DNA from: an uncultured Acidobacteriota bacterium
GTDB taxonomy: Bacteria > Actinomycetota > Acidimicrobiia > Spongiisociales > ZC4RG35
Assembly (NCBI GenBank): GCA_963746905.1
Contig: CAVVCY010000003.1
Coordinates: forward strand, 1,031,296-1,095,295
Direction of reading: 5' to 3'
DNA: 64,000 bases
In this document: piece by piece, positions 1 to 64,000 of the stretch
Position numbering within the stretch: position 1 is the first letter of the stretch
Layout: each line of letters starts with the position of its first letter
Notes under the pieces: model-generated
Databases searched by the model: none
The model's input: only the letters and a program-made list of their open reading frames with translations
Told to the model about the DNA's origin: nothing
Translations under genes and position numbers: made by a program

Positions 1-336
1 CGATCGCGGTCGCCAACGACATCGCCGAGCAGGTTGTTGCCGGTGACTCCATTGAGACCGCCTTCCTCGGAGTGAGTGTCGGGAACGTCGAGTCCGGCCA
101 GGCCGGAGCCCTCATCGCTGAGGTCACGCCCCGGAAGCGCGGCTGACAAGGCCGGGATCAAGGTCAACGACCTCGTGACCTCGATCGACGGGGTCCAGGT
201 TCAGGGTGGCTCTGACCTCGCAGCTCAAGTGCAGACCCATCGTCCGGGGACCACGGTCGACGTGGTTGTGGTCCGCAATGGCGAGGAGCTCACTTTCAGT
301 GTGACCCTCGACCAGAGGCCCGACGACCTGGGCTAA
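1..336 (+). CDS. HtrA/DegP-family serine protease, C-terminal PDZ domain (5' end outside window; frameshift near 131)
   Basis: One frame reads ...IETAFLGVSVGNVESGQAGALIAEVTP and another continues PGSAADKAGIKVNDLVTSIDG...VVVVRNGEELTFSVTL, a typical PDZ domain; an extra C in acgccccgga joins them. Confidence 0.8.
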
Positions 337-363
337 GTCTTTCCTTCACTGCAATCAGGGAAT

Positions 364-400
364 GCGGGCCCGGCTACAGTTGCCGGGCCCGCTTCCTTTT
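364..400 (+). terminator. Intrinsic terminator downstream of the PDZ protease gene
   Basis: Perfect 11-bp stem GCGGGCCCGGC/GCCGGGCCCGC (364-374/382-392) followed by TTCCTTTT. Confidence 0.75.
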
Positions 401-409
401 GGGGCGGGC

Positions 410-580
410 GCTCGGAGGACAGCGAAGCCGGTTTGATCCCGGTGCTGTCCCGCAACTGTGAAGCCCCTGCATGGGGACGAGCCAGGTCGCCTGAACCTCC
501 GGGGCACGCAATAAGTCTCGGATGAAGACGATTCGTGGGCTCAGGGAAGCCACCGGCCTCTTCATCCTCCGAACGGAGGA
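410..580 (+). promoter_or_regulatory. Cobalamin riboswitch with SD-sequestering expression platform
   Basis: Motifs GAAGCCGGTTTGATCCCGGTGCTGTCCCGCAACTGTGA and GAGCCAGGTCGCCTG; GGAGG(414-418)/CCTCC(496-500) closing stem; hairpin TCCTCC-GAAC-GGAGGA (565-580) hides the RBS; lies upstream of a B12-type ABC operon and cobO. Confidence 0.85.
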
Positions 581-588
581 TGTTTCAT

Positions 589-1560
589 ATGCGAAGGACT
601 GCGCTGCTGATAGCGCTCGTATTGGCGGTGACCGCCTGCAGCACCGCCGGAAGTGGCGACACGACCACTAGCCAGGCATCTGCAACGACGGTGGTCGAAA
701 CCACAACCACCCTGAACACCACGACTACCGCGTCGGATGGTTTCCCGGTGTCGGTGACCGACGGGAACGGCGAGGTGACCATCGAGAGCCAGCCGCAGAG
801 CATCGTCTCGCTGTCCTCAACGGCGACCGAGATGCTCTTTGCGATCGATGCCGGGGACCAGGTGGTGGCGGTCGACGAGTTCTCGGTCTATCCCGAGGAA
901 GCTCCCATCACCGACTTGTCCGGATTCACACCCGACCTGGAGGCGATCCTCGACTACGAGCCGGACCTGGTCGTCATCTCCTTCGACCCGGGTGAGTTGG
1001 TGTCGGGCCTTTCGACTGTTGGGGTTCCCGTGCTGTACCTGCCGACCGCGGGGAGTCTCGACGACTCTTACGCCCAAATCGAGACCCTCGGAGCGGCCAC
1101 CGGACACATCGGTGAGGCTGCAGAGGTGGTGGGCCAGATGCAGGTCGACCTCGATGACATTCTGGCGGCGACCACTGTTCCTCCCGGAATCAGCTTCTAC
1201 CACGAGGTGGATAGCACCCTCTACTCGGCGTCGTCAGCCAGCTTTATAGGCCAGGTCTATGCGTTGCTGGGGATGGAGAACATCGCCGACGAGGCCGATC
1301 CCGACGGGCTCGGCTTTCCCCAACTCGCCTCGGAGTATGTGGTCTCGGCGGACCCCGATCTGATCTTCCTCGCCGATTCCAGCATGGGAGTCACCCCGGA
1401 GAGCCTTGCCGATCGTCCCGGATGGGCGGAGATGACGGCGGTGCAGGGTGGTGCGATCACGGTTCTCGACGAGTATCTGGCATCGAACTGGGGGCCCCGG
1501 GTCGTCGAATTGCTGCAATCGATTGCTGACGCGGTGACGGAGATGGTCCCCGCAGGGTGA
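589..1560 (+). CDS. btuF: Cobalamin/Fe-siderophore ABC transporter substrate-binding lipoprotein (BtuF-like)
   Basis: Lipobox AVTAC, Thr-rich linker, IVSLSSTATEMLFAI and EAILDYEPDLVV motifs; riboswitch context. Confidence 0.8.
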   Translation: MRRTALLIALVLAVTACSTAGSGDTTTSQASATTVVETTTTLNTTTTASDGFPVSVTDGNGEVTIESQPQSIVSLSSTATEMLFAIDAGDQVVAVDEFSVYPEEAPITDLSGFTPDLEAILDYEPDLVVISFDPGELVSGLSTVGVPVLYLPTAGSLDDSYAQIETLGAATGHIGEAAEVVGQMQVDLDDILAATTVPPGISFYHEVDSTLYSASSASFIGQVYALLGMENIADEADPDGLGFPQLASEYVVSADPDLIFLADSSMGVTPESLADRPGWAEMTAVQGGAITVLDEYLASNWGPRVVELLQSIADAVTEMVPAG

Positions 1561-2599
1561 GCCAAGACACGACAGGTTCCGCCACCCGCCCGCCCCGAAT
1601 CGGGCGTGCCCGATGGCTGGCGGCGATCGCGGTCCTTGTCGTTGTCGGAATGGCCGGGATCCTGGTGGGATCGGTAGCGCTCGATCCCACCAGTGTCCTC
1701 AAGGCGCTGGCGGACCGGCTCCCCTTTGTGAGCGTCGCCAGTGGCCTGACCGAAGTCCAGGAGCGGGTTCTCTTCGAGATCCGTCTGCCGAGGGTGGTGA
1801 TGGGAGGCATCGTCGGCTCGGTGCTGGCCCTGGCCGGGGCCGGCTATCAAGGGGTGTTCCGCAACCCACTGGCCGATCCCTACCTCCTTGGAGTGGCCGC
1901 AGGGGCCGGGCTCGGGGCAACATTCGTAATCGGTGCCGGCGGAGCATCGGCCCTGATACCACCGTTCGCCTTTGTCGGTGGACTTGTGGCCGTGTTGGCG
2001 ACCTACGCGGTTGGCCGCACTGCCGGCGGGCGAACGATCACCTCGCTGATCCTGGCCGGGGTTGCAGTGGCCGCCTTCGCAACTGCGATCCAGACTTTTC
2101 TGCTTCAGCGCAACTATGAGACCCTGCGGGAGGTGTACTCGTGGATCCTGGGCCGGCTGGTGACTGTCGGGTGGGGCGAGGTGCTGACCCTCCTCCCATA
2201 CGCCTGGTTGCCGGTGTGGTGCTCGTCCTCTATCGGCGTCTTCTCGACGTGCTCGCCCTCGGGGACGAAGAGGCGTCCGGGCTTGGAGTCGACGTGGTGA
2301 AAGTTCGGCGGGTCGTGGTGCTGGCCGCGACGTTGGCCACCGCGGCCGCGGTCTCCGTCAGCGGGCTGATCGGGTTCGTCGGGATCATCGTCCCCCACAC
2401 CGTGCGGTTGTTGACCGGTTGGAGCTATCGACTCATCATTCCTCTGTCGATTCTCTACGGAGCATCGTTCTTGATCCTCGCTGATCTCGTCGCCAGGACT
2501 GCTGCAGCTCCGGCTGAATTGCCGATCGGTGTCGTCACCGCATTTCTGGGGGCTCCGTTCTTCATCGTGGTCCTGCGCAGTGTTCGAGGCGGCCAATGA
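1557..2599 (+). CDS. btuC: FecCD/BtuC-family ABC permease (frameshift near 2210)
   Basis: IRLPRVVMG, RNPLADPYLLGVAAGA, then in the second frame GLIGFVGIIVPH and ELPIGVVTAFLGAPFF. Confidence 0.8.
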
Positions 2600-3351
2600 T
2601 CGCCTGGCACGAGGTCGCGGTCGCCTTTGGCGGGCCACCCGTGGTGGGCCCACTCTCGCTCACCGTCGTCGACGGGCAGTGGCTCGCCCTGGTCGGGCCG
2701 AACGGCGCCGGCAAGTCGACCTTGCTCAAGGCGGCCGTCGGGATCGTCGAGCACAGTGGTTCCGTCCAATTCGGTGGTCGAGCATCGAGGGCGGGCCTGG
2801 ACGTCGCCTGGATGCCACAACGGCCCTATCTGCCTGACGAGATCTCGGTGACCGACTATGTGCTCCTGGGCCGAACCCCCCATCTCGGCCGATTTGGCAG
2901 TGAGCGGCAGGCCGACCTCGACTCCGTGCAACGTTCGCTGCGACGCCTGGATCTGGACGGGTTCGCCGATCGCCCCTTGGCGACACTGTCCGGGGGCGAG
3001 GCGCAGCGGGCGGTCCTGGCCCGCGCGATCGCACAGGAAGCTCCGGTGCTGCTTCTCGACGAGCCGACTTCCAACCTCGACATCGGCCACTGTCTGGACG
3101 TCCTCGAAATCATCGACGACCTGCGGCTCACCGATGGGCTGACTGTTGTCACCGCACTGCATGATCTGACGCTCGCCGGCAGGTTCGCCGAACGGGCCGT
3201 GATGCTTGCGGCGGGCAAGATCGTTGCCGACGGTTCCCCGGATCAGGTGCTCACTGAAGAGCTGATCAGAGCTCACTACGGTGCCGGTATTCGGGTGGTC
3301 GACATTGGAGAAGGCCCGACTGTGATACCCACCAGGAACCGACGTGTCTGA
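2596..3351 (+). CDS. btuD: ABC transporter ATP-binding protein (BtuD/FecE-like)
   Basis: Walker A GPNGAGKST, signature LSGGE, Walker B LLLDEPT. Confidence 0.85.
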   Translation: MIAWHEVAVAFGGPPVVGPLSLTVVDGQWLALVGPNGAGKSTLLKAAVGIVEHSGSVQFGGRASRAGLDVAWMPQRPYLPDEISVTDYVLLGRTPHLGRFGSERQADLDSVQRSLRRLDLDGFADRPLATLSGGEAQRAVLARAIAQEAPVLLLDEPTSNLDIGHCLDVLEIIDDLRLTDGLTVVTALHDLTLAGRFAERAVMLAAGKIVADGSPDQVLTEELIRAHYGAGIRVVDIGEGPTVIPTRNRRV

Positions 3352-3913
3352 TCCGACGAAGCCTCCCAGCGAGCCACCCCCTGCCGCCACAATGCGCGAG
3401 CCTTCCCTGGTCCTGGTCAACACCGGTGAGGGCAAAGGGAAGTCCACTGCGGCTTTCGGCACCGCGATCCGGGCCGTGGCTCGCGGATGGAGAGTCGGAG
3501 TCATCCAATTCCTCAAATCGGGCGACTGGCACGTCGGCGAAGAAACGATCGGAAGGCAACTCGGAATCGACTGGTGGGCACTTGGCGACGGCTTCACTTG
3601 GGATTCGAAGGACATCGACGAGTCAGAGGCAATCGCCCGCGAGGCATGGTCAGTCGCCAAAGAGAAGATCGGCGACGGCGAATACGACCTCGTCGTGCTT
3701 GACGAAGTCACCTATCCGATCAATTGGGGCTGGATCGCGCTGGACGATGTCCTCGAGGTGATCGCGGCCCGGCCGGTGAACGTGAACCTGATCCTCACCG
3801 GACGCGACGCTCCCGGCGAGCTCGTCGAGGTGGCGGACACGGTGACCGACATGGTCAAGGTGAAGCACGCCTTCGACCGCGGGGTCATGGCGCGGCGCGG
3901 GATCGACTTCTAA
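3344..3913 (+). CDS. cobO: Cob(I)alamin adenosyltransferase CobO/BtuR
   Basis: VNTGEGKGKSTAAFG, QFLKSG, DLVVLDE, TGRDAP, KHAFDRG..ARRGIDF. Confidence 0.9.
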   Translation: MSDPTKPPSEPPPAATMREPSLVLVNTGEGKGKSTAAFGTAIRAVARGWRVGVIQFLKSGDWHVGEETIGRQLGIDWWALGDGFTWDSKDIDESEAIAREAWSVAKEKIGDGEYDLVVLDEVTYPINWGWIALDDVLEVIAARPVNVNLILTGRDAPGELVEVADTVTDMVKVKHAFDRGVMARRGIDF

Positions 3914-4307
3914 CTCAGCTCGGTCACACCCGAAGCCGGAAACGCAAGCTCCAGAGCCTGGTCCACGGTCAGAGCCTCGCCCTCCATGGTGGCGCGGGCG
4001 AATCCAGCAGCCAGCGCCTCCCGCACTGCTGCGACTCTCGAGGAATAGTCGGGCTCGTCCGGGGGCGGCCATGACCGGACCCCTCACCTTCGCTCGCGAT
4101 CCATTCGGCAAGCCCGAACAGGCGACCAGCGGTCTCGTTGTCACCGATGGTGTGCGCGCAGACCGCCAGCCCTGCGACCGCGATCGCGGCGCCCCGCTTG
4201 TCGCCGGCGGCGTCGGCCAGTCTCAGGCTTTCCGCGAGTGCGGTTTTCGACCTCTCGGGTCTCGGGAGGTCATGGTTGGCCCCAAAGTAACAAGCCTTCG
4301 GCCTTGC
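3910..4307 (-). pseudogene. Start-less C-terminal fragment of an ATPase/TPR (AfsR/LuxR-associated) regulator
   Basis: Reads ALAESLRLADAAGDKRG...TAGRLFGLAEWI, then after a G-run frameshift near 4078 PPDEPDYSSRVAAVREAL...MEGEALTVDQALELAF*; no canonical start codon. Confidence 0.5.
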
Positions 4308-5393
4308 TCAGCCGGGGACTGCCACCTCGATTTCGTGGAGTGAATCGGGGGCGACGGCCCGGAGAAGGCGGATCGCCTCATGCTGCACGTCATCTGCGGC
4401 CTTGATGGAGAGGCTCGAAAACGGGGTGATGGTGATCCTGGCCTCCTTCTTGGTGTACGCCAGTTTCCAACTGCCGCGGAGGAATCCGTCGTGCAACAGG
4501 TTGCCCGCCCAACCCGGCGGCTTTGCCCCGGGCCCGATCACCCTCGCCCGGTCGGCATGACCGAGGAGGACGTTGTCGTATTCGGGCAGGAACCGGGTCG
4601 GCGCAGGGGTGTCCGGGTCCGGGCGCGGCGCGTCGAGGAGATCGAAGAGCTCTCGACCATTTTCGTCGGTGAATACCCGGAGCCGGGGCCGAAGCTTCTC
4701 GACGACGGCCGAGAGCTTGGTCACCCCTGACCAGACCCTGATGTCGCTGACCGATGCCGGGCCAAAGGCAGCCAGATATCTGACCACCAGCGACGCGACG
4801 TCCGATTTCCGGTTGGGCTCGGATCCGAGCCAATGCTCCACGGTGGTCCAGGTTGCGGTGCCCTTCCCTTTCCAGAGGCCGCGAGGTGGCAGTTGCACGA
4901 GGGGGAGAAGATATGAGACAGCGTAGGCCATCGATGCTGCGTCCCGCCCGGGCCATTTCTCGGCGAGAAGGCGCCCCAGTTCGGCCCTCCCCATCGGCCT
5001 CCATTCGAGTAGGTGGCGGCCCTGCGCCAGGAGCTCCTCGCGGTCCATCCCGCCGATGGCCCGGGCGAAGGCGGTGGAGCCAAAGGTTCGTCGCGAGACC
5101 GGCCGCACGGTGGCGTCGAGCCCGATGCAGTCAGCGGCAGTGACGAGGTGCAGAGTGGCGCGGAGGAAGGCGGTGCGTACTGCCTTGCGCTCTTCGATCA
5201 GCTTGGAGAGGTCGGCAGGGTCGAATCGCTCGAGCCGGGCCCACAACGCGTAGTAGGGGTCGTGTGGGTTCTGGGCCTGCATCCCCACCAGATGTTCGAT
5301 CGTCTCCGCTACACCCGCTTCCACCCTCTCCAACAGGAACTGGCGTTGCAGTGTTGCCCGATTCAATGCTCGGTTGCTGAGGACATCGGCCAC
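4308..5393 (-). CDS. Winged-helix HTH_42 family protein (AlkZ/YcaQ-like DNA glycosylase)
   Basis: ALNRATLQRQ, LVGMQAQ (QxQ catalytic motif), RATLHLV, YLAAFGPASVSD, FLPEYDNVLLGH. Confidence 0.8.
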   Translation of the reverse strand: MADVLSNRALNRATLQRQFLLERVEAGVAETIEHLVGMQAQNPHDPYYALWARLERFDPADLSKLIEERKAVRTAFLRATLHLVTAADCIGLDATVRPVSRRTFGSTAFARAIGGMDREELLAQGRHLLEWRPMGRAELGRLLAEKWPGRDAASMAYAVSYLLPLVQLPPRGLWKGKGTATWTTVEHWLGSEPNRKSDVASLVVRYLAAFGPASVSDIRVWSGVTKLSAVVEKLRPRLRVFTDENGRELFDLLDAPRPDPDTPAPTRFLPEYDNVLLGHADRARVIGPGAKPPGWAGNLLHDGFLRGSWKLAYTKKEARITITPFSSLSIKAADDVQHEAIRLLRAVAPDSLHEIEVAVPG

Positions 5394-5492
5394 TCAGCGA
5401 TGTTCGCAGGCCGGCAGCCTTGCCGGCACCCCCCTCGCCCGACCTCCGGTCGGACGGCCTCCCCGCTCCGCAGGGGGACCACTGTCTTGAGC

Positions 5493-5786
5493 TCAGGGAG
5501 TGGGCACCAGACCGATGTCGCCTTCGAGGACCACCGCCACTTCACCCGGCTCTTCGTATATATCCCACTGCTCGAAGAAGGCGCTCGCTCCCTCACGGCT
5601 TTCCCAGTTGGCTACCGCGTAGAACGCCGATTCGTCGGAGGCATACCAGGCCCGATGGAATCGACACCCATGCCCGGCGGCACTGGCCCGCATCTCGTCG
5701 GTGATCCTGTCCACCCGCTTCTGATATAGGTCACGGGCGGTCTGGCCATCGGGTGTGGGGCAGGGGACGGAGAACAGGATCCACAT
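5493..5786 (-). CDS. Small hypothetical protein, possible dimeric alpha+beta barrel (ABM-like)
   Basis: 97 aa from ATG 5786 with AGGAG RBS; [12 protein letters not shown]...[15 protein letters not shown] pattern. Confidence 0.55.
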
Positions 5787-5844
5787 GTTGTCGCTCCTGG
5801 AGGTTGGTAGGCCGAGGTTATCCTCGCCGCCCCAGGAGGAATCA

Positions 5845-6995
5845 ATGCGTATTGGAATCTTGACCGGTGGGGGAGACGTCCCCGGCCTCAACGCCTGCAT
5901 CAAGGCGGTGGTGAATCGAGTCGTAAGCGAGGGCCATCAGGTAGTGGGTGTCCGTCGTGGCTGGGGCGGTCTTGCCGAGACCAATCCCGACGACCCAAAA
6001 ACCGGTGAGGCGAACCTCGTCCCGCTGGACCGGGTGGCGGTGAGGACCATCGACCGCAGCGGGGGCACCTTCCTACACAGCTCGCGGACCAATCCGGCCA
6101 AGGTACGGACCGCCGAGCTGCCTGACGTTTCTCGCGGGCGATTTCAGTGGCGACGGCCCGCACGACATCACACCGCATGTGCTCCGCGTCCTCGAGACCC
6201 ACAAGATCGATGTGCTGATCCCGATCGGTGGTGACGACACCCTCTCCTACGGTCTCCGTCTCCATGAGGAAGGGGTGCCGGTGATCGCCATCCCGAAGAC
6301 GATGGACAATGACGTCCACGGCACCGACTACTGCATCGGTTTCTCCACGTCGGTGACACGTGGCGTTCAGTTCATCCACAGTCTGCGCACGGCGGCCGGG
6401 TCACACGAGCGAATCGCGGTTGTGGAGTTGTTCGGTCGTTACAGCGGAGAGACATCTCTGGTCACGGCCTACCTGTCCGGCGTGGATCGGGCGATCATCT
6501 CCGAGGTCCCCTTCGAGATCGACAAGCTGGCGGCCTTTCTCCAGGAGGACCAGGCGGCCAACCCCTCCAACTACGCGATGGTGACGATCTCCGAAGGGGC
6601 GCGTCTGGTCGAGGGCGATATTCACCTGACCGGCGAGGAGGACGCCTACGGCCACCGCAAACTCGGCGGCATCGGCGCCACCACCGGCGAGCTGCTCAAG
6701 GAGCGGACCGGCGAGGGGATCCTCTATCAGCAGATCGGCTACCTGATGCGGTCGGGTGCGCCCGACTCCCTGGACCTGATGGTTGCCACCAACTACGCGG
6801 TGATGGCCTCCGACCTGGCAATGGAAGGGGCCCACGGGCGAATGGTCGCCCTCAGGGGCGGCACCTATACCGACGTGCCGATCAGGCGTCACCCGCGAGG
6901 GCGTGAAACGGGTCGACGTGGACGAGTTGTACGACGTCGACGCCTACCAGCCCAAGGTCCGCCACGTCCTGGGCAAGCCGATGTTCCTCTACTGA
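5845..6995 (+). CDS. pfkA: 6-phosphofructokinase (PfkA family, ATP/PPi-dependent); frameshifts near 6127 and 6885
   Basis: [47 protein letters not shown]; true end ...VLGKPMFLY* at 6995. Confidence 0.85.
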
Positions 6996-6999
6996 GGAA

Positions 7000-7508
7000 T
7001 CAGGAGGCCCGCCGCACAGCCTCTTCGATGTGGGTCCGAATCTCGATCGGATCGGCGCCCAAACCTGCGAAAACCCGGTTCACGGGGTCCGCTGGGGGCA
7101 AGGCGAGCAACGCGAGCAGGACGTGCTCGGTCCCAATCTGTCGCCCACCCTGCTTGATCGTTTCCCGCAGCGAACCGACGAGGACGGACTTTGCCCCATG
7201 AGTGAAGGGGCGGTGGCGTCGAGCACGAGTTGGGGCCGTGGCGCCCAGGGCCCGAATGCGGGATCGAGGAGCTCCGGGCCCACGCCGACCGCCGCCAGAG
7301 ACTCAGCGTCGACTCGATCCAGTTGGCGTCGGATCTCGTCGGATCCCACGTCCAGAGGCCCGAGCAGCGAGCGCTGGAACGGGAAGCCCACCCCCACGAC
7401 GGCAATCAGGAGGTGCTCGGTTCCGACCCGGCTGTCACCTCTCGCCTCAGCCTCGGCCACGGCGGTGGTAACGATCGCCCGAGCCTCTTTTCCGAATCTC
7501 TCGAACAT
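7000..7508 (-). CDS. Stand-alone Clp N-terminal (double Clp_N repeat) domain protein; one internal frameshift
   Basis: [28 protein letters not shown], second repeat [13 protein letters not shown], ending AVRRAS* at 7000. Confidence 0.7.
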
Positions 7509-7510
7509 CG

Positions 7511-7714
7511 CTATCTCCCTGACTTCTTGTGAATTGCTTGACGGGAGACACCGAGGGCGTCTCCGATCTGTTGCCACGTCCAGCCTTGACGGCGGGCGGA
7601 GGCGACGTGAATCTCCTCGAGTCGGTCTGCCAGGCGACGGAGGATGACCACTGCCCGCAGTCCCTGGGCCGGGTCGGCTCCTTCGGCGGCGACGAGGGTC
7701 TCGTTGAGATCCAT
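7511..7714 (-). CDS. Small HTH DNA-binding protein
   Basis: 67 aa, ARRQGWTWQQIGDALGVSRQAIHKK helix-turn-helix. Confidence 0.75.
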   Translation of the reverse strand: MDLNETLVAAEGADPAQGLRAVVILRRLADRLEEIHVASARRQGWTWQQIGDALGVSRQAIHKKSGR

Positions 7715-7716
7715 GT

Positions 7717-7762
7717 TGTCATCCTAGGTTGACAAGGTGCGGTCTGTCAACCTCGATTGACA
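7717..7762. promoter_or_regulatory. Two tandem 18-bp palindromic operator boxes
   Basis: TGTCATCCTAGGTTGACA (7717-7734) and TGTCAACCTCGATTGACA (7745-7762), directly upstream of the HTH gene ATG at 7714. Confidence 0.65.
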
Positions 7763-7766
7763 GCCG

Positions 7767-8813
7767 CTAACTCCGACGCGACGCCGCCACCCGAAACAGG
7801 GTGCGGGCGCCGTCCCCGAGGACCGAGAACCGGGGATCCTGGGTCTGGCCACGGACCCAACGGATGTAGATCTGCTGGAGCACCACTCCCAACTTCCAGG
7901 TGCCGAAGACGATGTACCACTCGACCGCGTCCATGGCCCGTCCCGACATCTCGGCATAGCGGGCGACCGCCGATTCCCGACTCATCCAACCTGGCGAGTC
8001 GGTCGGCATGGGGTTGAGCGCAGACCGCTCTTCACCAGGGTCATACCACGCAGCCATCAGGGTCCCAACGTCGGCGAGAGGGTCACCCCGGGTGGCCATG
8101 TCCCAGTCGTAGACAGCAACACAGATCCCGGGATCCTCCGCGGCGACCGCCATGTTGTCGAGTCGCCAGTCGTTGTGGAGCAATGTCACCTCCGTGGAAG
8201 AGGGGAGGTTGCTCATGAGCCACCGGGCCACTTCCTCGGCCACCGGGTTGTCATTGTCTTTCGCCTGGTTCCATCGCTCGGTCCACCCATCCACCTGCCG
8301 GATCAGAAAGTCCTCAGGGTGCCCCAGATCGCCCAGCCCGGCACGCTCGGGGTCTACGGCATGGAACTCCGCAAGGGTGTCGACTGCTACCTCCGAGAGT
8401 TTGCGATTGGACTCGGATCCGTTCCACCTCCGAACAGCGGAGGGACCGCGTCACGAACCACGACCCCGTCCCGGCGTTCCATCACGAAAAAGGGCGACCC
8501 GAGCACCGAGTCGTCGTCGCAGAAGGCGAGAGCGCGCGGTGCCTTGGGGAAGGCTCGCCAGAGCCGGGAGAGGACCCGATACTCCCTGGCCATGTCGTGG
8601 GCACCGGGCGCCACCCGGCCGAGGGGCGGTCTGCGCAGCACCAACTCGGATCCGTCGGGAAAGGTGAGGAGGTAGGTGAGGTTTGCCTTGCCACCGGCGA
8701 ACTGCTCGACGATCGGAGCCCCGGCAGGGAGGTCGGGAATAGTCGTTGAGCCACTCCATGAGACGATGGATATCGAATCCTTCGTCGTCTCGAACCGGGA
8801 TGATGTCGCCCAC
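7767..8813 (-). CDS. Aminoglycoside-phosphotransferase-like (APH/ACAD10-type) kinase; two frameshifts
   Basis: QFAGGKANLTY, VLRRPPLG..APGAHDMAREYRVL, LLHNDWRLDN, VYDWDMATRGDPLADVG; start approximate. Confidence 0.75.
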
Positions 8814-8858
8814 CAGACCGACAGTATCCAACCGGTGTAACCGGCCGTCTAGCCTCGG

Positions 8859-10532
8859 GTGCCCCTGGCTGAGGAGACCATGACCACACCCTTCGAGATC
8901 TCTGATCGATTCACGGAGCAATGGTCCGACCTGACCCCGATCGACGCCACGATTCAAGGTGTCGAAGGTCGTGACCACCTGTGGGACGATTTCACCCCCG
9001 ATGGCGAGGCGGCACGGGCCGACCTCGCCCGATCCACCAGGGAAGAGCTCATCGGGCATCTGAGCGATCCCGACCCCAAGCAGGCGTTCGCCGCCAAGGT
9101 CCTCGCCTCCTGGATGAAGAAGAAGGTGACGGTCTACGAGCGGGGCAAGTGGAAGAGCGACCTGAACCACATCTACAGCCCCTACCAACGCGCCAGGGAC
9201 ACCTTCGATGTGATGCCCAAGGAAGGCGAAGAGGCCTGGTCCAACATCGCTACCCGTCTTGAGACCTTCGGACAGGTGACCGACGGATATCGGGCGGCGC
9301 TCCAGGTCGGGCTCGATGACGGGGTGACCGCCGCTCAGCGTCAGGTGCGGACCCTGATCGAGCAAGCGCGCGCCGTTGCGGCCGAGGAGTCGCGATTTGC
9401 AGGTTTTCCGAATGAGGCATCGACCGGCGGTGGCGATCCGACGAGGGTCGCGGACGCGGTCAACAAGACACGCGCCGCCAGTGGTGAGTTTGCAGATTGG
9501 TTGGAGCAGACCTATCTGCCCGCGGCCACCCCCGAGGATGCCGTTGGTGAGGAGCGATATCTCCTCAATGTCGACGACTTCTTGGGGATGAGCATCGATC
9601 CTCGCGAGACCTATGAGTGGGGCTGGTCAGAGGTCCACCGCCTCCGCGAAGAGATGCGCGCTACCGCCGCCGAGATCGACGGGTCGATGAAAGTCGAGGA
9701 GGTGATCGAGTTGCTCGACACCGATCCGGCGCATGCCGCTCCCGATCACGAGACCTTTGCCCGTTTCGTCCAGGAAATCCAGGACACGGCGGTCCAGCAG
9801 CTCGATGGGACCCACTTCGATGTCCCGGGCCCCCTGAAGCGAGTGACGGTGAATCTTGCCCCACCCGGCGGCAGCCTCGGGGCCTGGTACATCTCGCCGT
9901 CCGAGGATCTGTCCCGGCCCGGGTCGATTTGGTACGCACCGGGCGAGCGGATCCGGATCCCGTACTGGTCGGAGGTCTCGACCGCCTATCACGAGGGTTT
10001 TCCGGGACACCATCTCCAGGTGGGGATGTCGGTGGTCAACGCAGATCAACAGTCCCGGTTCCACCGACTGTTCATCTGGTACTCGGGCGCAGGCGAGGGC
10101 TGGGCCCTCTACGCGGAGCGCCTCATGGATGAGCTGGGCTACTTCGAGAAGCCCGAGTATCGACTCGGGCTATTGGCGAGCCAATTGTTCCGGGCCACGC
10201 GTGTCGTGCTCGACATCGGAACCCAGCTGCAACTCGCTATCCCGGGCGATGCACCGCTCCATGCCGGGGCGACCTGGGACTACGAGATCGGGGTCGACTA
10301 CATCGAGAAGGTCGGGATCCAGGCTCGGGACGTGGCCGAATCGGAAGTGAAGCGCTATCTCGGCTGGTATGCACAGGCGATCTCCTACAAGGTGGGGGAG
10401 CGGGTCATCCTCGACATCCGCGACCAGGTGATGACTCGTGACGGCGCCGCCTTTGATCGGAAGGACTTTCACCGCAGGGTGCTCGACGCCGGCGCCATCC
10501 GACTCGATCACCTGCGTGAGGCGATGGTTTGA
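8859..10532 (+). CDS. DUF885 family protein (putative metallopeptidase)
   Basis: AYHEGFPGHHLQ, EGWALYAE, QLFRATRVVLD, GQA-like QAISYKVGER motifs. Confidence 0.8.
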   Translation: MPLAEETMTTPFEISDRFTEQWSDLTPIDATIQGVEGRDHLWDDFTPDGEAARADLARSTREELIGHLSDPDPKQAFAAKVLASWMKKKVTVYERGKWKSDLNHIYSPYQRARDTFDVMPKEGEEAWSNIATRLETFGQVTDGYRAALQVGLDDGVTAAQRQVRTLIEQARAVAAEESRFAGFPNEASTGGGDPTRVADAVNKTRAASGEFADWLEQTYLPAATPEDAVGEERYLLNVDDFLGMSIDPRETYEWGWSEVHRLREEMRATAAEIDGSMKVEEVIELLDTDPAHAAPDHETFARFVQEIQDTAVQQLDGTHFDVPGPLKRVTVNLAPPGGSLGAWYISPSEDLSRPGSIWYAPGERIRIPYWSEVSTAYHEGFPGHHLQVGMSVVNADQQSRFHRLFIWYSGAGEGWALYAERLMDELGYFEKPEYRLGLLASQLFRATRVVLDIGTQLQLAIPGDAPLHAGATWDYEIGVDYIEKVGIQARDVAESEVKRYLGWYAQAISYKVGERVILDIRDQVMTRDGAAFDRKDFHRRVLDAGAIRLDHLREAMV

Positions 10533-11131
10533 ACAAGAGATCCTTCGATCTGACGACCTCCGAGCCCAATGATCACTACAAGCTGCTGACCGGCCTGGTC
10601 ATCCCTAGACCGATTGGTTGGATCGGGACCATGGCAGGAGATGGGAAGCTCAACCTGGCGCCATTCTCGTTCTTCAACGCCGTGTCCAGTGAGCCGCCGA
10701 TCGTGCTGTTTTCGGCCGGGCGCCACAGCGACCGACCCAAGGACTCGGTGGCCTTCGCCGAGGAGTCGGGGGTGTTCACTGTGAACATCGTCTCAGAAGA
10801 ACTGGCGCCCGCGATGAATCTGTCCTCGGAGACGTTTGCCCCTGAACAGGACGAGTTCGTGATCGCCGGGCTGACACCGGTCATGGGAACCCTCGTCGCG
10901 GCCCCGATGGTGGGTGAGTCACCGGCAAACCTGGAATGTCGGGTGCTGGACGTGATCGACATCGGAACCGAGACCCGGATGGTTCTGGGCGAGGTGGTGA
11001 TGATCCACGTGCGCGACGATGCCCTCGACGGGACGAGGGTCGACTCCGAGGTGATACAAGCGATCGGGCGCCTCTCCGGAAGTTTCTACACGACTACCCG
11101 TGACCGTTTCGAACTGCGCCGACCCGGCTGA
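10529..11131 (+). CDS. Flavin reductase-like FMN-binding protein
   Basis: VIPRPIGWIGT, NLAPFSFFN, GVFTVNIVS, ESPANLECR. Confidence 0.85.
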   Translation: MNKRSFDLTTSEPNDHYKLLTGLVIPRPIGWIGTMAGDGKLNLAPFSFFNAVSSEPPIVLFSAGRHSDRPKDSVAFAEESGVFTVNIVSEELAPAMNLSSETFAPEQDEFVIAGLTPVMGTLVAAPMVGESPANLECRVLDVIDIGTETRMVLGEVVMIHVRDDALDGTRVDSEVIQAIGRLSGSFYTTTRDRFELRRPG

Positions 11132-11135
11132 GGCG

Positions 11136-12299
11136 CTACTTACAGCCGTTGGCGATGAGGGTCGGGTAGGGATTGACGGGCACACCAGCCATATACATCC
11201 CAAAGTGGAGATGGGGATGGGCGCCCTGGGCGTTCCCCGAAGTTCCGACATAACCGATGATGTCTCCGGCGTTGACTTTGCCGTCGGTTTCCTTGGCCGA
11301 GAGATGGCTGCCGATGTACTCGACGCCGTCGGCCCCTTTGAGGTTGAACTGGAGACCGCCGAGGACACCTGTCTTGAACTTCACTGTCCCGGACACCGAG
11401 GCCCGAATCGGGGCGGCGTACTCGGTGAACAAGTCGTTGCCTTCGTGGAACCTGAGCCCGCCGTCCCTGGGGAACCCCCAGTCGTTGTAGAAGCTGGCTT
11501 TTTCAACCGGGCACACCCAGGCTCCCGCTGCGGGAACCTTGAGAGACTGACCAGCCCGGACCAGATTGACATTCGAGATGCCGTTGCTCGAGGCGAGCTT
11601 CGACACTGACGTGCCGTAGTGATTGGCGATGTCGACGAGGCGATCGCCGCGCTGCACTGTGTATGTAGCTGATTCGCTCGTCCCCTGGGAAACGTGTCCT
11701 GGCCCGTCGAGGAAGAGTCGGGTGCCGGTGTAGATGGTGTGATTGGTTATCCCGTTGGCGGTGGCGATGGCCTCAACGGTCACACCTTCGGCTTTGGCGA
11801 TCTGCTCCAGCGTCTCACCCTTTTTCACGATGTGATATCGACGGGAACCAGCGGAGGCCCCGTCGGGCTTCTGAGTGGAGCCGTTGCTGTCGGAGCCACC
11901 TGTGGAGCTCCCCGGGCCACCACCGGACCCTGCTGCTGCACCCGGGATGATCAGCGTCTGATCGGGACGGATCAGGTTGGGGTTGTTGAGCTTGTTGGAC
12001 TTGATCAGCGCGGCAACCGTTGTCCCGTACTTCTTGGCGATGGTGTAGAGACTCTCACCGGGCGCCACTACGTGGGTTTGATCCTTGGTCGGCATTACCA
12101 GCACCTGGCCGACGCGGATCAGGTTGGGATTCGCGATGTGATTGGCGGCGACCAGGTCCGACACCGAGACGTTGTTGTCTCTGGCGATAATGCCAAGCGT
12201 GTCGCCAGGTTGCACGGTGTAGTCCACCGAGAACAGGGCGACGAGAAGAGTGAGCGCCGTGGCTACCGAAGCAGCCCGGACGCGACGATCGACCGGCAT
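11136..12299 (-). CDS. LysM x4 + M23 peptidase (peptidoglycan hydrolase)
   Basis: Four LysM repeats (YTVQPGDTL, HVVAPGESL, HIVKKGETL, YTVQRGDRL) and M23 motifs HEGND and HLH; N-terminal signal. Confidence 0.85.
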   Translation of the reverse strand: MPVDRRVRAASVATALTLLVALFSVDYTVQPGDTLGIIARDNNVSVSDLVAANHIANPNLIRVGQVLVMPTKDQTHVVAPGESLYTIAKKYGTTVAALIKSNKLNNPNLIRPDQTLIIPGAAAGSGGGPGSSTGGSDSNGSTQKPDGASAGSRRYHIVKKGETLEQIAKAEGVTVEAIATANGITNHTIYTGTRLFLDGPGHVSQGTSESATYTVQRGDRLVDIANHYGTSVSKLASSNGISNVNLVRAGQSLKVPAAGAWVCPVEKASFYNDWGFPRDGGLRFHEGNDLFTEYAAPIRASVSGTVKFKTGVLGGLQFNLKGADGVEYIGSHLSAKETDGKVNAGDIIGYVGTSGNAQGAHPHLHFGMYMAGVPVNPYPTLIANGCK

Positions 12300-12344
12300 G
12301 AAGGCACAGCTCCTTCAGCCCCTGAACCGCTCCGCCCGACCACC

Positions 12345-13385
12345 CTAACCCCCGAGACCGCGTTTTCCAGAAAAAACTCGGAGCTGGCCACAGGCGGCAT
12401 CGATGTCCCGTCCCCGGGTGTCCCGGATGGTGACATTGACCCCAAGATCTTCGAGCATCCTCGCAAAAGCCCTGATCACAGTGCCTTTTGAGGCCCTTTC
12501 CTGGGTCAATGGGGTGGGGTTGAGCGCGATGAGATTCACATGGGCGCGCAACCGCAGCGCGATCGGGGCCAATTTCTCGGCCTGGTCGGCTGTGTCGTTG
12601 ACGCCATCCATCATGGTCCACTCGATGGACAGTCGGCGGCGCTTCTTTTCGAGGTATTCGGCCGCTGCCGACTCCAGCTCGGCCAAGGGATACCTCTTGT
12701 TGATCGGCACCAGGCGACTTCTCAACTCGTCGTCGGCCGCGTGCAGGCTGATCGCCAGGTACACCGGCCACGGTTCGTCGGCCAGCATGCGGATCCCGGG
12801 GACCATCCCAACCGTGGAGACGGTGATCGACCGGGCGGAGAGGCCCATGAACTCGATCATCCGACGAATCGCCTCCCTGACCCGTTTGTAGTTGGCCAGA
12901 GGCTCGCCCATCCCCATGAAAACGATGTTGGTGAGATGATCGGGAACCCCGGGCATTCCGATCTGGCGGAGGAATGCTTGAGCGAAGGCGACCTGAGCCA
13001 CGATTTCCCCGGCCTCGAGGTTGCGCTCGAACCCGAACTGCCCCGTCGCACAAAAGGTGCAACCCAGGGCACAGCCCGCCTGACTCGAAATGCAGAGCGT
13101 CGCCCGGCGTGGATAACCCATGAGCACCGATTCGATAGCGGCGCCATCGGGAGCACGGAACAGCCACTTCCGGGTACGGCCCTTGTCTGCGAACTGCTCC
13201 AACTCGACTTCGAACGGCCACAGTTGCCCCTCGAGGCGTTGCCGAATGCTGCCCGGGAGGTTGGTCATGGATTCGGGGCGGAGGACCGGGGTCTTGTAGA
13301 GCCAGTCCCGCAATTGGTCGGCCCGATAACCGGGCTCGCCTTCGAATACATCTCCCAGGCTCTCGGGAGCTTCGAGGTAGGGCAC
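12345..13385 (-). CDS. rlmN: Radical SAM RNA methyltransferase RlmN
   Basis: CISSQAGCALGCTFCATG, MGMGEPLAN, SLHA, HVNLI, DIDAACGQL; probable GTG start at 13385. Confidence 0.92.
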   Translation of the reverse strand: MPYLEAPESLGDVFEGEPGYRADQLRDWLYKTPVLRPESMTNLPGSIRQRLEGQLWPFEVELEQFADKGRTRKWLFRAPDGAAIESVLMGYPRRATLCISSQAGCALGCTFCATGQFGFERNLEAGEIVAQVAFAQAFLRQIGMPGVPDHLTNIVFMGMGEPLANYKRVREAIRRMIEFMGLSARSITVSTVGMVPGIRMLADEPWPVYLAISLHAADDELRSRLVPINKRYPLAELESAAAEYLEKKRRRLSIEWTMMDGVNDTADQAEKLAPIALRLRAHVNLIALNPTPLTQERASKGTVIRAFARMLEDLGVNVTIRDTRGRDIDAACGQLRVFSGKRGLGG

Positions 13386-13389
13386 GTCG

Positions 13390-13710
13390 TCAGCGGATCG
13401 ACTTGGCTTGCTCGATCCAGGATCGAGCTCGTGCCGCGCTGACACTCGCCGCCTCGGCGACCCGGTCAGGTGACGCCGCGGCGAGCTTGGCGGCATTGTC
13501 GATACCGGCGGTCTTCAATCTCACTGCGAACACCGGCCCGATGCCATCGATGACGTCGATCTCGGGGGAAGCCGGTGCCGGCGCACCGGTTCGGAAAGTC
13601 GGCGGCTCGGGCTCGCGCGAGGTGGCAACCGAGATGAATCGGTCCCGCATGGCCCAGACGAGGGCGGCGGCCCCGGCGACGATCCCGACGATCTTGGCGA
13701 GTCGTTTCAT
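13390..13710 (-). CDS. Small membrane-anchored helix-hairpin-helix protein (DUF4332-like)
   Basis: N-terminal hydrophobic helix; IDGIGPVFAVRLKTAGI HhH motif. Confidence 0.6.
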   Translation of the reverse strand: MKRLAKIVGIVAGAAALVWAMRDRFISVATSREPEPPTFRTGAPAPASPEIDVIDGIGPVFAVRLKTAGIDNAAKLAAASPDRVAEAASVSAARARSWIEQAKSIR

Positions 13711-13757
13711 CAAGGAGCCAAGGCTACCCATTTCGGCCTGCCTCTACGCTGGTGGCG

Positions 13758-14777
13758 ATGAAGGTGGACTTCTACTTTCCACCCAGTCCTCCGGAGGGGG
13801 CCGGGGCGGCGGCCCGAGAGGCCGCCCTCCTCGGCTACTCGGGCTTCTTCACCGCCGAGACCCAGTACGACCCGTTCCTGCCACTGGTGCTGGCCGGCGC
13901 CGAGGCGCCGGGCCTCGAGCTCGGCACCGCCATCGCAGTTGCGTTCCCTCGTTCTCCGACGGTGGTGGCGATGACAGCGTGGGACCTCGCCAGGCTCTCC
14001 CGGGGAAAGTTCCTTCTGGGGCTGGGGACACAGGTCCGGGCCCATATCGTTCGCCGCTTCGCCTCGACATGGGACCAGCCGGGCCCGCGGTTGCGCGACT
14101 ACATCCTGGCGTTGAAAGCGATCTGGGAGGCGTGGCAAAACTCGACGCCACTCAAGTACGAGGGGGAGTTCTACAACCTCTCTTTGATGACGCCCTTCTT
14201 CGATCCGGGGCCGATCCCCAATCCGGACATCCCGGTATACATCGCCGGCGTCGGCCCCTATCTGTGCAGGCTGGCAGGCGAGTTATGCGACGGGTTTCAC
14301 GTCCATCCGTTTCACACAACCCGATATCTGGACCGGGTGGTGCTCCCTGGGATCACCGAGGGGGCGCGTCGAGCGGGCCGGGCGTTGGGCGATATCGAAC
14401 TGGCGACGACGGTCTTTGTGATGACCGGGGAGAACGACGCTCAAATCGAAGAGGCGATGAGCGGAGTTCGACAACAGATCTCCTTCTATGCCTCGACTCC
14501 CACGTACAAGCCGGTGTTGGAGTCGAATGACTGGGATTTCGGCGACCAGCTGACCGCCATGTCGAAGCGGGGCGAATGGGGGGAGATGGCGGCTGTGGTC
14601 CCTGACGAGGCTGTCCTCGAAGTGGGCGTTGCCGCGCCCATCGACCGGCTCGGGAATGCGATCAGAGAGCGCTATGGGGATCGGGTGCAGCGGATCGGCT
14701 TCTACGCCATCGGGTCGGGTCTGGACAGCGACCGGGAAGCCTTGACCGAGGTGATCAGGCAGATCCAGGGCAAGTAG
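13758..14777 (+). CDS. F420-dependent LLM-class oxidoreductase (TIGR03617-like)
   Basis: AETQYDPFLPL, GTAIAVAFPRSP, LGLGTQVRAHI, QISFYASTPTY. Confidence 0.8.
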   Translation: MKVDFYFPPSPPEGAGAAAREAALLGYSGFFTAETQYDPFLPLVLAGAEAPGLELGTAIAVAFPRSPTVVAMTAWDLARLSRGKFLLGLGTQVRAHIVRRFASTWDQPGPRLRDYILALKAIWEAWQNSTPLKYEGEFYNLSLMTPFFDPGPIPNPDIPVYIAGVGPYLCRLAGELCDGFHVHPFHTTRYLDRVVLPGITEGARRAGRALGDIELATTVFVMTGENDAQIEEAMSGVRQQISFYASTPTYKPVLESNDWDFGDQLTAMSKRGEWGEMAAVVPDEAVLEVGVAAPIDRLGNAIRERYGDRVQRIGFYAIGSGLDSDREALTEVIRQIQGK

Positions 14778-14901
14778 CCCCCCTCCCCGGCTGCGCCGGT
14801 ACTCCCCCCAACGCTCATTTCATTCGCTGGGGTGAGAAATGGTGTCCTCCCCCAGGAGCGAAGCGACGTTGGGGGAGGTGGCCCGGAGGGCCGGAGGGGG
14901 C
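14775..14901. repeat. Pair of REP-like palindromic elements in inverted arrangement
   Basis: 14775-14840 and 14845-14901 share a C-run/hairpin/G-run architecture; the reverse complement of 14775-14840 closely matches 39770-39835. Confidence 0.65.
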
Positions 14902-14918
14902 AACTCCGACGAGAGACG

Positions 14919-16469
14919 CTAGAAGACCATTGCCTTGGTGGTGTCCACCCGGGGGTCGGCTGCAGTCCTCAGACCGTCGGGGCTGACTTCGATGATCGAG
15001 ACCGGGCCCCAACCGGGCTGACGGTCCGGGAGCTCCTCGATCCGGTGGCCGCGACGTCGCAATTCGTCCAGGGTCGATGATGACACCCCTGGCTCGATCG
15101 CGGATCGCGGTGTCGAGTAGGGACCGTGATCCGAGATCGTCCAACGGGGCGCTGACTGGGCCACGTCCAGTTCCTGGCCGGCGATCACCGCCCTGGCGGC
15201 GATCTGGGCTACCACTTGGGGCTGGACCGAGCCGCCCCTGGTCCCGATGAGCCAGCGAGGCCGGACGCCATGAGTCCAGAGCGTGGGTGACAGCGTGTGC
15301 AACGGTCTCCTGTGTGGCAACAGCTCGTTGGGGTGCCCCAGGGTCAGGGTGAATCCCGCTCCTCGATTGTGGAGGAGAAAGCCCCCTCTAGGAACCCCGA
15401 AGGCTGAGCCGGTTCCCCAATAGTTGGAATGGATGATCGAGACCGCCATTTCATCGGCATCGACCACGCAGAGATATGCGGTGCTCGATTCGGAGCCCAT
15501 GCTCTGGGGCCAGATTCCGGTGCGGTCGCGTTGGACGGTTGCCGCGGCCCGCTGCAGTCGGCCATGGTCCAGCAGAAGACTCGCAGGCAACGGTGCGGTG
15601 TCCGGGTCGGCCACGACATCGTCTCGCTCCCAGGCCACCGATCGGAATGCCTCGATGAGGAGATGCAGCCAGTCCGGGTCGTCAGGATCATCTGGAGGGC
15701 CAACCATCTCGAAGACGGCAAGGGAGGCCGGGCCGAGATAGCCCTGGGAGTTCGGAGGGATGGTCCAGGCGGTGTTCCCGGCCACATCGCAAGAGATCGG
15801 TGTCACCCAATCGGCGTGGGATCGGGCGAGGTCTTCATGCGTGATCGTTCCGTTGAGCTCTGAGACGATCTCACGGGCGGGGTCTCCCCGATAGAAAGCG
15901 TCCCGCCCGTCACTCGCCACAGCTTGCAACGTGGTCGCCAACGGAAATCGGTGGACGACGTCACCTGCGGACACCACATCCCCATCGGGATAGAACTCGT
16001 GGACCGCCGGGTTCTTGGAATAGATGGATGCGGTCAAGCGAAAGGCCTTCGCCTGCTCGGTGGAGACTTCGAACCCTTCCTCGGCGAGCCCGATCGCCGG
16101 CTGGAGGCAGTCGGCGAGTCCCAACACTCCAAGCTCTGCGGAGAGGGTTGCCCACCCGTCCACGCAGCCGGGAACGGTCACGGTCAAAGGGTGATCACGC
16201 GGGATCTCGGCTAGGCCGAGCGAGCGCAGCGTCTCAGGATCTGCGTTGGACCCGGCCCGACCAGAGGCGTTTAGAGCTAGTGGGCGTTCCCATCCCGGGC
16301 GATGGATCAGGGCGAAGAGATCGCCGCCGATGCCGCAGGTCTCCGGAGCCACCACTCCTTGCGCTGCGGTAGCCGCGATCGCAGCATCCACTGCATTGCC
16401 TCCGGCAAGGAGAGCCTGTCGTGCAGCCTCAGCCGACAGGTAGTGGGGGGTGGCGACCGCGTGCGTCAG
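14919..16469 (-). CDS. ggt: Gamma-glutamyltransferase family protein
   Basis: AVATPH, GGNAVDAAIAA, CGIGGDLF, PPNSQG, SSTAYLCVVD, LHNRG, HTLSP, AADPR; only a CTG is available at the expected start. Confidence 0.85.
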   Translation of the reverse strand: MTHAVATPHYLSAEAARQALLAGGNAVDAAIAATAAQGVVAPETCGIGGDLFALIHRPGWERPLALNASGRAGSNADPETLRSLGLAEIPRDHPLTVTVPGCVDGWATLSAELGVLGLADCLQPAIGLAEEGFEVSTEQAKAFRLTASIYSKNPAVHEFYPDGDVVSAGDVVHRFPLATTLQAVASDGRDAFYRGDPAREIVSELNGTITHEDLARSHADWVTPISCDVAGNTAWTIPPNSQGYLGPASLAVFEMVGPPDDPDDPDWLHLLIEAFRSVAWERDDVVADPDTAPLPASLLLDHGRLQRAAATVQRDRTGIWPQSMGSESSTAYLCVVDADEMAVSIIHSNYWGTGSAFGVPRGGFLLHNRGAGFTLTLGHPNELLPHRRPLHTLSPTLWTHGVRPRWLIGTRGGSVQPQVVAQIAARAVIAGQELDVAQSAPRWTISDHGPYSTPRSAIEPGVSSSTLDELRRRGHRIEELPDRQPGWGPVSIIEVSPDGLRTAADPRVDTTKAMVF

Positions 16470-17086
16470 GACAGTTTGAGGTCGGGGAGGAAGCGGTTCA
16501 GGGCGTCGAGCACGGCTCTGACCACGGCCCGGCCCTCCTCGTCCTCCACATACGCACAACCGATCAGCATCCGCTCGCTGGCCTCGGTGACCACCACCAC
16601 CTGGGCGACGGCAACCTTCCGATTGCCGAGGAGCGGCACGTCCATGGAGTTGATGGCCAGTGCCGCCTCCTTGTGAATCCCCTGGCGGACCGCATCCAGA
16701 GTGGCATCTGCGATCTGGCGGGCCCGGGTCGAAGCGGCCGCGGCACCGTTGGCGGTGCCGGACAGGATCTCGTTCTCCCAACGAAGGCTCACGGTGACCT
16801 CGGCTCTCGAGCCTTCCAGGGTCTCCGCCACGTCGATCAGGGCCGGGCGGAACCCACCCTCCAGGTCGCCATCAGCTAGCTGCACGACGGAAACGACACG
16901 CCGATCGATCTCCTGGCCATAGAGGGCCTGGCTGAGGGATTGGACGTCGCGCACCAGTTGTTTGGGCGGCTTGTTACGTCGGGCGAGGACATGGATCTCG
17001 GAGATGTGCCCATTTCCGTAGACAACCCGCGCCGCCTCGACTCCATCAATCCGGCCGATCTTCTCTTGAAATGCGACTATGTCCAT
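16466..17086 (-). CDS. Conserved hypothetical protein; C-terminal half resembles the LeuA allosteric domain
   Basis: EIHVLA..KQLVRDVQS..IDRRVVSVVQL N-domain; C-domain AEVTVSL..SGTANG..ATLDAV..GRAVVRAVLDALNR. Confidence 0.6.
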   Translation of the reverse strand: MDIVAFQEKIGRIDGVEAARVVYGNGHISEIHVLARRNKPPKQLVRDVQSLSQALYGQEIDRRVVSVVQLADGDLEGGFRPALIDVAETLEGSRAEVTVSLRWENEILSGTANGAAAASTRARQIADATLDAVRQGIHKEAALAINSMDVPLLGNRKVAVAQVVVVTEASERMLIGCAYVEDEEGRAVVRAVLDALNRFLPDLKLS

Positions 17087-17424
17087 TACCCGGTCAGGGT
17101 ACATCCGGGTGTCATCCCCTGACGGGATAGTCGCTCGTCCCCTTGTCGCGGGAAGCCAACAGGTCTAGATTGCGTGGCGCTGGAGCTATTCATGGGAATG
17201 TGGGGCAACCGAGGTCTTTGACTCGCTTGCCTCGGTCCGTGGCGGGCGAAGTCAGGGGCCTCTTTGACATGTGAAGAGTTCCCGTGAAAGCGGGAACCGG
17301 GTGAGACCGGCGTCAGACGTCGGCCTTGTAAAGCAATTGGACGCCATCTACCCCAGCGGAGCGGAACGTCTGGTCGACAACACAACGTCGGCCAAATACG
17401 AGAACCGAAGGTGAGCGTCACAGC

Positions 17425-17506
17425 ATGAAGGCCCGTTTGGTCCGAATTTCCGCTGCTGCCGCCAGCCTCGCTGCCGTGTTGGCCGCGAACTCGCTGTATC
17501 GGCTGA
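17425..17506 (+). CDS. Candidate small peptide (MKARLVRISAAAASLAAVLAANSL...), read in frame into the HD-GYP gene in this assembly
   Basis: ATG with AAGGTGA SD; basic then Ala/Leu-rich; out-of-frame TGA at 17504-17506; atypical codons follow. Confidence 0.5.
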
Positions 17507-17544
17507 CGAACGACGCCGGCTCACCACACACATCAGGGTCTCCC

Positions 17545-18939
17545 ATGAAACTAAGAAGAAACAGAAAGCTTCGGGGCTGGTTCGGCCGTCTTCGCCCCTC
17601 GGTGCAGCGACGTCTAAGAATCGCTGTGCCCTATTCGGTGATGGGTGTCGTCACCCTGGTGGTCACCTACACCCTTGCCGACCCGCCCCAGTGGCTGATC
17701 TGGCTCCCCTTCACCGCCCTCTTCGTCCTTCTCGAGTTCTTCGCCGTCGAGGTCAACGACCGTCTCCTCCAGTCGTCGGCGGTGATGGTGGCGATGACCG
17801 CCGGGGTCATCTTCGCCATGACCCCCAACTCGGATGCAATGTTCGGCATGGCCCTACTGGGTGGGATGGCCATGTTCACCCCGCTCGATTTCAAAGAGAA
17901 GCGCTGGTTCCAACCCCTGACCAATTTCGGTCAGATGGTGGTGGCGGGGGCGGTGGCCGGGTTCCTCCTCGATGTCAACCTCAGTCATCTCGCCGATCCC
18001 ACTGCGGAGAACTTGCTTCGGGTGGCGGTGGCCTCGGCGTTGGCGGCCCTGGCCTACGCGACAGTCCAAACCGTCCTCATCAGACATGCAGTGAAGACCG
18101 TCTACGGCAAGGACAACCTTCAACCCTGGTCTCAGATGCATGTCCTCTTCCTCGGGCAGGTTGCGATGGGTCTGCTCGGTGGCTTGATCGGGGCCGCCTA
18201 TCTGATCGCCGGTCGAGAGGCCGTCCTGATCCTCACCGTCGGGGTCTATGCCATCGGGCACATGTCGCTCTACGCCTTCTCCCAACTCCGGGAATCTCAC
18301 ATCGGCTCGATCCGGGGCTTTGTGAAGACCCTCGAGGCCAAGGACATGTACACCCGGGGTCACACCGAACGTGTGGCAGTCTTCGCCCAGATGATCGGCG
18401 AGGAGCTCGGATTCACCGGGACCCAGCTGGAGAGGGTGCGATGGGCTGCCCTGATCCATGACCTGGGCAAGTTGGCGGTCCCCACCGAGCTGATCCGCAA
18501 GCGGGGGCGCCTCGATGATGAGGAGTATGCCGAGATGCAGACCCACGCCCATCTGGTCGAGGAGATCCTGGCGGAGGTCGATTTCCTGCAGCCCATGGTC
18601 GAGATCGCCTCGGGGCATCACAGCAACTTCGATGGTTCCGGCTACGGCGGTCGTGGTCACACCGAGGGTCAGACGCCGAGTCTGGAGGCCTGCATCGTCG
18701 GGGTCGCCGACGCCTTCGACGCCATGACTTCGGCACGTTCCTACCGGATGGCGCTGTCCCAGCAATATGCCTTGCGTGAGTTGCGACGTCACTCCGGCGG
18801 GCAGTTCCACCCCGATGTGGTCGATGCCTTCGAGAAGGGGCTCATCAAGACCGGTCGCAACTGGGGCGCCCCCCATGTGAACGACGAGGAGATGGCCCGT
18901 CGTCTCGCCGAAGAGCCGGAGTTGACCCTCCGTGGCTAA
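17545..18939 (+). CDS. Membrane-sensor (MASE9-like) HD-GYP phosphodiesterase
   Basis: About 7 TM segments, then EAKDMYTRGHTERV, LIHDLGK, HHSNFDGSGYG, VADAFDAMTSARSYR, GGQFHP. Confidence 0.85.
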   Translation: MKLRRNRKLRGWFGRLRPSVQRRLRIAVPYSVMGVVTLVVTYTLADPPQWLIWLPFTALFVLLEFFAVEVNDRLLQSSAVMVAMTAGVIFAMTPNSDAMFGMALLGGMAMFTPLDFKEKRWFQPLTNFGQMVVAGAVAGFLLDVNLSHLADPTAENLLRVAVASALAALAYATVQTVLIRHAVKTVYGKDNLQPWSQMHVLFLGQVAMGLLGGLIGAAYLIAGREAVLILTVGVYAIGHMSLYAFSQLRESHIGSIRGFVKTLEAKDMYTRGHTERVAVFAQMIGEELGFTGTQLERVRWAALIHDLGKLAVPTELIRKRGRLDDEEYAEMQTHAHLVEEILAEVDFLQPMVEIASGHHSNFDGSGYGGRGHTEGQTPSLEACIVGVADAFDAMTSARSYRMALSQQYALRELRRHSGGQFHPDVVDAFEKGLIKTGRNWGAPHVNDEEMARRLAEEPELTLRG

Positions 18940-20181
18940 CTGGCATCCCCGCGCCGTGGCCGTTGTCTCCTGGTTGTTCCCCTTTGGCGCGGGCGGAGTC
19001 GGGCTCTATGCGGCGAGTCAGGCGTCGACCGACCCCTACAGCATCGCGGTCGGGGTCACCGCCCTGGTGATCGGCTCTCTGGTCGGAGTGGCGACGTCCA
19101 GCTCGGGCAATCGGTTCACCACCGGGCTCGCCGTGGCCGCAGCGATCCCGTTCGTGTTCACCAACCAGGAGACCGGATGGGTCGATCTCGCGGGTCGATC
19201 GCTGTTTACGGCATCGGATTGGCGGTGGTCTGGGTCCTAAGCCTGGCTCGTGGCGAGAAGCACATCGACCTTCTTCCGACACTCATTCGTCGTTTTGCGG
19301 GTTATGTGACCTACGCCACTGTCTACACGGCGATGCGGGTTGGGGTATTTGCAGATGTCCTGGCGGCTGGCTGGACCTGGTCCCATTCGGGATCGCCCTC
19401 GTGGCCTGGATCGCCGTCGAGGTCTTGTTACGGGCGGCTCTAGTCCTCAAGCCAGGCGAGTTGTCACGGACCTACCTTGCGAGATCGGCCCTGTACGACC
19501 TGAACGTCTTCCTGGGGCTCACCTTGACCGGAGCGCTGTTCGGTGAGCTGTTTCCGGAGCTGCGGCTGGTGGGCGCTTCCCATCGCTCTGCTCCCGTACT
19601 CATTCGCTCACTCCGCCTTCAAGAGGTTCCAGAAGACCAAGACCACCTACAAGCAGACCATCCGGGCCCTGGCCCGGATCCCGGAGGTATCTGGTCTCGG
19701 AGTCGATGGGCACGCAGACCGCACTACCGAGCTGGCGTCGGCGGTCGCCAAGGAGATGGGAATGGGACCGGCCCAGGTCGAGGACGTCGAGTACGCCGGC
19801 CTGATGCACGATATCGGTCGGGTCAGCCTCAACGAGCCACAGATCATTCGGATGGGCTACACCAACGACGACATCGCTCGATGGAGCGCGGAGATCATTG
19901 CCGAGTCGCCCTATCTGGACCGGGTCGCCGAGCACGTGAGGCGACAGTACGAGTCCTATCGGAGGCCGGGCGAGCAGACCGACCCTGACGTGTCGGTTGT
20001 CTCCAGGATCATCAAGGTCACCGCCGCCTATGACTGGCAGGTGTACCAGCAGGGCCTCTCACCACTTCAGGCTCTGGAGAATCTCCACACCGGCGCCGCT
20101 TACGAATACGACCCTGAAGTGGTCGCCTCGGTACGCAGGATCCTCGAGGCCAGAGGGGTCCTCAGCCCGGCGAGAGTGTGA
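18932..20181 (+). CDS. Second membrane HD-GYP-like protein, catalytically degenerate; three frameshifts
   Basis: TM region split over ORFs 18932/19177/19401, then GHADRT, LMHDIG, with HHE/GYP replaced by RQYESY and VAD by TAAYD; EYDPEVV. Confidence 0.7.
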
Positions 20182-20199
20182 ACGAAGGCGCCCAACGCC

Positions 20200-20790
20200 T
20201 CAGGGCTTGGTGGCGGAGCCCGCCTGAGCATGCGCGCCGCGCTTGAACCAACGTCGTGGCCTCCGCAACTCGTGCTCCAGGAAGCGGCCGAGCCCAACGG
20301 CCAGGAAGACGTCACCGAGACTGATCACCTGACCGATGCTGGCGACTCGCAATGGGATCACGTCGGCGAAGAACGTCAGTCGCGACGACTCGTCGAGCAT
20401 CACGTGCTTGAAGGAGTCGCTGAGATCCGGTGACGAAACAGCGAAGCCGCTTGCCACCTCGGCTGCCCCGGCGAGTACTGGCATCCCGCCGTTGAGTGCA
20501 ATCACCGTGAAGTTCATGAGGACGCCAAGCCCGGCGAGCCACATTCCCGACTTCTGCCGGTTGAGGACGACCATGATCATCAAGAGGCCGAAAGAGACGA
20601 GCACCATGGCCAGGGCGACTCCGTGTGCCCAGTCGGTGTCGGGTAGCCATTCGGTGGCGAGCTGGAGAGCGAAGCCAAGCGGCAGCAGCCACCAGGCTTT
20701 CAGCTCGATGTCTCCCAGGTTGGTGAGACGGCCTCCCCGGAGGACGGCGATGGCGAGTGAAAGAAAGAGGACAATCGCCATCCATAACAT
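20200..20790 (-). CDS. DUF5317-like integral membrane protein
   Basis: LRGGRL..LG, G..MNFTVIALNGGMPV, KHV, LTFFADVIP, SLGDVFL motifs. Confidence 0.75.
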   Translation of the reverse strand: MLWMAIVLFLSLAIAVLRGGRLTNLGDIELKAWWLLPLGFALQLATEWLPDTDWAHGVALAMVLVSFGLLMIMVVLNRQKSGMWLAGLGVLMNFTVIALNGGMPVLAGAAEVASGFAVSSPDLSDSFKHVMLDESSRLTFFADVIPLRVASIGQVISLGDVFLAVGLGRFLEHELRRPRRWFKRGAHAQAGSATKP

Positions 20791-20839
20791 GTGAGCGACG
20801 GTAATACCCGGGCAGACATTGACAAGAAAGCGAAATTCG

Positions 20840-21607
20840 ATGGTGGACTACGAGGCGTCCCAGGGTCGAGCGACCATCACAATCAACGACCCGGAGCGTC
20901 GCAACCCGATCTCAGTGGAGACCATGGCCGGTCTTCTCGATGCGACAGGGCGCGCAGTCGACGACGGTTCGGTGAAGGTCATCGTCTTCACCGGCGCCGG
21001 CGACGAAGTGTTTAGCGCGGGTGGCGACCTGTCAGGTTCCTTTGTCGACGACGCAGTCGGCCTCCATCGGAAACGGGGTGTGTTTGCCGACCTGTTCCGC
21101 CTGATGTGGAGGTCAGGGAAGCCGACCGTTGCCCGGGTCAATGGGCATGCCTTCGGCGGTGGCTTCGGACTCGCCGTCGCCTGCGACATCACCGTCTGCG
21201 TCGAAGACGCCAGGTTGGGAACCACCGAGGTCACTGTTGGCCTATGGCCGATGATGATCACCGCGGTCCTGGCCCGCTCGATGCCGCGGAAGGCGCTTCT
21301 CGAGATGATGCTCACTGGACGCACGATCGACGCACTCGAGGCGCATCGTCTGGGGGCTGTCTCCAGGGTCGTCACACGCCCTGATCTCGACTCCGCCGTC
21401 GATGACATCGTGAGCCGACTGCAGTCGCTGAGCCCGGCCACCTTGCTGTTGGGGCGTGACATCTTCCACGGAGTCTCAGACCTTGGTGTCGATGCGGCGT
21501 TGGACCGTCTTCAGCTCGGCCTTACCGAGGTGGCCATGACCGAGGACGCCAGGGAGGGCATCACGGCGTTCCTCGAGAAGCGCGACCCACACTGGCCCGG
21601 GGGCTGA
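20840..21607 (+). CDS. Enoyl-CoA hydratase/isomerase family protein
   Basis: FSAGGDL, ARVNGHAFGGGFGLAVACD, EDAREGITAFLEKRDP. Confidence 0.88.
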   Translation: MVDYEASQGRATITINDPERRNPISVETMAGLLDATGRAVDDGSVKVIVFTGAGDEVFSAGGDLSGSFVDDAVGLHRKRGVFADLFRLMWRSGKPTVARVNGHAFGGGFGLAVACDITVCVEDARLGTTEVTVGLWPMMITAVLARSMPRKALLEMMLTGRTIDALEAHRLGAVSRVVTRPDLDSAVDDIVSRLQSLSPATLLLGRDIFHGVSDLGVDAALDRLQLGLTEVAMTEDAREGITAFLEKRDPHWPGG

Positions 21608-21652
21608 GACCGCGACATCTGGTTGGAACCACCGCCATTTAGCCTCTCCGGC

Positions 21653-22336
21653 ATGCGCCGCAACATCCAGATCCTCGGATGGGCCCTGATCTGGACCGGG
21701 CTCTTCATCTTTGGCTATCTGGGATGGCAGCTGGTCGTCACCGACATCGTCAACGAGCGGGTGCAGGCCGAGGCCACTGATGATCTGCACGACTTTTTCG
21801 AAGTCGAACGTGTGCACCTTCCCCCGGTGCAGGCGGTGGAGAGTGAGGAGGGTGCCCCGCTCCAATTCCATCCCGAACAGGAACCCGATGAGAACACCAG
21901 TTTCGCCCGACTCCGGGTCCCCAAGTTCGGTCTCGATGTCGTGGTGTTCGAAGGGGTGAGCCGCGATGCCCTGGCTCAGGGCCCGGGCCATATGCCGGGC
22001 ACGCCGTTGCCCGGTCAGCCGGGAAATGCGGTGATCTCCGGGCATCGAACCACGCACGGTCGGCCCTTCTTCAACTTCGACCGGCTTCAGCCAGGAGACC
22101 GCATCGAGGTGGAGACGTCGATCGGCACCCATGTCTATCAAGTCAGGGAGAGCCTCATCGTGGCTCCGACCGATGTCTGGGTTGCCGACAACAAGGCCGG
22201 CGCCTGGCTGACGCTCACGACTTGCAACCCCAAGTTCTCGGCCCGGGAGCGTCTGGTCGTATTTGCCGAAATGGTGGAGGGGCCGAATCTGGCGTTTATC
22301 AAGGACCTCGAGGATCGTCCGGTCGGGGTCTCCTAG
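21653..22336 (+). CDS. Sortase (class E-like)
   Basis: N-terminal TM, GPGHMPGT, ISGHRTTHG, LTLTTCNPKFSARERLVV. Confidence 0.88.
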   Translation: MRRNIQILGWALIWTGLFIFGYLGWQLVVTDIVNERVQAEATDDLHDFFEVERVHLPPVQAVESEEGAPLQFHPEQEPDENTSFARLRVPKFGLDVVVFEGVSRDALAQGPGHMPGTPLPGQPGNAVISGHRTTHGRPFFNFDRLQPGDRIEVETSIGTHVYQVRESLIVAPTDVWVADNKAGAWLTLTTCNPKFSARERLVVFAEMVEGPNLAFIKDLEDRPVGVS

Positions 22337-22866
22337 CCGGTCATTTCTTCGAGTGCCTGTTGGTCCACGAGCCCGTTGACGATGCTCGAGACCGTTCCGT
22401 CCGGCTCGATGATGAATGTCGCCGGCAGCCCCACGGTCTGGTAGGCGTCACGAAACTCCTTGTTCCCGAATGCGAGCGGGTATGAAGGCGACATCTCCTC
22501 GGCGAACGCTTCCGAGTCGGCCCGGGCGTCCTCGACGGCGACCCCGAGCACGGCAACGTCAGGGTGATTCGATGCGAAGTTGGATATGTCGGGGATCTCG
22601 GTGCGACAAGGGAGGCACCATGACGCCCAGAGGTTGAGCACCAGGGTCCGCCCATCCTCGTCGAGGTGGTTTTCAAGTGTGAAGGTCCCACCGTCCAGAA
22701 GTTCCAATGTGAAATCCGGTGCCTGAGCCCCGACGGAGGCCACGGCCGTGTCATCGCTCAGCAGCCATGCAATGCCGAGCCCGGCAATCACGACGCCGAC
22801 GAATACTCCAGTGAGCAGGAGAGAGCGCCTGGGGAGCGGGTCAGGGACATCCGCGGGATCAGTCAG
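22333..22866 (-). CDS. TlpA/ResA-like membrane thioredoxin
   Basis: TM helix, [24 protein letters not shown]; start uncertain (CTG 22866 after GGAGG, or ATG 22887). Confidence 0.82.
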
Positions 22867-25573
22867 AGGCCATCCTCCGCAAGACATAGTGCAGGATCCC
22901 GCCGTTGCGCAAGTACTCGACCTCGATGTCGGTGTCCACTCTGGCGATCATCGGGAAACTCCTGACCGATCCATCAGCTGCGGTCGCACTCACGATGATT
23001 TCCTGCCGCGGGTGCAGGTCGTCGGTGAGCGGGATGTCGTAGGTCTCGGAGCCATCGAGACCCAGGCTGGCGGCGTCTCCTCCATCGGCAAAGACCAGAG
23101 GGAGCACCCCCATCATCACCAGGTTGGACCGATGAATCCGCTCAAACGACCTGGCGAGGACCGCGTTGACTCCGAGCAAGAACGGGCCCTTGGCTGCCCA
23201 ATCTCGCGACGATCCCATTCCGTAGTCAGACCCGCCGATGACAATCAGGGGGATCCCGCTCTCCTGGTAATGCATCGAAGCGTCGTAGATCGATTTCACC
23301 ACACCATCGAGGAAGTCGGTGGTCCAGCCGCCCTCGGTCCCCGGCGCCAGTTGGTTCTTGACCCGGATATTGGCAAAGGTGCCTCTGGTCATGACCCGGT
23401 CGTTCCCACGCCTGGACCCGTAGGAGTTGAACATCGGGGGCTGTACCCCTTGAGAGATCAAGTACTTCCCGGCGGGGGAGTCGATGGCGATCGATCCCGC
23501 CGGGCTGATGTGGTCGGTGGTGACGGAGTCGCCGAGCAAGGCCAGTGCCCGGGCCCCGTTGATCGGGGCAAGTGGCGTGAGGTGGGGGGTCAGCGTGGTG
23601 AAGAAGGGGGGCTCCTGAACGTATGTCGATTCACCATCCCAGGGATAGAGGTCGGACTCCGGAGTCGTGATCGCACGCCATTCGTCCGAGCCTGCGAACA
23701 CGTCGGAGTACTTGTCGAGAAACTGGCTTTGGTGGACGTGCGCCGAGACGATCTCGGCGATCTCCTCCTGGCTCGGCCAGATGTCGCGGAGGAACACGTC
23801 GTTGCCTTCCTGATCGACTCCGAGAGGCTCGGTGATCGGGTCCCACGCCACGGTCCCCGCCAGGGCATAGGCCACCACCAGGGGAGGGGAAGCCAGGTAA
23901 TTGGCTCGCACATCCGGGGAGATGCGACCTTCGAAGTTCCTGTTGCCCGAGAGCACGGATGCCGTGACCAGATCGCCGGCATGGATCGCCTCGGAGATCG
24001 GTCCCGATAGTGGGCCCGAGTTGCCGATGCAGGTGGTGCACCCGTAACCCACCACATAGAACCCGAGCGCCTCGAGGTCAGGGAGCAATCCGGAGCTGGT
24101 GAGGTACTCGGTGACCACCTTGGACCCCGGGGCCAGCGAAGTCTTGACCCAGGGCATGCGGGTCAACCCACGCTCCCGGGCCTTGCGGGCGACCAGGCCC
24201 GCTCCCACCATGACATCGGGGTTCGAGGTATTCGTGCACGACGTGATCGCGGCGATCACCACGTCCCCGTCACTCAGATTGAAATGCTCGCCATCCATGT
24301 GGACATCGACGCTGGCCTGGGCCTCCAGAGACCTGCCCTGGGACGACTGACCGCCTTCGTCTTCCCAACTGACAACGGTGGCTGTCTTGGCCCCGCCATT
24401 CTTCCCAAAGAGGGTGGTGAGATCGGCAGTCCATTGCGCCCTCATCGCAGAGAGGGCCACCCGATCCTGTGGTCGCTTGGGCCCGGCCAAAGACGGCTCC
24501 ACCGTGGACATGTCGAGGGCGAGGTCCGCCGAGTAGTTGATCTGGTGACTGTCGTCCCGCCACATGCCCTGGGCCTTGTGGTACTGCTCGACGGTGTCGA
24601 TCAGCTTGTCATCGCGACCGGTCAGCCTGAGGTACTTCAGGGTCTGCTCGTCGACCGGGAAGAAGCCGACCGTGGCGCCATATTCCGGCGCCATATTGGC
24701 GATCGTTGCCCTGTTGGCTACCGGCATGTCCGCAAGCCCCGGGCCGTGGAATTCGACGAACTTGTCCACCACCCCGTGTTCGCGGAGCATCTCGGTCACC
24801 CGGAGAACCAGGTCGGTGGCGGTCGATCCCTCGGGGAGTCTTCCGGTCAGCCGGAACCCGACAACCTCGGGCAGGAGCATGTAGATCGGCTGGCCAACCA
24901 TGGCAGCCTCGGCCTCGATGCCGCCTACTCCCCAGCCGACCACCCCGAGCCCGTTGATCATCGTGGTGTGGCTGTCCGTTCCGACGAGGCTGTCCGGATA
25001 GAGCTGATCCCCGTCGTCCCAGACCACTTTGGCCAGGTATTCGAGGTTGACCTGATGGACGATGCCCGTGGCGGGTGGGACCACGCGGAAGTTGGCGAAT
25101 GCCGACTGGCCCCACTTGAGGAACTCATATCGCTCCTGGTTTCGCTCGAACTCCTTGCGAGAGTTGATGGTGAGGGCGTCCGATCGAGCGAAGGCGTCGA
25201 CCTGGACCGAGTGATCCACCACGAGGTCGGCGGGGATGAGGGGGTTGACCTTCTGCGCGGCGCCCTCATCGCCGGTCAGACGCACTATCGCCGAGCGCAT
25301 CGCGGCGAGATCGACCACCGCCGGCACCCCGGTGAAATCCTGGAGTATCACCCGACCCGGTACGAACGGGATCTCTTGCTCGCCCACTTTCCGGGCGTCA
25401 TAAGAGGCGATCCTGCGGACATCCGCTTCGGTCACACTCTTGCCGTCGAGGTTCCGCAGGGCGGACTCGAGAAGGACCTTGATCGAATAGGGGAGCCGGT
25501 TGGCGCCTTCGATGTCGTCGATTCGGGCTATCTGGCGGGGCCCGAGCGCCGTTTCGAGGGTGAACCCGTTCAT
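22859..25573 (-). CDS. acnA: Aconitate hydratase A
   Basis: [67 protein letters not shown]. Confidence 0.97.
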
Positions 25574-25615
25574 GGGGCCAAGGTTACTGGTATGGGCCTG
25601 GTGTTCCTTGGGCCT

Positions 25616-25692
25616 GTTATCGGTTTTCGGTTATCGGTTATCCGTTTTGGAAAGTCACGTGGTATTGCGTATTGCGTAATGCGGGGATTGCC
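25616..25692. repeat. Two short heptamer tandem arrays
   Basis: GTTATCG-like x5 (25616-25650) and GTATTGC-like x3 (25672-25692) in the acnA upstream gap. Confidence 0.7.
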
Positions 25693-26409
25693 TCAGGCGC
25701 TTCCAATCGTCACCGGCACCCGGGTCACGCAATCGTCCTCCAGGGCCTTGTGTGGGATGACCACGGGGTTGCAGGCGTAGGACAGGGCTCCGAACATCCC
25801 GGCGACGATTCCCCGGTCGAGCGAGCAGATCACCTCGGGATGACTGGTGGCAGCCTCCCCGAAAGGGCAATGCGAGGTGAGAAGCCGCTGCCCGGGCACG
25901 TCGGGGTCGATGGAGAAGCCAAGCCCGGTCATCGCACTGGCGACTGCCTGGATTGCGCCGTCATAGCCGGGCTGCTCGGGTTGGCCGATCTCGGCGGCCA
26001 ACTCACGGCCGTAGGCCCTGCCGACGTTTTCTGCGATCTGGGCGACGTTCTCGGGGGCTATCTCGTCGAGAACCCGGATCAGCATCTCCACCAGCATCTC
26101 GAATCGCCTCGGGGCGAAATGGACCGAGACCTCCTTGGTCGTTGCCTCGTAGCACTTGGCCGGGCGACCTGCTCCCGGTCCGTTCTTACCCTCGGAGCGG
26201 CGGTGGCTCACCTTCAGATAGCCGTCATCGGCCAGCCGGTCGAGGTGATGTCGGGCCACGTTGGGGTGAAGGTCGAAGAGGCCGGCCACGTGAGACGTGG
26301 TGAGCGGTTCGGCGGACTCACGAACCGCGATGTAGATCGCTCGACGGGTTGGATCACCCAGAGAAGAGGTGAGGTCGGAGATCCGGCTATCGAGGGTTTC
26401 GGTGTCCAT
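25693..26409 (-). CDS. ArsR/SufR-like HTH regulator with C-terminal Cys cluster
   Basis: LGDPTRRAIY, HPNVARHHLDRL, GAGRPAK, HCPF-x-C with two more Cys (C-x13-C-x17-C-x13-C). Confidence 0.72.
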   Translation of the reverse strand: MDTETLDSRISDLTSSLGDPTRRAIYIAVRESAEPLTTSHVAGLFDLHPNVARHHLDRLADDGYLKVSHRRSEGKNGPGAGRPAKCYEATTKEVSVHFAPRRFEMLVEMLIRVLDEIAPENVAQIAENVGRAYGRELAAEIGQPEQPGYDGAIQAVASAMTGLGFSIDPDVPGQRLLTSHCPFGEAATSHPEVICSLDRGIVAGMFGALSYACNPVVIPHKALEDDCVTRVPVTIGSA

Positions 26410-26478
26410 GAGGGGTACCAACAGGTCAAAACTATAGTTTCGGGGGCCTTCTATCCACTCTTGTCGTAGGGAAAATCA

Positions 26479-27561
26479 ATGACCGCGGACAATCAGATCT
26501 TCGACGCGGTCGCATCAATCGAGTCCCCTCTGTTCGTCGGACGAACCCTTGGGGAGTTGGGTGCTGTCAAGAAGGTCGACCGATCTCTGACCGGGAAACT
26601 GAGTGTCGAACTGCTGCTCCCGACGTCTCATACCTCCGAATTGCTGGATCAGCGCCTCAAGGACGCCCTCCACGATCATGGCCGCGGCGTCGATGTTGAC
26701 ATCGAGGTGATGAGCGAGGAGGCGGCCGTCGAGTTGATCGCCCGTCTCCGCGAACTGGCCGGGCCACCGGTCGGCGAGGCAGGCTCGTCGACCCGGGTAG
26801 TGGCGGTGGCTTCCGGCAAAGGCGGTGTTGGCAAGTCTTCGGTGAGCTGCAACCTGGCAGTAGCCCTGGTTCGGGCTGGGAAGAAGGTCGGGATCGTCGA
26901 TGGGGACATATGGGGCTTCTCGGTGCCCCGGATGCTCGGAGTCTCGCAGCCACCCCTGCTGGTGGCTGAAGCGATCATCCCACCGGTCTCCTACGGGGTG
27001 AAGGTGATGTCCATGGATTACTTCGTCGGCGACGACAAGGCCGTGATCTGGCGGGGCCCGATGCTGCACAAGGCGATCGAGCAATTCCTGAAAGATGTGT
27101 TCTGGGACAACCTCGATTTCCTGATCGTGGACATGCCGCCCGGCACCGGTGACATCGCCATCTCGATGGCGCAGTTCCTTCCCAGGGCTCAGGTATTGCT
27201 GGTCACGACCCCACAACCCACCGCGCAAAGGGTGGCCCGCCGAGCCGCGCTCATGGCAGCCGAGGTCGACCAGCAGGTGATCGGCATCGTCGAGAACATG
27301 TCGTGGTTCACGGGGGATGATGGAAAGCAATACGAGCTCTTCGGGTCGGGCGGTGGGTCCGCACTCGCCGAGGAAGTCGGGGTCGATCTCATGGCGCGGA
27401 TCCCGCTTCTGCCGGCCATGGGACGTGGCGCCGACGAAGGCCACCCGGTCGCAGTCGTGGCCCCGGGCTCTGAGGCAGAGCGGGCCTTCGAGGCGCTGGC
27501 GGGCGCCGTAATTGAGAAGAGGCCCCGGATCCGGACCAACCCGGCATTGGTGATCAACTGA
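26479..27561 (+). CDS. mrp: Mrp/NBP35 (ApbC) family P-loop ATPase
   Basis: ASGKGGVGKSS, VIWRGPML, DMPPGTGD, VTTPQ, VENMS. Confidence 0.9.
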   Translation: MTADNQIFDAVASIESPLFVGRTLGELGAVKKVDRSLTGKLSVELLLPTSHTSELLDQRLKDALHDHGRGVDVDIEVMSEEAAVELIARLRELAGPPVGEAGSSTRVVAVASGKGGVGKSSVSCNLAVALVRAGKKVGIVDGDIWGFSVPRMLGVSQPPLLVAEAIIPPVSYGVKVMSMDYFVGDDKAVIWRGPMLHKAIEQFLKDVFWDNLDFLIVDMPPGTGDIAISMAQFLPRAQVLLVTTPQPTAQRVARRAALMAAEVDQQVIGIVENMSWFTGDDGKQYELFGSGGGSALAEEVGVDLMARIPLLPAMGRGADEGHPVAVVAPGSEAERAFEALAGAVIEKRPRIRTNPALVIN

Positions 27562-28433
27562 TGGCCGATCGGCGCAAGGCAACCGGCGGCGGCGCGGCCT
27601 GGCTCTTCGGTTTGGCCTCCTCGGTTCTCTTGGTGGCGATATGGGGTCGGGCAGTCGTCGTCGACACTGAGCAGTTGGCGGAATCTCTCGCCCCCATGGC
27701 GGCAAGCGATGTCGTGGTCAGCCGCTTTACCTCCTGGCTGGTCGACGAACTGACCAAGGAGGGCGTGGACCCGATCACTGCGGAAGGGGCGGCCCAGAAT
27801 GTTCTGGACGACCCTTCGGTGTCGGAGACTTTGGAAGGCTTACTCGGCCAGATCGTCGATGCCGCAGCCTCCCCGGATCCGGGCGGGTCAACGGTCGATG
27901 CCAGATCAGCGATTTCCCCCGCCGTGCCAGTCATCGCCGTTCGTCTTCGGGATCTCGGGATTCCAGTCTCCGAAGAGCAACTCGCCGCGGCGGTCACCGA
28001 CCTCGACCCTTTGGTGGTTCGACAGCCGTCGACTGCTCCCTATGTGGGGCCGGCGTCCGAGGCCGCTTCGAAACTTGGCATCGCGGTCGTGCTGTCCTTG
28101 ACGGTCATGGTGATCACAACCTGGGTCTACGTCGCGGCCTCCGATGACCGGCGCAAGGCATTCCGGAGTCTTCTCACCAGGTTCGCACTGGGGGCTCTCT
28201 CGTTTGCCATCTTCCTCCGGATCGGCGGATGGCTCCTCGATCCTGGCGGGGGTCGGGCTCCGGTGGCCGACACCCTCGGGTTGCTGGCGACTTCCAAATG
28301 GCTGATCCCGCTCGGGATGGGCTTCGTGGCCGCATGGGGAGCCGTTGCCTTCTGGCTCTTCAGGCGGCGCCAGGTCAAACCGGTGGCAACGTCCCCGCAG
28401 CGAACCGAACTATCCACACTGCCACCAGGCTGA
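27561..28433 (+). CDS. Hypothetical membrane protein
   Basis: One N-terminal and three C-terminal hydrophobic segments; coupled to mrp. Confidence 0.6.
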   Translation: MADRRKATGGGAAWLFGLASSVLLVAIWGRAVVVDTEQLAESLAPMAASDVVVSRFTSWLVDELTKEGVDPITAEGAAQNVLDDPSVSETLEGLLGQIVDAAASPDPGGSTVDARSAISPAVPVIAVRLRDLGIPVSEEQLAAAVTDLDPLVVRQPSTAPYVGPASEAASKLGIAVVLSLTVMVITTWVYVAASDDRRKAFRSLLTRFALGALSFAIFLRIGGWLLDPGGGRAPVADTLGLLATSKWLIPLGMGFVAAWGAVAFWLFRRRQVKPVATSPQRTELSTLPPG

Positions 28434-28764
28434 CACCGGTCCCGATCAGCACAATGTTCACGACGCGGGTGGGTATCGGCCCTGTCTTGCCGGCCCTGTG
28501 CAGCGTCGACCAAGCCCATCCGGCGACGGTGAGCACGGTTATGAGCGGGATGAGTGGGTGGTAGCTGAGGGCAAGTGGGAGGTCGCCCTTGATCAGCGCT
28601 GACGCCGCCCTGGTCATGCCACACCCGGGACAGGCAACCCCGGTCAACAGGGCGATCGGGCAGATGGTGGGGCCGTTGTCTGTTGGGTTCATGGCCAGAA
28701 GGGCAGCGACCCCCAGAAACGGAGCCATCGCGAAGGATCGGTCGCGCCACCCGGTGAGAGTCAT
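28375..28764 (-). CDS. DUF2752-like membrane protein
   Basis: CPIALLTGVACPGCGMTRA, ALSYHPL. Confidence 0.75.
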   Translation of the reverse strand: MTLTGWRDRSFAMAPFLGVAALLAMNPTDNGPTICPIALLTGVACPGCGMTRAASALIKGDLPLALSYHPLIPLITVLTVAGWAWSTLHRAGKTGPIPTRVVNIVLIGTGVSLVAVWIVRFAAGTLPPV

Positions 28765-28843
28765 GGGCTCAAGAATGGCATCGTCGGCGATTTGTCGCTG
28801 AAAGCGATGATGGCCGGGAGGGCAATCGGCGTCATGGTCGGAC

Positions 28844-30112
28844 CTAACGCCCCAGCCGGTCGAGGGTCCTGTAGAGGATGGAGGCTGGAGTGAGAAACCA
28901 CGGCTTTCCCCTGTAGTAGAAACGGGTGGGGTGGGGGACCTTGGTGAACGAGCTCGGGGGGTCCTCGCCGAGAATCATCCCGGCGAGCTCGTGGCCCATC
29001 AGCGTGGACAAGCCGACCCCGTGACCCGCGTAGCCGAGGGCATACCAGACGCCGTCGATCTGACCGACATGTGGGATGAGATCGAAGGGAACACCGAGTT
29101 TGCCACCCCAGGCATGGGTTATCTCCACGTCGGCGAGCTCTGGAAAGTAGCCAAGCAATTGGCGTCGGAGATCGGCGCCCGACTCCTGGAAATCGAGCCC
29201 GGTGTGGAGGTTGCGCCTTCCGCCGATCAGGATTCGGTCGTCCGGTGTCCTTCGCATGTAATTGAGGAGCCGTTGCTTGGTGTAGGTCATCGAGCCCTTG
29301 GGGAAGATTCGGGCCGCCCGCTCTCCGAGCGGCTCGGTGACGATGATGTATGAGCCGATCGGAACCACCCGTCTCGACATTTCGGGGACCGGCTCCGATG
29401 TGGTGTAGCCGTTGGTGGCCAGGATCACATCGCCTGCTCGCACCGATCCCTTGTCGGTGCCGACCTTGAAGCCCGGCCCATCCCGGGAGACGTCGTGGAC
29501 TGCGCACTCCTCGACGAGCAGCGCTCCGGCCGACGCAGCCGCCGAGGCCATCCCGAACACAAAACGCGCCGGCTGGATACCGAGCCCTTCTGGCTCGAAG
29601 AGGGCTGCGGTGAATCGATCACCGGCAACCACCTCCGACAGGCGGTCTGGCCCGAGAACGTCCCAGTCGACGCCGACCATCTTGTCGTACCAGGCAACGG
29701 ACGACTCGAAGGCCGCGCGCGACTTGGCGTGGATCCCGAACGCGGCCATTCCGCCACGAACGATCCGGGCGTCGATGTTCTCCACCTTTGCGATCTCGGG
29801 GACGATCTCGACCGAGCGGACTGTGGCCTGCCACATCTCACGACCCAACTCCGGCCCGAAGCGGTCGAAGATGACCTTGATCCCGGCCTTGATGTCGGGA
29901 GAGACCATGCCCCCGTTGATCGAAGAGGCACCTGAGGCGATCGGCCCTCGATCGACTACGGCCACGGTCTTCCCGCTCCGGGCAAGTCGAAGAGCTGCTG
30001 AGAGCCCGGTCAGCCCGGATCCCACGATGAGGACATCGGCTTCAGAAGGCAGTTCGGACGTGATGCCCTCGGGGCGCGGAAACTCCTCGACCCAGAAAGG
30101 GCTGGGCTTCAC
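28844..30112 (-). CDS. FAD-dependent oxidoreductase, PuuB/DAO-like
   Basis: GSGLTGLS, ASGASSINGG, VILATNGYT, GYAGHGVG. Confidence 0.82.
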   Translation of the reverse strand: MKPSPFWVEEFPRPEGITSELPSEADVLIVGSGLTGLSAALRLARSGKTVAVVDRGPIASGASSINGGMVSPDIKAGIKVIFDRFGPELGREMWQATVRSVEIVPEIAKVENIDARIVRGGMAAFGIHAKSRAAFESSVAWYDKMVGVDWDVLGPDRLSEVVAGDRFTAALFEPEGLGIQPARFVFGMASAAASAGALLVEECAVHDVSRDGPGFKVGTDKGSVRAGDVILATNGYTTSEPVPEMSRRVVPIGSYIIVTEPLGERAARIFPKGSMTYTKQRLLNYMRRTPDDRILIGGRRNLHTGLDFQESGADLRRQLLGYFPELADVEITHAWGGKLGVPFDLIPHVGQIDGVWYALGYAGHGVGLSTLMGHELAGMILGEDPPSSFTKVPHPTRFYYRGKPWFLTPASILYRTLDRLGR

Positions 30113-31347
30113 AATCCGGCTAGGCCAGCCCGGAAGAGGGAGGCCATCTCTGTGACCTGATCAGGGGTCATGATCAGCGGAGGGGAGACCTGGAGCCCGC
30201 CGCCCGCGACCGCCCGGGTGAGGACGCCCGCCTCACGGCAGGCCGCTGCCGCCCGGTAGGGAAGTGTCTCGTCGTCGCCGAGCTCCAGCTGCACTGCGGC
30301 CAATGCCCCAACTCCTCGTCTGATCGTCGACACGACGGGCAGCTCCTCGAGCGGCAGCAGGGCCTGGTACAGCTCGTCTTCGAGGGCGGCGCCTCGGGCG
30401 AGGAGGCCATCGCGCTCGATGATGTCCATGACCACCAGCCCGGCGACACAGGCCGTGCTGTGCCCCGAATAGGTGTAGCCGTGGCGGAACATGAGCCCCG
30501 GAGTCTCGAAGAAGGGAGCCGCCACCCGGGGGCTGGCGATGACGCCGCCGAGAGGGGCGTAGCCACAAGTCACCCCCTTGGCGAAGGTGATGATGTCCGG
30601 CTCCAGATCGAAGATATTGGCCGCAAACCAATCGCCACAGCGACCGAAGCCGGTGATCACCTCATCGGAGATGTAGAGGCCACCTGCGGCGCGGACCGCA
30701 TCTCTCACCCGCGTCAGATATTCGGCGGGGACGGGACGGATCCCGCCGGCGCCGATCACGGGCTCCACGAAGATCCCGGCGATCCGTTCTGCGCCGACAT
30801 GGTCGATCGCCTTCTCGACCGCCTCGGCATCGTCATAGGGCACGAGGACCACATCGGACACGAGGTCGCCTCCGTATCCGGTGCGGTTGGGCTCCATCCC
30901 GCCCAGCGTGGTGCCATAGGTGTGCATGCCGTGATACGCCCATTCCCGCGAGATGAAAACGGTGCGGTCCGGCTCACCCACTGCGGAGAAGTAGCGACGA
31001 GCGAGCTTGGCTGCGGTGTCCACCGCGTCGGAGCCGCCGGAGCCGAAGAAGACCTTGGAATCGGGATCGGGGGACACAGCGGCGATCCGGCCTGCCAATT
31101 CGATCGGTGGTCGGGTGGCGTAGTCGATGAAGGCATGGAATGCCGGGAGCTTGCGGGCCTGCTCCGACATCGCCTCGACGATTTCGTTGCGGCCATAACC
31201 CACATTCATGTACCAGAGGGAGGCGGCAGCGTCGAGGTAGCGGTTGCCATCCTCGTCGTATACGTAGATCCCCTCGCCGCGATCGACGATGAACGGCGCG
31301 TGCTGCACCTTGTTCATTTCCCCAAACGGATGCCAAAAGGAAGACAT
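30109..31347 (-). CDS. Class III aminotransferase (polyamine/omega-amine:pyruvate type)
   Basis: YLDAAASLW, SGGSDAVD, AYHG, EPVIGAGG, DEVITGFGR, FAKGVTCGY. Confidence 0.88.
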   Translation of the reverse strand: MSSFWHPFGEMNKVQHAPFIVDRGEGIYVYDEDGNRYLDAAASLWYMNVGYGRNEIVEAMSEQARKLPAFHAFIDYATRPPIELAGRIAAVSPDPDSKVFFGSGGSDAVDTAAKLARRYFSAVGEPDRTVFISREWAYHGMHTYGTTLGGMEPNRTGYGGDLVSDVVLVPYDDAEAVEKAIDHVGAERIAGIFVEPVIGAGGIRPVPAEYLTRVRDAVRAAGGLYISDEVITGFGRCGDWFAANIFDLEPDIITFAKGVTCGYAPLGGVIASPRVAAPFFETPGLMFRHGYTYSGHSTACVAGLVVMDIIERDGLLARGAALEDELYQALLPLEELPVVSTIRRGVGALAAVQLELGDDETLPYRAAAACREAGVLTRAVAGGGLQVSPPLIMTPDQVTEMASLFRAGLAGL

Positions 31348-31393
31348 ATTGCGGAGGCTAGCCGGGGTGATGCCTGGCTACCCTCGCCGCCCC

Positions 31394-33010
31394 ATGCCCG
31401 CCGATCTCGCCTTCGTCAACGGTCCGGTGTTCACTGCAAACGCGTCAAGATCATTCGTCCGTGGAGTAGCCGTGATCGGGGATCGGATCGTGGCGGTTGG
31501 CTCCGAGAGCGAGATCTCGGAGCACATCGGCCCCGGGACCGAGGTCGTCGATCTCGACGGCCGCCTCCTCACCCCGGGTTTCCAGGATTCGCACGTCCAT
31601 GTATGGAGCAGTGGTCTCGATCTCCTGAGGTGTTCGTTTGCCGGATGTGAAGATGCCGATGGGGCGATCGCCTATGTCGCCAGGTACGCCCGGGCCAACC
31701 CCAACGTGGAATGGATCATGGGCGGAGGATGGCATCAGACCTGGTTCCCGCGAGCCTGCCCTTCCAAGGAATTGCTGGACCAGATAGTCCCCGACCGCCC
31801 GGTCTTCGTTTACAACGCCGACGGTCACGGGGCGTGGGTCAACAGCCGCGCCCTGGAGTTGGCCGGTATCGACGCATCGACCCCGGACCCCTTCGATGGC
31901 CGGATCGAGCGGAACCCCGATGGGACGCCCCAGGGCACGCTTCACGATGGCGCCGCCAACCTGGTTGAGGCCGCTTCACCCAAAGACTCGCTGGAAGACG
32001 TGCTTCGGGGCATCCTCGCCGGCCAGGAGTACATGCTGTCCAAGGGGATCACCGGGTGGCAGGACGCCCACGTCGATGACCTGGCCCATGCCGCCTACCG
32101 GGCGCTCGCCCAGCGTGACCAGTTGCGGGGAACAGCGTTTGGAGCTCTGTGGTGGGATCGACGCAAGGGGCTGGAGCAGCTCGAGGAGCTGGAGAGGATG
32201 AGAGGCGAGGGGGTCGGTCGATACCGGCCGGTTGCGGTGAAGTTGATGACGGACGGAGTGGTCGAAACCCAGACCGCCGCCATGCTCGAGCCCTACTTCG
32301 ATGAGTCCGGTGCCAGCACATCGAATCGCGGCATCGACTTCATCGACCCCGAGGAGCTGAAGGAGATCGTCGTGGCCTTCGACGCACGGGGTTTCTCATG
32401 TCATTTCCACGCCATCGGCGACGCCGCGGTTCGCAACTCGCTCGATGCGGTCGAGGCGGCGCGAAATGCCAACGGCTGGTCATCGGCGAGACACACGATC
32501 TGCCACGTTCAGGTGGTCCATCCCGATGACCTCCATCGTTTCAAGCAACTGGGCGTTGCGGTCAGCGCTCAGGCTCTCTGGGCGGGCAACGGCCAGGACC
32601 AGCTCGAATTGACACAGCCCTTCCTCGGCTCGGTGCGAACGATGTGGCAATACCCGTTCGGAAGCCTCCTGCGCGCCGGCGCCACGCTGGCGATGGGCTC
32701 GGACTGGGCGGTTTCGACCGCCAATGTCCTGGCTCAGAGCGACGTTGCCGTCAATCGGCTGAATTGGGCCGAGCCGGGCCATCCGCCGCTGAACCCTGAG
32801 GAGCGCATAACACTGCTCGACGCCCTCGCCGCGTTCACCTCAGGCTCGGCTTGGGTAAACCACCGTGAGGCCGACTCGGGGACGGTGGCCGTGGGTATGC
32901 TCGCCGATCTGGTAGTTCTCGATCGAGATCCGTTTCAGACCGGGCCGATTCGAGATGCAAAGGTCGCGATGACCGTTGTGGGCGGGCAGGTGGTTTACGA
33001 GGAGGAGTGA
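31394..33010 (+). CDS. Amidohydrolase 3 family (YtcJ-like)
   Basis: PGFQDSHVH, HFHAIGDAAV, HTICHVQ, GSDWAV, GMLADLVVL. Confidence 0.85.
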   Translation: MPADLAFVNGPVFTANASRSFVRGVAVIGDRIVAVGSESEISEHIGPGTEVVDLDGRLLTPGFQDSHVHVWSSGLDLLRCSFAGCEDADGAIAYVARYARANPNVEWIMGGGWHQTWFPRACPSKELLDQIVPDRPVFVYNADGHGAWVNSRALELAGIDASTPDPFDGRIERNPDGTPQGTLHDGAANLVEAASPKDSLEDVLRGILAGQEYMLSKGITGWQDAHVDDLAHAAYRALAQRDQLRGTAFGALWWDRRKGLEQLEELERMRGEGVGRYRPVAVKLMTDGVVETQTAAMLEPYFDESGASTSNRGIDFIDPEELKEIVVAFDARGFSCHFHAIGDAAVRNSLDAVEAARNANGWSSARHTICHVQVVHPDDLHRFKQLGVAVSAQALWAGNGQDQLELTQPFLGSVRTMWQYPFGSLLRAGATLAMGSDWAVSTANVLAQSDVAVNRLNWAEPGHPPLNPEERITLLDALAAFTSGSAWVNHREADSGTVAVGMLADLVVLDRDPFQTGPIRDAKVAMTVVGGQVVYEEE

Positions 33011-34086
33011 TGGTCAACGCGGCCGTTGAGTTGAGCGGTGTCACCAAGCGCTTCGGCGATGACTTCGTGGCGGTCGATGGCTTGGACCTGAGCATCAACG
33101 ACGGCGAATTCTTCTCTTTGCTCGGCCCATCGGGGTGTGGCAAAACCACCACATTGCGCATGATCGCCGGGTTCGAATTTCCCACTGAGGGCAGCATTCG
33201 GGTCCATGGCGCCGAGATGGCGCTGAAGCCGGCGAATGAGCGGCCGATCAACACCGTCTTCCAGTCCTACGCCCTGTTCCCTCATATGACAGTGGCCGAG
33301 AACGTGGCCTTCGGCCTCCAGATGAAGAAGGTGGAGAAGTCTGAAGTCACCGGCAGGGTGAAGCGGGTGCTCGATCAGGTCCAACTCGGGAAGCGAGCCG
33401 ATGCAAGGCCGAACCAGCTCTCCGGAGGCATGCAACAGCGGGTGGCCCTGGCTCGGGCTCTGGTCAACGAGCCCGAGGTGCTGTTGTTGGATGAGCCCCT
33501 TGGTGCGCTCGACCTCAAGTTGCGCCAGGCGATGCAGGTCGAGCTGAAAGACCTGCAGACCAGGGTTGGAATCACCTTCATCTATGTCACCCACGACCAG
33601 GAAGAGGCCCTCACCATGTCCGACAGGATCGGGGTCATGAGTGAGGGAAAGCTCCTCCAGGTCGGGCGCCCCGAGGAGATCTACGAGACGCCGACTTCAC
33701 GGTTTGTCGCCGACTTCATCGGTGAGATCAACCTCCTGTCTGTGACGGTCCTAGGACCGGACAGCGCACGTCTTGGCAACGGACAGGAAGTTGGGGTTCC
33801 CTGCGGTGACGCCTCGCCAGGCAGCGAGGTGACACTCGCCTTGCGGCCGGAGCGCTTGGCGCTATTCGACATCGACGAGGACCTGCCCGCCGGGCAGAAC
33901 CAACTCCGGGTGCGCGTGACACGACGCATGTACTTCGGGGACGTGTACTTCTACGACGTCGATGCCGGGCTTGGCACTCAAATCGAAGTCAAGGAGGAGA
34001 ACCGGCCCGGAGTGGAGTTGTACGACATAGGAGATGAGGCGTACCTGGTGTGGAGCCCGGAGGCGGCAAACCTTGTGACCGCCTGA
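33010..34086 (+). CDS. potA: Polyamine ABC transporter ATP-binding protein
   Basis: [36 protein letters not shown]. Confidence 0.9.
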
Positions 34087-34964
34087 TGACGACCACCGAG
34101 GTCACGCCAGAGTTGGAGCAGTCGGCGAGTCGGGCCGAGTCGCGTCGGGGGTTTCTCTTCTCGTTACCCGGTGCCTTCTATCTCGTCCTCTTCTTTGCGA
34201 TTCCCCTGGTCCTCGTCTTCGTCTACTCGTTCGCCACCAGGTCATCGACTGGCCAGACAGTCCTCGCCGACTGGAATCTCGACTCCTACAAGCGTCTGTT
34301 CACCGCTGACGTCCTGGCGATCTTCATTCGGTCATTCGTGCTCGCCGCGGTCACCACTGCGATCTGTCTGCTGTTCTCGTATCCGTTGGCTTTCTACATC
34401 GCCACCCGGGCACCCCGCGCCCGAAACATCCTGCTGATCCTGGTGATGATCCCGTTCTGGTCGAACTTCCTGGTTCGAACCTACGCCTGGAGGATCCTGC
34501 TCGGTTCGGACGGTCCGCTGTCGCAGTTGAGCCAGAGTTTGGGTGGTGAGCCGATCCGATTGTTGTTCACCAACACAGCGGTGCTCATTGGCCTGGTCTA
34601 TGGCTTCATGCCCTTCATGGTCCTCCCCCTGTACGCCTCGCTCGAGAGGATGGACTGGAGGCTGGTGGAGGCTGCCCGCGATCTCTACGCGGATGGGTGG
34701 ACCGCCTTTCGCAAGGTGACCCTGCCACTGTCGCTGCCCGGGGTGATAGCTGGATCGATCCTGGTGTTCATCCCGTCGCTGGGCACCTACGTGACCCCTG
34801 CCCTCCTTGGAGGGGCGAGGACAGTTGGCATTGGCGACTACATCGTCAGCCAGTTCCTCGCCGCCCGCAACTGGCCATTTGGGTCGGCGCTCTCATTCGG
34901 CGTGATGTTCGTGATGCTGCTGGCAACCATCTTCTACTTCAGAGCGGGGGCGAAAACCCTGTGA
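34086..34964 (+). CDS. potB: Polyamine ABC permease
   Basis: IPFWSNFLVRTYAW, EAARDL..TLPLSLPG. Confidence 0.88.
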   Translation: MTTTEVTPELEQSASRAESRRGFLFSLPGAFYLVLFFAIPLVLVFVYSFATRSSTGQTVLADWNLDSYKRLFTADVLAIFIRSFVLAAVTTAICLLFSYPLAFYIATRAPRARNILLILVMIPFWSNFLVRTYAWRILLGSDGPLSQLSQSLGGEPIRLLFTNTAVLIGLVYGFMPFMVLPLYASLERMDWRLVEAARDLYADGWTAFRKVTLPLSLPGVIAGSILVFIPSLGTYVTPALLGGARTVGIGDYIVSQFLAARNWPFGSALSFGVMFVMLLATIFYFRAGAKTL

Positions 34965-35842
34965 GCAACGGTGCGGCCCCCAAGGGAGTGGTTGACCGCC
35001 TTCTGGCAGTCAACGCCTGGGTGCTTTACATCTTCTTCTACGCCCCGATTCTGGTGCTGATCGTCTTCTCGTTCAACGACAACAACAACGTGGCGATCTG
35101 GACCGAGGCCTCGTTGCGATGGTACGGGGAGATGTTCCAGACCGAGAGTGTGATGTCGGCCCTCCGGATCTCGTTGATCGTCGCTTTCTTCTCCACCATC
35201 ATCTCGACGGTCATCGGCACCTTGCTGGCGATCGGCCTCGAGCGATACCGGTTCAGGGGACGGGGGACATTGGACGGTCTCGCCTATCTCCCGATCATCA
35301 TCCCTGACGTCACCATGGCTGTGATGCTCCTCATCTTCTTCTTCCAGGCGTTCGGCATCGTCGATGACCTCTTCGGGATCCAGCTGAACACCGGGATCCT
35401 CACCATCACCCTGGCTCACATAGCTTTCAGCATCTCTTTCGTGGCAGTGGTGGTTCGCGCCAGGCTTGCCCAGCTCGACTCTTCACTCGAGGAGGCCGCG
35501 GCCGACCTCTATGCCGGAAGATGGCAAACCTTTCGCCGGGTCACATTGCCTTTGATCGCGCCGGGAGTGGCCGGTGGCGCTCTGCTCGCGTTGACCCTCT
35601 CGCTTGACGATGTCGTCGTCACCTCGTTCGTCTCGGGCCCCGGCTCTACCACCCTCCCGGTATACGTTTTCGGACTGGTCAGGGTGGGGGTAACCCCCCT
35701 GATAAACGCAGTGAGCACGGTGATGCTCGTGGCCTCGATGATCCTGGTTGGGATCTCATTGGGGTTCCAACGAGGGGCAGTGGCTCGTGGCCAGAAGCTG
35801 GCCGATCCCGATGCCTTGGCCCTGGAGTTGACAGGAGACTGA
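34961..35842 (+). CDS. potC: Polyamine ABC permease
   Basis: FFYAPILVLIVFSFN, LEEAAADLYA, LSLDDVVVT. Confidence 0.88.
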   Translation: MSNGAAPKGVVDRLLAVNAWVLYIFFYAPILVLIVFSFNDNNNVAIWTEASLRWYGEMFQTESVMSALRISLIVAFFSTIISTVIGTLLAIGLERYRFRGRGTLDGLAYLPIIIPDVTMAVMLLIFFFQAFGIVDDLFGIQLNTGILTITLAHIAFSISFVAVVVRARLAQLDSSLEEAAADLYAGRWQTFRRVTLPLIAPGVAGGALLALTLSLDDVVVTSFVSGPGSTTLPVYVFGLVRVGVTPLINAVSTVMLVASMILVGISLGFQRGAVARGQKLADPDALALELTGD

Positions 35843-35898
35843 GTGCGATGGGCGGGATCGAGGACTTTCGAAAGGATGAAGTGTCGGTTTAGCCTCGG

Positions 35899-37050
35899 AT
35901 GAATCAGACCAGGGAGGATCGAAAGATGGGACGAATGGCGAGGTTCGTGGTCACGCTCGGCGTGCTCGCCCTGCTAGTGACTGCCTGTGGCGGAGACGAT
36001 GGCACAGCTGGTGTCGACGGCACTGCTGTCGATGGAGGTGAGGGCGCCGCCGCCGCTGATTGCACCGTTGGTCAGGTGGACGGTGATCTGAACTTCTACA
36101 ACTGGACCGAATACATGGACCCGGCGCTGATCACAGCATTCGAGACCGAGTACGGCATAGACGTTGTCGAGTCCTTCTACGAATCCAATGAAGCGATGCT
36201 GGCCCAGCTCCAAGCGGGTGTGAACTACGACCTGATAGTTCCCTCCGACTACATGGTCGGGATCATGATCGAAGAGAACCTGTTGTCCCCGATCGACCCC
36301 GCCGTTGTGCCCAACATCGTCAATCTCGGTGAGCGCTTCACTAGCCTCCCGTACGATCCCGGCAACGAGTACTCGGCCCCCTACCAATATGGGACTACTG
36401 GCATCGGGGTGAACACGGCTCTGGTGGGCGAGGACTTCCCGCACAGCTGGGCATTGCTGTTCGATCCCGAAGTCACCGCCGACTTCCCGGGCGGGGTCTC
36501 GGTCCTCAACGACCCTCGAGAGGCGATGGGGGCGGCTCTGGAATATCTGGGCTACTCACTCAATGACACCGACCTCGGTCACCTTCAGGAGGCGGCCGAC
36601 GTGATCTCTGCCGCCAAGGGAACGATCGCCGCGTTCGACTCGGATCAGAACGACGAGGCCCTGGCCAACGGCGAGGTCTCGGTGGCACACGGATACTCCG
36701 GCGCAATGATCGTCGGGTTCGGCGATGCCACCAACCCTGACGACTTCGTCTACATCCTCCCCGAGGAAGGCGCGACCCTCTGGATAGACAATATGACGGT
36801 CCCCACAACGGCCGACCATCCGTGTTCGGCATTTACTTTCATGAACTATCTGCTGGACGCCCAGAACGGGGCAACCCTCACCAATTTCAACTACTACGGC
36901 AGCCCCAATGCGGCGGCTCTCGAGTTCGTAGAGCCGGAAGTGGTCGAGTTCTATTCGTCCGCCGAGGAGGGGGCGAAACTCGAGGTCATCCAGGACACGG
37001 GTGACTACGAGATCAACTTCACCGACTATCTGGCCATCGCCAAGGGTTAG
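35899..37050 (+). CDS. potD: Polyamine ABC substrate-binding lipoprotein
   Basis: Lipobox LVTAC, NWTEYMDP, YDLIVPSDY, WIDNMTVP. Confidence 0.88.
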   Translation: MNQTREDRKMGRMARFVVTLGVLALLVTACGGDDGTAGVDGTAVDGGEGAAAADCTVGQVDGDLNFYNWTEYMDPALITAFETEYGIDVVESFYESNEAMLAQLQAGVNYDLIVPSDYMVGIMIEENLLSPIDPAVVPNIVNLGERFTSLPYDPGNEYSAPYQYGTTGIGVNTALVGEDFPHSWALLFDPEVTADFPGGVSVLNDPREAMGAALEYLGYSLNDTDLGHLQEAADVISAAKGTIAAFDSDQNDEALANGEVSVAHGYSGAMIVGFGDATNPDDFVYILPEEGATLWIDNMTVPTTADHPCSAFTFMNYLLDAQNGATLTNFNYYGSPNAAALEFVEPEVVEFYSSAEEGAKLEVIQDTGDYEINFTDYLAIAKG

Positions 37051-37051
37051 A

Positions 37052-37079
37052 GAACAGGGCTCCATGAGGAGCCCTGTTC
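37052..37079. terminator. Hairpin between convergent potD and DUF4349 genes
   Basis: Perfect 12-bp stem GAACAGGGCTCC-ATGA-GGAGCCCTGTTC. Confidence 0.7.
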
Positions 37080-37080
37080 A

Positions 37081-38046
37081 TCATCCAGCTTGGGGGTTTG
37101 CGGGGAGGACCGGTGGGATCGGCTCGGGCGCCGGGGGCGCCGGGCGACGGCGCTTCCTCCACCAGCGGTAGAGGAGATAGAGGGCCAGCAGCGGGATCCC
37201 CAGGGTGAGAATCAGCAGGGGAAGGGTGTAGAGGACGAAGTTGATGCCCCACTCCCCGACATCCTGCAGCCCGCTCACCAGGTTGCGCAACGACTCGCGG
37301 GCGACCTCGAGAGGCGCCCAGGTGTCTTCGACAATCGGCACCGCGGCCGGCGTCGGGGCCAGGTAGACCGACACGGTCGCCAAAGTCACCACATCGTTGA
37401 GGTAGTTCAGCTGCCCTTGCATCTGCTCGATCTCGCCACGGACGCGGGAGACCTCGTTGTAAACCTCGAGAAGCTTGGCGGGGTCGGCGTCCGGCTGCTT
37501 GCGGACTTCCGAGAGCAGCGCCACCAACTCTGTCTCCAGAGCCTGAGAGTTGTGGAGCCGTGCCTCCAGGTCGACGAATTGGGCGGTGACGTCCTCAGCG
37601 TTCTGGGACTCGGTCAGCACCACCTCGACCGAGCCCTTGATCGCGTCGAGGACGTCGGGCAACTGGTCGGCCGGTACCCGGAGAACCATGTTCACGACTG
37701 GCTGGTCGGTCTCGCTGTCGGTCGGCTCGACCGTGGCGCTGGCGACAAAGCCGCCGACCTCCTTGACCAGGTCGACGATGTGATCGAAGGCCGTCCTGGT
37801 GTTGTCGGCCTGCAATTCGAGGCTGGCATTGCGGATCACCTGGCGGTCGGTGGCCACTACGTCGTCGTAGGACAGCTCATCAGGCGACGCGCTTGAGGCG
37901 GCCACCGTGGTCATCGATTCGGGGACCGCACCGCTCCCGCCTTCGAGACCGTCGCTGACCTCGCTGAAGGTTGTGGCGGCTTCGTCGCCGCCGCAAGCGG
38001 CGAGCGCCAGTCCGAGTGCCAGGATCAATGTGAGTTTCTTCATCAT
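37081..38046 (-). CDS. DUF4349-like lipoprotein
   Basis: Lipobox LAAC, QVIRNASL, LRVP, EDVT.QFVDLEARL, coiled coil, C-terminal TM. Confidence 0.8.
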   Translation of the reverse strand: MMKKLTLILALGLALAACGGDEAATTFSEVSDGLEGGSGAVPESMTTVAASSASPDELSYDDVVATDRQVIRNASLELQADNTRTAFDHIVDLVKEVGGFVASATVEPTDSETDQPVVNMVLRVPADQLPDVLDAIKGSVEVVLTESQNAEDVTAQFVDLEARLHNSQALETELVALLSEVRKQPDADPAKLLEVYNEVSRVRGEIEQMQGQLNYLNDVVTLATVSVYLAPTPAAVPIVEDTWAPLEVARESLRNLVSGLQDVGEWGINFVLYTLPLLILTLGIPLLALYLLYRWWRKRRRPAPPAPEPIPPVLPANPQAG

Positions 38047-38126
38047 TCTTCCTCTCGTGTCACCCAGGAGGGGTTTGGCCGTTGGACGCAAACCGTGTGT
38101 CAGCGGTTCCCGGGTACCGTGTGCCT

Positions 38127-39160
38127 ATGAGTGGCGGCCCACTACGCGTCCTCGAGATCTACGGTGCTCCCGGGGATTTCGGGCGCTTCCACGGCACCGA
38201 GTGCGCCGACCTGATCCGGGCGTATGCGAGTGATCGGCTTGGGTTGTCAGGCGACTCGACGTGGGCCGGCCGGACTGCTGATGCTGATGTCATCCTCTCC
38301 CTGGCAGAAGCCACGCTGCCTTTCCATCGCTCGTACTCGGCCGATCTGTATGAAGAGATGGATGCCCTCTCGGCAGCAGCTGGCATCACTCCGGCCCAAG
38401 CGGTGGTGGTCGGGGGCTTCACCGATCTCGTCGACGTGGTCAGGGCTCACCTCGGGGATGCGCCGACCGAAGACAACTGCACTGCAGTGATCAACCCGGT
38501 GGAAAAGGTCCTCGCCCAGACCTGGGACATGCACGCTTCGGCCGGTGACTATGTCGTGTTCCTGAAACTCGATCCCATCGCCGGCCCAGCACTGGTCGTG
38601 CAGACGACCGCCGGGTGTCTGGGTCAAATAGGGATGAACGAGGCGGGCATCGCCATCGGCATCAACAATCTCACCGCATTCGGGAAACCCGGTGTGACCT
38701 GGCCTTTCGTGGTGCGCAAGGTCCTCCAACAGACCGACCTGGATCGACGCGATCGATGCGGTTCTCGAAGCCGACCTGGCCGGTGGGCACAACTTCTTGC
38801 TGATGGGGCCCGATGGCGTCGGGGTCAATATCGAGGCGATGCCCGGCTCGACCCATGTCCAGCGCGTCGAACGACGAGCCTTTCGTGCACACCAACCACT
38901 GCCTCGAACCGACAACCAGGGGTGAGGAGTCGGTGCGGGCCCCGGAAAGCGTTGCCAGCAGCCTGACCCGTCTCGAGAGGGGGACGACTCTGGCCACCGA
39001 TCTCGACGCCTTCTTCGCCGAGCCCTCGATTTCTCGACGGGCCGGCGCCCCCCACGAGACGGCAACCTGTGGCGCGGTGATCATGCACCCGGCGGAGCGT
39101 CGGATGGAGTCGGTGTGGGGCGTGCCAGGCGACCACCCATGGGAGACCTTCCAACTGTGA
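38127..39160 (+). CDS. C45 family Ntn-hydrolase (acyl-CoA:6-APA acyltransferase-like); frameshifts near 38745 and 38865
   Basis: DNCT (N-terminal nucleophile Cys), AQTWD, GMNEAGIAIGINNL, HNF, HTNH. Confidence 0.78.
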
Positions 39161-39795
39161 GCGAGGTGTCGATCGTCAATCTCGATGCGGCGCTGGCGCC
39201 CGAGCTCGAAAGGATCGAGCTCACCTGCTTTCCGATGGCCAATCCCGATGACCTGCTCTCCGAAGAGGACATCCGCGCCTATGCCGGCGTTTTTCCCGAG
39301 GGCTATTTCGTGGCGATGGTCGATGGGCGCCCGGTGGGGATGGGGGCGGGGATCTATCTCGACTTCGACTTCAACCGGCCTCAGCACACCATCGCCGAGA
39401 TCACAGGGGACCATCAATGCGCCAACCACGATCCGCATGGCGAGTGGTACTACGGCACCGACATGACCGTCCTTCCCGAGTACCGGGGCCGTGGCATTGG
39501 GAAGATGCTCTATGAGGTGCGCAAGGCTCTGGTGATCCGGGACGAGAAGCGGGGGATCATCGCCGGTGGCGCCCTCCCCGGGTATTACGGGCACAAGGCC
39601 GAGATGACGATTCACCAGTACGTGGCCAAAGTCATCGCCGGTGATCTCACCGACCCGACGCTGAGCTTTCAGATGTCTCAGGGCTTTGAGGTGCGGGGGA
39701 TGCTGGAGAACTACATCGAGGACGAGTCCGACGATGGCTGGGCGGCACTGATCGTCTGGCAGAACCCGTATTTCTCCCCCCAGCGAACGGAGTGA
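39157..39795 (+). CDS. GNAT N-acetyltransferase (YkwB-like)
   Basis: YYGTDMTVLPEYRGRGIG, GGALPGY, DPTLSFQMSQGF. Confidence 0.8.
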   Translation: MSEVSIVNLDAALAPELERIELTCFPMANPDDLLSEEDIRAYAGVFPEGYFVAMVDGRPVGMGAGIYLDFDFNRPQHTIAEITGDHQCANHDPHGEWYYGTDMTVLPEYRGRGIGKMLYEVRKALVIRDEKRGIIAGGALPGYYGHKAEMTIHQYVAKVIAGDLTDPTLSFQMSQGFEVRGMLENYIEDESDDGWAALIVWQNPYFSPQRTE

Positions 39796-39835
39796 GCGTT
39801 GGGGGGAGTCCCCGGCAGGGGGGAGGGGGGCGCTA
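39770..39835 (+). repeat. REP-like element, copy of 14775-14840 in opposite orientation
   Basis: ATTTCTCCCCCAGCGAACGGAGTGAGCGTTGGGGGGAGT...GGGGAGGGGGGCGCTA versus the reverse complement at 14775-14840. Confidence 0.7.
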
Positions 39836-39841
39836 CTGGCG

Positions 39842-40852
39842 TCAGACCTTGCCTGAGGACTTCCTCTCGGCCATCCCGTTGAGCACCTCCAGCACCACCC
39901 GATTCGCAAGATAGGCCGTTTGCTCCCCGGGCCCGTCGTACGGAGGCGAGACCTCGACTATGTCGGCACCGAGCACCACCAGGTCCTTGGAGAGACGTCG
40001 CACCGTGTCGAGCAGCTCCCGTGAATTGAGCCCGCCCGGCTCGGGGGTGCCGGTGCCCGGAGCCAGGCCAGGGTCGACGACGTCGATGTCGACGGAGATG
40101 AAGACTCCCTTGGCCCCACCTTCAAGTGAATAGGCCACAGCCTCGTCGACGACATCGGTGAGGCCGCGGTCCACGATCTCGTTCATCAGGAACGAGCGCA
40201 TCTTTTGCTCTTTCATCCACTGCATCACCTCGGGCTCGGGCCAGTAGCCACGGAGGCCGATCTGGACGAATCGATGACCGGGGACCGCCCCCGACTCGAT
40301 GAGCCTGCGCATCGGGGTCCCGTGGCCGTAGAGGGAGCCGTTCTGGATGAAGCCGGCGTCGGCGTGGGCGTCGAAATGGATTAGCGCTATCTCTCCGAAG
40401 CCATGGACCCGGGCCACGCCGAGAGCATCGGGCCAGGTGATGGTGTGGTCACCGCCAAGGATCACCGGGACCTTGCCGGAGGCGGCGACATGCTCGACGG
40501 TATCGGCGATCCGGTCGATCGAGAGCCCTAGGTCCCCTGGCCGAACATAGACATCGCCGATATCGACCACTCCGAGCACCTCGAACGGGTCCAGACCTGT
40601 GGGCAGATGCGGCCGATAGCCATCCATGGCTCCGTAGTCCGCATTCCTTATGGCCCGGGGACCGAATCGCGCCCCGGGTCGGAACGTGGTCCCCCAGTCG
40701 AAAGGGGCGCCAAGGATGACGACGTCGCCGTCGCCCATCTCGTCGGCCGTTACGGCGGGCACGCCAAGGAACGAGCTGCGCGATGCAAAGGCGAGATACT
40801 CGGCCGAGGCGAAGGGGATCTCGCTCTGGCGTTGCTCGTAGGGCGTGTACAT
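39842..40852 (-). CDS. speB: Agmatinase (ureohydrolase family)
   Basis: GARFGPRAIR, GGDHTIT, HFDAHAD, ISVDIDVVDP..APGTGTPEPGG. Confidence 0.88.
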   Translation of the reverse strand: MYTPYEQRQSEIPFASAEYLAFASRSSFLGVPAVTADEMGDGDVVILGAPFDWGTTFRPGARFGPRAIRNADYGAMDGYRPHLPTGLDPFEVLGVVDIGDVYVRPGDLGLSIDRIADTVEHVAASGKVPVILGGDHTITWPDALGVARVHGFGEIALIHFDAHADAGFIQNGSLYGHGTPMRRLIESGAVPGHRFVQIGLRGYWPEPEVMQWMKEQKMRSFLMNEIVDRGLTDVVDEAVAYSLEGGAKGVFISVDIDVVDPGLAPGTGTPEPGGLNSRELLDTVRRLSKDLVVLGADIVEVSPPYDGPGEQTAYLANRVVLEVLNGMAERKSSGKV

Positions 40853-40896
40853 CGCCCTCGGTACGCTAACTGGACTCGACGCCAGGTTGGTGAGAC

Positions 40897-42165
40897 ATGA
40901 CGCCCGAAGTCGTACAACGCACATACGTCACCCTGGTCCTCCTCCAAACGCTGGCCGCCTCGCTGATCTGGGGGGTCAACACCCTCTTCCTTCTCGATGC
41001 CGGGCTTTCGCTGACCCAGGCATTCATCGCCAACGCGGCCTACACGGCCGGCATGATGATCTTCGAGATCCCAACCGGTGTCATCGCCGATGCCTTCGGT
41101 AGACGGCTGTCCTTCATGCTGGGTGCGGGCACGCTCCTCGTCACCACACTCGCCTACCTCGGGCTCTGGTACGTGGAGGCGGGCATCTGGTGGTGGATCC
41201 TGGTTTCCGCTTTGATCGGGCTCGGATTCACCTTCTTCTCGGGAGCGACCGAGGCCTGGCTCGTCGATGCGCTGAGGGCTACAGGCTATGAGGGCTCAGT
41301 CGAGACGGTTTTCGGAAAGGGTCAGGTGGCGGGTGGGGCGGCCACTCTGGTGGGGACCATCGCCGGTGGCTTTCTGGGCCAGATCAGTCTCGCCATTCCC
41401 TATCTGGTCAGGTCGGCTCTGCTGCTGGCAGTGGTGGTGGCGGCTTGGCTGTGGATGCGCGATCTCGGCTTCGAACCCAGGCGCGGGGTGGCGATCAGAC
41501 CCCAGGTCGCAGGAATTTTGCGTAGCTCGGTGAAACATGGCTTCGGGAATCCACCTGTTCGGATGTTCCTGCTGGCGGCGCCTTTCACCAGCGGAGTCGG
41601 GATCTGGGCTTTCTACGCATTCCAGCCCTATCTGCTCCAACTGGCCGGTGACCCCAACGCGACCTACCTGTCGGGCATCGCCGCCGCCGTTTTTGCTCTC
41701 GCCCAAATAGTTGGGGGATCCTCGGTCCGCTGGGTTCGCCAGGCCTTCGCCACCAGGACGAGTGTCCTGGTCAGTCAGATCTCTATTGCCTCTTTGGCCC
41801 TCGTCGGTGCCGGTTTCGCCGAGTGGTTGGACATCCCGACCGGGTTCTGGGTCGCCATCGTCCTCCTCACTGTCATGTCGCTGGTCGGTGCACTGGCCAA
41901 CCCGATGCAACAGGCCTTGCTCAACGACTGCATCCCGTCGGAGCAACGAGCGACGGTGCTCTCATTTGTCTCTTTGACGGGGAGTGCTGGGGGTGTGGTC
42001 GCACAACCCGTCCTGGGCAAGGTCGCCGACGTCTACTCGCTGGGAGTCGGGTACATCGTGGCGGGTGTGATCTATGTCCTCAGCTTGCCGTTCGTGATTG
42101 CGGTGCGGAGGATGAGTCTGGCTGCCGACAAGGTGGTCAGGGCCGAGCCAACAATCGTTGCTTGA
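40897..42165 (+). CDS. MFS transporter
   Basis: About 12 TM segments, EIPTGVIADAFGRR, SGATEAW. Confidence 0.85.
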   Translation: MTPEVVQRTYVTLVLLQTLAASLIWGVNTLFLLDAGLSLTQAFIANAAYTAGMMIFEIPTGVIADAFGRRLSFMLGAGTLLVTTLAYLGLWYVEAGIWWWILVSALIGLGFTFFSGATEAWLVDALRATGYEGSVETVFGKGQVAGGAATLVGTIAGGFLGQISLAIPYLVRSALLLAVVVAAWLWMRDLGFEPRRGVAIRPQVAGILRSSVKHGFGNPPVRMFLLAAPFTSGVGIWAFYAFQPYLLQLAGDPNATYLSGIAAAVFALAQIVGGSSVRWVRQAFATRTSVLVSQISIASLALVGAGFAEWLDIPTGFWVAIVLLTVMSLVGALANPMQQALLNDCIPSEQRATVLSFVSLTGSAGGVVAQPVLGKVADVYSLGVGYIVAGVIYVLSLPFVIAVRRMSLAADKVVRAEPTIVA

Positions 42166-42184
42166 GTTCTGGCAAGATTCGGTG

Positions 42185-42403
42185 ATGGACGAACACGACA
42201 CCTCGTCGGAGCCGACCGGCCACGCCATCGCCCGGGGGGCGATGATCGGGGTACCGGTGGGGATCGTCGGTTTGACTATTGGTGTTTGGCTGATCACCGG
42301 CCTTGCCCTGTTGGAATGTTTCGCCACGGCGATCATGCCCGGCGTCCTGCTCGGTGCCTTCGCCGGGGGCTTTGTGGGGATGACGATGAGCATGGGGGAG
42401 TAG
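42185..42403 (+). CDS. Small two-TM hypothetical protein
   Basis: 72 aa, two Gly-rich hydrophobic helices. Confidence 0.5.
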   Translation: MDEHDTSSEPTGHAIARGAMIGVPVGIVGLTIGVWLITGLALLECFATAIMPGVLLGAFAGGFVGMTMSMGE

Positions 42404-42418
42404 GGGACATTCTGTGTT

Positions 42419-42474
42419 GTCCCCCCTTTCAAGGGGGGACCGACCGAACGCAGTGAGGTCGACGGGGGGTTGTC
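42419..42474. repeat. REP-like double hairpin
   Basis: GTCCCCCC-TTTCAA-GGGGGGAC then CGACC-GAACGCAGTGA-GGTCG and a G-run. Confidence 0.6.
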
Positions 42475-43911
42475 CTATTCCTCCTTCAAGACGAACACCA
42501 CCGTTTGCAGATCGGTGAACTCGTCGATCCGCTGCCGGCCCCAGCCGGTGTCGGTCCCTGCGGCGCCTCCGAACGGCTGGAAGGTCTCCCAGAAGTCGGT
42601 TGAGTCGTTGATGATCACGGTGCCGGAGCGGATCCGATCGGCATACCAGAACGCCTTGCTCAGATCATTGGTGAACACGGCGGCCTGAAGCCCGAGGTGG
42701 GTCCGGTTGGCGACGCCAACGGCATCCTCATCGTTCTTCGCACTGAGGATCGGGAGTACCGGCCCGAAGGACTCCTCCTGTGATACCTCCGATTCCTCAC
42801 GGACCCGGTCCAACATCGTGAACTGGTAGAAGAGATCGGTGGGGAAGCCGGATGCCCGACCGCCCCCCATCAGCAACTCGGCGCCATGATCGATCGCGTC
42901 GGCGATATGACGGTCCATCTTGGCCGCTGTCGGCTCGTTGTTGAGTGGGCCCATGTTGGTCGACGCGTCGAAGGGGTCTCCGAGGCTCACCACTAGTGCG
43001 GCTTTGAGCGCTTCTTCGACGAACTCGTCGTGAACCTCGTCCACCACGATGACCCGCTCCGTGGCCACGCAGACCTGCCCCGCGTTGTAGTAGGCACCGT
43101 AAACCGCGGCCTCAGCAGCCTTGGCGACATCTGCGTCAGCGGTGACCACGGTCGGGCCGTTGCCCGACATCTCCATGATGGAGCGCTTCAGCCCCATGGC
43201 GGCCACGATCTTCTTGCCGGTGGCAGAGGATCCGGTGAACCCAACCGCATCGACGCCGTCGTGGGTGACCAATGCGGTTCCGATGTCTCCGGCGCCGGGG
43301 ATCACCGAGACTGCCCCTTTGGGGACACCGGCCTCCTCGAATACCTTTGCCATCTCCAGCAACGCCCATGAGGTGAACTCTGGGGGCTTCACGATCACTG
43401 CATTGCCCGTGGCCAGCCCGGGGCCCACGTACTCCATTGGGATCATCACCGGGAAGTTCCACGGGGTTATCGCCACCCAGACTCCGACCGGCCGGCGCAT
43501 CGTGAACATCCGCCGGTGGCGGCTGGTGGTCGGGATGAGCTCACCTTTCAGTCGCTTCACGTCTTCGGCGGCGATCTGGAAGTAGTCGCCCGACTCGCCG
43601 ATGTCGTCGAGCGCCTCCGCCTCGTAGGGCTTTCCTTGCTCGGTTGAGAGGATGCGGGCCACCTCTTCGACACGGGTTTTCCAAAGGTCGTAGATACGGA
43701 GACATAGATCAGCCCGCTCGAAGGCGGTCCAGCGCCGCATCTCCTCTGTTGCTTCGCGGGCCGCCTTGACCGCACGGTCGATGTCGGCTTGCGACGCCTT
43801 GGGGACGTTGTAGATGTGCTCGCCGGTGGACGGCGACTTCACCTCGTAGTGGTCATCACCTGTGCCCTCGGTCCACTCGCCAGCGATGAACAGCTTGAGA
43901 TCGGTCGCCAT
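42475..43911 (-). CDS. Aldehyde dehydrogenase family protein
   Basis: ITPWNFP, GFTGS, EMSGNGP, GQVCVA, EESFGP; start MATDLKLFIAG at 43911. Confidence 0.9.
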   Translation of the reverse strand: MATDLKLFIAGEWTEGTGDDHYEVKSPSTGEHIYNVPKASQADIDRAVKAAREATEEMRRWTAFERADLCLRIYDLWKTRVEEVARILSTEQGKPYEAEALDDIGESGDYFQIAAEDVKRLKGELIPTTSRHRRMFTMRRPVGVWVAITPWNFPVMIPMEYVGPGLATGNAVIVKPPEFTSWALLEMAKVFEEAGVPKGAVSVIPGAGDIGTALVTHDGVDAVGFTGSSATGKKIVAAMGLKRSIMEMSGNGPTVVTADADVAKAAEAAVYGAYYNAGQVCVATERVIVVDEVHDEFVEEALKAALVVSLGDPFDASTNMGPLNNEPTAAKMDRHIADAIDHGAELLMGGGRASGFPTDLFYQFTMLDRVREESEVSQEESFGPVLPILSAKNDEDAVGVANRTHLGLQAAVFTNDLSKAFWYADRIRSGTVIINDSTDFWETFQPFGGAAGTDTGWGRQRIDEFTDLQTVVFVLKEE

Positions 43912-43984
43912 GGGCCAAGCGTAGTTTCCAGTCATCCCCCGGGTTAAACGACGGTTCAGTACGATGCCCGGAGAGGAGTGAGAT

Positions 43985-45301
43985 ATGAGTCTCCAGGGAG
44001 ACAAGACCAGGCAGTGGTACCAGCGAGCTTCGAAGGTCCTCGTGAACGGCGTCTCGAGCCAATTCCGATATTGGGGCGACGAAGACACCATGGTCATCGA
44101 CCACGGGAAGGCCGGCCATGTGTTCGATATGGACGGCAAGCGCTACATCGACTACCAGTGTGGTTTCGGGCCGATCATCCTCGGCCACGGTGAGCCATCA
44201 GTTTCGGCCGCCGTCGCCGAGGCGGCCGGAGAGGCAACCAGCTTCGCCATGACCCAACGCCGCGAGATCGAAGCGGCGGAAAAAGTGGTCGACACCCTCG
44301 GCTGGCCTGACTTCATGAGGTTCACCAACACCGGCACCGAGGCGACGATGCATGCGATCCGGTTGGCCCGGGGCGTGACAGGTCGCGACACGATCATCAA
44401 GTTCGAGGGTCAATATCACGGGATGCACGACTACGTGTTGTTCTCCACTGCCGGGGTCGCGGTGGGTGGGCTCGGCTCCCGGTTGAAGCCGATTCCGATG
44501 CAGTCGAGCTCGGGGATCCCGGAGTCGATTCGCTCCTACATTCGGACCCTTCCATTCAACGACCTCCAGCTCGTGGAGCGGGCTTTTCGCGATGAGGGCG
44601 GCCGAATCGCGGCCGTGATCGTCGAGCCGATGCTCGGCAACGCCTTCGGGATACTCCCGCAGCCCGGCTTTCTCGAAGGTTTGCGCAGGCTTTGCGACGA
44701 GTACAGGACGGTGCTCATCTTCGACGAAGTGAAGACCGGGTTCCGGGTTGCCTTGGGGGGTGCCAACGAGCGTTTCGGGGTCACCCCGGACATGGGCACC
44801 TATGCCAAGGCCCTGGGCAACGGGTTCCCGGTGGCGGCGATCGCTTTCAAGGATTGGGTCGCCGAGGGCTGGAGACGGGGCGGTATCGCCCAGGCCGGGA
44901 CCTACTCCGGCGGAGGGATTGCCTCGGCGGCCGCCGGCGCGACCCTCGACCTGCTTCGCACCGGTGAGCCCCTTGCTCGGGTGCAGAAGACCGGCCAGGC
45001 CCTGATGGAGGGGCTGGAGAAGATCCTCGCCGATCAGGGGGTGGAGGGGAAGACCATCGGTGATCCCGCGATGTTCTCGGTTTTCATCGGTGAGGGCGAT
45101 CTCACCGAGTTCCGAGACACGGGCAAGCACGACGATGAGCGATATGACGATGTCATGTTCCGCATGATTCGAAAGGGCGTCATGCCCTGCCCCGACGGAC
45201 TGGAACCGTGGTTTGTCTGCGCCGCCCATACCGAGGAGGACGTGGCAACCACTCTCCAGGTGTTCGAGGAATCGCTCTCGGAGTCGCTGGCAGGCGCTTG
45301 A
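43985..45301 (+). CDS. Class III aminotransferase, glutamate-1-semialdehyde aminomutase (HemL)-like
   Basis: GVSSQFR, YIDYQCGFGP, TNTGTEATM, YHG, IFDEVKTGFR, YAKALGNG. Confidence 0.82.
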   Translation: MSLQGDKTRQWYQRASKVLVNGVSSQFRYWGDEDTMVIDHGKAGHVFDMDGKRYIDYQCGFGPIILGHGEPSVSAAVAEAAGEATSFAMTQRREIEAAEKVVDTLGWPDFMRFTNTGTEATMHAIRLARGVTGRDTIIKFEGQYHGMHDYVLFSTAGVAVGGLGSRLKPIPMQSSSGIPESIRSYIRTLPFNDLQLVERAFRDEGGRIAAVIVEPMLGNAFGILPQPGFLEGLRRLCDEYRTVLIFDEVKTGFRVALGGANERFGVTPDMGTYAKALGNGFPVAAIAFKDWVAEGWRRGGIAQAGTYSGGGIASAAAGATLDLLRTGEPLARVQKTGQALMEGLEKILADQGVEGKTIGDPAMFSVFIGEGDLTEFRDTGKHDDERYDDVMFRMIRKGVMPCPDGLEPWFVCAAHTEEDVATTLQVFEESLSESLAGA

Positions 45302-45732
45302 TACGTCGGGCTGTCCCTGGCGATCTGGGCGTCGTCCTGGAGCTTTCCAAAGAGTTCTGCGTTCTCGATGGGCATGTCTTCGAGGCCGACCGGGTCAAAC
45401 CGGCCCTCGTCCCGTTGCTTGCCTCCGATGAGCACGGTGTCGTCCACCTGGTGGAGGAGGAGGGCTGGGCTCTCGGCTACGCCATAGTCACCTGGGGCTA
45501 CAGCCTCGAGTCCGGTGGGCGTGATGCGCTCATCGACGAGATCTACATCCGCGACCGCGGCTCAGGGGTCGGAACCTCTCTGTTGGCTGCGATTCTCGAC
45601 GACCTGAAGGCACGGGATGTGCCCCGCCTCACCCTGGAGACCGAGAAGGCCAACGAGGCCGCCCGCCGCTTTTACGCTCGCCATGGCTTCGTGGCTGAGG
45701 ACTCGGTGTGGATGAGCCTCGACCTATCGTGA
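45298..45732 (+). CDS. GNAT N-acetyltransferase
   Basis: IDEIYIRDRGSGVG, NEAARRFYARHGF; TTG start overlapping the upstream stop. Confidence 0.8.
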   Translation: MIRRAVPGDLGVVLELSKEFCVLDGHVFEADRVKPALVPLLASDEHGVVHLVEEEGWALGYAIVTWGYSLESGGRDALIDEIYIRDRGSGVGTSLLAAILDDLKARDVPRLTLETEKANEAARRFYARHGFVAEDSVWMSLDLS

Positions 45733-45736
45733 TCCC

Positions 45737-46486
45737 ATGATCCAAGTCGTGATATCGGGCGCGGGAGGAAAGCTGGCCGGCGCCATCGCCGATGCCGTCC
45801 TCGCCGCGGAGGATCTCGAGTTGAGCGGCCTATTCAATCCAAAGCGGGCCGGTCAGACGCTGCACGGCGTGACTGTGGGCGGCGACCCCGACGCCATGAC
45901 CGGAGACGTCGTGGTCGAGACGGCTCACAACGACGTAGTGCTCGACAACCTGAGGCATTGGCGATCCAACGGGCTCGCTGCCGTGGTCGGGACCTCTGGG
46001 TTCACCCCCGAGCGCCTCGCTCAACTGCGGGGGCTGTGGGGGACCGATGGTCCGGCCTGCCTGGTCGTTCCCAACTTTGCGATCGGCGCCGTCCTGATGA
46101 TGAGGTTCGCTGCCCAGGCCGCTCCCCACTTCGAGGCGATCGAGATCGTGGAGACGCATCACTCCACCAAACCGGATGCCCCGTCGGGTACATCTCTGGC
46201 TTCGGCGATGGGTGTCTCATCAGCGGGCGGCCGTTCCGCAGAAGGCTCAGAGGAACTCGTCGCCGGCGCCCGCGGCGCAATGGTGGAAGGGGTTCGCGTC
46301 CATTCATTGCGACTGCCTGGAGTGATCTCGAAACAGGAGGTGGCGTTGTCCAACTCGGGTGAGGTGCTCTCCATCGAGCATCTGTCGACCGACTACGGGG
46401 CGTTCGCCTCCGGTGCATTGCTCGCCATCCGCACGGTCCGCGGGCTCGAGCCGGGGGTTCACCTCGGGTTGGATGCTGTTCTCTGA
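45737..46486 (+). CDS. dapB: 4-hydroxy-tetrahydrodipicolinate reductase
   Basis: VGTSG, PNFAIGAVLM, ETHHSTKPDAPSGT, HSLRLPG. Confidence 0.9.
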   Translation: MIQVVISGAGGKLAGAIADAVLAAEDLELSGLFNPKRAGQTLHGVTVGGDPDAMTGDVVVETAHNDVVLDNLRHWRSNGLAAVVGTSGFTPERLAQLRGLWGTDGPACLVVPNFAIGAVLMMRFAAQAAPHFEAIEIVETHHSTKPDAPSGTSLASAMGVSSAGGRSAEGSEELVAGARGAMVEGVRVHSLRLPGVISKQEVALSNSGEVLSIEHLSTDYGAFASGALLAIRTVRGLEPGVHLGLDAVL

Positions 46487-46606
46487 TTCTTGCCGGCCGA
46501 CTTCGACCTCGGCCAACCATCAGCCCATCGCAAGGCTCACTGGTCTTGATCTCACGGCCTCGGGCGAACAGACGCCGGTCGGCCGGGGCTGCCGCTCCAC
46601 GGTTGG

Positions 46607-47413
46607 CTAAAACACGATCACCGTAAGGGCACCCAGGGCCACGCAGTAGATCGCAAAGGGAAGCAGCCCCACCCGCTTGAGGGACGTCATCAGCCAGCCA
46701 ATCGCCAGGTACCCGGTGACCCCGGCCACGATCACGCCCACTATCAAGACCGGGTCGAAAGACGCCGAGCCCGACACTCGGTAGAGCTCGAGTAGCCCGG
46801 CGCCGGCAACTGCAGGGATCCCGAGCAGAAACGAGTAACGGGCGGCCTCGGTCGGCTCGATATGACGGGCGCTGCCGACCGAGATCGTGGTGCCCGACCT
46901 CGAAATCCCAGGCACCAGGGCCAGTGCCTGGGCTAGCCCGATGAGGATCGAATCGGGGATCTTCATGTCCATGATTCGGCGGGCGCCGAATGCCATCCGG
47001 GAGCCGAGGTAGAGGATCACGCCATTTGCTATCAGCGCCCACCCTACGTTGGAGATGGTGGTCGAGAAGGCATTCATCTCAGCTTCAAGCGTTAGCCCGA
47101 AGATCACTGCCGGAATGGTCCCGATCGCCACCAGCAGGGCGATTTTTCGCCCTTCTGGGTCGGTCCGGAAATGGATGACCCGTGCCAGGTCTCGACGGAA
47201 GTAGATGAGCATCGCCGCCAGGGTCCCCAGATGCAGGATTGCGGTCGAGGCCAATGGTGGGGGCTGGACATCGAGCCCCAACTCGTTGAGGAGTGCAGGT
47301 ATCACTACCAGATGACCATCCGAGGAGACCGGAATGAACTCGGTTATGCCCTGGATGATCCCCCAGATGACGACGGCAAGCACGGCGGCACGGTAACTCT
47401 CATCGGGTCGCAA
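46607..47413 (-). CDS. uppP: Undecaprenyl-diphosphate phosphatase
   Basis: QGITEFIPVSSDGH, QALALVPGISRSGTT, ARYSFLL. Confidence 0.92.
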   Translation of the reverse strand: MRPDESYRAAVLAVVIWGIIQGITEFIPVSSDGHLVVIPALLNELGLDVQPPPLASTAILHLGTLAAMLIYFRRDLARVIHFRTDPEGRKIALLVAIGTIPAVIFGLTLEAEMNAFSTTISNVGWALIANGVILYLGSRMAFGARRIMDMKIPDSILIGLAQALALVPGISRSGTTISVGSARHIEPTEAARYSFLLGIPAVAGAGLLELYRVSGSASFDPVLIVGVIVAGVTGYLAIGWLMTSLKRVGLLPFAIYCVALGALTVIVF

Positions 47414-47921
47414 TCATGATTGCGACCCTTCCCTCCACCGCAGCAGCGGCAACGTCGGCGGCATGGTCTCCCGGGACGGCGACTATGCCGAGGCCGGAGC
47501 CCAACGGGTCGTCGGTTGAGCCGGCAACGACTACTGCAGGCACCGTCGACCCGGCCTCGAGGAGGACAACCTGGGCCTCATCGCCGGGACGGGCCGAGAT
47601 CGGGAGGGCCATTTCTACGCTCCACCATCCGGCCGGAGTCTCCCCGCTTTGGTCACCAACCGACGAAGCTAGGACCGGCTCACCAGGAGCGATGTCGGTC
47701 AAAGCCACACCGTCGGGAGGTACCGATTCCAACAATCCCGCCGGCACCAGCCGCAGGACGGTGTTCCAATCGCCAATCTCGGCTCCAGCGAGGATCTCCT
47801 GTGATGCGAATGGATGTTCAACGGATGGCTGGGGCCTCAGTTCGACCCACAAGGATCCGAGGACGATGAGACCGGCCGCCAGCCAGCGTCCCCACGGCGG
47901 TGTCTGCAACCAGAGCACCAT
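47400..47921 (-). CDS. SAF-domain-like membrane-anchored protein
   Basis: N-terminal TM, ALTDIAPGEPVL, PGDEAQV; position next to FmdB as in the actinobacterial locus. Confidence 0.55.
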   Translation of the reverse strand: MVLWLQTPPWGRWLAAGLIVLGSLWVELRPQPSVEHPFASQEILAGAEIGDWNTVLRLVPAGLLESVPPDGVALTDIAPGEPVLASSVGDQSGETPAGWWSVEMALPISARPGDEAQVVLLEAGSTVPAVVVAGSTDDPLGSGLGIVAVPGDHAADVAAAAVEGRVAIMIATR

Positions 47922-47966
47922 TCGAGGGTACGGGTGCCGACTGGCCGCCGGAAGGGGGCCGGCGGT

Positions 47967-48275
47967 TCAGTCGCTGGAAGCGGAGGGGGAGGGCACGGTT
48001 GACTTCGACGGCTCTTTTACCGAGGTTCCGGAGCCATCCTTGGACTTGGATGTGTCCTTGGACTTGGAGCCTTCACTGTTCTTCGAGGTGCTGGAAGCGG
48101 CGCGAGCATCGGTGCTGTAGAAGCCGGGGCCTTTGAAGACGATCCCCCGTGCATGGAAGACCTTTTGGAGGTCGCCGCCACATGTGTCATGGCGACGCAG
48201 AGGCTTGTCCGAGAAGGACTGGAACTTTTCGACCGTGGCGCCGCACGACTTGCAGACGTATTCGTAGGTAGGCAT
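47967..48275 (-). CDS. FmdB family zinc-ribbon protein
   Basis: MPTYEYVCKSCG, CGG, GIVFKGPGFYSTD, Ser/Lys-rich tail. Confidence 0.9.
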   Translation of the reverse strand: MPTYEYVCKSCGATVEKFQSFSDKPLRRHDTCGGDLQKVFHARGIVFKGPGFYSTDARAASSTSKNSEGSKSKDTSKSKDGSGTSVKEPSKSTVPSPSASSD

Positions 48276-48366
48276 CGAAATCTGACCGCTGGGAAAGGGT
48301 GAGACGCGATCGTACAACCGGCGACCGCGCACTTCCATTCCGACCCCGGGCAATATGATCGCCTAG

Positions 48367-48975
48367 ATGACACCCGCTCTGGCGATCCCTGTGGCCCTGA
48401 TAGCGGCCTATGTCGTCGGAAGCATCGACTTCGCAGTGATCGTTGCCCGGATGCATGGCGTCGACATCCACGAGGCCGGGAGCGGCAACCCGGGAACTAC
48501 GAATGTGCTCCGTACCCTGGGTCGCCTTCCAGCCGCGATGGTGTTCATCGGGGACATGCTCAAGGGCACGGTGGGGGCGGCGATGGGGATGATCGCGTCG
48601 GGCGTATCCAACCCCATGGGACCGTGGGCGTTTGCCGCCGGCTTCGCGGCTGTCGTCGGCCACTGCTATCCGATCTTTCACAAGTTCAAGGGCGGCAAAG
48701 GGGTGGCCACGGGTGCTGGCGTGCTTCTGTTCACCGTGCCCATTGCTGCTGTGATCGAGGTGGCCGTTTGGGGGATCATCGTGAAGCTGACGAAGACGGC
48801 GTCGATAGCTTCCCTCGTGATCATGGTCGTGACCGTCCCGATTCTGATCTGGCAGGGTGTCCCCGGGGCTTCTCTGATCTGGGTCGCCCTGACCATCGCC
48901 CTCATCGTCTGGCGGCATCGAGGAAACATCCAACGCATGGTTTCTGGCAGAGAGCACAAGGTGACCAGCACATGA
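48367..48975 (+). CDS. plsY: Glycerol-3-phosphate acyltransferase PlsY
   Basis: GSGNPGTTNVLR, GHCYPIF..KGGKGVATG, RHRGNIQR. Confidence 0.93.
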   Translation: MTPALAIPVALIAAYVVGSIDFAVIVARMHGVDIHEAGSGNPGTTNVLRTLGRLPAAMVFIGDMLKGTVGAAMGMIASGVSNPMGPWAFAAGFAAVVGHCYPIFHKFKGGKGVATGAGVLLFTVPIAAVIEVAVWGIIVKLTKTASIASLVIMVVTVPILIWQGVPGASLIWVALTIALIVWRHRGNIQRMVSGREHKVTST

Positions 48976-49787
48976 CCATCGATGTCGCAGTGATCCCGGC
49001 GGCGGGGCGGGGAACCCGGATGCGCCCGGCGACCAGGGTGGTGCCCAAGGCGCTCCTCACGGTGGTCGACCGCCCGGCGATCCAATACGCAGTGGAGGAG
49101 GCGGCGCGGGCCGGTGCCAAGGAGGCGGTGGTGATCGTCGACCTCGACGTCGGCCATCTGGTGGCCCAGCATTTCAGCCTCGAGGGACCACTCCCCGGCT
49201 TGGAGGAGATCCACCTTCGCCCGGTCGTCCAGGAGGAGCCGCTGGGCCTCGGCCACGCGGTGAATGAGGCGGCCGATGTTGTTGGGGATCGACCCTTCTA
49301 CGTCCTCCTCGCGGACAACATTGTTCGTCCCGGCGTGGACGTCCTTGCCGCGTTGTCGGCGGGTAGCAACGAAGGATCGGTGTCCGTGGTCTGCCTCCGC
49401 GAGCTCGCCGATGAGTTCCTGTCGAAGTACGGGGTAGTGGTGCCCTCGTCGCCGGTGGAGGAGAGCTATCTCATGCTCGGCGGGGCGGTGGAGAAGCCCG
49501 GGATCGAGGAGGCACCGTCCCGGCTCGGGATGGTTGGCCGATACCTGTTCACGCCGGAGGTCTTCGGCCTCCTCGACAAGACGGCCCCCGGTACCGGGGG
49601 CGAGATCCAACTGACCGATGCGATCGACGGATTGGGAAAGGCGGGCCGCCTGCGAGGCTACGTAGCGGGGCTGGACCTCCTCGATGTGGGCACCCCGCTC
49701 GGCCTTCTCGAGGCCTCGGTGGTCCTGGGGAAGGACCAATTCGGGGAGGAGTTCATCACCTGGCTGGAGGATCGGCCGGGAACGTGA
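48972..49787 (+). CDS. galU: UTP-glucose-1-phosphate uridylyltransferase
   Basis: IPAAGRGTRMRPAT..PKALL, QEEPLGLGHAV, GEIQLTDA. Confidence 0.9.
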   Translation: MTIDVAVIPAAGRGTRMRPATRVVPKALLTVVDRPAIQYAVEEAARAGAKEAVVIVDLDVGHLVAQHFSLEGPLPGLEEIHLRPVVQEEPLGLGHAVNEAADVVGDRPFYVLLADNIVRPGVDVLAALSAGSNEGSVSVVCLRELADEFLSKYGVVVPSSPVEESYLMLGGAVEKPGIEEAPSRLGMVGRYLFTPEVFGLLDKTAPGTGGEIQLTDAIDGLGKAGRLRGYVAGLDLLDVGTPLGLLEASVVLGKDQFGEEFITWLEDRPGT

Positions 49788-51014
49788 GACCTCTCGAAGA
49801 GGCCCGCGCCGAGGTCTTGCACTCGGTCCAGGTGCTGGATACCGAGCCGGTCTCGATATGGGATGCCTCTGGCAGGGTCCTTGCCGCCGATGTGATTGCC
49901 GCCGAGAACGTTCCTCCCTTCCACAACTCGGCGATGGACGGTTACGCGGTGCTCGGCGTCGACGTGGCTCGGCCCGGAGCCGTGCTCGATGTCATCGGTG
50001 ATCTCGCCGCGGGCTTTGTGACAGAAAGACGGGTCGGTCCCGGCCAGGCACTGAAGATCATGACCGGCGCCCCCATGCCAGAAGGCGCCGACACGATTGT
50101 GAAGATCGAGGACACCGACGGTGGCACCGATCGGGTGACCATTGCCCCCGCGGTGGACGTCGGGACCTCGGTGCGGGCTGCCGGGGGCGACGTCCCCCTC
50201 GGGAGCCTGGTGTTCGAAGCCGGGACCAGGCTCACTCCGATGCATGTCGGAGTGCTGGCGACGATTGGTGTCGCCACCCCCACAGTCCGGCGACGTCCTC
50301 GGGTCGCTTTCATGTCAACCGGTGACGAGCTCGTTCCCCCCGGAGGGGGCCCACTCGCCCCCGGGTTGATCCGTGATTCGAACCGGCCGATGTTGAAGGC
50401 CCTTCTCGAGGATGCCGGGGCCGATCTGATCGACCTCGGGATCATTCCCGACAACGACGACGCCTTGCGGGAGGCACTGGAGACCGGTTCCTCCTCAGAC
50501 GTGATCGTGTCCACGGGCGGCGTCTCGATGGGGGACTACGACGTGACCAAGAAGGTGCTCCAGGGCAGCTCATCGGTCGGGTTCTGGCAGGTGGCGATCC
50601 AGCCAGCCAAGCCATTTGCATTCGGAAGGGTCGGCGACGCGCTCGTTCTTCGGCCTACCCGGCAATCCGGTGTCGGTCCTGGTGTCATTCGAGCAGTTCC
50701 TGCGCCCTGCTCTCCTCAGGATGCAAGGTGCGGGCAGAGTTCTCCGGGATCAGACTGCAGCTATCGCCGGCGAGCGATTCGACACCGATCCCGAAAAGAC
50801 TGTCTTCGTGAGGGTGCGAATCGCCGATCAGGGCCCAACCGCCCCGGTTGTCGTGTCGTCGGGAGGCCAGTTGTCCAACATCCTTTCGGCAGCTGCGGCC
50901 GCTGACGCTTTTGCGGTGGTTCCCCGTGGAGTCGCTGTGGTAGCCGAAGGAGAGGCCGTGGTCATCGAGCGGTTCAAATCACCAGAGACGAGGGAGTGGA
51001 CGGATGGGATCTGA
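49784..51014 (+). CDS. moeA: Molybdopterin molybdenumtransferase MoeA (frameshift near 50645)
   Basis: SAMDGYA, IMTGAPMP, STGDEL, TGGVSMGDYD, then FGLPGNPVS and GQLSNILS. Confidence 0.88.
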
Positions 51015-51492
51015 GGGCGATCTGACGCACCTGAACGAATCGGGTGAAGTCCACATGGTCGATGTCGGGGACAAAGACGAGACCCATCGCGAGGCGGTCG
51101 CCGAAGCCCACGTCGTCATGTCAGAGGGGTTGGTTTCGCGGTTCTTCGCCGGTGACCTGCCCAAAGGGGAGGCGGCGGCCGTCGCCCGGATTGCGGGGAT
51201 CGCGGCTGCCAAGAAGACTCCTGATCTCATCCCGTTGTGCCATCCCATCCCCCTCGGTGGGGTCGAAATCGACTTGAAGCCGAGTGGGCATGGAATTCAG
51301 GTGGTTGCTACCGTTTCCACTTGGGGGCGCACTGGTGTCGAGATGGAGGCGATGACGGCGGCGTCGGTCGCAGCCCTCACCATCTACGACATGGTCAAGG
51401 GCGTGGAGCGCGGAGTGACCGTGGATTCGGTGAGACTGATGAAGAAGTCCGGAGGAAGGTCCGGTCTGTGGGAGAGGGATTTGAGTCGTTGA
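51004..51492 (+). CDS. moaC: Cyclic pyranopterin monophosphate synthase MoaC
   Basis: HMVDVGDK, LIPLCHP, TGVEMEAMT, IYDMVK, KSGG. Confidence 0.93.
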   Translation: MGSEGDLTHLNESGEVHMVDVGDKDETHREAVAEAHVVMSEGLVSRFFAGDLPKGEAAAVARIAGIAAAKKTPDLIPLCHPIPLGGVEIDLKPSGHGIQVVATVSTWGRTGVEMEAMTAASVAALTIYDMVKGVERGVTVDSVRLMKKSGGRSGLWERDLSR

Positions 51493-51545
51493 TTGGGACA
51501 AGGTCTCCCCACTACGCTCACCCTTGGACGGAGTGAACGCGGGGT

Positions 51546-51983
51546 ATGCAAACAAGCGTCATCATTGGCCTGCTGGTAATAGCCGCAATATGGAGCGTCT
51601 ACCTTCTCCCATCGGTATTTGGCAACCGCCAAAACACCCCCCTCAACTCCACTGAAGAGTTCGATCGCTGGACCCATCTCATTGCCGACGTCCAAAAACG
51701 GCCATACGGCAAGGGGGACGTCGGGCACCGCGACATCATCAGGCTTCGTCAGCGACGGACCATGGCGCTCCTCATCACACTCGCCCTGGGGACAGCAGCC
51801 CTTGCTTGGTGGCAGAACTCGTTGCCGCTCTTGTTGGTCCACCTTTTCGTCGACTCGTTGATAGCCCTGTACGTGGCCGCACTGGCGCAAATGAAGCAGC
51901 GTCGACAGTGGCGTCTCAAGGTGAGTCATGTTTCCGAGCGGCCCGAGTGGGAGGAACCGCAGGTTCGGGTCATCGCCAACTGA
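51546..51983 (+). CDS. Membrane protein, SepX/GlpR-like by synteny
   Basis: N-terminal TM (IWSVYLLP), RQRRT followed by two TMs; same position as Rv0996-type genes. Confidence 0.5.
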   Translation: MQTSVIIGLLVIAAIWSVYLLPSVFGNRQNTPLNSTEEFDRWTHLIADVQKRPYGKGDVGHRDIIRLRQRRTMALLITLALGTAALAWWQNSLPLLLVHLFVDSLIALYVAALAQMKQRRQWRLKVSHVSERPEWEEPQVRVIAN

Positions 51984-51987
51984 CGCG

Positions 51988-52599
51988 ATGGGATTGAACT
52001 TCGCAGACGATGCTCGGTCGGTTCTCGACGAGCGGTTCACAGCTCGAGAGAAGGGCTATTCCGGCTCCCGTCAGGTGATCAGGGCTTGTGCCAATGCGAT
52101 CCGGGCCCTGCACCGCGGGGAATGGGAGTCGGCCCGTGAGCTGATCGAACAGGCGGGTTCGCAGCTGGCCGAGATCATGGCGACACTCGCTGGCCACCCC
52201 GACGTCCTCCACGCCGGCTTTGTCTGGGATGCGGCGAAGGAATACGCCGAGGCGAGGATCACGGAGGCGCTTTTCAAAGACGAGCCGGTTCCGAGCTTCG
52301 TCGAACTCGGCATCGATCCGGTGCCCTACCTCAATGGTCTGGGCGAAGCCGTCGGTGAGATGCGCCGTCGGATGTTGGATCTGTTGCGGGACGGCGATGT
52401 CGACGGTGCGGACAAGGCGCTCCAGGCGATGGACGAGATCGTCGATCTGCTGGCATCGATGGACTACCCCGACGGGATGACCTCGGGCCTGCGCCGCACC
52501 ACGGACGTGGCCCGCGCCCTGGTCGAACGCTCCCGTTCCGACCTCACGGCGACCGTCGTCCAGGAACGCCTCCGCCAGGACTTGTCCCGGCTTACCTGA
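51988..52599 (+). CDS. Translin/Trax family protein
   Basis: All-helical; RE..YSGSRQVIR, KEYAEA, YLNGLGEAVGEMRR, LRRTTDVARALVE. Confidence 0.8.
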   Translation: MGLNFADDARSVLDERFTAREKGYSGSRQVIRACANAIRALHRGEWESARELIEQAGSQLAEIMATLAGHPDVLHAGFVWDAAKEYAEARITEALFKDEPVPSFVELGIDPVPYLNGLGEAVGEMRRRMLDLLRDGDVDGADKALQAMDEIVDLLASMDYPDGMTSGLRRTTDVARALVERSRSDLTATVVQERLRQDLSRLT

Positions 52600-52688
52600 G
52601 GTACGTTGCGCCATATGTGGCGCGGAGCCGACAGAGAATGGCGCTCTGGCCCACCAACCACCCGCCGGTACAATCCGGTCTCCCACAA

Positions 52689-52762
52689 GGGGCTGTAGCT
52701 CAGCCTGGCAGAGCACCTCGTTCGCAACGAGGGGGTCACGGGTTCAAATCCCGTCAGCTCCA
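52689..52762 (+). tRNA. tRNA-Ala (anticodon CGC); CCA not encoded
   Basis: GGGGCTG/CAGCTCC acceptor with G3:U70, anticodon arm CCTCG-TTCGCAA-CGAGG, T-loop GGTTCAAATCC; TACAAT -10 box at 52669-52674. Confidence 0.95.
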
Positions 52763-52955
52763 CAATTTCACTCTGTATCAGTTGGGGAAACCCAGATCCT
52801 TGTCCGGCTCCAGCCGTGGGTTTCCGTACCGTGATGACCCTGTAGTTCAGATCAGGTCGCTCTCTCGAGTTCACGCTCTTGCCTTTGCGGCAACCCCGCC
52901 AATCCTCCCGATGTTCCGTGTCACCCGTATTCGGGGTCTGTGGCTACTTATGGTG

Positions 52956-53420
52956 ATGACTGTGATCGACGAGAGGTCGGTTGATGCCTACGCGGCGCAT
53001 GCTGATGGCCTGGTTCGATTCGCCGCCGGGCTTGTGGGTCCATCGGATGCTCAGGACGTCGTGTCGGACGCGATGGCTCGTCTGATGGGTTCTCGTGTGT
53101 GGCCAGAAGCAGAGAATCCGAGGGCGTTGATGTACCGGGCGGTGTTCTACGAGGCCCGCATGTTCGTCCGATCGCAGCGTCGCCGGCTCAGGCGGGAAGC
53201 TCGGGCAGCGGTCGAGGAAGCCTACGACATGCCGAATATTGCTCCTGAGGTTTCCCGGGCAGTGGCGGGTTTGAGTCCCCAACAACGAGCTGTGGTCTTC
53301 TTGACCTATTGGGATGACCTGGATGCGGGTTCGGTAGCCGGCTTGTTGGGGGTGAGCGAAGGGACTGTGCGCAAGCAACTGGCGCGGGCTCGTGATCGTC
53401 TTCGAGAGGTGTTGGGATGA
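52956..53420 (+). CDS. ECF (SigE-like) RNA polymerase sigma factor
   Basis: AQDVVSDAM region 2; LSPQQRAVVFLTYW..VAGLLGVSEGTVRKQLARARDRL region 4. Confidence 0.85.
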   Translation: MTVIDERSVDAYAAHADGLVRFAAGLVGPSDAQDVVSDAMARLMGSRVWPEAENPRALMYRAVFYEARMFVRSQRRRLRREARAAVEEAYDMPNIAPEVSRAVAGLSPQQRAVVFLTYWDDLDAGSVAGLLGVSEGTVRKQLARARDRLREVLG

Positions 53421-54691
53421 GTGTTCTCGACGACCGGATAAGAGATGTGGTTCGTACGATCGGAGAGTCGGCGCCGAACCCGCCCGCTCTTCGCCAGGAT
53501 ACGATCCGCACACCGCTCGCGGGGCGTCGGATACGTGGACCACTACTGGCGGTTGTCTCTTTCGTGGTTGTTATCGGTGTGTTTGTCGGAGCCGGCTTCT
53601 TGTTCGGCGGCCAGAATCAGACTCCGGCTACGAATGCGACCCAGCCTTCAACGCCGGACGTGACCCAGCCTGCAACGACCAACCCTTCCGGGCCGACAAC
53701 GTCGCCGCCTTCCGAGGCGAAGATCGCTGAGCTTCTGAACGGATTCCTCGAGGCCCGAGTCGCCGGTGAGGGGGCACAGCAGTACCTGTACGTCCCCGAG
53801 GAGGACATTCCGCTCCTCTACGCGACTACGTCGGGAGCACCGTACGAGCAGGCCGAGTTCGAGCCAGTGCCTGACATCGAGTGGCCCTACGGTTTCATGG
53901 CGTTCAAGGTTCGGATGTTCGCCGGGGACACGGTGGTCGAACAGCTCTTCTTCATGCCCCACGACGACCCCATACAATTTCCAGCGGACGGCCGCCTTGG
54001 GCTCGAGTATGAGCAGGACGGTTTTGGAACCGACATCGCGCCAACTACCGAGGACGGTCAACCCGTGGCCGTGCCCGTCGACTTCTTCGACGGCGAGATG
54101 ACCATGCAGGCCGCCCACCCTTGGATCTTCGTCGACTACCCATTCGGCCCTCTCGGCCGCATGGTCCCGGAGGGCCCGGATGTGCTGCCGACAACCGACG
54201 GCGGGGAGCGCATCGACTGGGATGAGTTCAGGGTCATGGCCGACCCGACGGCGGGCGGGACGGGTTGTCAAACAGCGAGTCCAGCCGACGCCGAGGCCCT
54301 GGCCGAGAGCATCCGGTCCAACCCCGACCTCGAGGCGACTGCTCCGGTAGCGGTGAGTGTCGGAGGGGCCGAAGCCCTGATGATGGACGTGGTGATCGCC
54401 GCCGGAGCGACTATCAGAGTGGCTGTCGACGAGCAGTTCAACCTCTGCGCCAATGAGCTCCTGAACCCCATCCTCGACCAAGGCGTCGGGTCTTCTATGA
54501 CGGTCGTGAACGATGGCGTCATGAGTGGCCAGGCAACGGGGGAACGGATGCGGCTCTACTTGTTCGACATGCCCGAGGAGTCCTCCATGCGGACCATGGC
54601 CATAGCGATCATCGCGCCGGAGTCACGTTTCGAGAGGGCAGTGAACACAGCGGCACCGATCGTCGACTCCTTCGAGTTCCACGCTCCGTGA
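53417..54691 (+). CDS. Single-pass membrane protein, putative anti-sigma factor
   Basis: Short cytoplasmic N-terminus (LDDRIRD), one TM, Pro/Thr linker, large extracytoplasmic domain; ATGA-coupled to the sigma gene. Confidence 0.6.
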   Translation: MSVLDDRIRDVVRTIGESAPNPPALRQDTIRTPLAGRRIRGPLLAVVSFVVVIGVFVGAGFLFGGQNQTPATNATQPSTPDVTQPATTNPSGPTTSPPSEAKIAELLNGFLEARVAGEGAQQYLYVPEEDIPLLYATTSGAPYEQAEFEPVPDIEWPYGFMAFKVRMFAGDTVVEQLFFMPHDDPIQFPADGRLGLEYEQDGFGTDIAPTTEDGQPVAVPVDFFDGEMTMQAAHPWIFVDYPFGPLGRMVPEGPDVLPTTDGGERIDWDEFRVMADPTAGGTGCQTASPADAEALAESIRSNPDLEATAPVAVSVGGAEALMMDVVIAAGATIRVAVDEQFNLCANELLNPILDQGVGSSMTVVNDGVMSGQATGERMRLYLFDMPEESSMRTMAIAIIAPESRFERAVNTAAPIVDSFEFHAP

Positions 54692-54731
54692 TGGAGACGG
54701 AATCGGGGGAGGAGATCCCGGAGGACGTCGA

Positions 54732-56102
54732 ATGACGATGAGATTGAGACCGGCGGGACCCGTGGTGGCTCTGCTCGTCATGACAGCGTGCACGAGCGGG
54801 GGAGCTGTAGCAACGACAGAATCGACAATGAGCAGTGCGCCTACGACCATTGCACCCAGCACGACGCAAGACCCGAACGTTGTGCCCACTGTCGGGCCGG
54901 ACTCGAGCGTTGTGCCCACCATCGAACCGGACCCGACCGGTCTGCCGACCAACGGGTGGATTGCGGTTGGCGAGGGAGGCGACATCTGGCTGGTCTCCCT
55001 CGACCAAGAGCCGCGTCGGGTCATTGGCACCGACACGGACTCGGTCGACGAGCTCTGTCCCGCCTTTTCGCCGGATGGGCGCAGACTGGCCTATGGGCGC
55101 TGGGAGGGCGAGAGTGTCGCGCTCGCGGTCGTTGATGTGGACGCCGATGGACGGGTCTCCGACCCGGTCACCATCGAGGTGGGCGACGGGCTGCCGGCAC
55201 CATGTCCACTCTGGTCCGCAGACGGCAGTCAGATCGCGTTCGAAGTCGCACTCACCGACCCCGGCAACACCACCACATCAGCTGCCGGCAGCGAAGTCCG
55301 GATCGTCACCTTGTCCGACAACAGTGTCACCGTTCTCCCGGACCTGCTGGCCACGGACCTCGAGTGGTCGCCCGATGGCAACCTGTTGGCCATCGTCAGC
55401 GGTTTCGACGGTGTCGACCCCGACGGCAACAGTCTCCGCGACGGCCGGATCTACCTGTACTCCCCGGCGTCGGGGACGATCCGGTCCATCGACGCCACCC
55501 TCGGGGCCACGAATCTGACTTGGTCGCCCGACGGCGGGCACATCGCCTACCACACCGGAGACTCGGCTCACGAGCTACGGGTCATCGACATCGACACCGA
55601 GCAGCAGGAGACGCTTGCCTCATACGATGACTTCTACGGGATTGGACCGGTGTGGTCACCCGATGGCGAGTGGATCCTCTACCAACGATGCTTGGGTTCC
55701 TGCGGTTTTTCGACACATGAATTGGTCCTGCTTTCGGTGGGTGATTCAGAAGACGGTGCTGAGAAATCCGGGGAAGTCGTCATCCGCCCCTTCATCGAAA
55801 CACTCTATGGCACATGTCGCTTGATCCCACGCGGGGTGACGTGGTCACCCGACGGCCGGTATCTGCTCCACAACGGTGAATTTTTCAGAGGGGGGTGCGG
55901 AAGCAACCTGACGTTCTTGGCAACTGTTCCTATCGACCTCGAGATGATCCACTCGGCGTTGATGAAGTCCGATGGTGAGCTCGAGGTGGATTTGGCGGCG
56001 GCGAAGCTGACCGAGCCGGACCTGGGCGACTCCGACGGCCGCTATGACGCGAGATCGCTGGTCGTCCCAATCCAAAACTGGGGAATCCGACCACAAGAAT
56101 GA
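54732..56102 (+). CDS. Lipoprotein with TolB/PD40-like beta-propeller repeats
   Basis: Lipobox MTAC; FSPDG, WSADG and four WSPDG repeats. Confidence 0.75.
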   Translation: MTMRLRPAGPVVALLVMTACTSGGAVATTESTMSSAPTTIAPSTTQDPNVVPTVGPDSSVVPTIEPDPTGLPTNGWIAVGEGGDIWLVSLDQEPRRVIGTDTDSVDELCPAFSPDGRRLAYGRWEGESVALAVVDVDADGRVSDPVTIEVGDGLPAPCPLWSADGSQIAFEVALTDPGNTTTSAAGSEVRIVTLSDNSVTVLPDLLATDLEWSPDGNLLAIVSGFDGVDPDGNSLRDGRIYLYSPASGTIRSIDATLGATNLTWSPDGGHIAYHTGDSAHELRVIDIDTEQQETLASYDDFYGIGPVWSPDGEWILYQRCLGSCGFSTHELVLLSVGDSEDGAEKSGEVVIRPFIETLYGTCRLIPRGVTWSPDGRYLLHNGEFFRGGCGSNLTFLATVPIDLEMIHSALMKSDGELEVDLAAAKLTEPDLGDSDGRYDARSLVVPIQNWGIRPQE

Positions 56103-56143
56103 CGCAACGAGGGGGTCACGGGTTCAAATCCCGTCAGCTCCAC
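56103..56143 (+). repeat. attR-like copy of the tRNA-Ala 3' end
   Basis: CGCAACGAGGGGGTCACGGGTTCAAATCCCGTCAGCTCCAC, identical to 52723-52763. Confidence 0.9.
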
Positions 56144-56180
56144 GGTCTTTGTCTTTGGTGGAGAGGATCAGGAGGACAAC

Positions 56181-56828
56181 ATGATCAAGGTTTTCGTCAA
56201 CGTCGGTATGACCCTCGACGGCTACATGGTGCCGGAGGGGATGGATATCGCCCATGCCGACGATCCCGAGTATCTGGGTTGGATGGCAAGGTGGTCCCAG
56301 CTTCATGACTGGATTCTTCATCAGGAGTTTTTCAGGCAGAACTTGGAGCTGGGCGGGGGTGGCGAGACCGGCGTGGACAACGACATCGTGCGCAGGACCT
56401 TCGAGCGCACCGGTGTGAGCATCATGGGCAAGCGGATGTTCGAATTAGGTGAGCGGATGTGGCCCGAGGAGGCACCCTTCCACACGCCGGTGTTCGTGCT
56501 CACCCACGAGGTTCGTGAGCCATGGGTCCGTCCAGGCGGCACCACCTTCTACTTCGTCAACGATGGGATAGAAAGTGCCCTCGAGCAGGCACGTGAGGTG
56601 TCGGGCGAACGCGACATCCGGATCTCCGGAGGTTCCAACACCATCGTCCAGTATCTCAACGCCGGTCTCATCGACGAGCTGGCCATCGATGTGGCGCCAG
56701 TGGTGTTCGGCGGCGGCACACTGCTGTTTGACGGCCTCGACAGCGACCGAATCGAAATCGAGATCGCGGAGGCAATTCACTCGCCACTCGTCACCCATCT
56801 TCTCTACCACGTCCATGGCAAGAATTGA
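56181..56828 (+). CDS. Dihydrofolate reductase/RibD C-terminal domain family protein
   Basis: MTLDGY, IMGKRMF, PVFVLTH, ISGGS, IDEL..DVAPVVFGGG. Confidence 0.85.
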   Translation: MIKVFVNVGMTLDGYMVPEGMDIAHADDPEYLGWMARWSQLHDWILHQEFFRQNLELGGGGETGVDNDIVRRTFERTGVSIMGKRMFELGERMWPEEAPFHTPVFVLTHEVREPWVRPGGTTFYFVNDGIESALEQAREVSGERDIRISGGSNTIVQYLNAGLIDELAIDVAPVVFGGGTLLFDGLDSDRIEIEIAEAIHSPLVTHLLYHVHGKN

Positions 56829-56920
56829 GGAAGCGGGCGACCCGGCGACAATTGACCATGGTGAAATGACATAGGGCTGCTGAGTACGCTGCACGAATTC
56901 CCGATCACCCAGGTGGCTCC

Positions 56921-58633
56921 ATGGAGGTTGACGGCACTGAGCGTTTGACCGCTGTCGAGCGATTTGTGCCCGGGGTCGCGTCTCTTCGCAATTACCAGCG
57001 GCAGTGGTTGCGCTCTGACCTCGTCGCAGGGATCGTCCTGGCGGCGATCCTGGTCCCACAGGGAATGGCATACGCCGAGCTCGCCGGGCTGCCCCCGGTG
57101 AACGGTCTCTACACCACGATCGCCTGCCTCGTCGGATACGCCCTCATGGGGCCGTCGAAGATCCTCGTACTTGGCCCCGACTCTTCCCTTGGGCCGTTGA
57201 TCTTCGCCGCCATCACCCCGCTCGTCGTAGCCGGTGACGACCCGGTGACCGCTATCGCCCTGGCCGGAATGCTTGCCATCCTGGTCGGCCTCATCGAGGT
57301 CGGGCTGGGTGTCGGCAAGCTCGGTTTCGTCGCAGACCTGCTCTCGAGCGAGGTCCAGGTCGGCTACATGAACGGGCTGGCCGTCACCATCATCGTCGGG
57401 CAGCTGCCCAAGCTCAGCGGGTTCTCGACAGACGCCGACACCTTCATCGAGGAGGTGCGCGAGTTTGTGACGAACTTCGACCAGCGTGACGCCACGACCC
57501 TCGCCCTGGGTCTCGCCACGCTCGCGGTAATGCTTGTGCTCCCACGTGTGACCCGCGCGATCCCCGCCGTCCTCGTCGCAGTGGTTGGCACCACAGTCGT
57601 CACTGCCGTGTTCGGCCTCGACATTGCCACGGTTGGCAACCTACCGAAAGGGTTGCCCACCCCCGAAGTCCCGTGGACCGGCATCGGGGACGTGGTGCCG
57701 TTGTTCGTCGCGGCGCTTGGCATAACGCTCGTGTCATTGACAGACACCATTGCCCTGTCCACCTCGTTCAACGCGCGGCGTGGCGAGCAGGTCAATGCGA
57801 ACCAGGAGATGATTGGCATGGGGGCGGCCAACATCGCAGCCGGGTTCTTCCAAGGGTTCGCCGTCTCATCCAGCAGCTCACGCACGGCTGTCGCCGAGCA
57901 GTCTGGCGCCAAAAGCCAGCTCACCGGCGTTGTCGGCGCCGCTGTCGTGGTGCTCTTGCTCTTGTTCTTCAACGGACTTCTCGCAGACCTGCCGAACTCC
58001 GCGCTTGCCGCAGTGGTCATCGCTGCGGGCCTCTCCCTCACCAACTTCTCCATCCTCCGCCGGGTGTGGAAGATCCGACGGTCGGCGGTGGTGCTCTCGT
58101 TGGTTGCCAGCGCAGGTGTCATCTTGCTCGGGGTCCTCGAGGGCATCGTCGTCGCCATCGTGCTCTCGATCCTGCTCTTCTTCGCCCGAAACTGGTGGCC
58201 GCACGGAGAAGTACTCGGACGTGTACCCGGCCGCGAGGGCTGGCACAGCGACCCCGACGGTGACGGTCTTCATGAGCACCCGCAAGTGGTGGTGTTCCGT
58301 TGGGAGGCGCCCCTGTTCTTCGCCAACTCTGGCTTGTTCGCCGAAGAGCTCCGCCGCCTGGTGCACGAGCGCCGTCCGACTTGGGTGTTGTTGCAATGCG
58401 AGGCCATCACCGACATCGACGTCACTGCGGCGGGGATGCTCGAGCGTCTCGACAACGAGTTCAACGCCAAGGGCGTACACCTCGCCTTCGTCGAACTCCG
58501 AACCCGCCTCCGTGACCTGGTGCACGACTACGGGCTTCTCAAGACCCTGGACCGCGACCATTTCTACGCCTCGATCGAGGAAGCCCTCACCGACATCGAT
58601 TCGACCCTCGGCGAAGGGAAGCCCGGGCAATGA
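56921..58633 (+). CDS. SulP family anion transporter with STAS domain
   Basis: DLVAG, VPQGMAYA.LAGLPP..GLY, NQEMIGMG, SSSRTAV, DIDVTA. Confidence 0.92.
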   Translation: MEVDGTERLTAVERFVPGVASLRNYQRQWLRSDLVAGIVLAAILVPQGMAYAELAGLPPVNGLYTTIACLVGYALMGPSKILVLGPDSSLGPLIFAAITPLVVAGDDPVTAIALAGMLAILVGLIEVGLGVGKLGFVADLLSSEVQVGYMNGLAVTIIVGQLPKLSGFSTDADTFIEEVREFVTNFDQRDATTLALGLATLAVMLVLPRVTRAIPAVLVAVVGTTVVTAVFGLDIATVGNLPKGLPTPEVPWTGIGDVVPLFVAALGITLVSLTDTIALSTSFNARRGEQVNANQEMIGMGAANIAAGFFQGFAVSSSSSRTAVAEQSGAKSQLTGVVGAAVVVLLLLFFNGLLADLPNSALAAVVIAAGLSLTNFSILRRVWKIRRSAVVLSLVASAGVILLGVLEGIVVAIVLSILLFFARNWWPHGEVLGRVPGREGWHSDPDGDGLHEHPQVVVFRWEAPLFFANSGLFAEELRRLVHERRPTWVLLQCEAITDIDVTAAGMLERLDNEFNAKGVHLAFVELRTRLRDLVHDYGLLKTLDRDHFYASIEEALTDIDSTLGEGKPGQ

Positions 58634-58735
58634 GACGGCATGTTCGAAGCTGGTTCGGGGCGAGAGCAACGGTCCTGCATTGCCCGACAGGCTCGATGCC
58701 ACCATCCCTGATCACGGCCTGTAGATTTCGGCCCG

Positions 58736-59185
58736 ATGGTTGACACTGCGGGTATCGAAGCCATGGGCCCGGTCGAGTTCACACTTCTCGAATTCCCCAA
58801 GAGGTCATTCGATGGCGAGATCGCCAAGGAGCTGGCGGACCTGACTGACCGTGAGATCGTGTCGATCTTCGACCTTCTCTTGGTGAGCAAAGACGAGGAG
58901 GGCAGTCTCGAGGTGGTCGAGCTGGTCGACGCCGAGCCGGCGATCGCTGAGCAGTTCGCTGAGGTGAACGGAGAGGTGATGTGGCTGCTTAGTAACGCAG
59001 ATATCGCAGAGGCGGCTAAGACCCTCAAACCCGACACCATTGGGATCCTCGTTGTGTGGGAGAACGCCTGGGCACGGAACCTGCGCAGCGCCGTCGCCCA
59101 CGCCGGTGGGCGGGTGGTGATCCATGATCGGCTCGACTCCGACGCGGTGGCAGCCTCCATCACCTCATCATCTGGAGGTCAATGA
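58736..59185 (+). CDS. DUF6325/DUF1269-like protein
   Basis: MGPVEFTLLEFP, IFDLLLVSKD, LVVWENAWA, GGRVV. Confidence 0.75.
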   Translation: MVDTAGIEAMGPVEFTLLEFPKRSFDGEIAKELADLTDREIVSIFDLLLVSKDEEGSLEVVELVDAEPAIAEQFAEVNGEVMWLLSNADIAEAAKTLKPDTIGILVVWENAWARNLRSAVAHAGGRVVIHDRLDSDAVAASITSSSGGQ

Positions 59186-59406
59186 TGCTGATCCGACCAC
59201 CCGTCGTCCGCGAGATGCGTCAAGATCTCTGGGTCAAAATGACGGCAACCCCTGGAAGGCATCAGGCCCAGCCGATCGCCGCCGCCCAAGAGAAGCCGGC
59301 GACCGATCTTCGGCTGGAGCGTCTCAAGACCTTGGGTGAGCTCAGGTCTACCGGCGTCCTCAGCGACGATGAGTTCGAGCGCGAGAAGGCGAAAATCCTC
59401 GGTTGA
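59182..59406 (+). CDS. SHOCT domain protein
   Basis: LERLKTLGELRSTGVLSDDEFEREKAKIL. Confidence 0.8.
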   Translation: MMLIRPPVVREMRQDLWVKMTATPGRHQAQPIAAAQEKPATDLRLERLKTLGELRSTGVLSDDEFEREKAKILG

Positions 59407-59488
59407 GTGCCTGAGATTTCTGCACCCGGGCGAGATTGTTCGCAAGGGAGGGTGTGTTGGTTCATATCTCAGGGGACGGGTGCATCGC

Positions 59489-60595
59489 CTAGATGATTGG
59501 CGCGCCTAACTCCAGTGTCGGCGCGCGTTCGTCCACCGCGAACTGGGACTCGACGGACTCATCCAGACGACCTGAGCGAAGGTCGTTCCAGAAGCCAACG
59601 AGATCCTTCCGGTCGACGGTTAGAAAGGCAGTCCCCTTCACGTGACTGAATTTGAAAGTGACGACATCCCATGTCGCCACCGCTGCTTCGACCCGGAAGC
59701 GGTCCCGAACTACCTCGTCCAGGATCAGCCCGTCGATTGGGCGCCTCGGCGTCGGTCGACGGTCCAGGTCGACCGGAGGAACTACCGCCCGAGGCCCCTT
59801 GGCCTCCATGAGGACTCGATCGGCGATGACCAGTTCCGATTTGTCAACCATCCCCTCCAAGGCCTCTCGCGCGCTGAGCCAAGATCTCGCTACATGGGTT
59901 TCGGCAGCAACGCGGCCGCGCCACGTCATCAGATATGGGTTCGTCGCCGTATAGAGGTCAAAGCCGAAGGCCCGCCGATCGAGGTACCAGCCGTATCGAT
60001 CTATCGCGGGATCGACAGTCGACCTGATCGCCGGCGGGAGGGTTCGTTTCGAAGTTCGACGCTCCGCTACCTCAACACAAGCGAGGGCGGCTCCTGAACA
60101 TAGGAGGATCGCTGCCACGAGATGCTGATCGTCGGCGTATTCCCCGCCCACTTCGACGCGACCACGCCGGGGACGGACGAAGACCCCGGGAGATGAGACC
60201 GCGTCTAAGGCCAACATGATCGCCACCCCGAACCGGCACAGCATCATCCACGAAACCTGCACCACGAGGTGATCGGGCACTGAGACGTTGACGTGGGTCG
60301 AGTAGCCCTCGATCTCGTAGCTCTCCCCGAGTGACTCCATGAGAACCGATCGGCCAATCGCCGCGTGATCCAGAAGTCGCCCTGTGAAGCCAGAGGTCAC
60401 TTGTTCGGGCGGGGTAGCGATCTCTGCCTCCCTTCCATCGGAGGTGATGACCAAGCCCCAAGGTGTGCGAACCGCTCGACCATCACCGGGGTCGATCCGC
60501 CTGCCCCCGAAGTCACATGACTCCAACAGGACACGTGCATCGCACAGACCAGTAGGGCCGCCAACCTGATACTCGTGTTCGACTCCGACGATCAC
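59489..60595 (-). CDS. Divergent PafA/Dop (Pup ligase/deamidase)-like carboxylate-amine ligase
   Basis: [54 protein letters not shown] align in order with PafA motifs. Confidence 0.6.
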   Translation of the reverse strand: [368 protein letters not shown]

Positions 60596-60638
60596 ATCAT
60601 CACAATGTCGTCAAAGGCAAGCACCACACTCGGCCCGA

Positions 60639-61526
60639 TCACGGAACACGGGTGCCAATGAGAGTCAGCGATATCTCGACCGCATCCTCACACCCGTCGC
60701 CCCCAGAGCCCGATCCGAAGGATGTGACGTACCGGAACGACTCGACCGTGATCCCGTCCGATCCGTAGGTGGGCTCGACCATGCCCTCTTCAACTCGAAC
60801 AGGAAATCCGCAGAATTCTCCTCGCTGTTCCATGGTCATGAAATCGACGACATACAGGAGACCGGCCGGTGTCAGACTTATAGCGCGGGGAAATCGGTCG
60901 GCAGAGAGGGTGAGCACGCATGAGTCGGAGCTACAGGCCTCCACTTCAGCGGGCCCATCCACGGCGAACGAGAAAGACCCGTTGCGCAATGCCTCGGTAT
61001 TCACATAGCTGACTGTGTCCTCGGCTATCTCGATTTCGGTGCCGGGGGCGGCCCACACGCCTGCGGTGTTGAGGACTACCAAGTCTTGGCTCACGAACTC
61101 GTAGGCACCTTCGAAGCCCAAGAGAGAAGCAACTGGCAACTGCCCTTCAGCGGTGCTTTCCGTCACGGCCGGGCCGCCAGCTTGCAGGGTCGAGGTCGGA
61201 GACCCCACCGTCGAAGGCGTGCCGCCGGCCAACTGCGTCGTCTCGGTGGATCCGTTGCCACCTCCAAGGGCGATCGCTGCGACGGTGCCGACGGCAACGA
61301 TCACGACGACCGCAACCGGAATCAACCATTTCGGCCGGGACCGAGGGGGACCGGTTGAGGAGGAGCTAAACCGAACCTCGCGAACCTCGGACTTGTCGGA
61401 TCTGAGAGAAGATGCGTCGGTCAGCGCTCCGGTGAGAGGATCCCGCTCGAGCTTCAGGAGGGACTTGGGATCGCCGAGCTCTGTCGTGAACCGAAGACCA
61501 GGGCCGTCAGGTTCCCGGCTTGACAT
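60639..61526 (-). CDS. Single-pass membrane protein with Ser/Thr linker and Cys-containing extracytoplasmic domain
   Basis: RPKWLIPVAVVVIVAVGTVAAIAL TM; four Cys in the C-terminal domain. Confidence 0.65.
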   Translation of the reverse strand: MSSREPDGPGLRFTTELGDPKSLLKLERDPLTGALTDASSLRSDKSEVREVRFSSSSTGPPRSRPKWLIPVAVVVIVAVGTVAAIALGGGNGSTETTQLAGGTPSTVGSPTSTLQAGGPAVTESTAEGQLPVASLLGFEGAYEFVSQDLVVLNTAGVWAAPGTEIEIAEDTVSYVNTEALRNGSFSFAVDGPAEVEACSSDSCVLTLSADRFPRAISLTPAGLLYVVDFMTMEQRGEFCGFPVRVEEGMVEPTYGSDGITVESFRYVTSFGSGSGGDGCEDAVEISLTLIGTRVP

Positions 61527-61725
61527 CGTCGCCGCCGGTCAGCTTCTGCTCGGCATGGTCGACCGTGCGCTCGACCGCACGGTCCTGAGCTTTCTCCACT
61601 AACCGATCGGCCATATCCTGAGCCGCGTCGCCCGCCGAACCGACAATGGTCGTCGACGATTCGATAGTCGCCGTCACAGACTCCACGGCGCCGGCAGCCG
61701 CTCCTAGGTTTCCCTTCTCACCCAT
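61507..61725 (-). CDS. 72-aa small protein, Pup-sized
   Basis: AGGAGG RBS 5 nt before ATG 61725; overlaps the next gene's start by 20 nt. Confidence 0.65.
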   Translation of the reverse strand: MGEKGNLGAAAGAVESVTATIESSTTIVGSAGDAAQDMADRLVEKAQDRAVERTVDHAEQKLTGGDDVKPGT

Positions 61726-61908
61726 CCCCACCTCCTATTTAAGAGAACACGCAACGTAATACCCCCGTCGGTGCTAGTCACAATGCTCAGCCTGCACCGG
61801 GTCTTACCCGATGTGGCCACGGGAAATCATCTTTGGGGGGCGGGGAAGTCACACGCCGGTCGCGCACGCCGCGGCACGCGGGATTCGTCTATTAAGGCCC
61901 TGATTGGA

Positions 61909-62934
61909 CTACCGACCGACAGTGCTCTCGCGGATCACCAGCTCGGCGCGGAGTGGGATGACCACAGGCGCGGTCTCGCTGCCGTCGAACTCAGACGACA
62001 GCCTTCGCACCGCCTGTCGCCCCATTTCCGTGAGTGGTTGCTCTACAGAGGTGAGGGGCGGTGCAAACCAGGCGGCTTCATCGATGTCGTCAAAGCCGGT
62101 GACCGCCACATCTTGGGGAATGCGAAGTCCTCTGTTGCGGAGAACATGCATGGCGCCAAGCGCCATCCGGTCGTTGCCGGCCACCACGGCATCGAGATCC
62201 GGGACGCGGTCGAGGAGGGCCTCCATTGCGGCGGCTCCGCTGGCGGGAGACCAGTCGCCCTCTTCGCAGAGGCCGGGCTCGGCCTCGAGATGGTGCCGCT
62301 TCAGGCCGCGCTCCCACCCCTCCCGGCGGTACTCGGCCTCTTGCCAGTTGACCGGGCCGGAGATATGGCCGATCCGGGATCGGCCAATCGACACCACGTG
62401 GTCAATGACATCCTCGATAGCGGCGAGGTTGTCGACGAGCACGCTCGAGTGTCTGTCCGACACGCCGGCCTTGACGAATACCACCGGGTCATGGTGGTCG
62501 GAAAGCACCGCCTTGATGCGGTCCACCGCCTGCCCAATGGCAGGGACTGACATGATTATTCCGTCGACGTGATGCTCGACCAGGGCGGAGATGGCAGGAC
62601 GCGGATCGTCGAGGCTGTCGCCTTCGGGCAGCTCGGCGATGAGCACCGTTAGCCCGAGACTCGCCGCCTCATCGATGATGCCTTGCAAGGTGGATGCTGT
62701 GCCGGTGTATCGCATGCCGGCGAGGAGCACGCCGATCGAATGGCTGCGCCGGGCCACGAGAGTTCGAGCGACGGCACTCGGCGTGTATCCGAGGGTGGCA
62801 ATAACGCCTTCGACCCGCTCCCTTGTGTCGGCCGCCACATCAGGGCGGTTGTTGATGACGCGGGACACGGTCTGTGTTGACACGCCACTCCGCGCAGCAA
62901 CATCCTTGATCGTGACCCTGCCCGACCCCAACAT
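61909..62934 (-). CDS. LacI family transcriptional regulator
   Basis: VTIKDVAARSGVSTQTVSRVIN, VTGFDD, PPLTSV, LVIREST. Confidence 0.93.
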   Translation of the reverse strand: MLGSGRVTIKDVAARSGVSTQTVSRVINNRPDVAADTRERVEGVIATLGYTPSAVARTLVARRSHSIGVLLAGMRYTGTASTLQGIIDEAASLGLTVLIAELPEGDSLDDPRPAISALVEHHVDGIIMSVPAIGQAVDRIKAVLSDHHDPVVFVKAGVSDRHSSVLVDNLAAIEDVIDHVVSIGRSRIGHISGPVNWQEAEYRREGWERGLKRHHLEAEPGLCEEGDWSPASGAAAMEALLDRVPDLDAVVAGNDRMALGAMHVLRNRGLRIPQDVAVTGFDDIDEAAWFAPPLTSVEQPLTEMGRQAVRRLSSEFDGSETAPVVIPLRAELVIRESTVGR

Positions 62935-63006
62935 TGCCTAGCTCCCTCTTCGAATTGAGCGATTGGAGATTGAATCGGCTCCTGAGATCACGGCACTATA
63001 GCCGTA

Positions 63007-63032
63007 TGTTATCGTTAACGGGAGCGTTAACA
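63007..63032. promoter_or_regulatory. Overlapping LacI-type operators
   Basis: TGTTATCGTTAACG and CGGGAGCGTTAACA (CG-centred) between the divergent lacI-like and araB genes. Confidence 0.6.
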
Positions 63033-63066
63033 TTGGAACCCGTTGCAGAGGGAAGGCTCGTCGGCG

Positions 63067-64000
63067 ATGGAAGCAGCAAACCAGGTGATCATCGGTGTCG
63101 ACTATGGGACGGCAAGTGTAAGGGCCGTGGTCGTCGACCCTGGGAATGGTCGTGAGCTGGGCGAGGGAGAGTACGCCTACGCCCACGGCACTGACGGCGT
63201 GATCACAATTTCGGGACAGGCCCATCTCGCCCGCCAATCGGCGCAGGACTACGTCGAAGGGCTTCGCGTCTCTATCCAGCGGGCCATGGCAGCAGCGGAG
63301 GCCAATGGCTTCGAGCGTCGCCGGGTGGTTGGTATCGGGGTCGATACGACTGGCTCGAGCCCAATCCCGGTCGATTCTCAAGGAATGCCGCTGGCCCTCG
63401 ATGGGCGCTTTGCCGATGATGCCGACGCCATGACCTGGCTGTGGAAGGACCACACCTCCTATGTCGAGACGGCCGAGATCAACCAGCGTGTGTCCACCGA
63501 CCGGCTTCCCTACTTGGGCCCGTGTGGCGATACCTATTCCAGCGAGTGGTACTGGGCGAAGCTCGCCCACTTCCTGCGGACTGCCGACCCGACGGTGCGC
63601 GAGGCGACCGGAGGATGGGTCGAGCTTGCCGACTTCGTCCCCGGCTATCTGGCGGGTCGGCTCGATCCCGCCACCATGGCACGCGGAATCTGCCCCGCCG
63701 GTCACAAGGCGATGTACGACACGGAATGGGGTGGGCTGCCATCGGCCGAGTTCCTCAACGGCATCGAGCCCGGCATGGGTGATTTCCGATACGCCACAGT
63801 CGCTCAGTCCGCCGTGATCCCGGTCGGGGGATTGACCGACGAGCTGGCCGACCAACTCGGCCTCCAACCCGGGATCAAGATCGCTTCCGGGGCGTTCGAC
63901 GCACATACCGGAGCGGTGGGAGCAGGGGTTGCCGAGGGCACCTTGGTGAAGATCATTGGCACCAGCACCTGCGACACGACTGTGGTTCGCGGGGACCGAC
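63067..64000 (+). CDS. araB: Ribulokinase (FGGY family), 3' end outside window
   Basis: IIGVDYGTASVRA, IGVDTTGSSP, LWKDHT, YSSEWYWAK, CPAGHKAMY, AFDAHTGAVG, LVKIIGTSTCD; absent from the ORF track because no stop lies in the window. Confidence 0.88.
   Translation, partial: MEAANQVIIGVDYGTASVRAVVVDPGNGRELGEGEYAYAHGTDGVITISGQAHLARQSAQDYVEGLRVSIQRAMAAAEANGFERRRVVGIGVDTTGSSPIPVDSQGMPLALDGRFADDADAMTWLWKDHTSYVETAEINQRVSTDRLPYLGPCGDTYSSEWYWAKLAHFLRTADPTVREATGGWVELADFVPGYLAGRLDPATMARGICPAGHKAMYDTEWGGLPSAEFLNGIEPGMGDFRYATVAQSAVIPVGGLTDELADQLGLQPGIKIASGAFDAHTGAVGAGVAEGTLVKIIGTSTCDTTVVRGDR

What the first reader, a model, noticed from the sequence alone, without database searches (positions are those of the whole stretch)
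61507..61725. Pup-sized peptide with a helical C-terminal half ending QKLTGGD plus a short tail
Seen: MGEKGNLGAAAGAVESVTATIESSTTIVGSAGDAAQDMADRLVEKAQDRAVERTVDHAEQKLTGGDDVKPGT; no aromatic or Cys residues, likely disordered N-half, charged helical C-half. Established: Pup is ~64 aa, disordered, and ends ...YVQKGG(E/Q). Inference: a Pup analogue with QK-x-x-GG-acidic. Caveats: the residue is Asp rather than Glu, and six more residues follow (inside the overlap with the next gene), so processing or different chemistry would be needed.
Basis: partly seen in the sequence, partly recalled or inferred. Interest (0 to 1): 0.65.

Follow-up and report, generated by a model that had tools for sequence, protein, structure and literature searches.

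The report
Small protein with N-terminal MGEKGN tag

Summary
The ORF (61507-61725, minus strand) reads exactly as reported and is under purifying selection (dN/dS 0.22). It is not a Pup homologue. No Pup HMM matches it. The genome has a canonical Dop-Pup-PafA locus elsewhere. The C-terminal QKLTGGD is shared only with one 74%-identical relative and overlaps the next gene's start region.

What is conserved is the N-terminus. 45 of 80 related loci encode a small protein starting exactly M-G-E-K-G-N, with synonymous codon variation and a Shine-Dalgarno site, mostly 250-430 nt upstream of a homologue of the window's 368-aa protein. Looser variants (MEKGN, MERGN, MGEKE., MGE[VF]GN) bring this to about 75 of 84. 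Only the Glu is invariant, and it should always be residue 2 of the mature protein.

The 368-aa protein folds like Dop/PafA (Foldseek E 5e-7) and keeps the GhExE signature. Its active-site motif G-[Y/F]-S-T-H switches to a non-Y/F residue whenever the partner lacks Gly2 (78 of 78 pairs, 3-5 independent switches).

Best reading: the N-terminal X-Glu is fed into the ligase, and its side-chain carboxylate is activated and joined to an unknown amine. No public source names or describes the family.

The parts
61507..61725 (-). Gene for the 72-aa small acidic protein (MGEKGN...QKLTGGDDVKPGT)
   Evidence: ORF and translation; dN/dS 0.22 against L004; member of a partner-peptide family found at most ligase loci
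61708..61725 (-). Codons for the conserved N-terminal tag M-G-E-K-G-N; Glu3 (61717-61719) is the only residue invariant across all variants
   Evidence: 45 loci carry exactly [M/V/L]GEKGN with synonymous codon variation (GGC/GGT/GGA/GGG, GAG/GAA, AAG/AAA, AAC/AAT); variants; it is the only such pattern in the 2.09-Mb genome
61731..61736 (-). Shine-Dalgarno AGGAGG, 5 nt before the ATG
   Evidence: Sequence; comparable purine-rich sites precede the tag codons in the other loci
61507..61526 (-). 20-nt overlap of the peptide's 3' end with the start of the next gene. The G-G-D-D codons (61525-61536) hold that gene's ATG (61524-61526) and the G-rich stretch just upstream of it
   Evidence: Codon-by-codon comparison of the window and L004
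60639..61526 (-). 295-aa single-pass membrane protein: cytosolic N-terminal tail, TM helix (about 61260-61328), extracytoplasmic domain. It is a split-off equivalent of the C-terminal module that is fused to the ligase in many homologues
   Evidence: No Pfam or NCBIfam family; the same gene order in L004; fused architectures in A1, e.g. P0028, P0010, P0019; shared linker motif
61437..61478 (-). Cytosolic linker motif LGDPKSLLKLERDP (residues 17-30 of the membrane protein)
   Evidence: The regex LG.{4}LL.{2}ER.P hits once in the whole six-frame window. Elsewhere it hits only the post-catalytic linker of the ligase frame at three of the fetched loci (L053, L054, L080) among about 1.06 M residues. 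A relaxed form ending E-R is found in 21 long-form ligases
59489..60595 (-). 368-aa PafA/Dop-fold carboxylate-amine-ligase-like enzyme, the cognate partner of the small protein
   Evidence: AF2 model pLDDT 88; Foldseek top hits are Dop 7oy3/5lrt/4b0r (E 5e-7 to 2e-6, prob 1.0), then YbdK and glutamine synthetase; conserved motifs; no Pfam hit
60572..60586 (-). G-V-E-H-E (residues 4-8): the GhExE signature of carboxylate-amine/ammonia ligases
   Evidence: Nearly invariant G4, E6 and E8 in A1; the signature is defined in PMC2588565; it aligns with PafA GIENEY
60293..60307 (-). G-Y-S-T-H (residues 97-101), an active-site strand. Its His aligns with the Mg-binding His of Dop, and Tyr98 covaries with the first residue of the partner peptide
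   Evidence: hhalign pairs GYSTH with SYG.HENY; Mg ligands of Dop are listed in PMC8599861; covariation and tree

Best explanation
The 72-aa protein is the dedicated small-protein substrate or tag of the PafA/Dop-like enzyme encoded two genes downstream. Its functional handle is its N-terminus, not its C-terminus. After methionine removal the mature protein should begin G-E-K-G-N. This end is recognised in the enzyme's active site. By analogy with every characterised carboxylate-amine ligase of this fold (GS, GCL, PafA), the side-chain carboxylate of Glu2 would be phosphorylated with ATP and then joined to an amine. The amine is unknown; it could be a protein lysine, as in pupylation, or a small or membrane-proximal amine. 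The enzyme works at the membrane: its anchor module is fused to it in many relatives and is a separate gene here. The rest of the small protein (Ala/Thr-rich stretch, amphipathic helix, acidic tail with QKLTGGD) is lineage-specific cargo or spacer.

Shown: the gene is real; the tag is conserved at the protein level; the peptide and enzyme are tightly linked in genomes; the enzyme has a Dop-like fold with an intact motif set; peptide residue 1 covaries with an active-site-strand residue.

Inferred: Met removal, docking in the active site, activation of Glu2, and the identity of the acceptor.
For: (1) Linkage. 45 of 80 loci fetched with the enzyme profile carry an ORF starting exactly [M/V/L]GEKGN. 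A looser M[G/T]?E[K/R/V/F] start with a Shine-Dalgarno-like site lies 150-1300 nt upstream on the same strand in 67 of 84 loci, against 0.87% of background starts. Most other loci carry it within 3 kb.

(2) Protein-level conservation. All four Gly codons, both Glu codons, both Lys codons and both Asn codons are used.

(3) One-to-one pairing. The window's genome has exactly one such start and one enzyme. The pattern hits in enzyme-negative genomes that could be read (four of five) lie inside longer open frames and have no Shine-Dalgarno site; the fifth was not resolved.

(4) Only Glu is invariant among the roughly 80 partners. Lys is Arg, Val or Phe in some. MG-E, MT-E and M-E starts all put Glu at mature position 2 under the standard Met-aminopeptidase rule (established knowledge).

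(5) Enzyme. The Foldseek top 7 hits are all Dop. GhExE is present. D53-x4-E58-x2-T-P aligns with Dop D94...E99..TP, and H101 aligns with His155.

(6) Covariation. Partners starting MG have Y/F before S-T-H in the enzyme (61 of 61). Partners without Gly have G/V/C/L/M/A/S (13 of 13). The tree needs 5 coordinated changes, of which at least 3 are forced by well-supported branches. Three of four further pairs fetched afterwards fit the aromatic-versus-Gly prediction.
Against: There is no biochemical evidence at all. An AlphaFold run on a natural read-through fusion of peptide and enzyme (L017) left the tag undocked at pLDDT <50. Sequence-level homology of the enzyme to PafA/Dop is weak (hhalign E 0.03, probability <2%; no Pfam hit). 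The Foldseek hits are to the hydrolase Dop, not the ligase PafA, so the reaction direction is not settled. The covariation rule was found post hoc. One later pair (GWSTH with MERGN) breaks a simple size-complementarity reading, and the sign test on independent pairs cannot reach significance (p 0.25). The conserved linker of the membrane module also has a near-invariant Glu, which could be the activated carboxylate instead. No conserved target or acceptor has been identified.
Confidence: 0.5

Rival explanations
1. One reading: a Pup analogue that is ligated through a C-terminal QK-x-x-GG-Asp handle, possibly after the last six residues are trimmed.
For: Pup-like size and charge, and a GG-acidic motif near the C-terminus. 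QKLTGG is identical in the one close relative, P0002. A loose G-D-D acidic patch recurs 5-6 residues from the end in several subfamily members.
Against: GG[DEQ] is found in the last 14 residues of only 8 of 57 partners, and there is no conserved terminal residue. No C-terminal column is conserved in the 21-member subfamily alignment. No Pup HMM hit in 52 peptides. The GGD codons overlap the next gene's start region. No protease is conserved in the neighbourhood. A canonical Pup with Dop and PafA exists elsewhere in the genome.
Confidence: 0.03
2. The peptide supplies the amine rather than the carboxylate. Its free N-terminal amino group (or Lys4) is joined by the enzyme to a carboxylate elsewhere. 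One candidate is the near-invariant Glu of the juxtamembrane linker motif (...LL-x-x-E-R), which would tether the small protein covalently to the membrane module. Glu2 would then serve only for recognition.
For: The tag sits at the extreme N-terminus with fixed register. The linker motif with a near-invariant Glu is conserved in 21 long-form enzymes and in the window's separate membrane protein. Residue 1 of the peptide covaries with the active-site strand.
Against: Lys4 is replaced by Arg, Val or Phe in some partners, so it cannot be a universal nucleophile. Short-form enzymes without any linker or anchor exist (P0007, P0008). Characterised enzymes of this fold activate a glutamate side chain, and the only invariant residue of the tag is Glu.
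Confidence: 0.15
3. No covalent chemistry on the peptide. The small protein is a regulator, pseudo-substrate inhibitor or adaptor that plugs the enzyme's active site with its N-terminus. Alternatively the enzyme acts as a Dop-like amidase on something else.
For: The best structural matches are the hydrolase Dop, not PafA. Pairing is one-to-one and in cis, as in enzyme-regulator pairs. The bodies of the partners are highly variable.
Against: A strictly conserved terminal Glu in a fixed register, together with a complete catalytic motif set in the enzyme (E6, E8, D53, E58, H101, R141, R143, R146, E148), is what a substrate relationship predicts. Nothing else is conserved in the neighbourhood that could be the true substrate.
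Confidence: 0.15
4. RiPP-like precursor: the N-terminal pentapeptide is a core that is modified and released as a small molecule, and the variable remainder acts as a follower peptide.
For: A conserved short core next to a modifying enzyme, with the rest of the peptide variable. N-terminal cores with follower peptides are known for bottromycins (own knowledge).
Against: No protease, transporter or further tailoring enzyme is conserved nearby. Partner bodies range from 34 to more than 260 aa and include folded-looking domains such as zinc ribbons and Trp-rich repeats, which fits a tagged protein better than a disposable follower.
Confidence: 0.05

Closest known systems
Pup with PafA/Dop (pupylation; Pfam PF05639 and PF03136)
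   Same: A small, acidic, probably disordered protein is paired with an enzyme of the PafA/Dop fold. That enzyme has the GhExE signature, an Asp-x4-Glu-x2-Thr-Pro strand, a metal-binding His and a small extra C-terminal domain. A single invariant Glu sits next to a protein terminus and is flanked by Gly and Lys.
   Different: The handle is N-terminal (X-E-K-G-N) instead of C-terminal (K-G-G-E/Q). There are no Pup or Pup_ligase HMM matches. There is no linkage to Mpa or the proteasome. The enzyme is about 100 residues shorter and is membrane-anchored, either fused or through a separate gene. The partner's body is not conserved between lineages. Pairing is one enzyme to one cis-encoded partner. 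The system also occurs in Chloroflexota, Dormibacterota and some Proteobacteria.
UBact (Pup-like modifier of Nitrospirae, Verrucomicrobia and others)
   Same: A small disordered putative modifier associated with PafA/Dop-family enzymes outside Actinobacteria (own knowledge).
   Different: UBact keeps a conserved C-terminal Gly-Glu/Gln-type end and sits in proteasome/Mpa-type loci. Here the C-terminus is unconserved and there is no proteasome linkage.
GCS2/YbdK and glutamine synthetase (carboxylate-amine ligases)
   Same: Same fold and first half-reaction logic (ATP-dependent activation of a glutamate side-chain carboxylate). YbdK 1r8g is the next-best structural hit (E 8e-5).
   Different: Those enzymes act on free glutamate. 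This family has a dedicated protein partner and a PafA/Dop-like extra C-terminal domain.
Terminal sorting or processing tags paired with dedicated enzymes (e.g. LPXTG-sortase, PEP-CTERM-exosortase)
   Same: A very short invariant motif at a protein terminus is attached to otherwise unrelated protein bodies and co-occurs with one dedicated enzyme.
   Different: Those tags are C-terminal, extracytoplasmic and handled by transpeptidases. This tag is N-terminal, cytoplasmic and paired with an ATP-dependent ligase fold.

Membership tests
Pup (PF05639) | Match to the Pup profile HMM | tested here: not met
   No Pup hit at E<=1 for the window peptide or for any of 52 partner peptides. The same HMM finds the genome's true Pup at C2:150062-150241 with E 7e-18.
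Pup (PF05639) | Strictly conserved extreme C-terminal Gly-Gly-Glu/Gln | tested here: not met
   The window ends GGDDVKPGT. GG[DEQ] is within the last 14 residues in 8 of 57 partners, and the terminal residue varies (A, S, R, G, T and others). No C-terminal column is conserved in A4.
Pup (PF05639) | Genomic linkage to Dop, PafA, Mpa/ARC or the proteasome | tested here: not met
   The canonical Dop-Pup-PafA locus lies on another contig. Clustering of neighbours in the 80 loci found no other widely conserved gene and no Pup-proteasome gene near the peptide.
Pup (PF05639) | Small, intrinsically disordered, acidic protein | tested here: inconclusive
   72 aa, net charge -6, no aromatic residues or Cys. 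A homologous peptide is modelled at pLDDT <55. No dedicated disorder predictor was available.
Pup ligase / Dop family (PF03136) | Match to the Pup_ligase profile HMM | tested here: not met
   No Pfam or NCBIfam family at E<=1 for the 368-aa protein. hhalign against a 28-sequence PafA/Dop alignment gives E 0.03, probability 1.7%.
Pup ligase / Dop family (PF03136) | PafA/Dop three-dimensional fold (GS-like beta-sheet cradle plus small C-terminal domain) | tested here: met
   The AF2 model (pLDDT 88, pTM 0.87) has Dop structures as its top seven Foldseek hits (E 4.6e-7 to 2.7e-5, prob 1.0, TM 0.44-0.55). The C-terminal ATWD..VF stretch aligns weakly with Dop's C-terminal domain.
Carboxylate-amine/ammonia ligase superfamily | GhExE signature on the first core strand, metal-binding acidic residues and His, and arginine fingers | tested here: met
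   Conserved in 27 family members: nearly invariant G4, E6, E8 and E56; invariant D53, E58, H101, R141, R143, R146, E148 and R200. The signature is defined in PMC2588565. Dop's Mg ligands Glu8, Glu10, Glu99 and His155 (PMC8599861) map onto E6, E8, E58 and H101 through the alignments.
MGEKGN-tagged partner proteins (unnamed family proposed here) | N-terminal M-[G]-E-[K/R]-G-N start, encoded beside the PafA/Dop-like enzyme | tested here: met
   The window peptide starts MGEKGN behind AGGAGG, two genes upstream of the enzyme. The same arrangement is in L004. The family was recovered at most enzyme loci.
RiPP precursor peptides | Conserved neighbouring protease/transporter and tailoring enzymes; short dispensable leader or follower | tested here: not met
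   Nothing beyond the enzyme and the membrane module is conserved in the neighbourhood. Partner lengths run from 34 to more than 260 aa.

The most novel reading that the evidence does not exclude
A second, proteasome-independent and membrane-associated protein-tagging system, a kind of reverse Pup. A small protein would be conjugated to lysines of target proteins through the side chain of Glu2 at its N-terminus by a compact PafA/Dop-like ligase. The system is spread patchily by horizontal transfer across Actinomycetota, Chloroflexota and a few Proteobacteria.
Probability: 0.22. Interest if true: 0.9.

Novelty: new variant of a known kind. Interest (0 to 1): 0.74.

Why it matters
Pupylation is the only known protein tagging that uses the glutamine-synthetase-type ligase fold, and it uses a C-terminal Glu. 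Here a distant PafA/Dop relative is paired one-to-one with a protein whose only conserved feature is an N-terminal X-Glu-Lys-Gly-Asn. It has no link to the proteasome and carries a membrane anchor. If the Glu is ligated, this would be a new post-translational chemistry (side-chain conjugation from the N-terminal end) and a compact enzyme-plus-5-residue-tag pair that could be useful as a ligation tool. The hypothesis is directly testable. The tag is five residues long, the predicted reactive residue is a single Glu, and cultured strains carry the system: Knoellia locipacati NBRC 109775, Knoellia sp. LjRoot47 and Tenggerimyces flavus. The sources that name the peptide at all call it 'hypothetical protein', and it matches no Pfam, NCBIfam, PADLOC or PHROG family.

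Tried and rejected
1. Pup/UBact-type C-terminal handle: rejected.
2. Conservation of the tag at the RNA or DNA level (a regulatory element): rejected, because all synonymous codons are used and the motif sits directly behind Shine-Dalgarno sites.
3. Chance occurrence: the exact pattern occurs once in the genome. Of the five hits in enzyme-negative relatives, the four that could be read are internal to longer frames; the fifth was not resolved.
4. Docking the tag by AlphaFold, using a natural read-through fusion (stop read as Gly; 18-row paired alignment A2): the enzyme part was confident, but the peptide had pLDDT <50, so nothing could be concluded.
5. Profile HMM of the linker region against the window's ORFs: not significant (E 2.6). 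Pairwise BLAST was weak (E 0.22). A strict regex then showed that the motif is specific.
6. Conserved-neighbour census: only the enzyme and its antisense shadow ORFs recur.
7. Covariation of peptide position 5 with the SPGLLVRPR loop: mostly one clade plus one extra event, too few to count. Covariation of position 4 has too few variant loci.
8. PADLOC and PHROGs: nothing. Profile search of PDB sequences: nothing. Promoter and terminator scan: nothing.
9. Literature search for GEKGN or PafA-like systems: nothing relevant beyond PMC2588565.
Full report
**Observation.**
- It has no aromatic residue and no Cys, and its net charge is -6.
- The ATG at 61725 follows AGGAGG (61731-61736) at a 5-nt spacing. 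The longer GTG start at 61731 overlaps that site, so ATG is the start.
- The last 20 nt overlap the next ORF (60639-61526, 295 aa, single-pass membrane protein). A 368-aa ORF follows (59489-60595).
- The gene is real. Against its only close relative (P0002 on locus L004, 74% identity, same three-gene order) 24 codons differ only synonymously and 20 differ non-synonymously, giving dN 0.20, dS 0.92 and dN/dS 0.22.

**The Pup reading fails on its own test.**
- The genome has a canonical Dop-Pup-PafA locus on another contig, found with the Pfam models at E 1e-167 to 1e-169 and 7e-18.
- The window peptide matches no Pup model, and neither does any of 52 related peptides.
- I fetched 80 loci encoding relatives of the 368-aa protein and collected their partner peptides. 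GG[DEQ] lies in the last 14 residues of only 8 of 57, never at a fixed distance and never as the terminal residues. The last residue is A, S, R, G, T and others.
- In an alignment of 21 members of the window's own subfamily (shared IERVTTTTT and DKAID..DA.I.EAR.R blocks) the invariant columns are M1, E3, K4, G5 and N6 only. The tails are either loosely G-D-D acidic or Pro-rich.
- In the window and in L004 the G-G-(D/G)-D codons read GGCGGCG[A/G]CGATG. They hold the ATG of the overlapping downstream gene and the G-rich stretch before it. That alone can explain why the motif is conserved between these two close relatives.

**What is conserved is the N-terminus.**
- 45 loci carry an ORF that starts exactly [M/V/L]-G-E-K-G-N. 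Every synonymous codon is in use (Gly GGC/GGT/GGA/GGG, Glu GAG/GAA, Lys AAG/AAA, Asn AAC/AAT) and a purine-rich ribosome-binding site sits just upstream. The conservation is therefore at the protein level and at a true start.
- These ORFs mostly lie 250-430 nt upstream of the enzyme gene on the same strand. In one actinomycete group they lie 2-3 kb away.
- Other loci carry variants: MEKGN, MERGN, MGEKGD/T/L, MGEKE[TQIS], MGEKAN, MGE[VF]GN, MEKTN, MTEKPD and MGEKYDD.
- A loose pattern M[G/T]?E[K/R/V/F] behind a Shine-Dalgarno-like site is present 150-1300 nt upstream on the same strand in 67 of 84 loci, against 0.87% of all other candidate starts in the same DNA. A few of the 67 are visibly chance picks.
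- The window's genome has exactly one such start and exactly one enzyme gene.
- In a 201-genome sample of the class only 4 genomes have the enzyme, and all 4 have an M(G)EK... protein just upstream. Of the five pattern hits in enzyme-negative genomes, the four that could be read lie inside longer open frames and have no Shine-Dalgarno site; the fifth was not resolved.
- The partner bodies are otherwise unrelated: 34 to more than 260 residues, some with a C-terminal zinc ribbon, some Trp-rich, some Gly-rich.
- Among the partner peptides found across public protein sources, those that carry a name are called 'hypothetical protein', and none has a Pfam domain.

**Which residue matters.** Across all partners found (about 80) only the Glu is invariant. 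Lys is Arg in the MERGN group and Val or Phe in three Chloroflexota loci. The Gly after Lys and the Asn also vary. Methionine aminopeptidase removes Met before Gly or Thr and keeps it before Glu (established knowledge). MG-E..., MT-E... and M-E... therefore all give a mature protein with Glu at position 2. This is an inference and was not measured.

**The enzyme.**
- The 368-aa protein has no Pfam, NCBIfam, PADLOC or PHROG match.
- Its AlphaFold model is confident (pLDDT 88, pTM 0.87).
- Its seven best PDB matches are all the depupylase Dop (E 4.6e-7 to 2.7e-5, probability 1.0, TM 0.44-0.55). YbdK/GCS2 and glutamine synthetase come next.
- The family conserves G-h-E-x-E, the signature of carboxylate-amine ligases (PMC2588565), and also TADGxEAEIATPP, GYSTH, SPGLLVRPRxGRxE and RxGWYVDRRAFGxDLY.
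- Profile-profile comparison with a 28-sequence PafA/Dop alignment is statistically weak (E 0.03). It does pair D53-x4-E58-x2-T-P with Dop's D94...E99..T-P, and H101 with the HENY histidine. Glu8, Glu10, Glu99 and His155 are Mg ligands in Dop (PMC8599861).
- The C-terminal ATWD..VF stretch aligns weakly with Dop's small C-terminal domain, which that paper describes as unique to the pupylation enzymes.
- I therefore treat the enzyme as a remote structural relative of PafA/Dop with an apparently intact active site, not as a member of PF03136.

**Membrane module.** Many homologues continue after the catalytic part into a linker, a TM helix and a variable extracytoplasmic domain. In the window this module is a separate gene placed between the peptide and the enzyme. 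Its cytosolic tail carries LGDPKSLLKLERDP. The regex LG.{4}LL.{2}ER.P hits once in the six-frame window. Elsewhere it hits only the post-catalytic linker of the ligase frame at three of the fetched loci (L053, L054, L080) among about 1.06 million residues. A relaxed form ending in Glu-Arg occurs in 21 long-form enzymes. An HMM of the region and pairwise BLAST were not significant, so this rests on the motif and the architecture.

**Evidence that the tag meets the active site.**
- I labelled 74 enzyme-partner pairs by the partner's N-terminus and scanned the enzyme alignment for informative columns. The best column is the residue before S-T-H in G-[Y]-S-T-H. It is Y or F in all 61 enzymes whose partner starts M-G-E. 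It is G, V, C, L, M, A or S in all 13 whose partner lacks the Gly.
- On a maximum-likelihood tree built without that column, both traits need 5 changes (at least 3 forced by well-supported branches) and they always change together. Examples are L022/L084 as sisters, and two reversions nested inside the no-Gly clade.
- With so few independent pairs the sign test cannot reach significance (p 0.25).
- I then fetched four further pairs. GVSTH, GCSTH and GGSTH enzymes have MERGN, MEKGN and MEKGN partners, as predicted. A GWSTH enzyme has MERGN. This fits 'Y/F goes with Gly' but not a simple size-complementarity story.
- An attempt to dock the tag with AlphaFold used a natural in-frame read-through of the stop codon between peptide and enzyme, with an 18-row paired alignment. 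The peptide came out at pLDDT <50, so the run was uninformative.

**Interpretation.** The peptide is the cis-encoded substrate or tag of a PafA/Dop-like enzyme, and its handle is the N-terminal X-Glu-Lys-Gly-Asn. All characterised ligases of this fold phosphorylate a glutamate side-chain carboxylate and then add an amine. The most economical mechanism is therefore activation of Glu2 and amide formation with an amine that remains unknown. Alternatives not excluded:
- The N-terminal amine of the peptide is the nucleophile, and the conserved linker Glu is the activated carboxylate.
- The peptide is a non-covalent plug or regulator.
- The peptide is an N-terminal RiPP-like core.

I put about 0.85 on 'the N-terminal tag is the recognition element for this enzyme', about 0.5 on Glu2 ligation, and about 0.2-0.25 on true protein tagging.

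**Comparison and novelty.** The system works like pupylation in outline but fails every sequence-defined membership test for Pup and for PF03136. It uses the opposite terminus, is membrane-associated, is not linked to the proteasome, and occurs patchily in Actinomycetota, Chloroflexota, Dormibacterota and a few Proteobacteria. 123 relatives were found among about 185,000 species genomes. I found no description in the literature searched. Two earlier notes of this scan reached the same MGEKGN observation from the enzyme side. They are not independent evidence, but I re-derived the point here.

**Limits.** Model coordinates could not be inspected, so the position of Tyr98 relative to the catalytic centre is inferred from sequence alignment only.

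Noticed in passing
G000 contig C2:148584-153009 (loci L001-L003): The same genome carries a canonical Dop - Pup - PafA locus, so the MGEKGN system is an addition to pupylation, not a replacement.
   Followed up: partly
window 59489-60595 (-): The public gene call for this enzyme (P0003, 283 aa) starts at Met86 and so lacks the GhExE strand and the TADG..EAE motif. The full 368-aa frame from the GTG at 60595 matches its homologues from residue 2 onward.
   Followed up: partly
L010, L016, L024, L029, L039, L048, L074, L075 (Dermatophilaceae, Knoellia, Humibacillus type): In this group the small 'TWD..VF' domain sits at the N-terminus of the enzyme instead of the C-terminus (a domain permutation). 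The MGEKGN gene lies 2-3 kb away, sometimes on the other strand.
   Followed up: no
L125 2548-4662 (Tenggerimyces flavus GCA_016907715.1): In this cultured actinomycete the enzyme gene appears split. A 68-aa ORF carries the GIEQEF strand and is followed by a 553-aa ORF starting at MITADGREAE. This is either a frameshift or an assembly error. An MEKGN peptide lies just upstream.
   Followed up: no
L032 4283-5900: Three tandem MEKGN-type ORFs (134-238 aa, with repeats like PDGSKLRLDG) precede one enzyme gene, so some systems may have several partners.
   Followed up: no
L053 5758-5913, L057 5788-5919, L072 5825-5965: Very short partners (43-51 aa) consist of the tag plus a C-terminal CxxC...CPxC zinc-ribbon-like motif. 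Two hit Pfam Zn_ribbon_3 weakly.
   Followed up: no
L043 8048, L077 8055, L082 8034: MGEKGT-type partners (68 aa, Trp-rich, GW repeats) lie about 2 kb after the start of the enzyme gene rather than upstream.
   Followed up: no
L094 (G192:C30) 1335-5141 (-): Here the enzyme is embedded in a 1268-aa ORF with a very large extracytoplasmic C-terminal region. Its partner is a roughly 210-aa protein starting MGEKYDD.
   Followed up: no
window 58736-59406 (+): A DUF6325 protein (E 1e-9) and a 74-aa SHOCT-domain protein lie convergent to the operon's 3' end. There is no evidence that they belong to the system.
   Followed up: no
window 61909-62934 (-): A LacI-family regulator lies directly upstream in the same orientation, separated by a 183-nt gap. 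It is not conserved at the other loci.
   Followed up: partly
enzyme alignment, window residues 135-143 (SPGVFVRPR): Partners with a non-Gly residue at tag position 5 (MGEKE., MGEKPN, MTEKPD) tend to have S-[QYHLR]-G-[VI]-Y-.-RPR instead of SPGLLVRPR in the enzyme. This is mostly one clade plus one independent case, so it is only a hint.
   Followed up: partly
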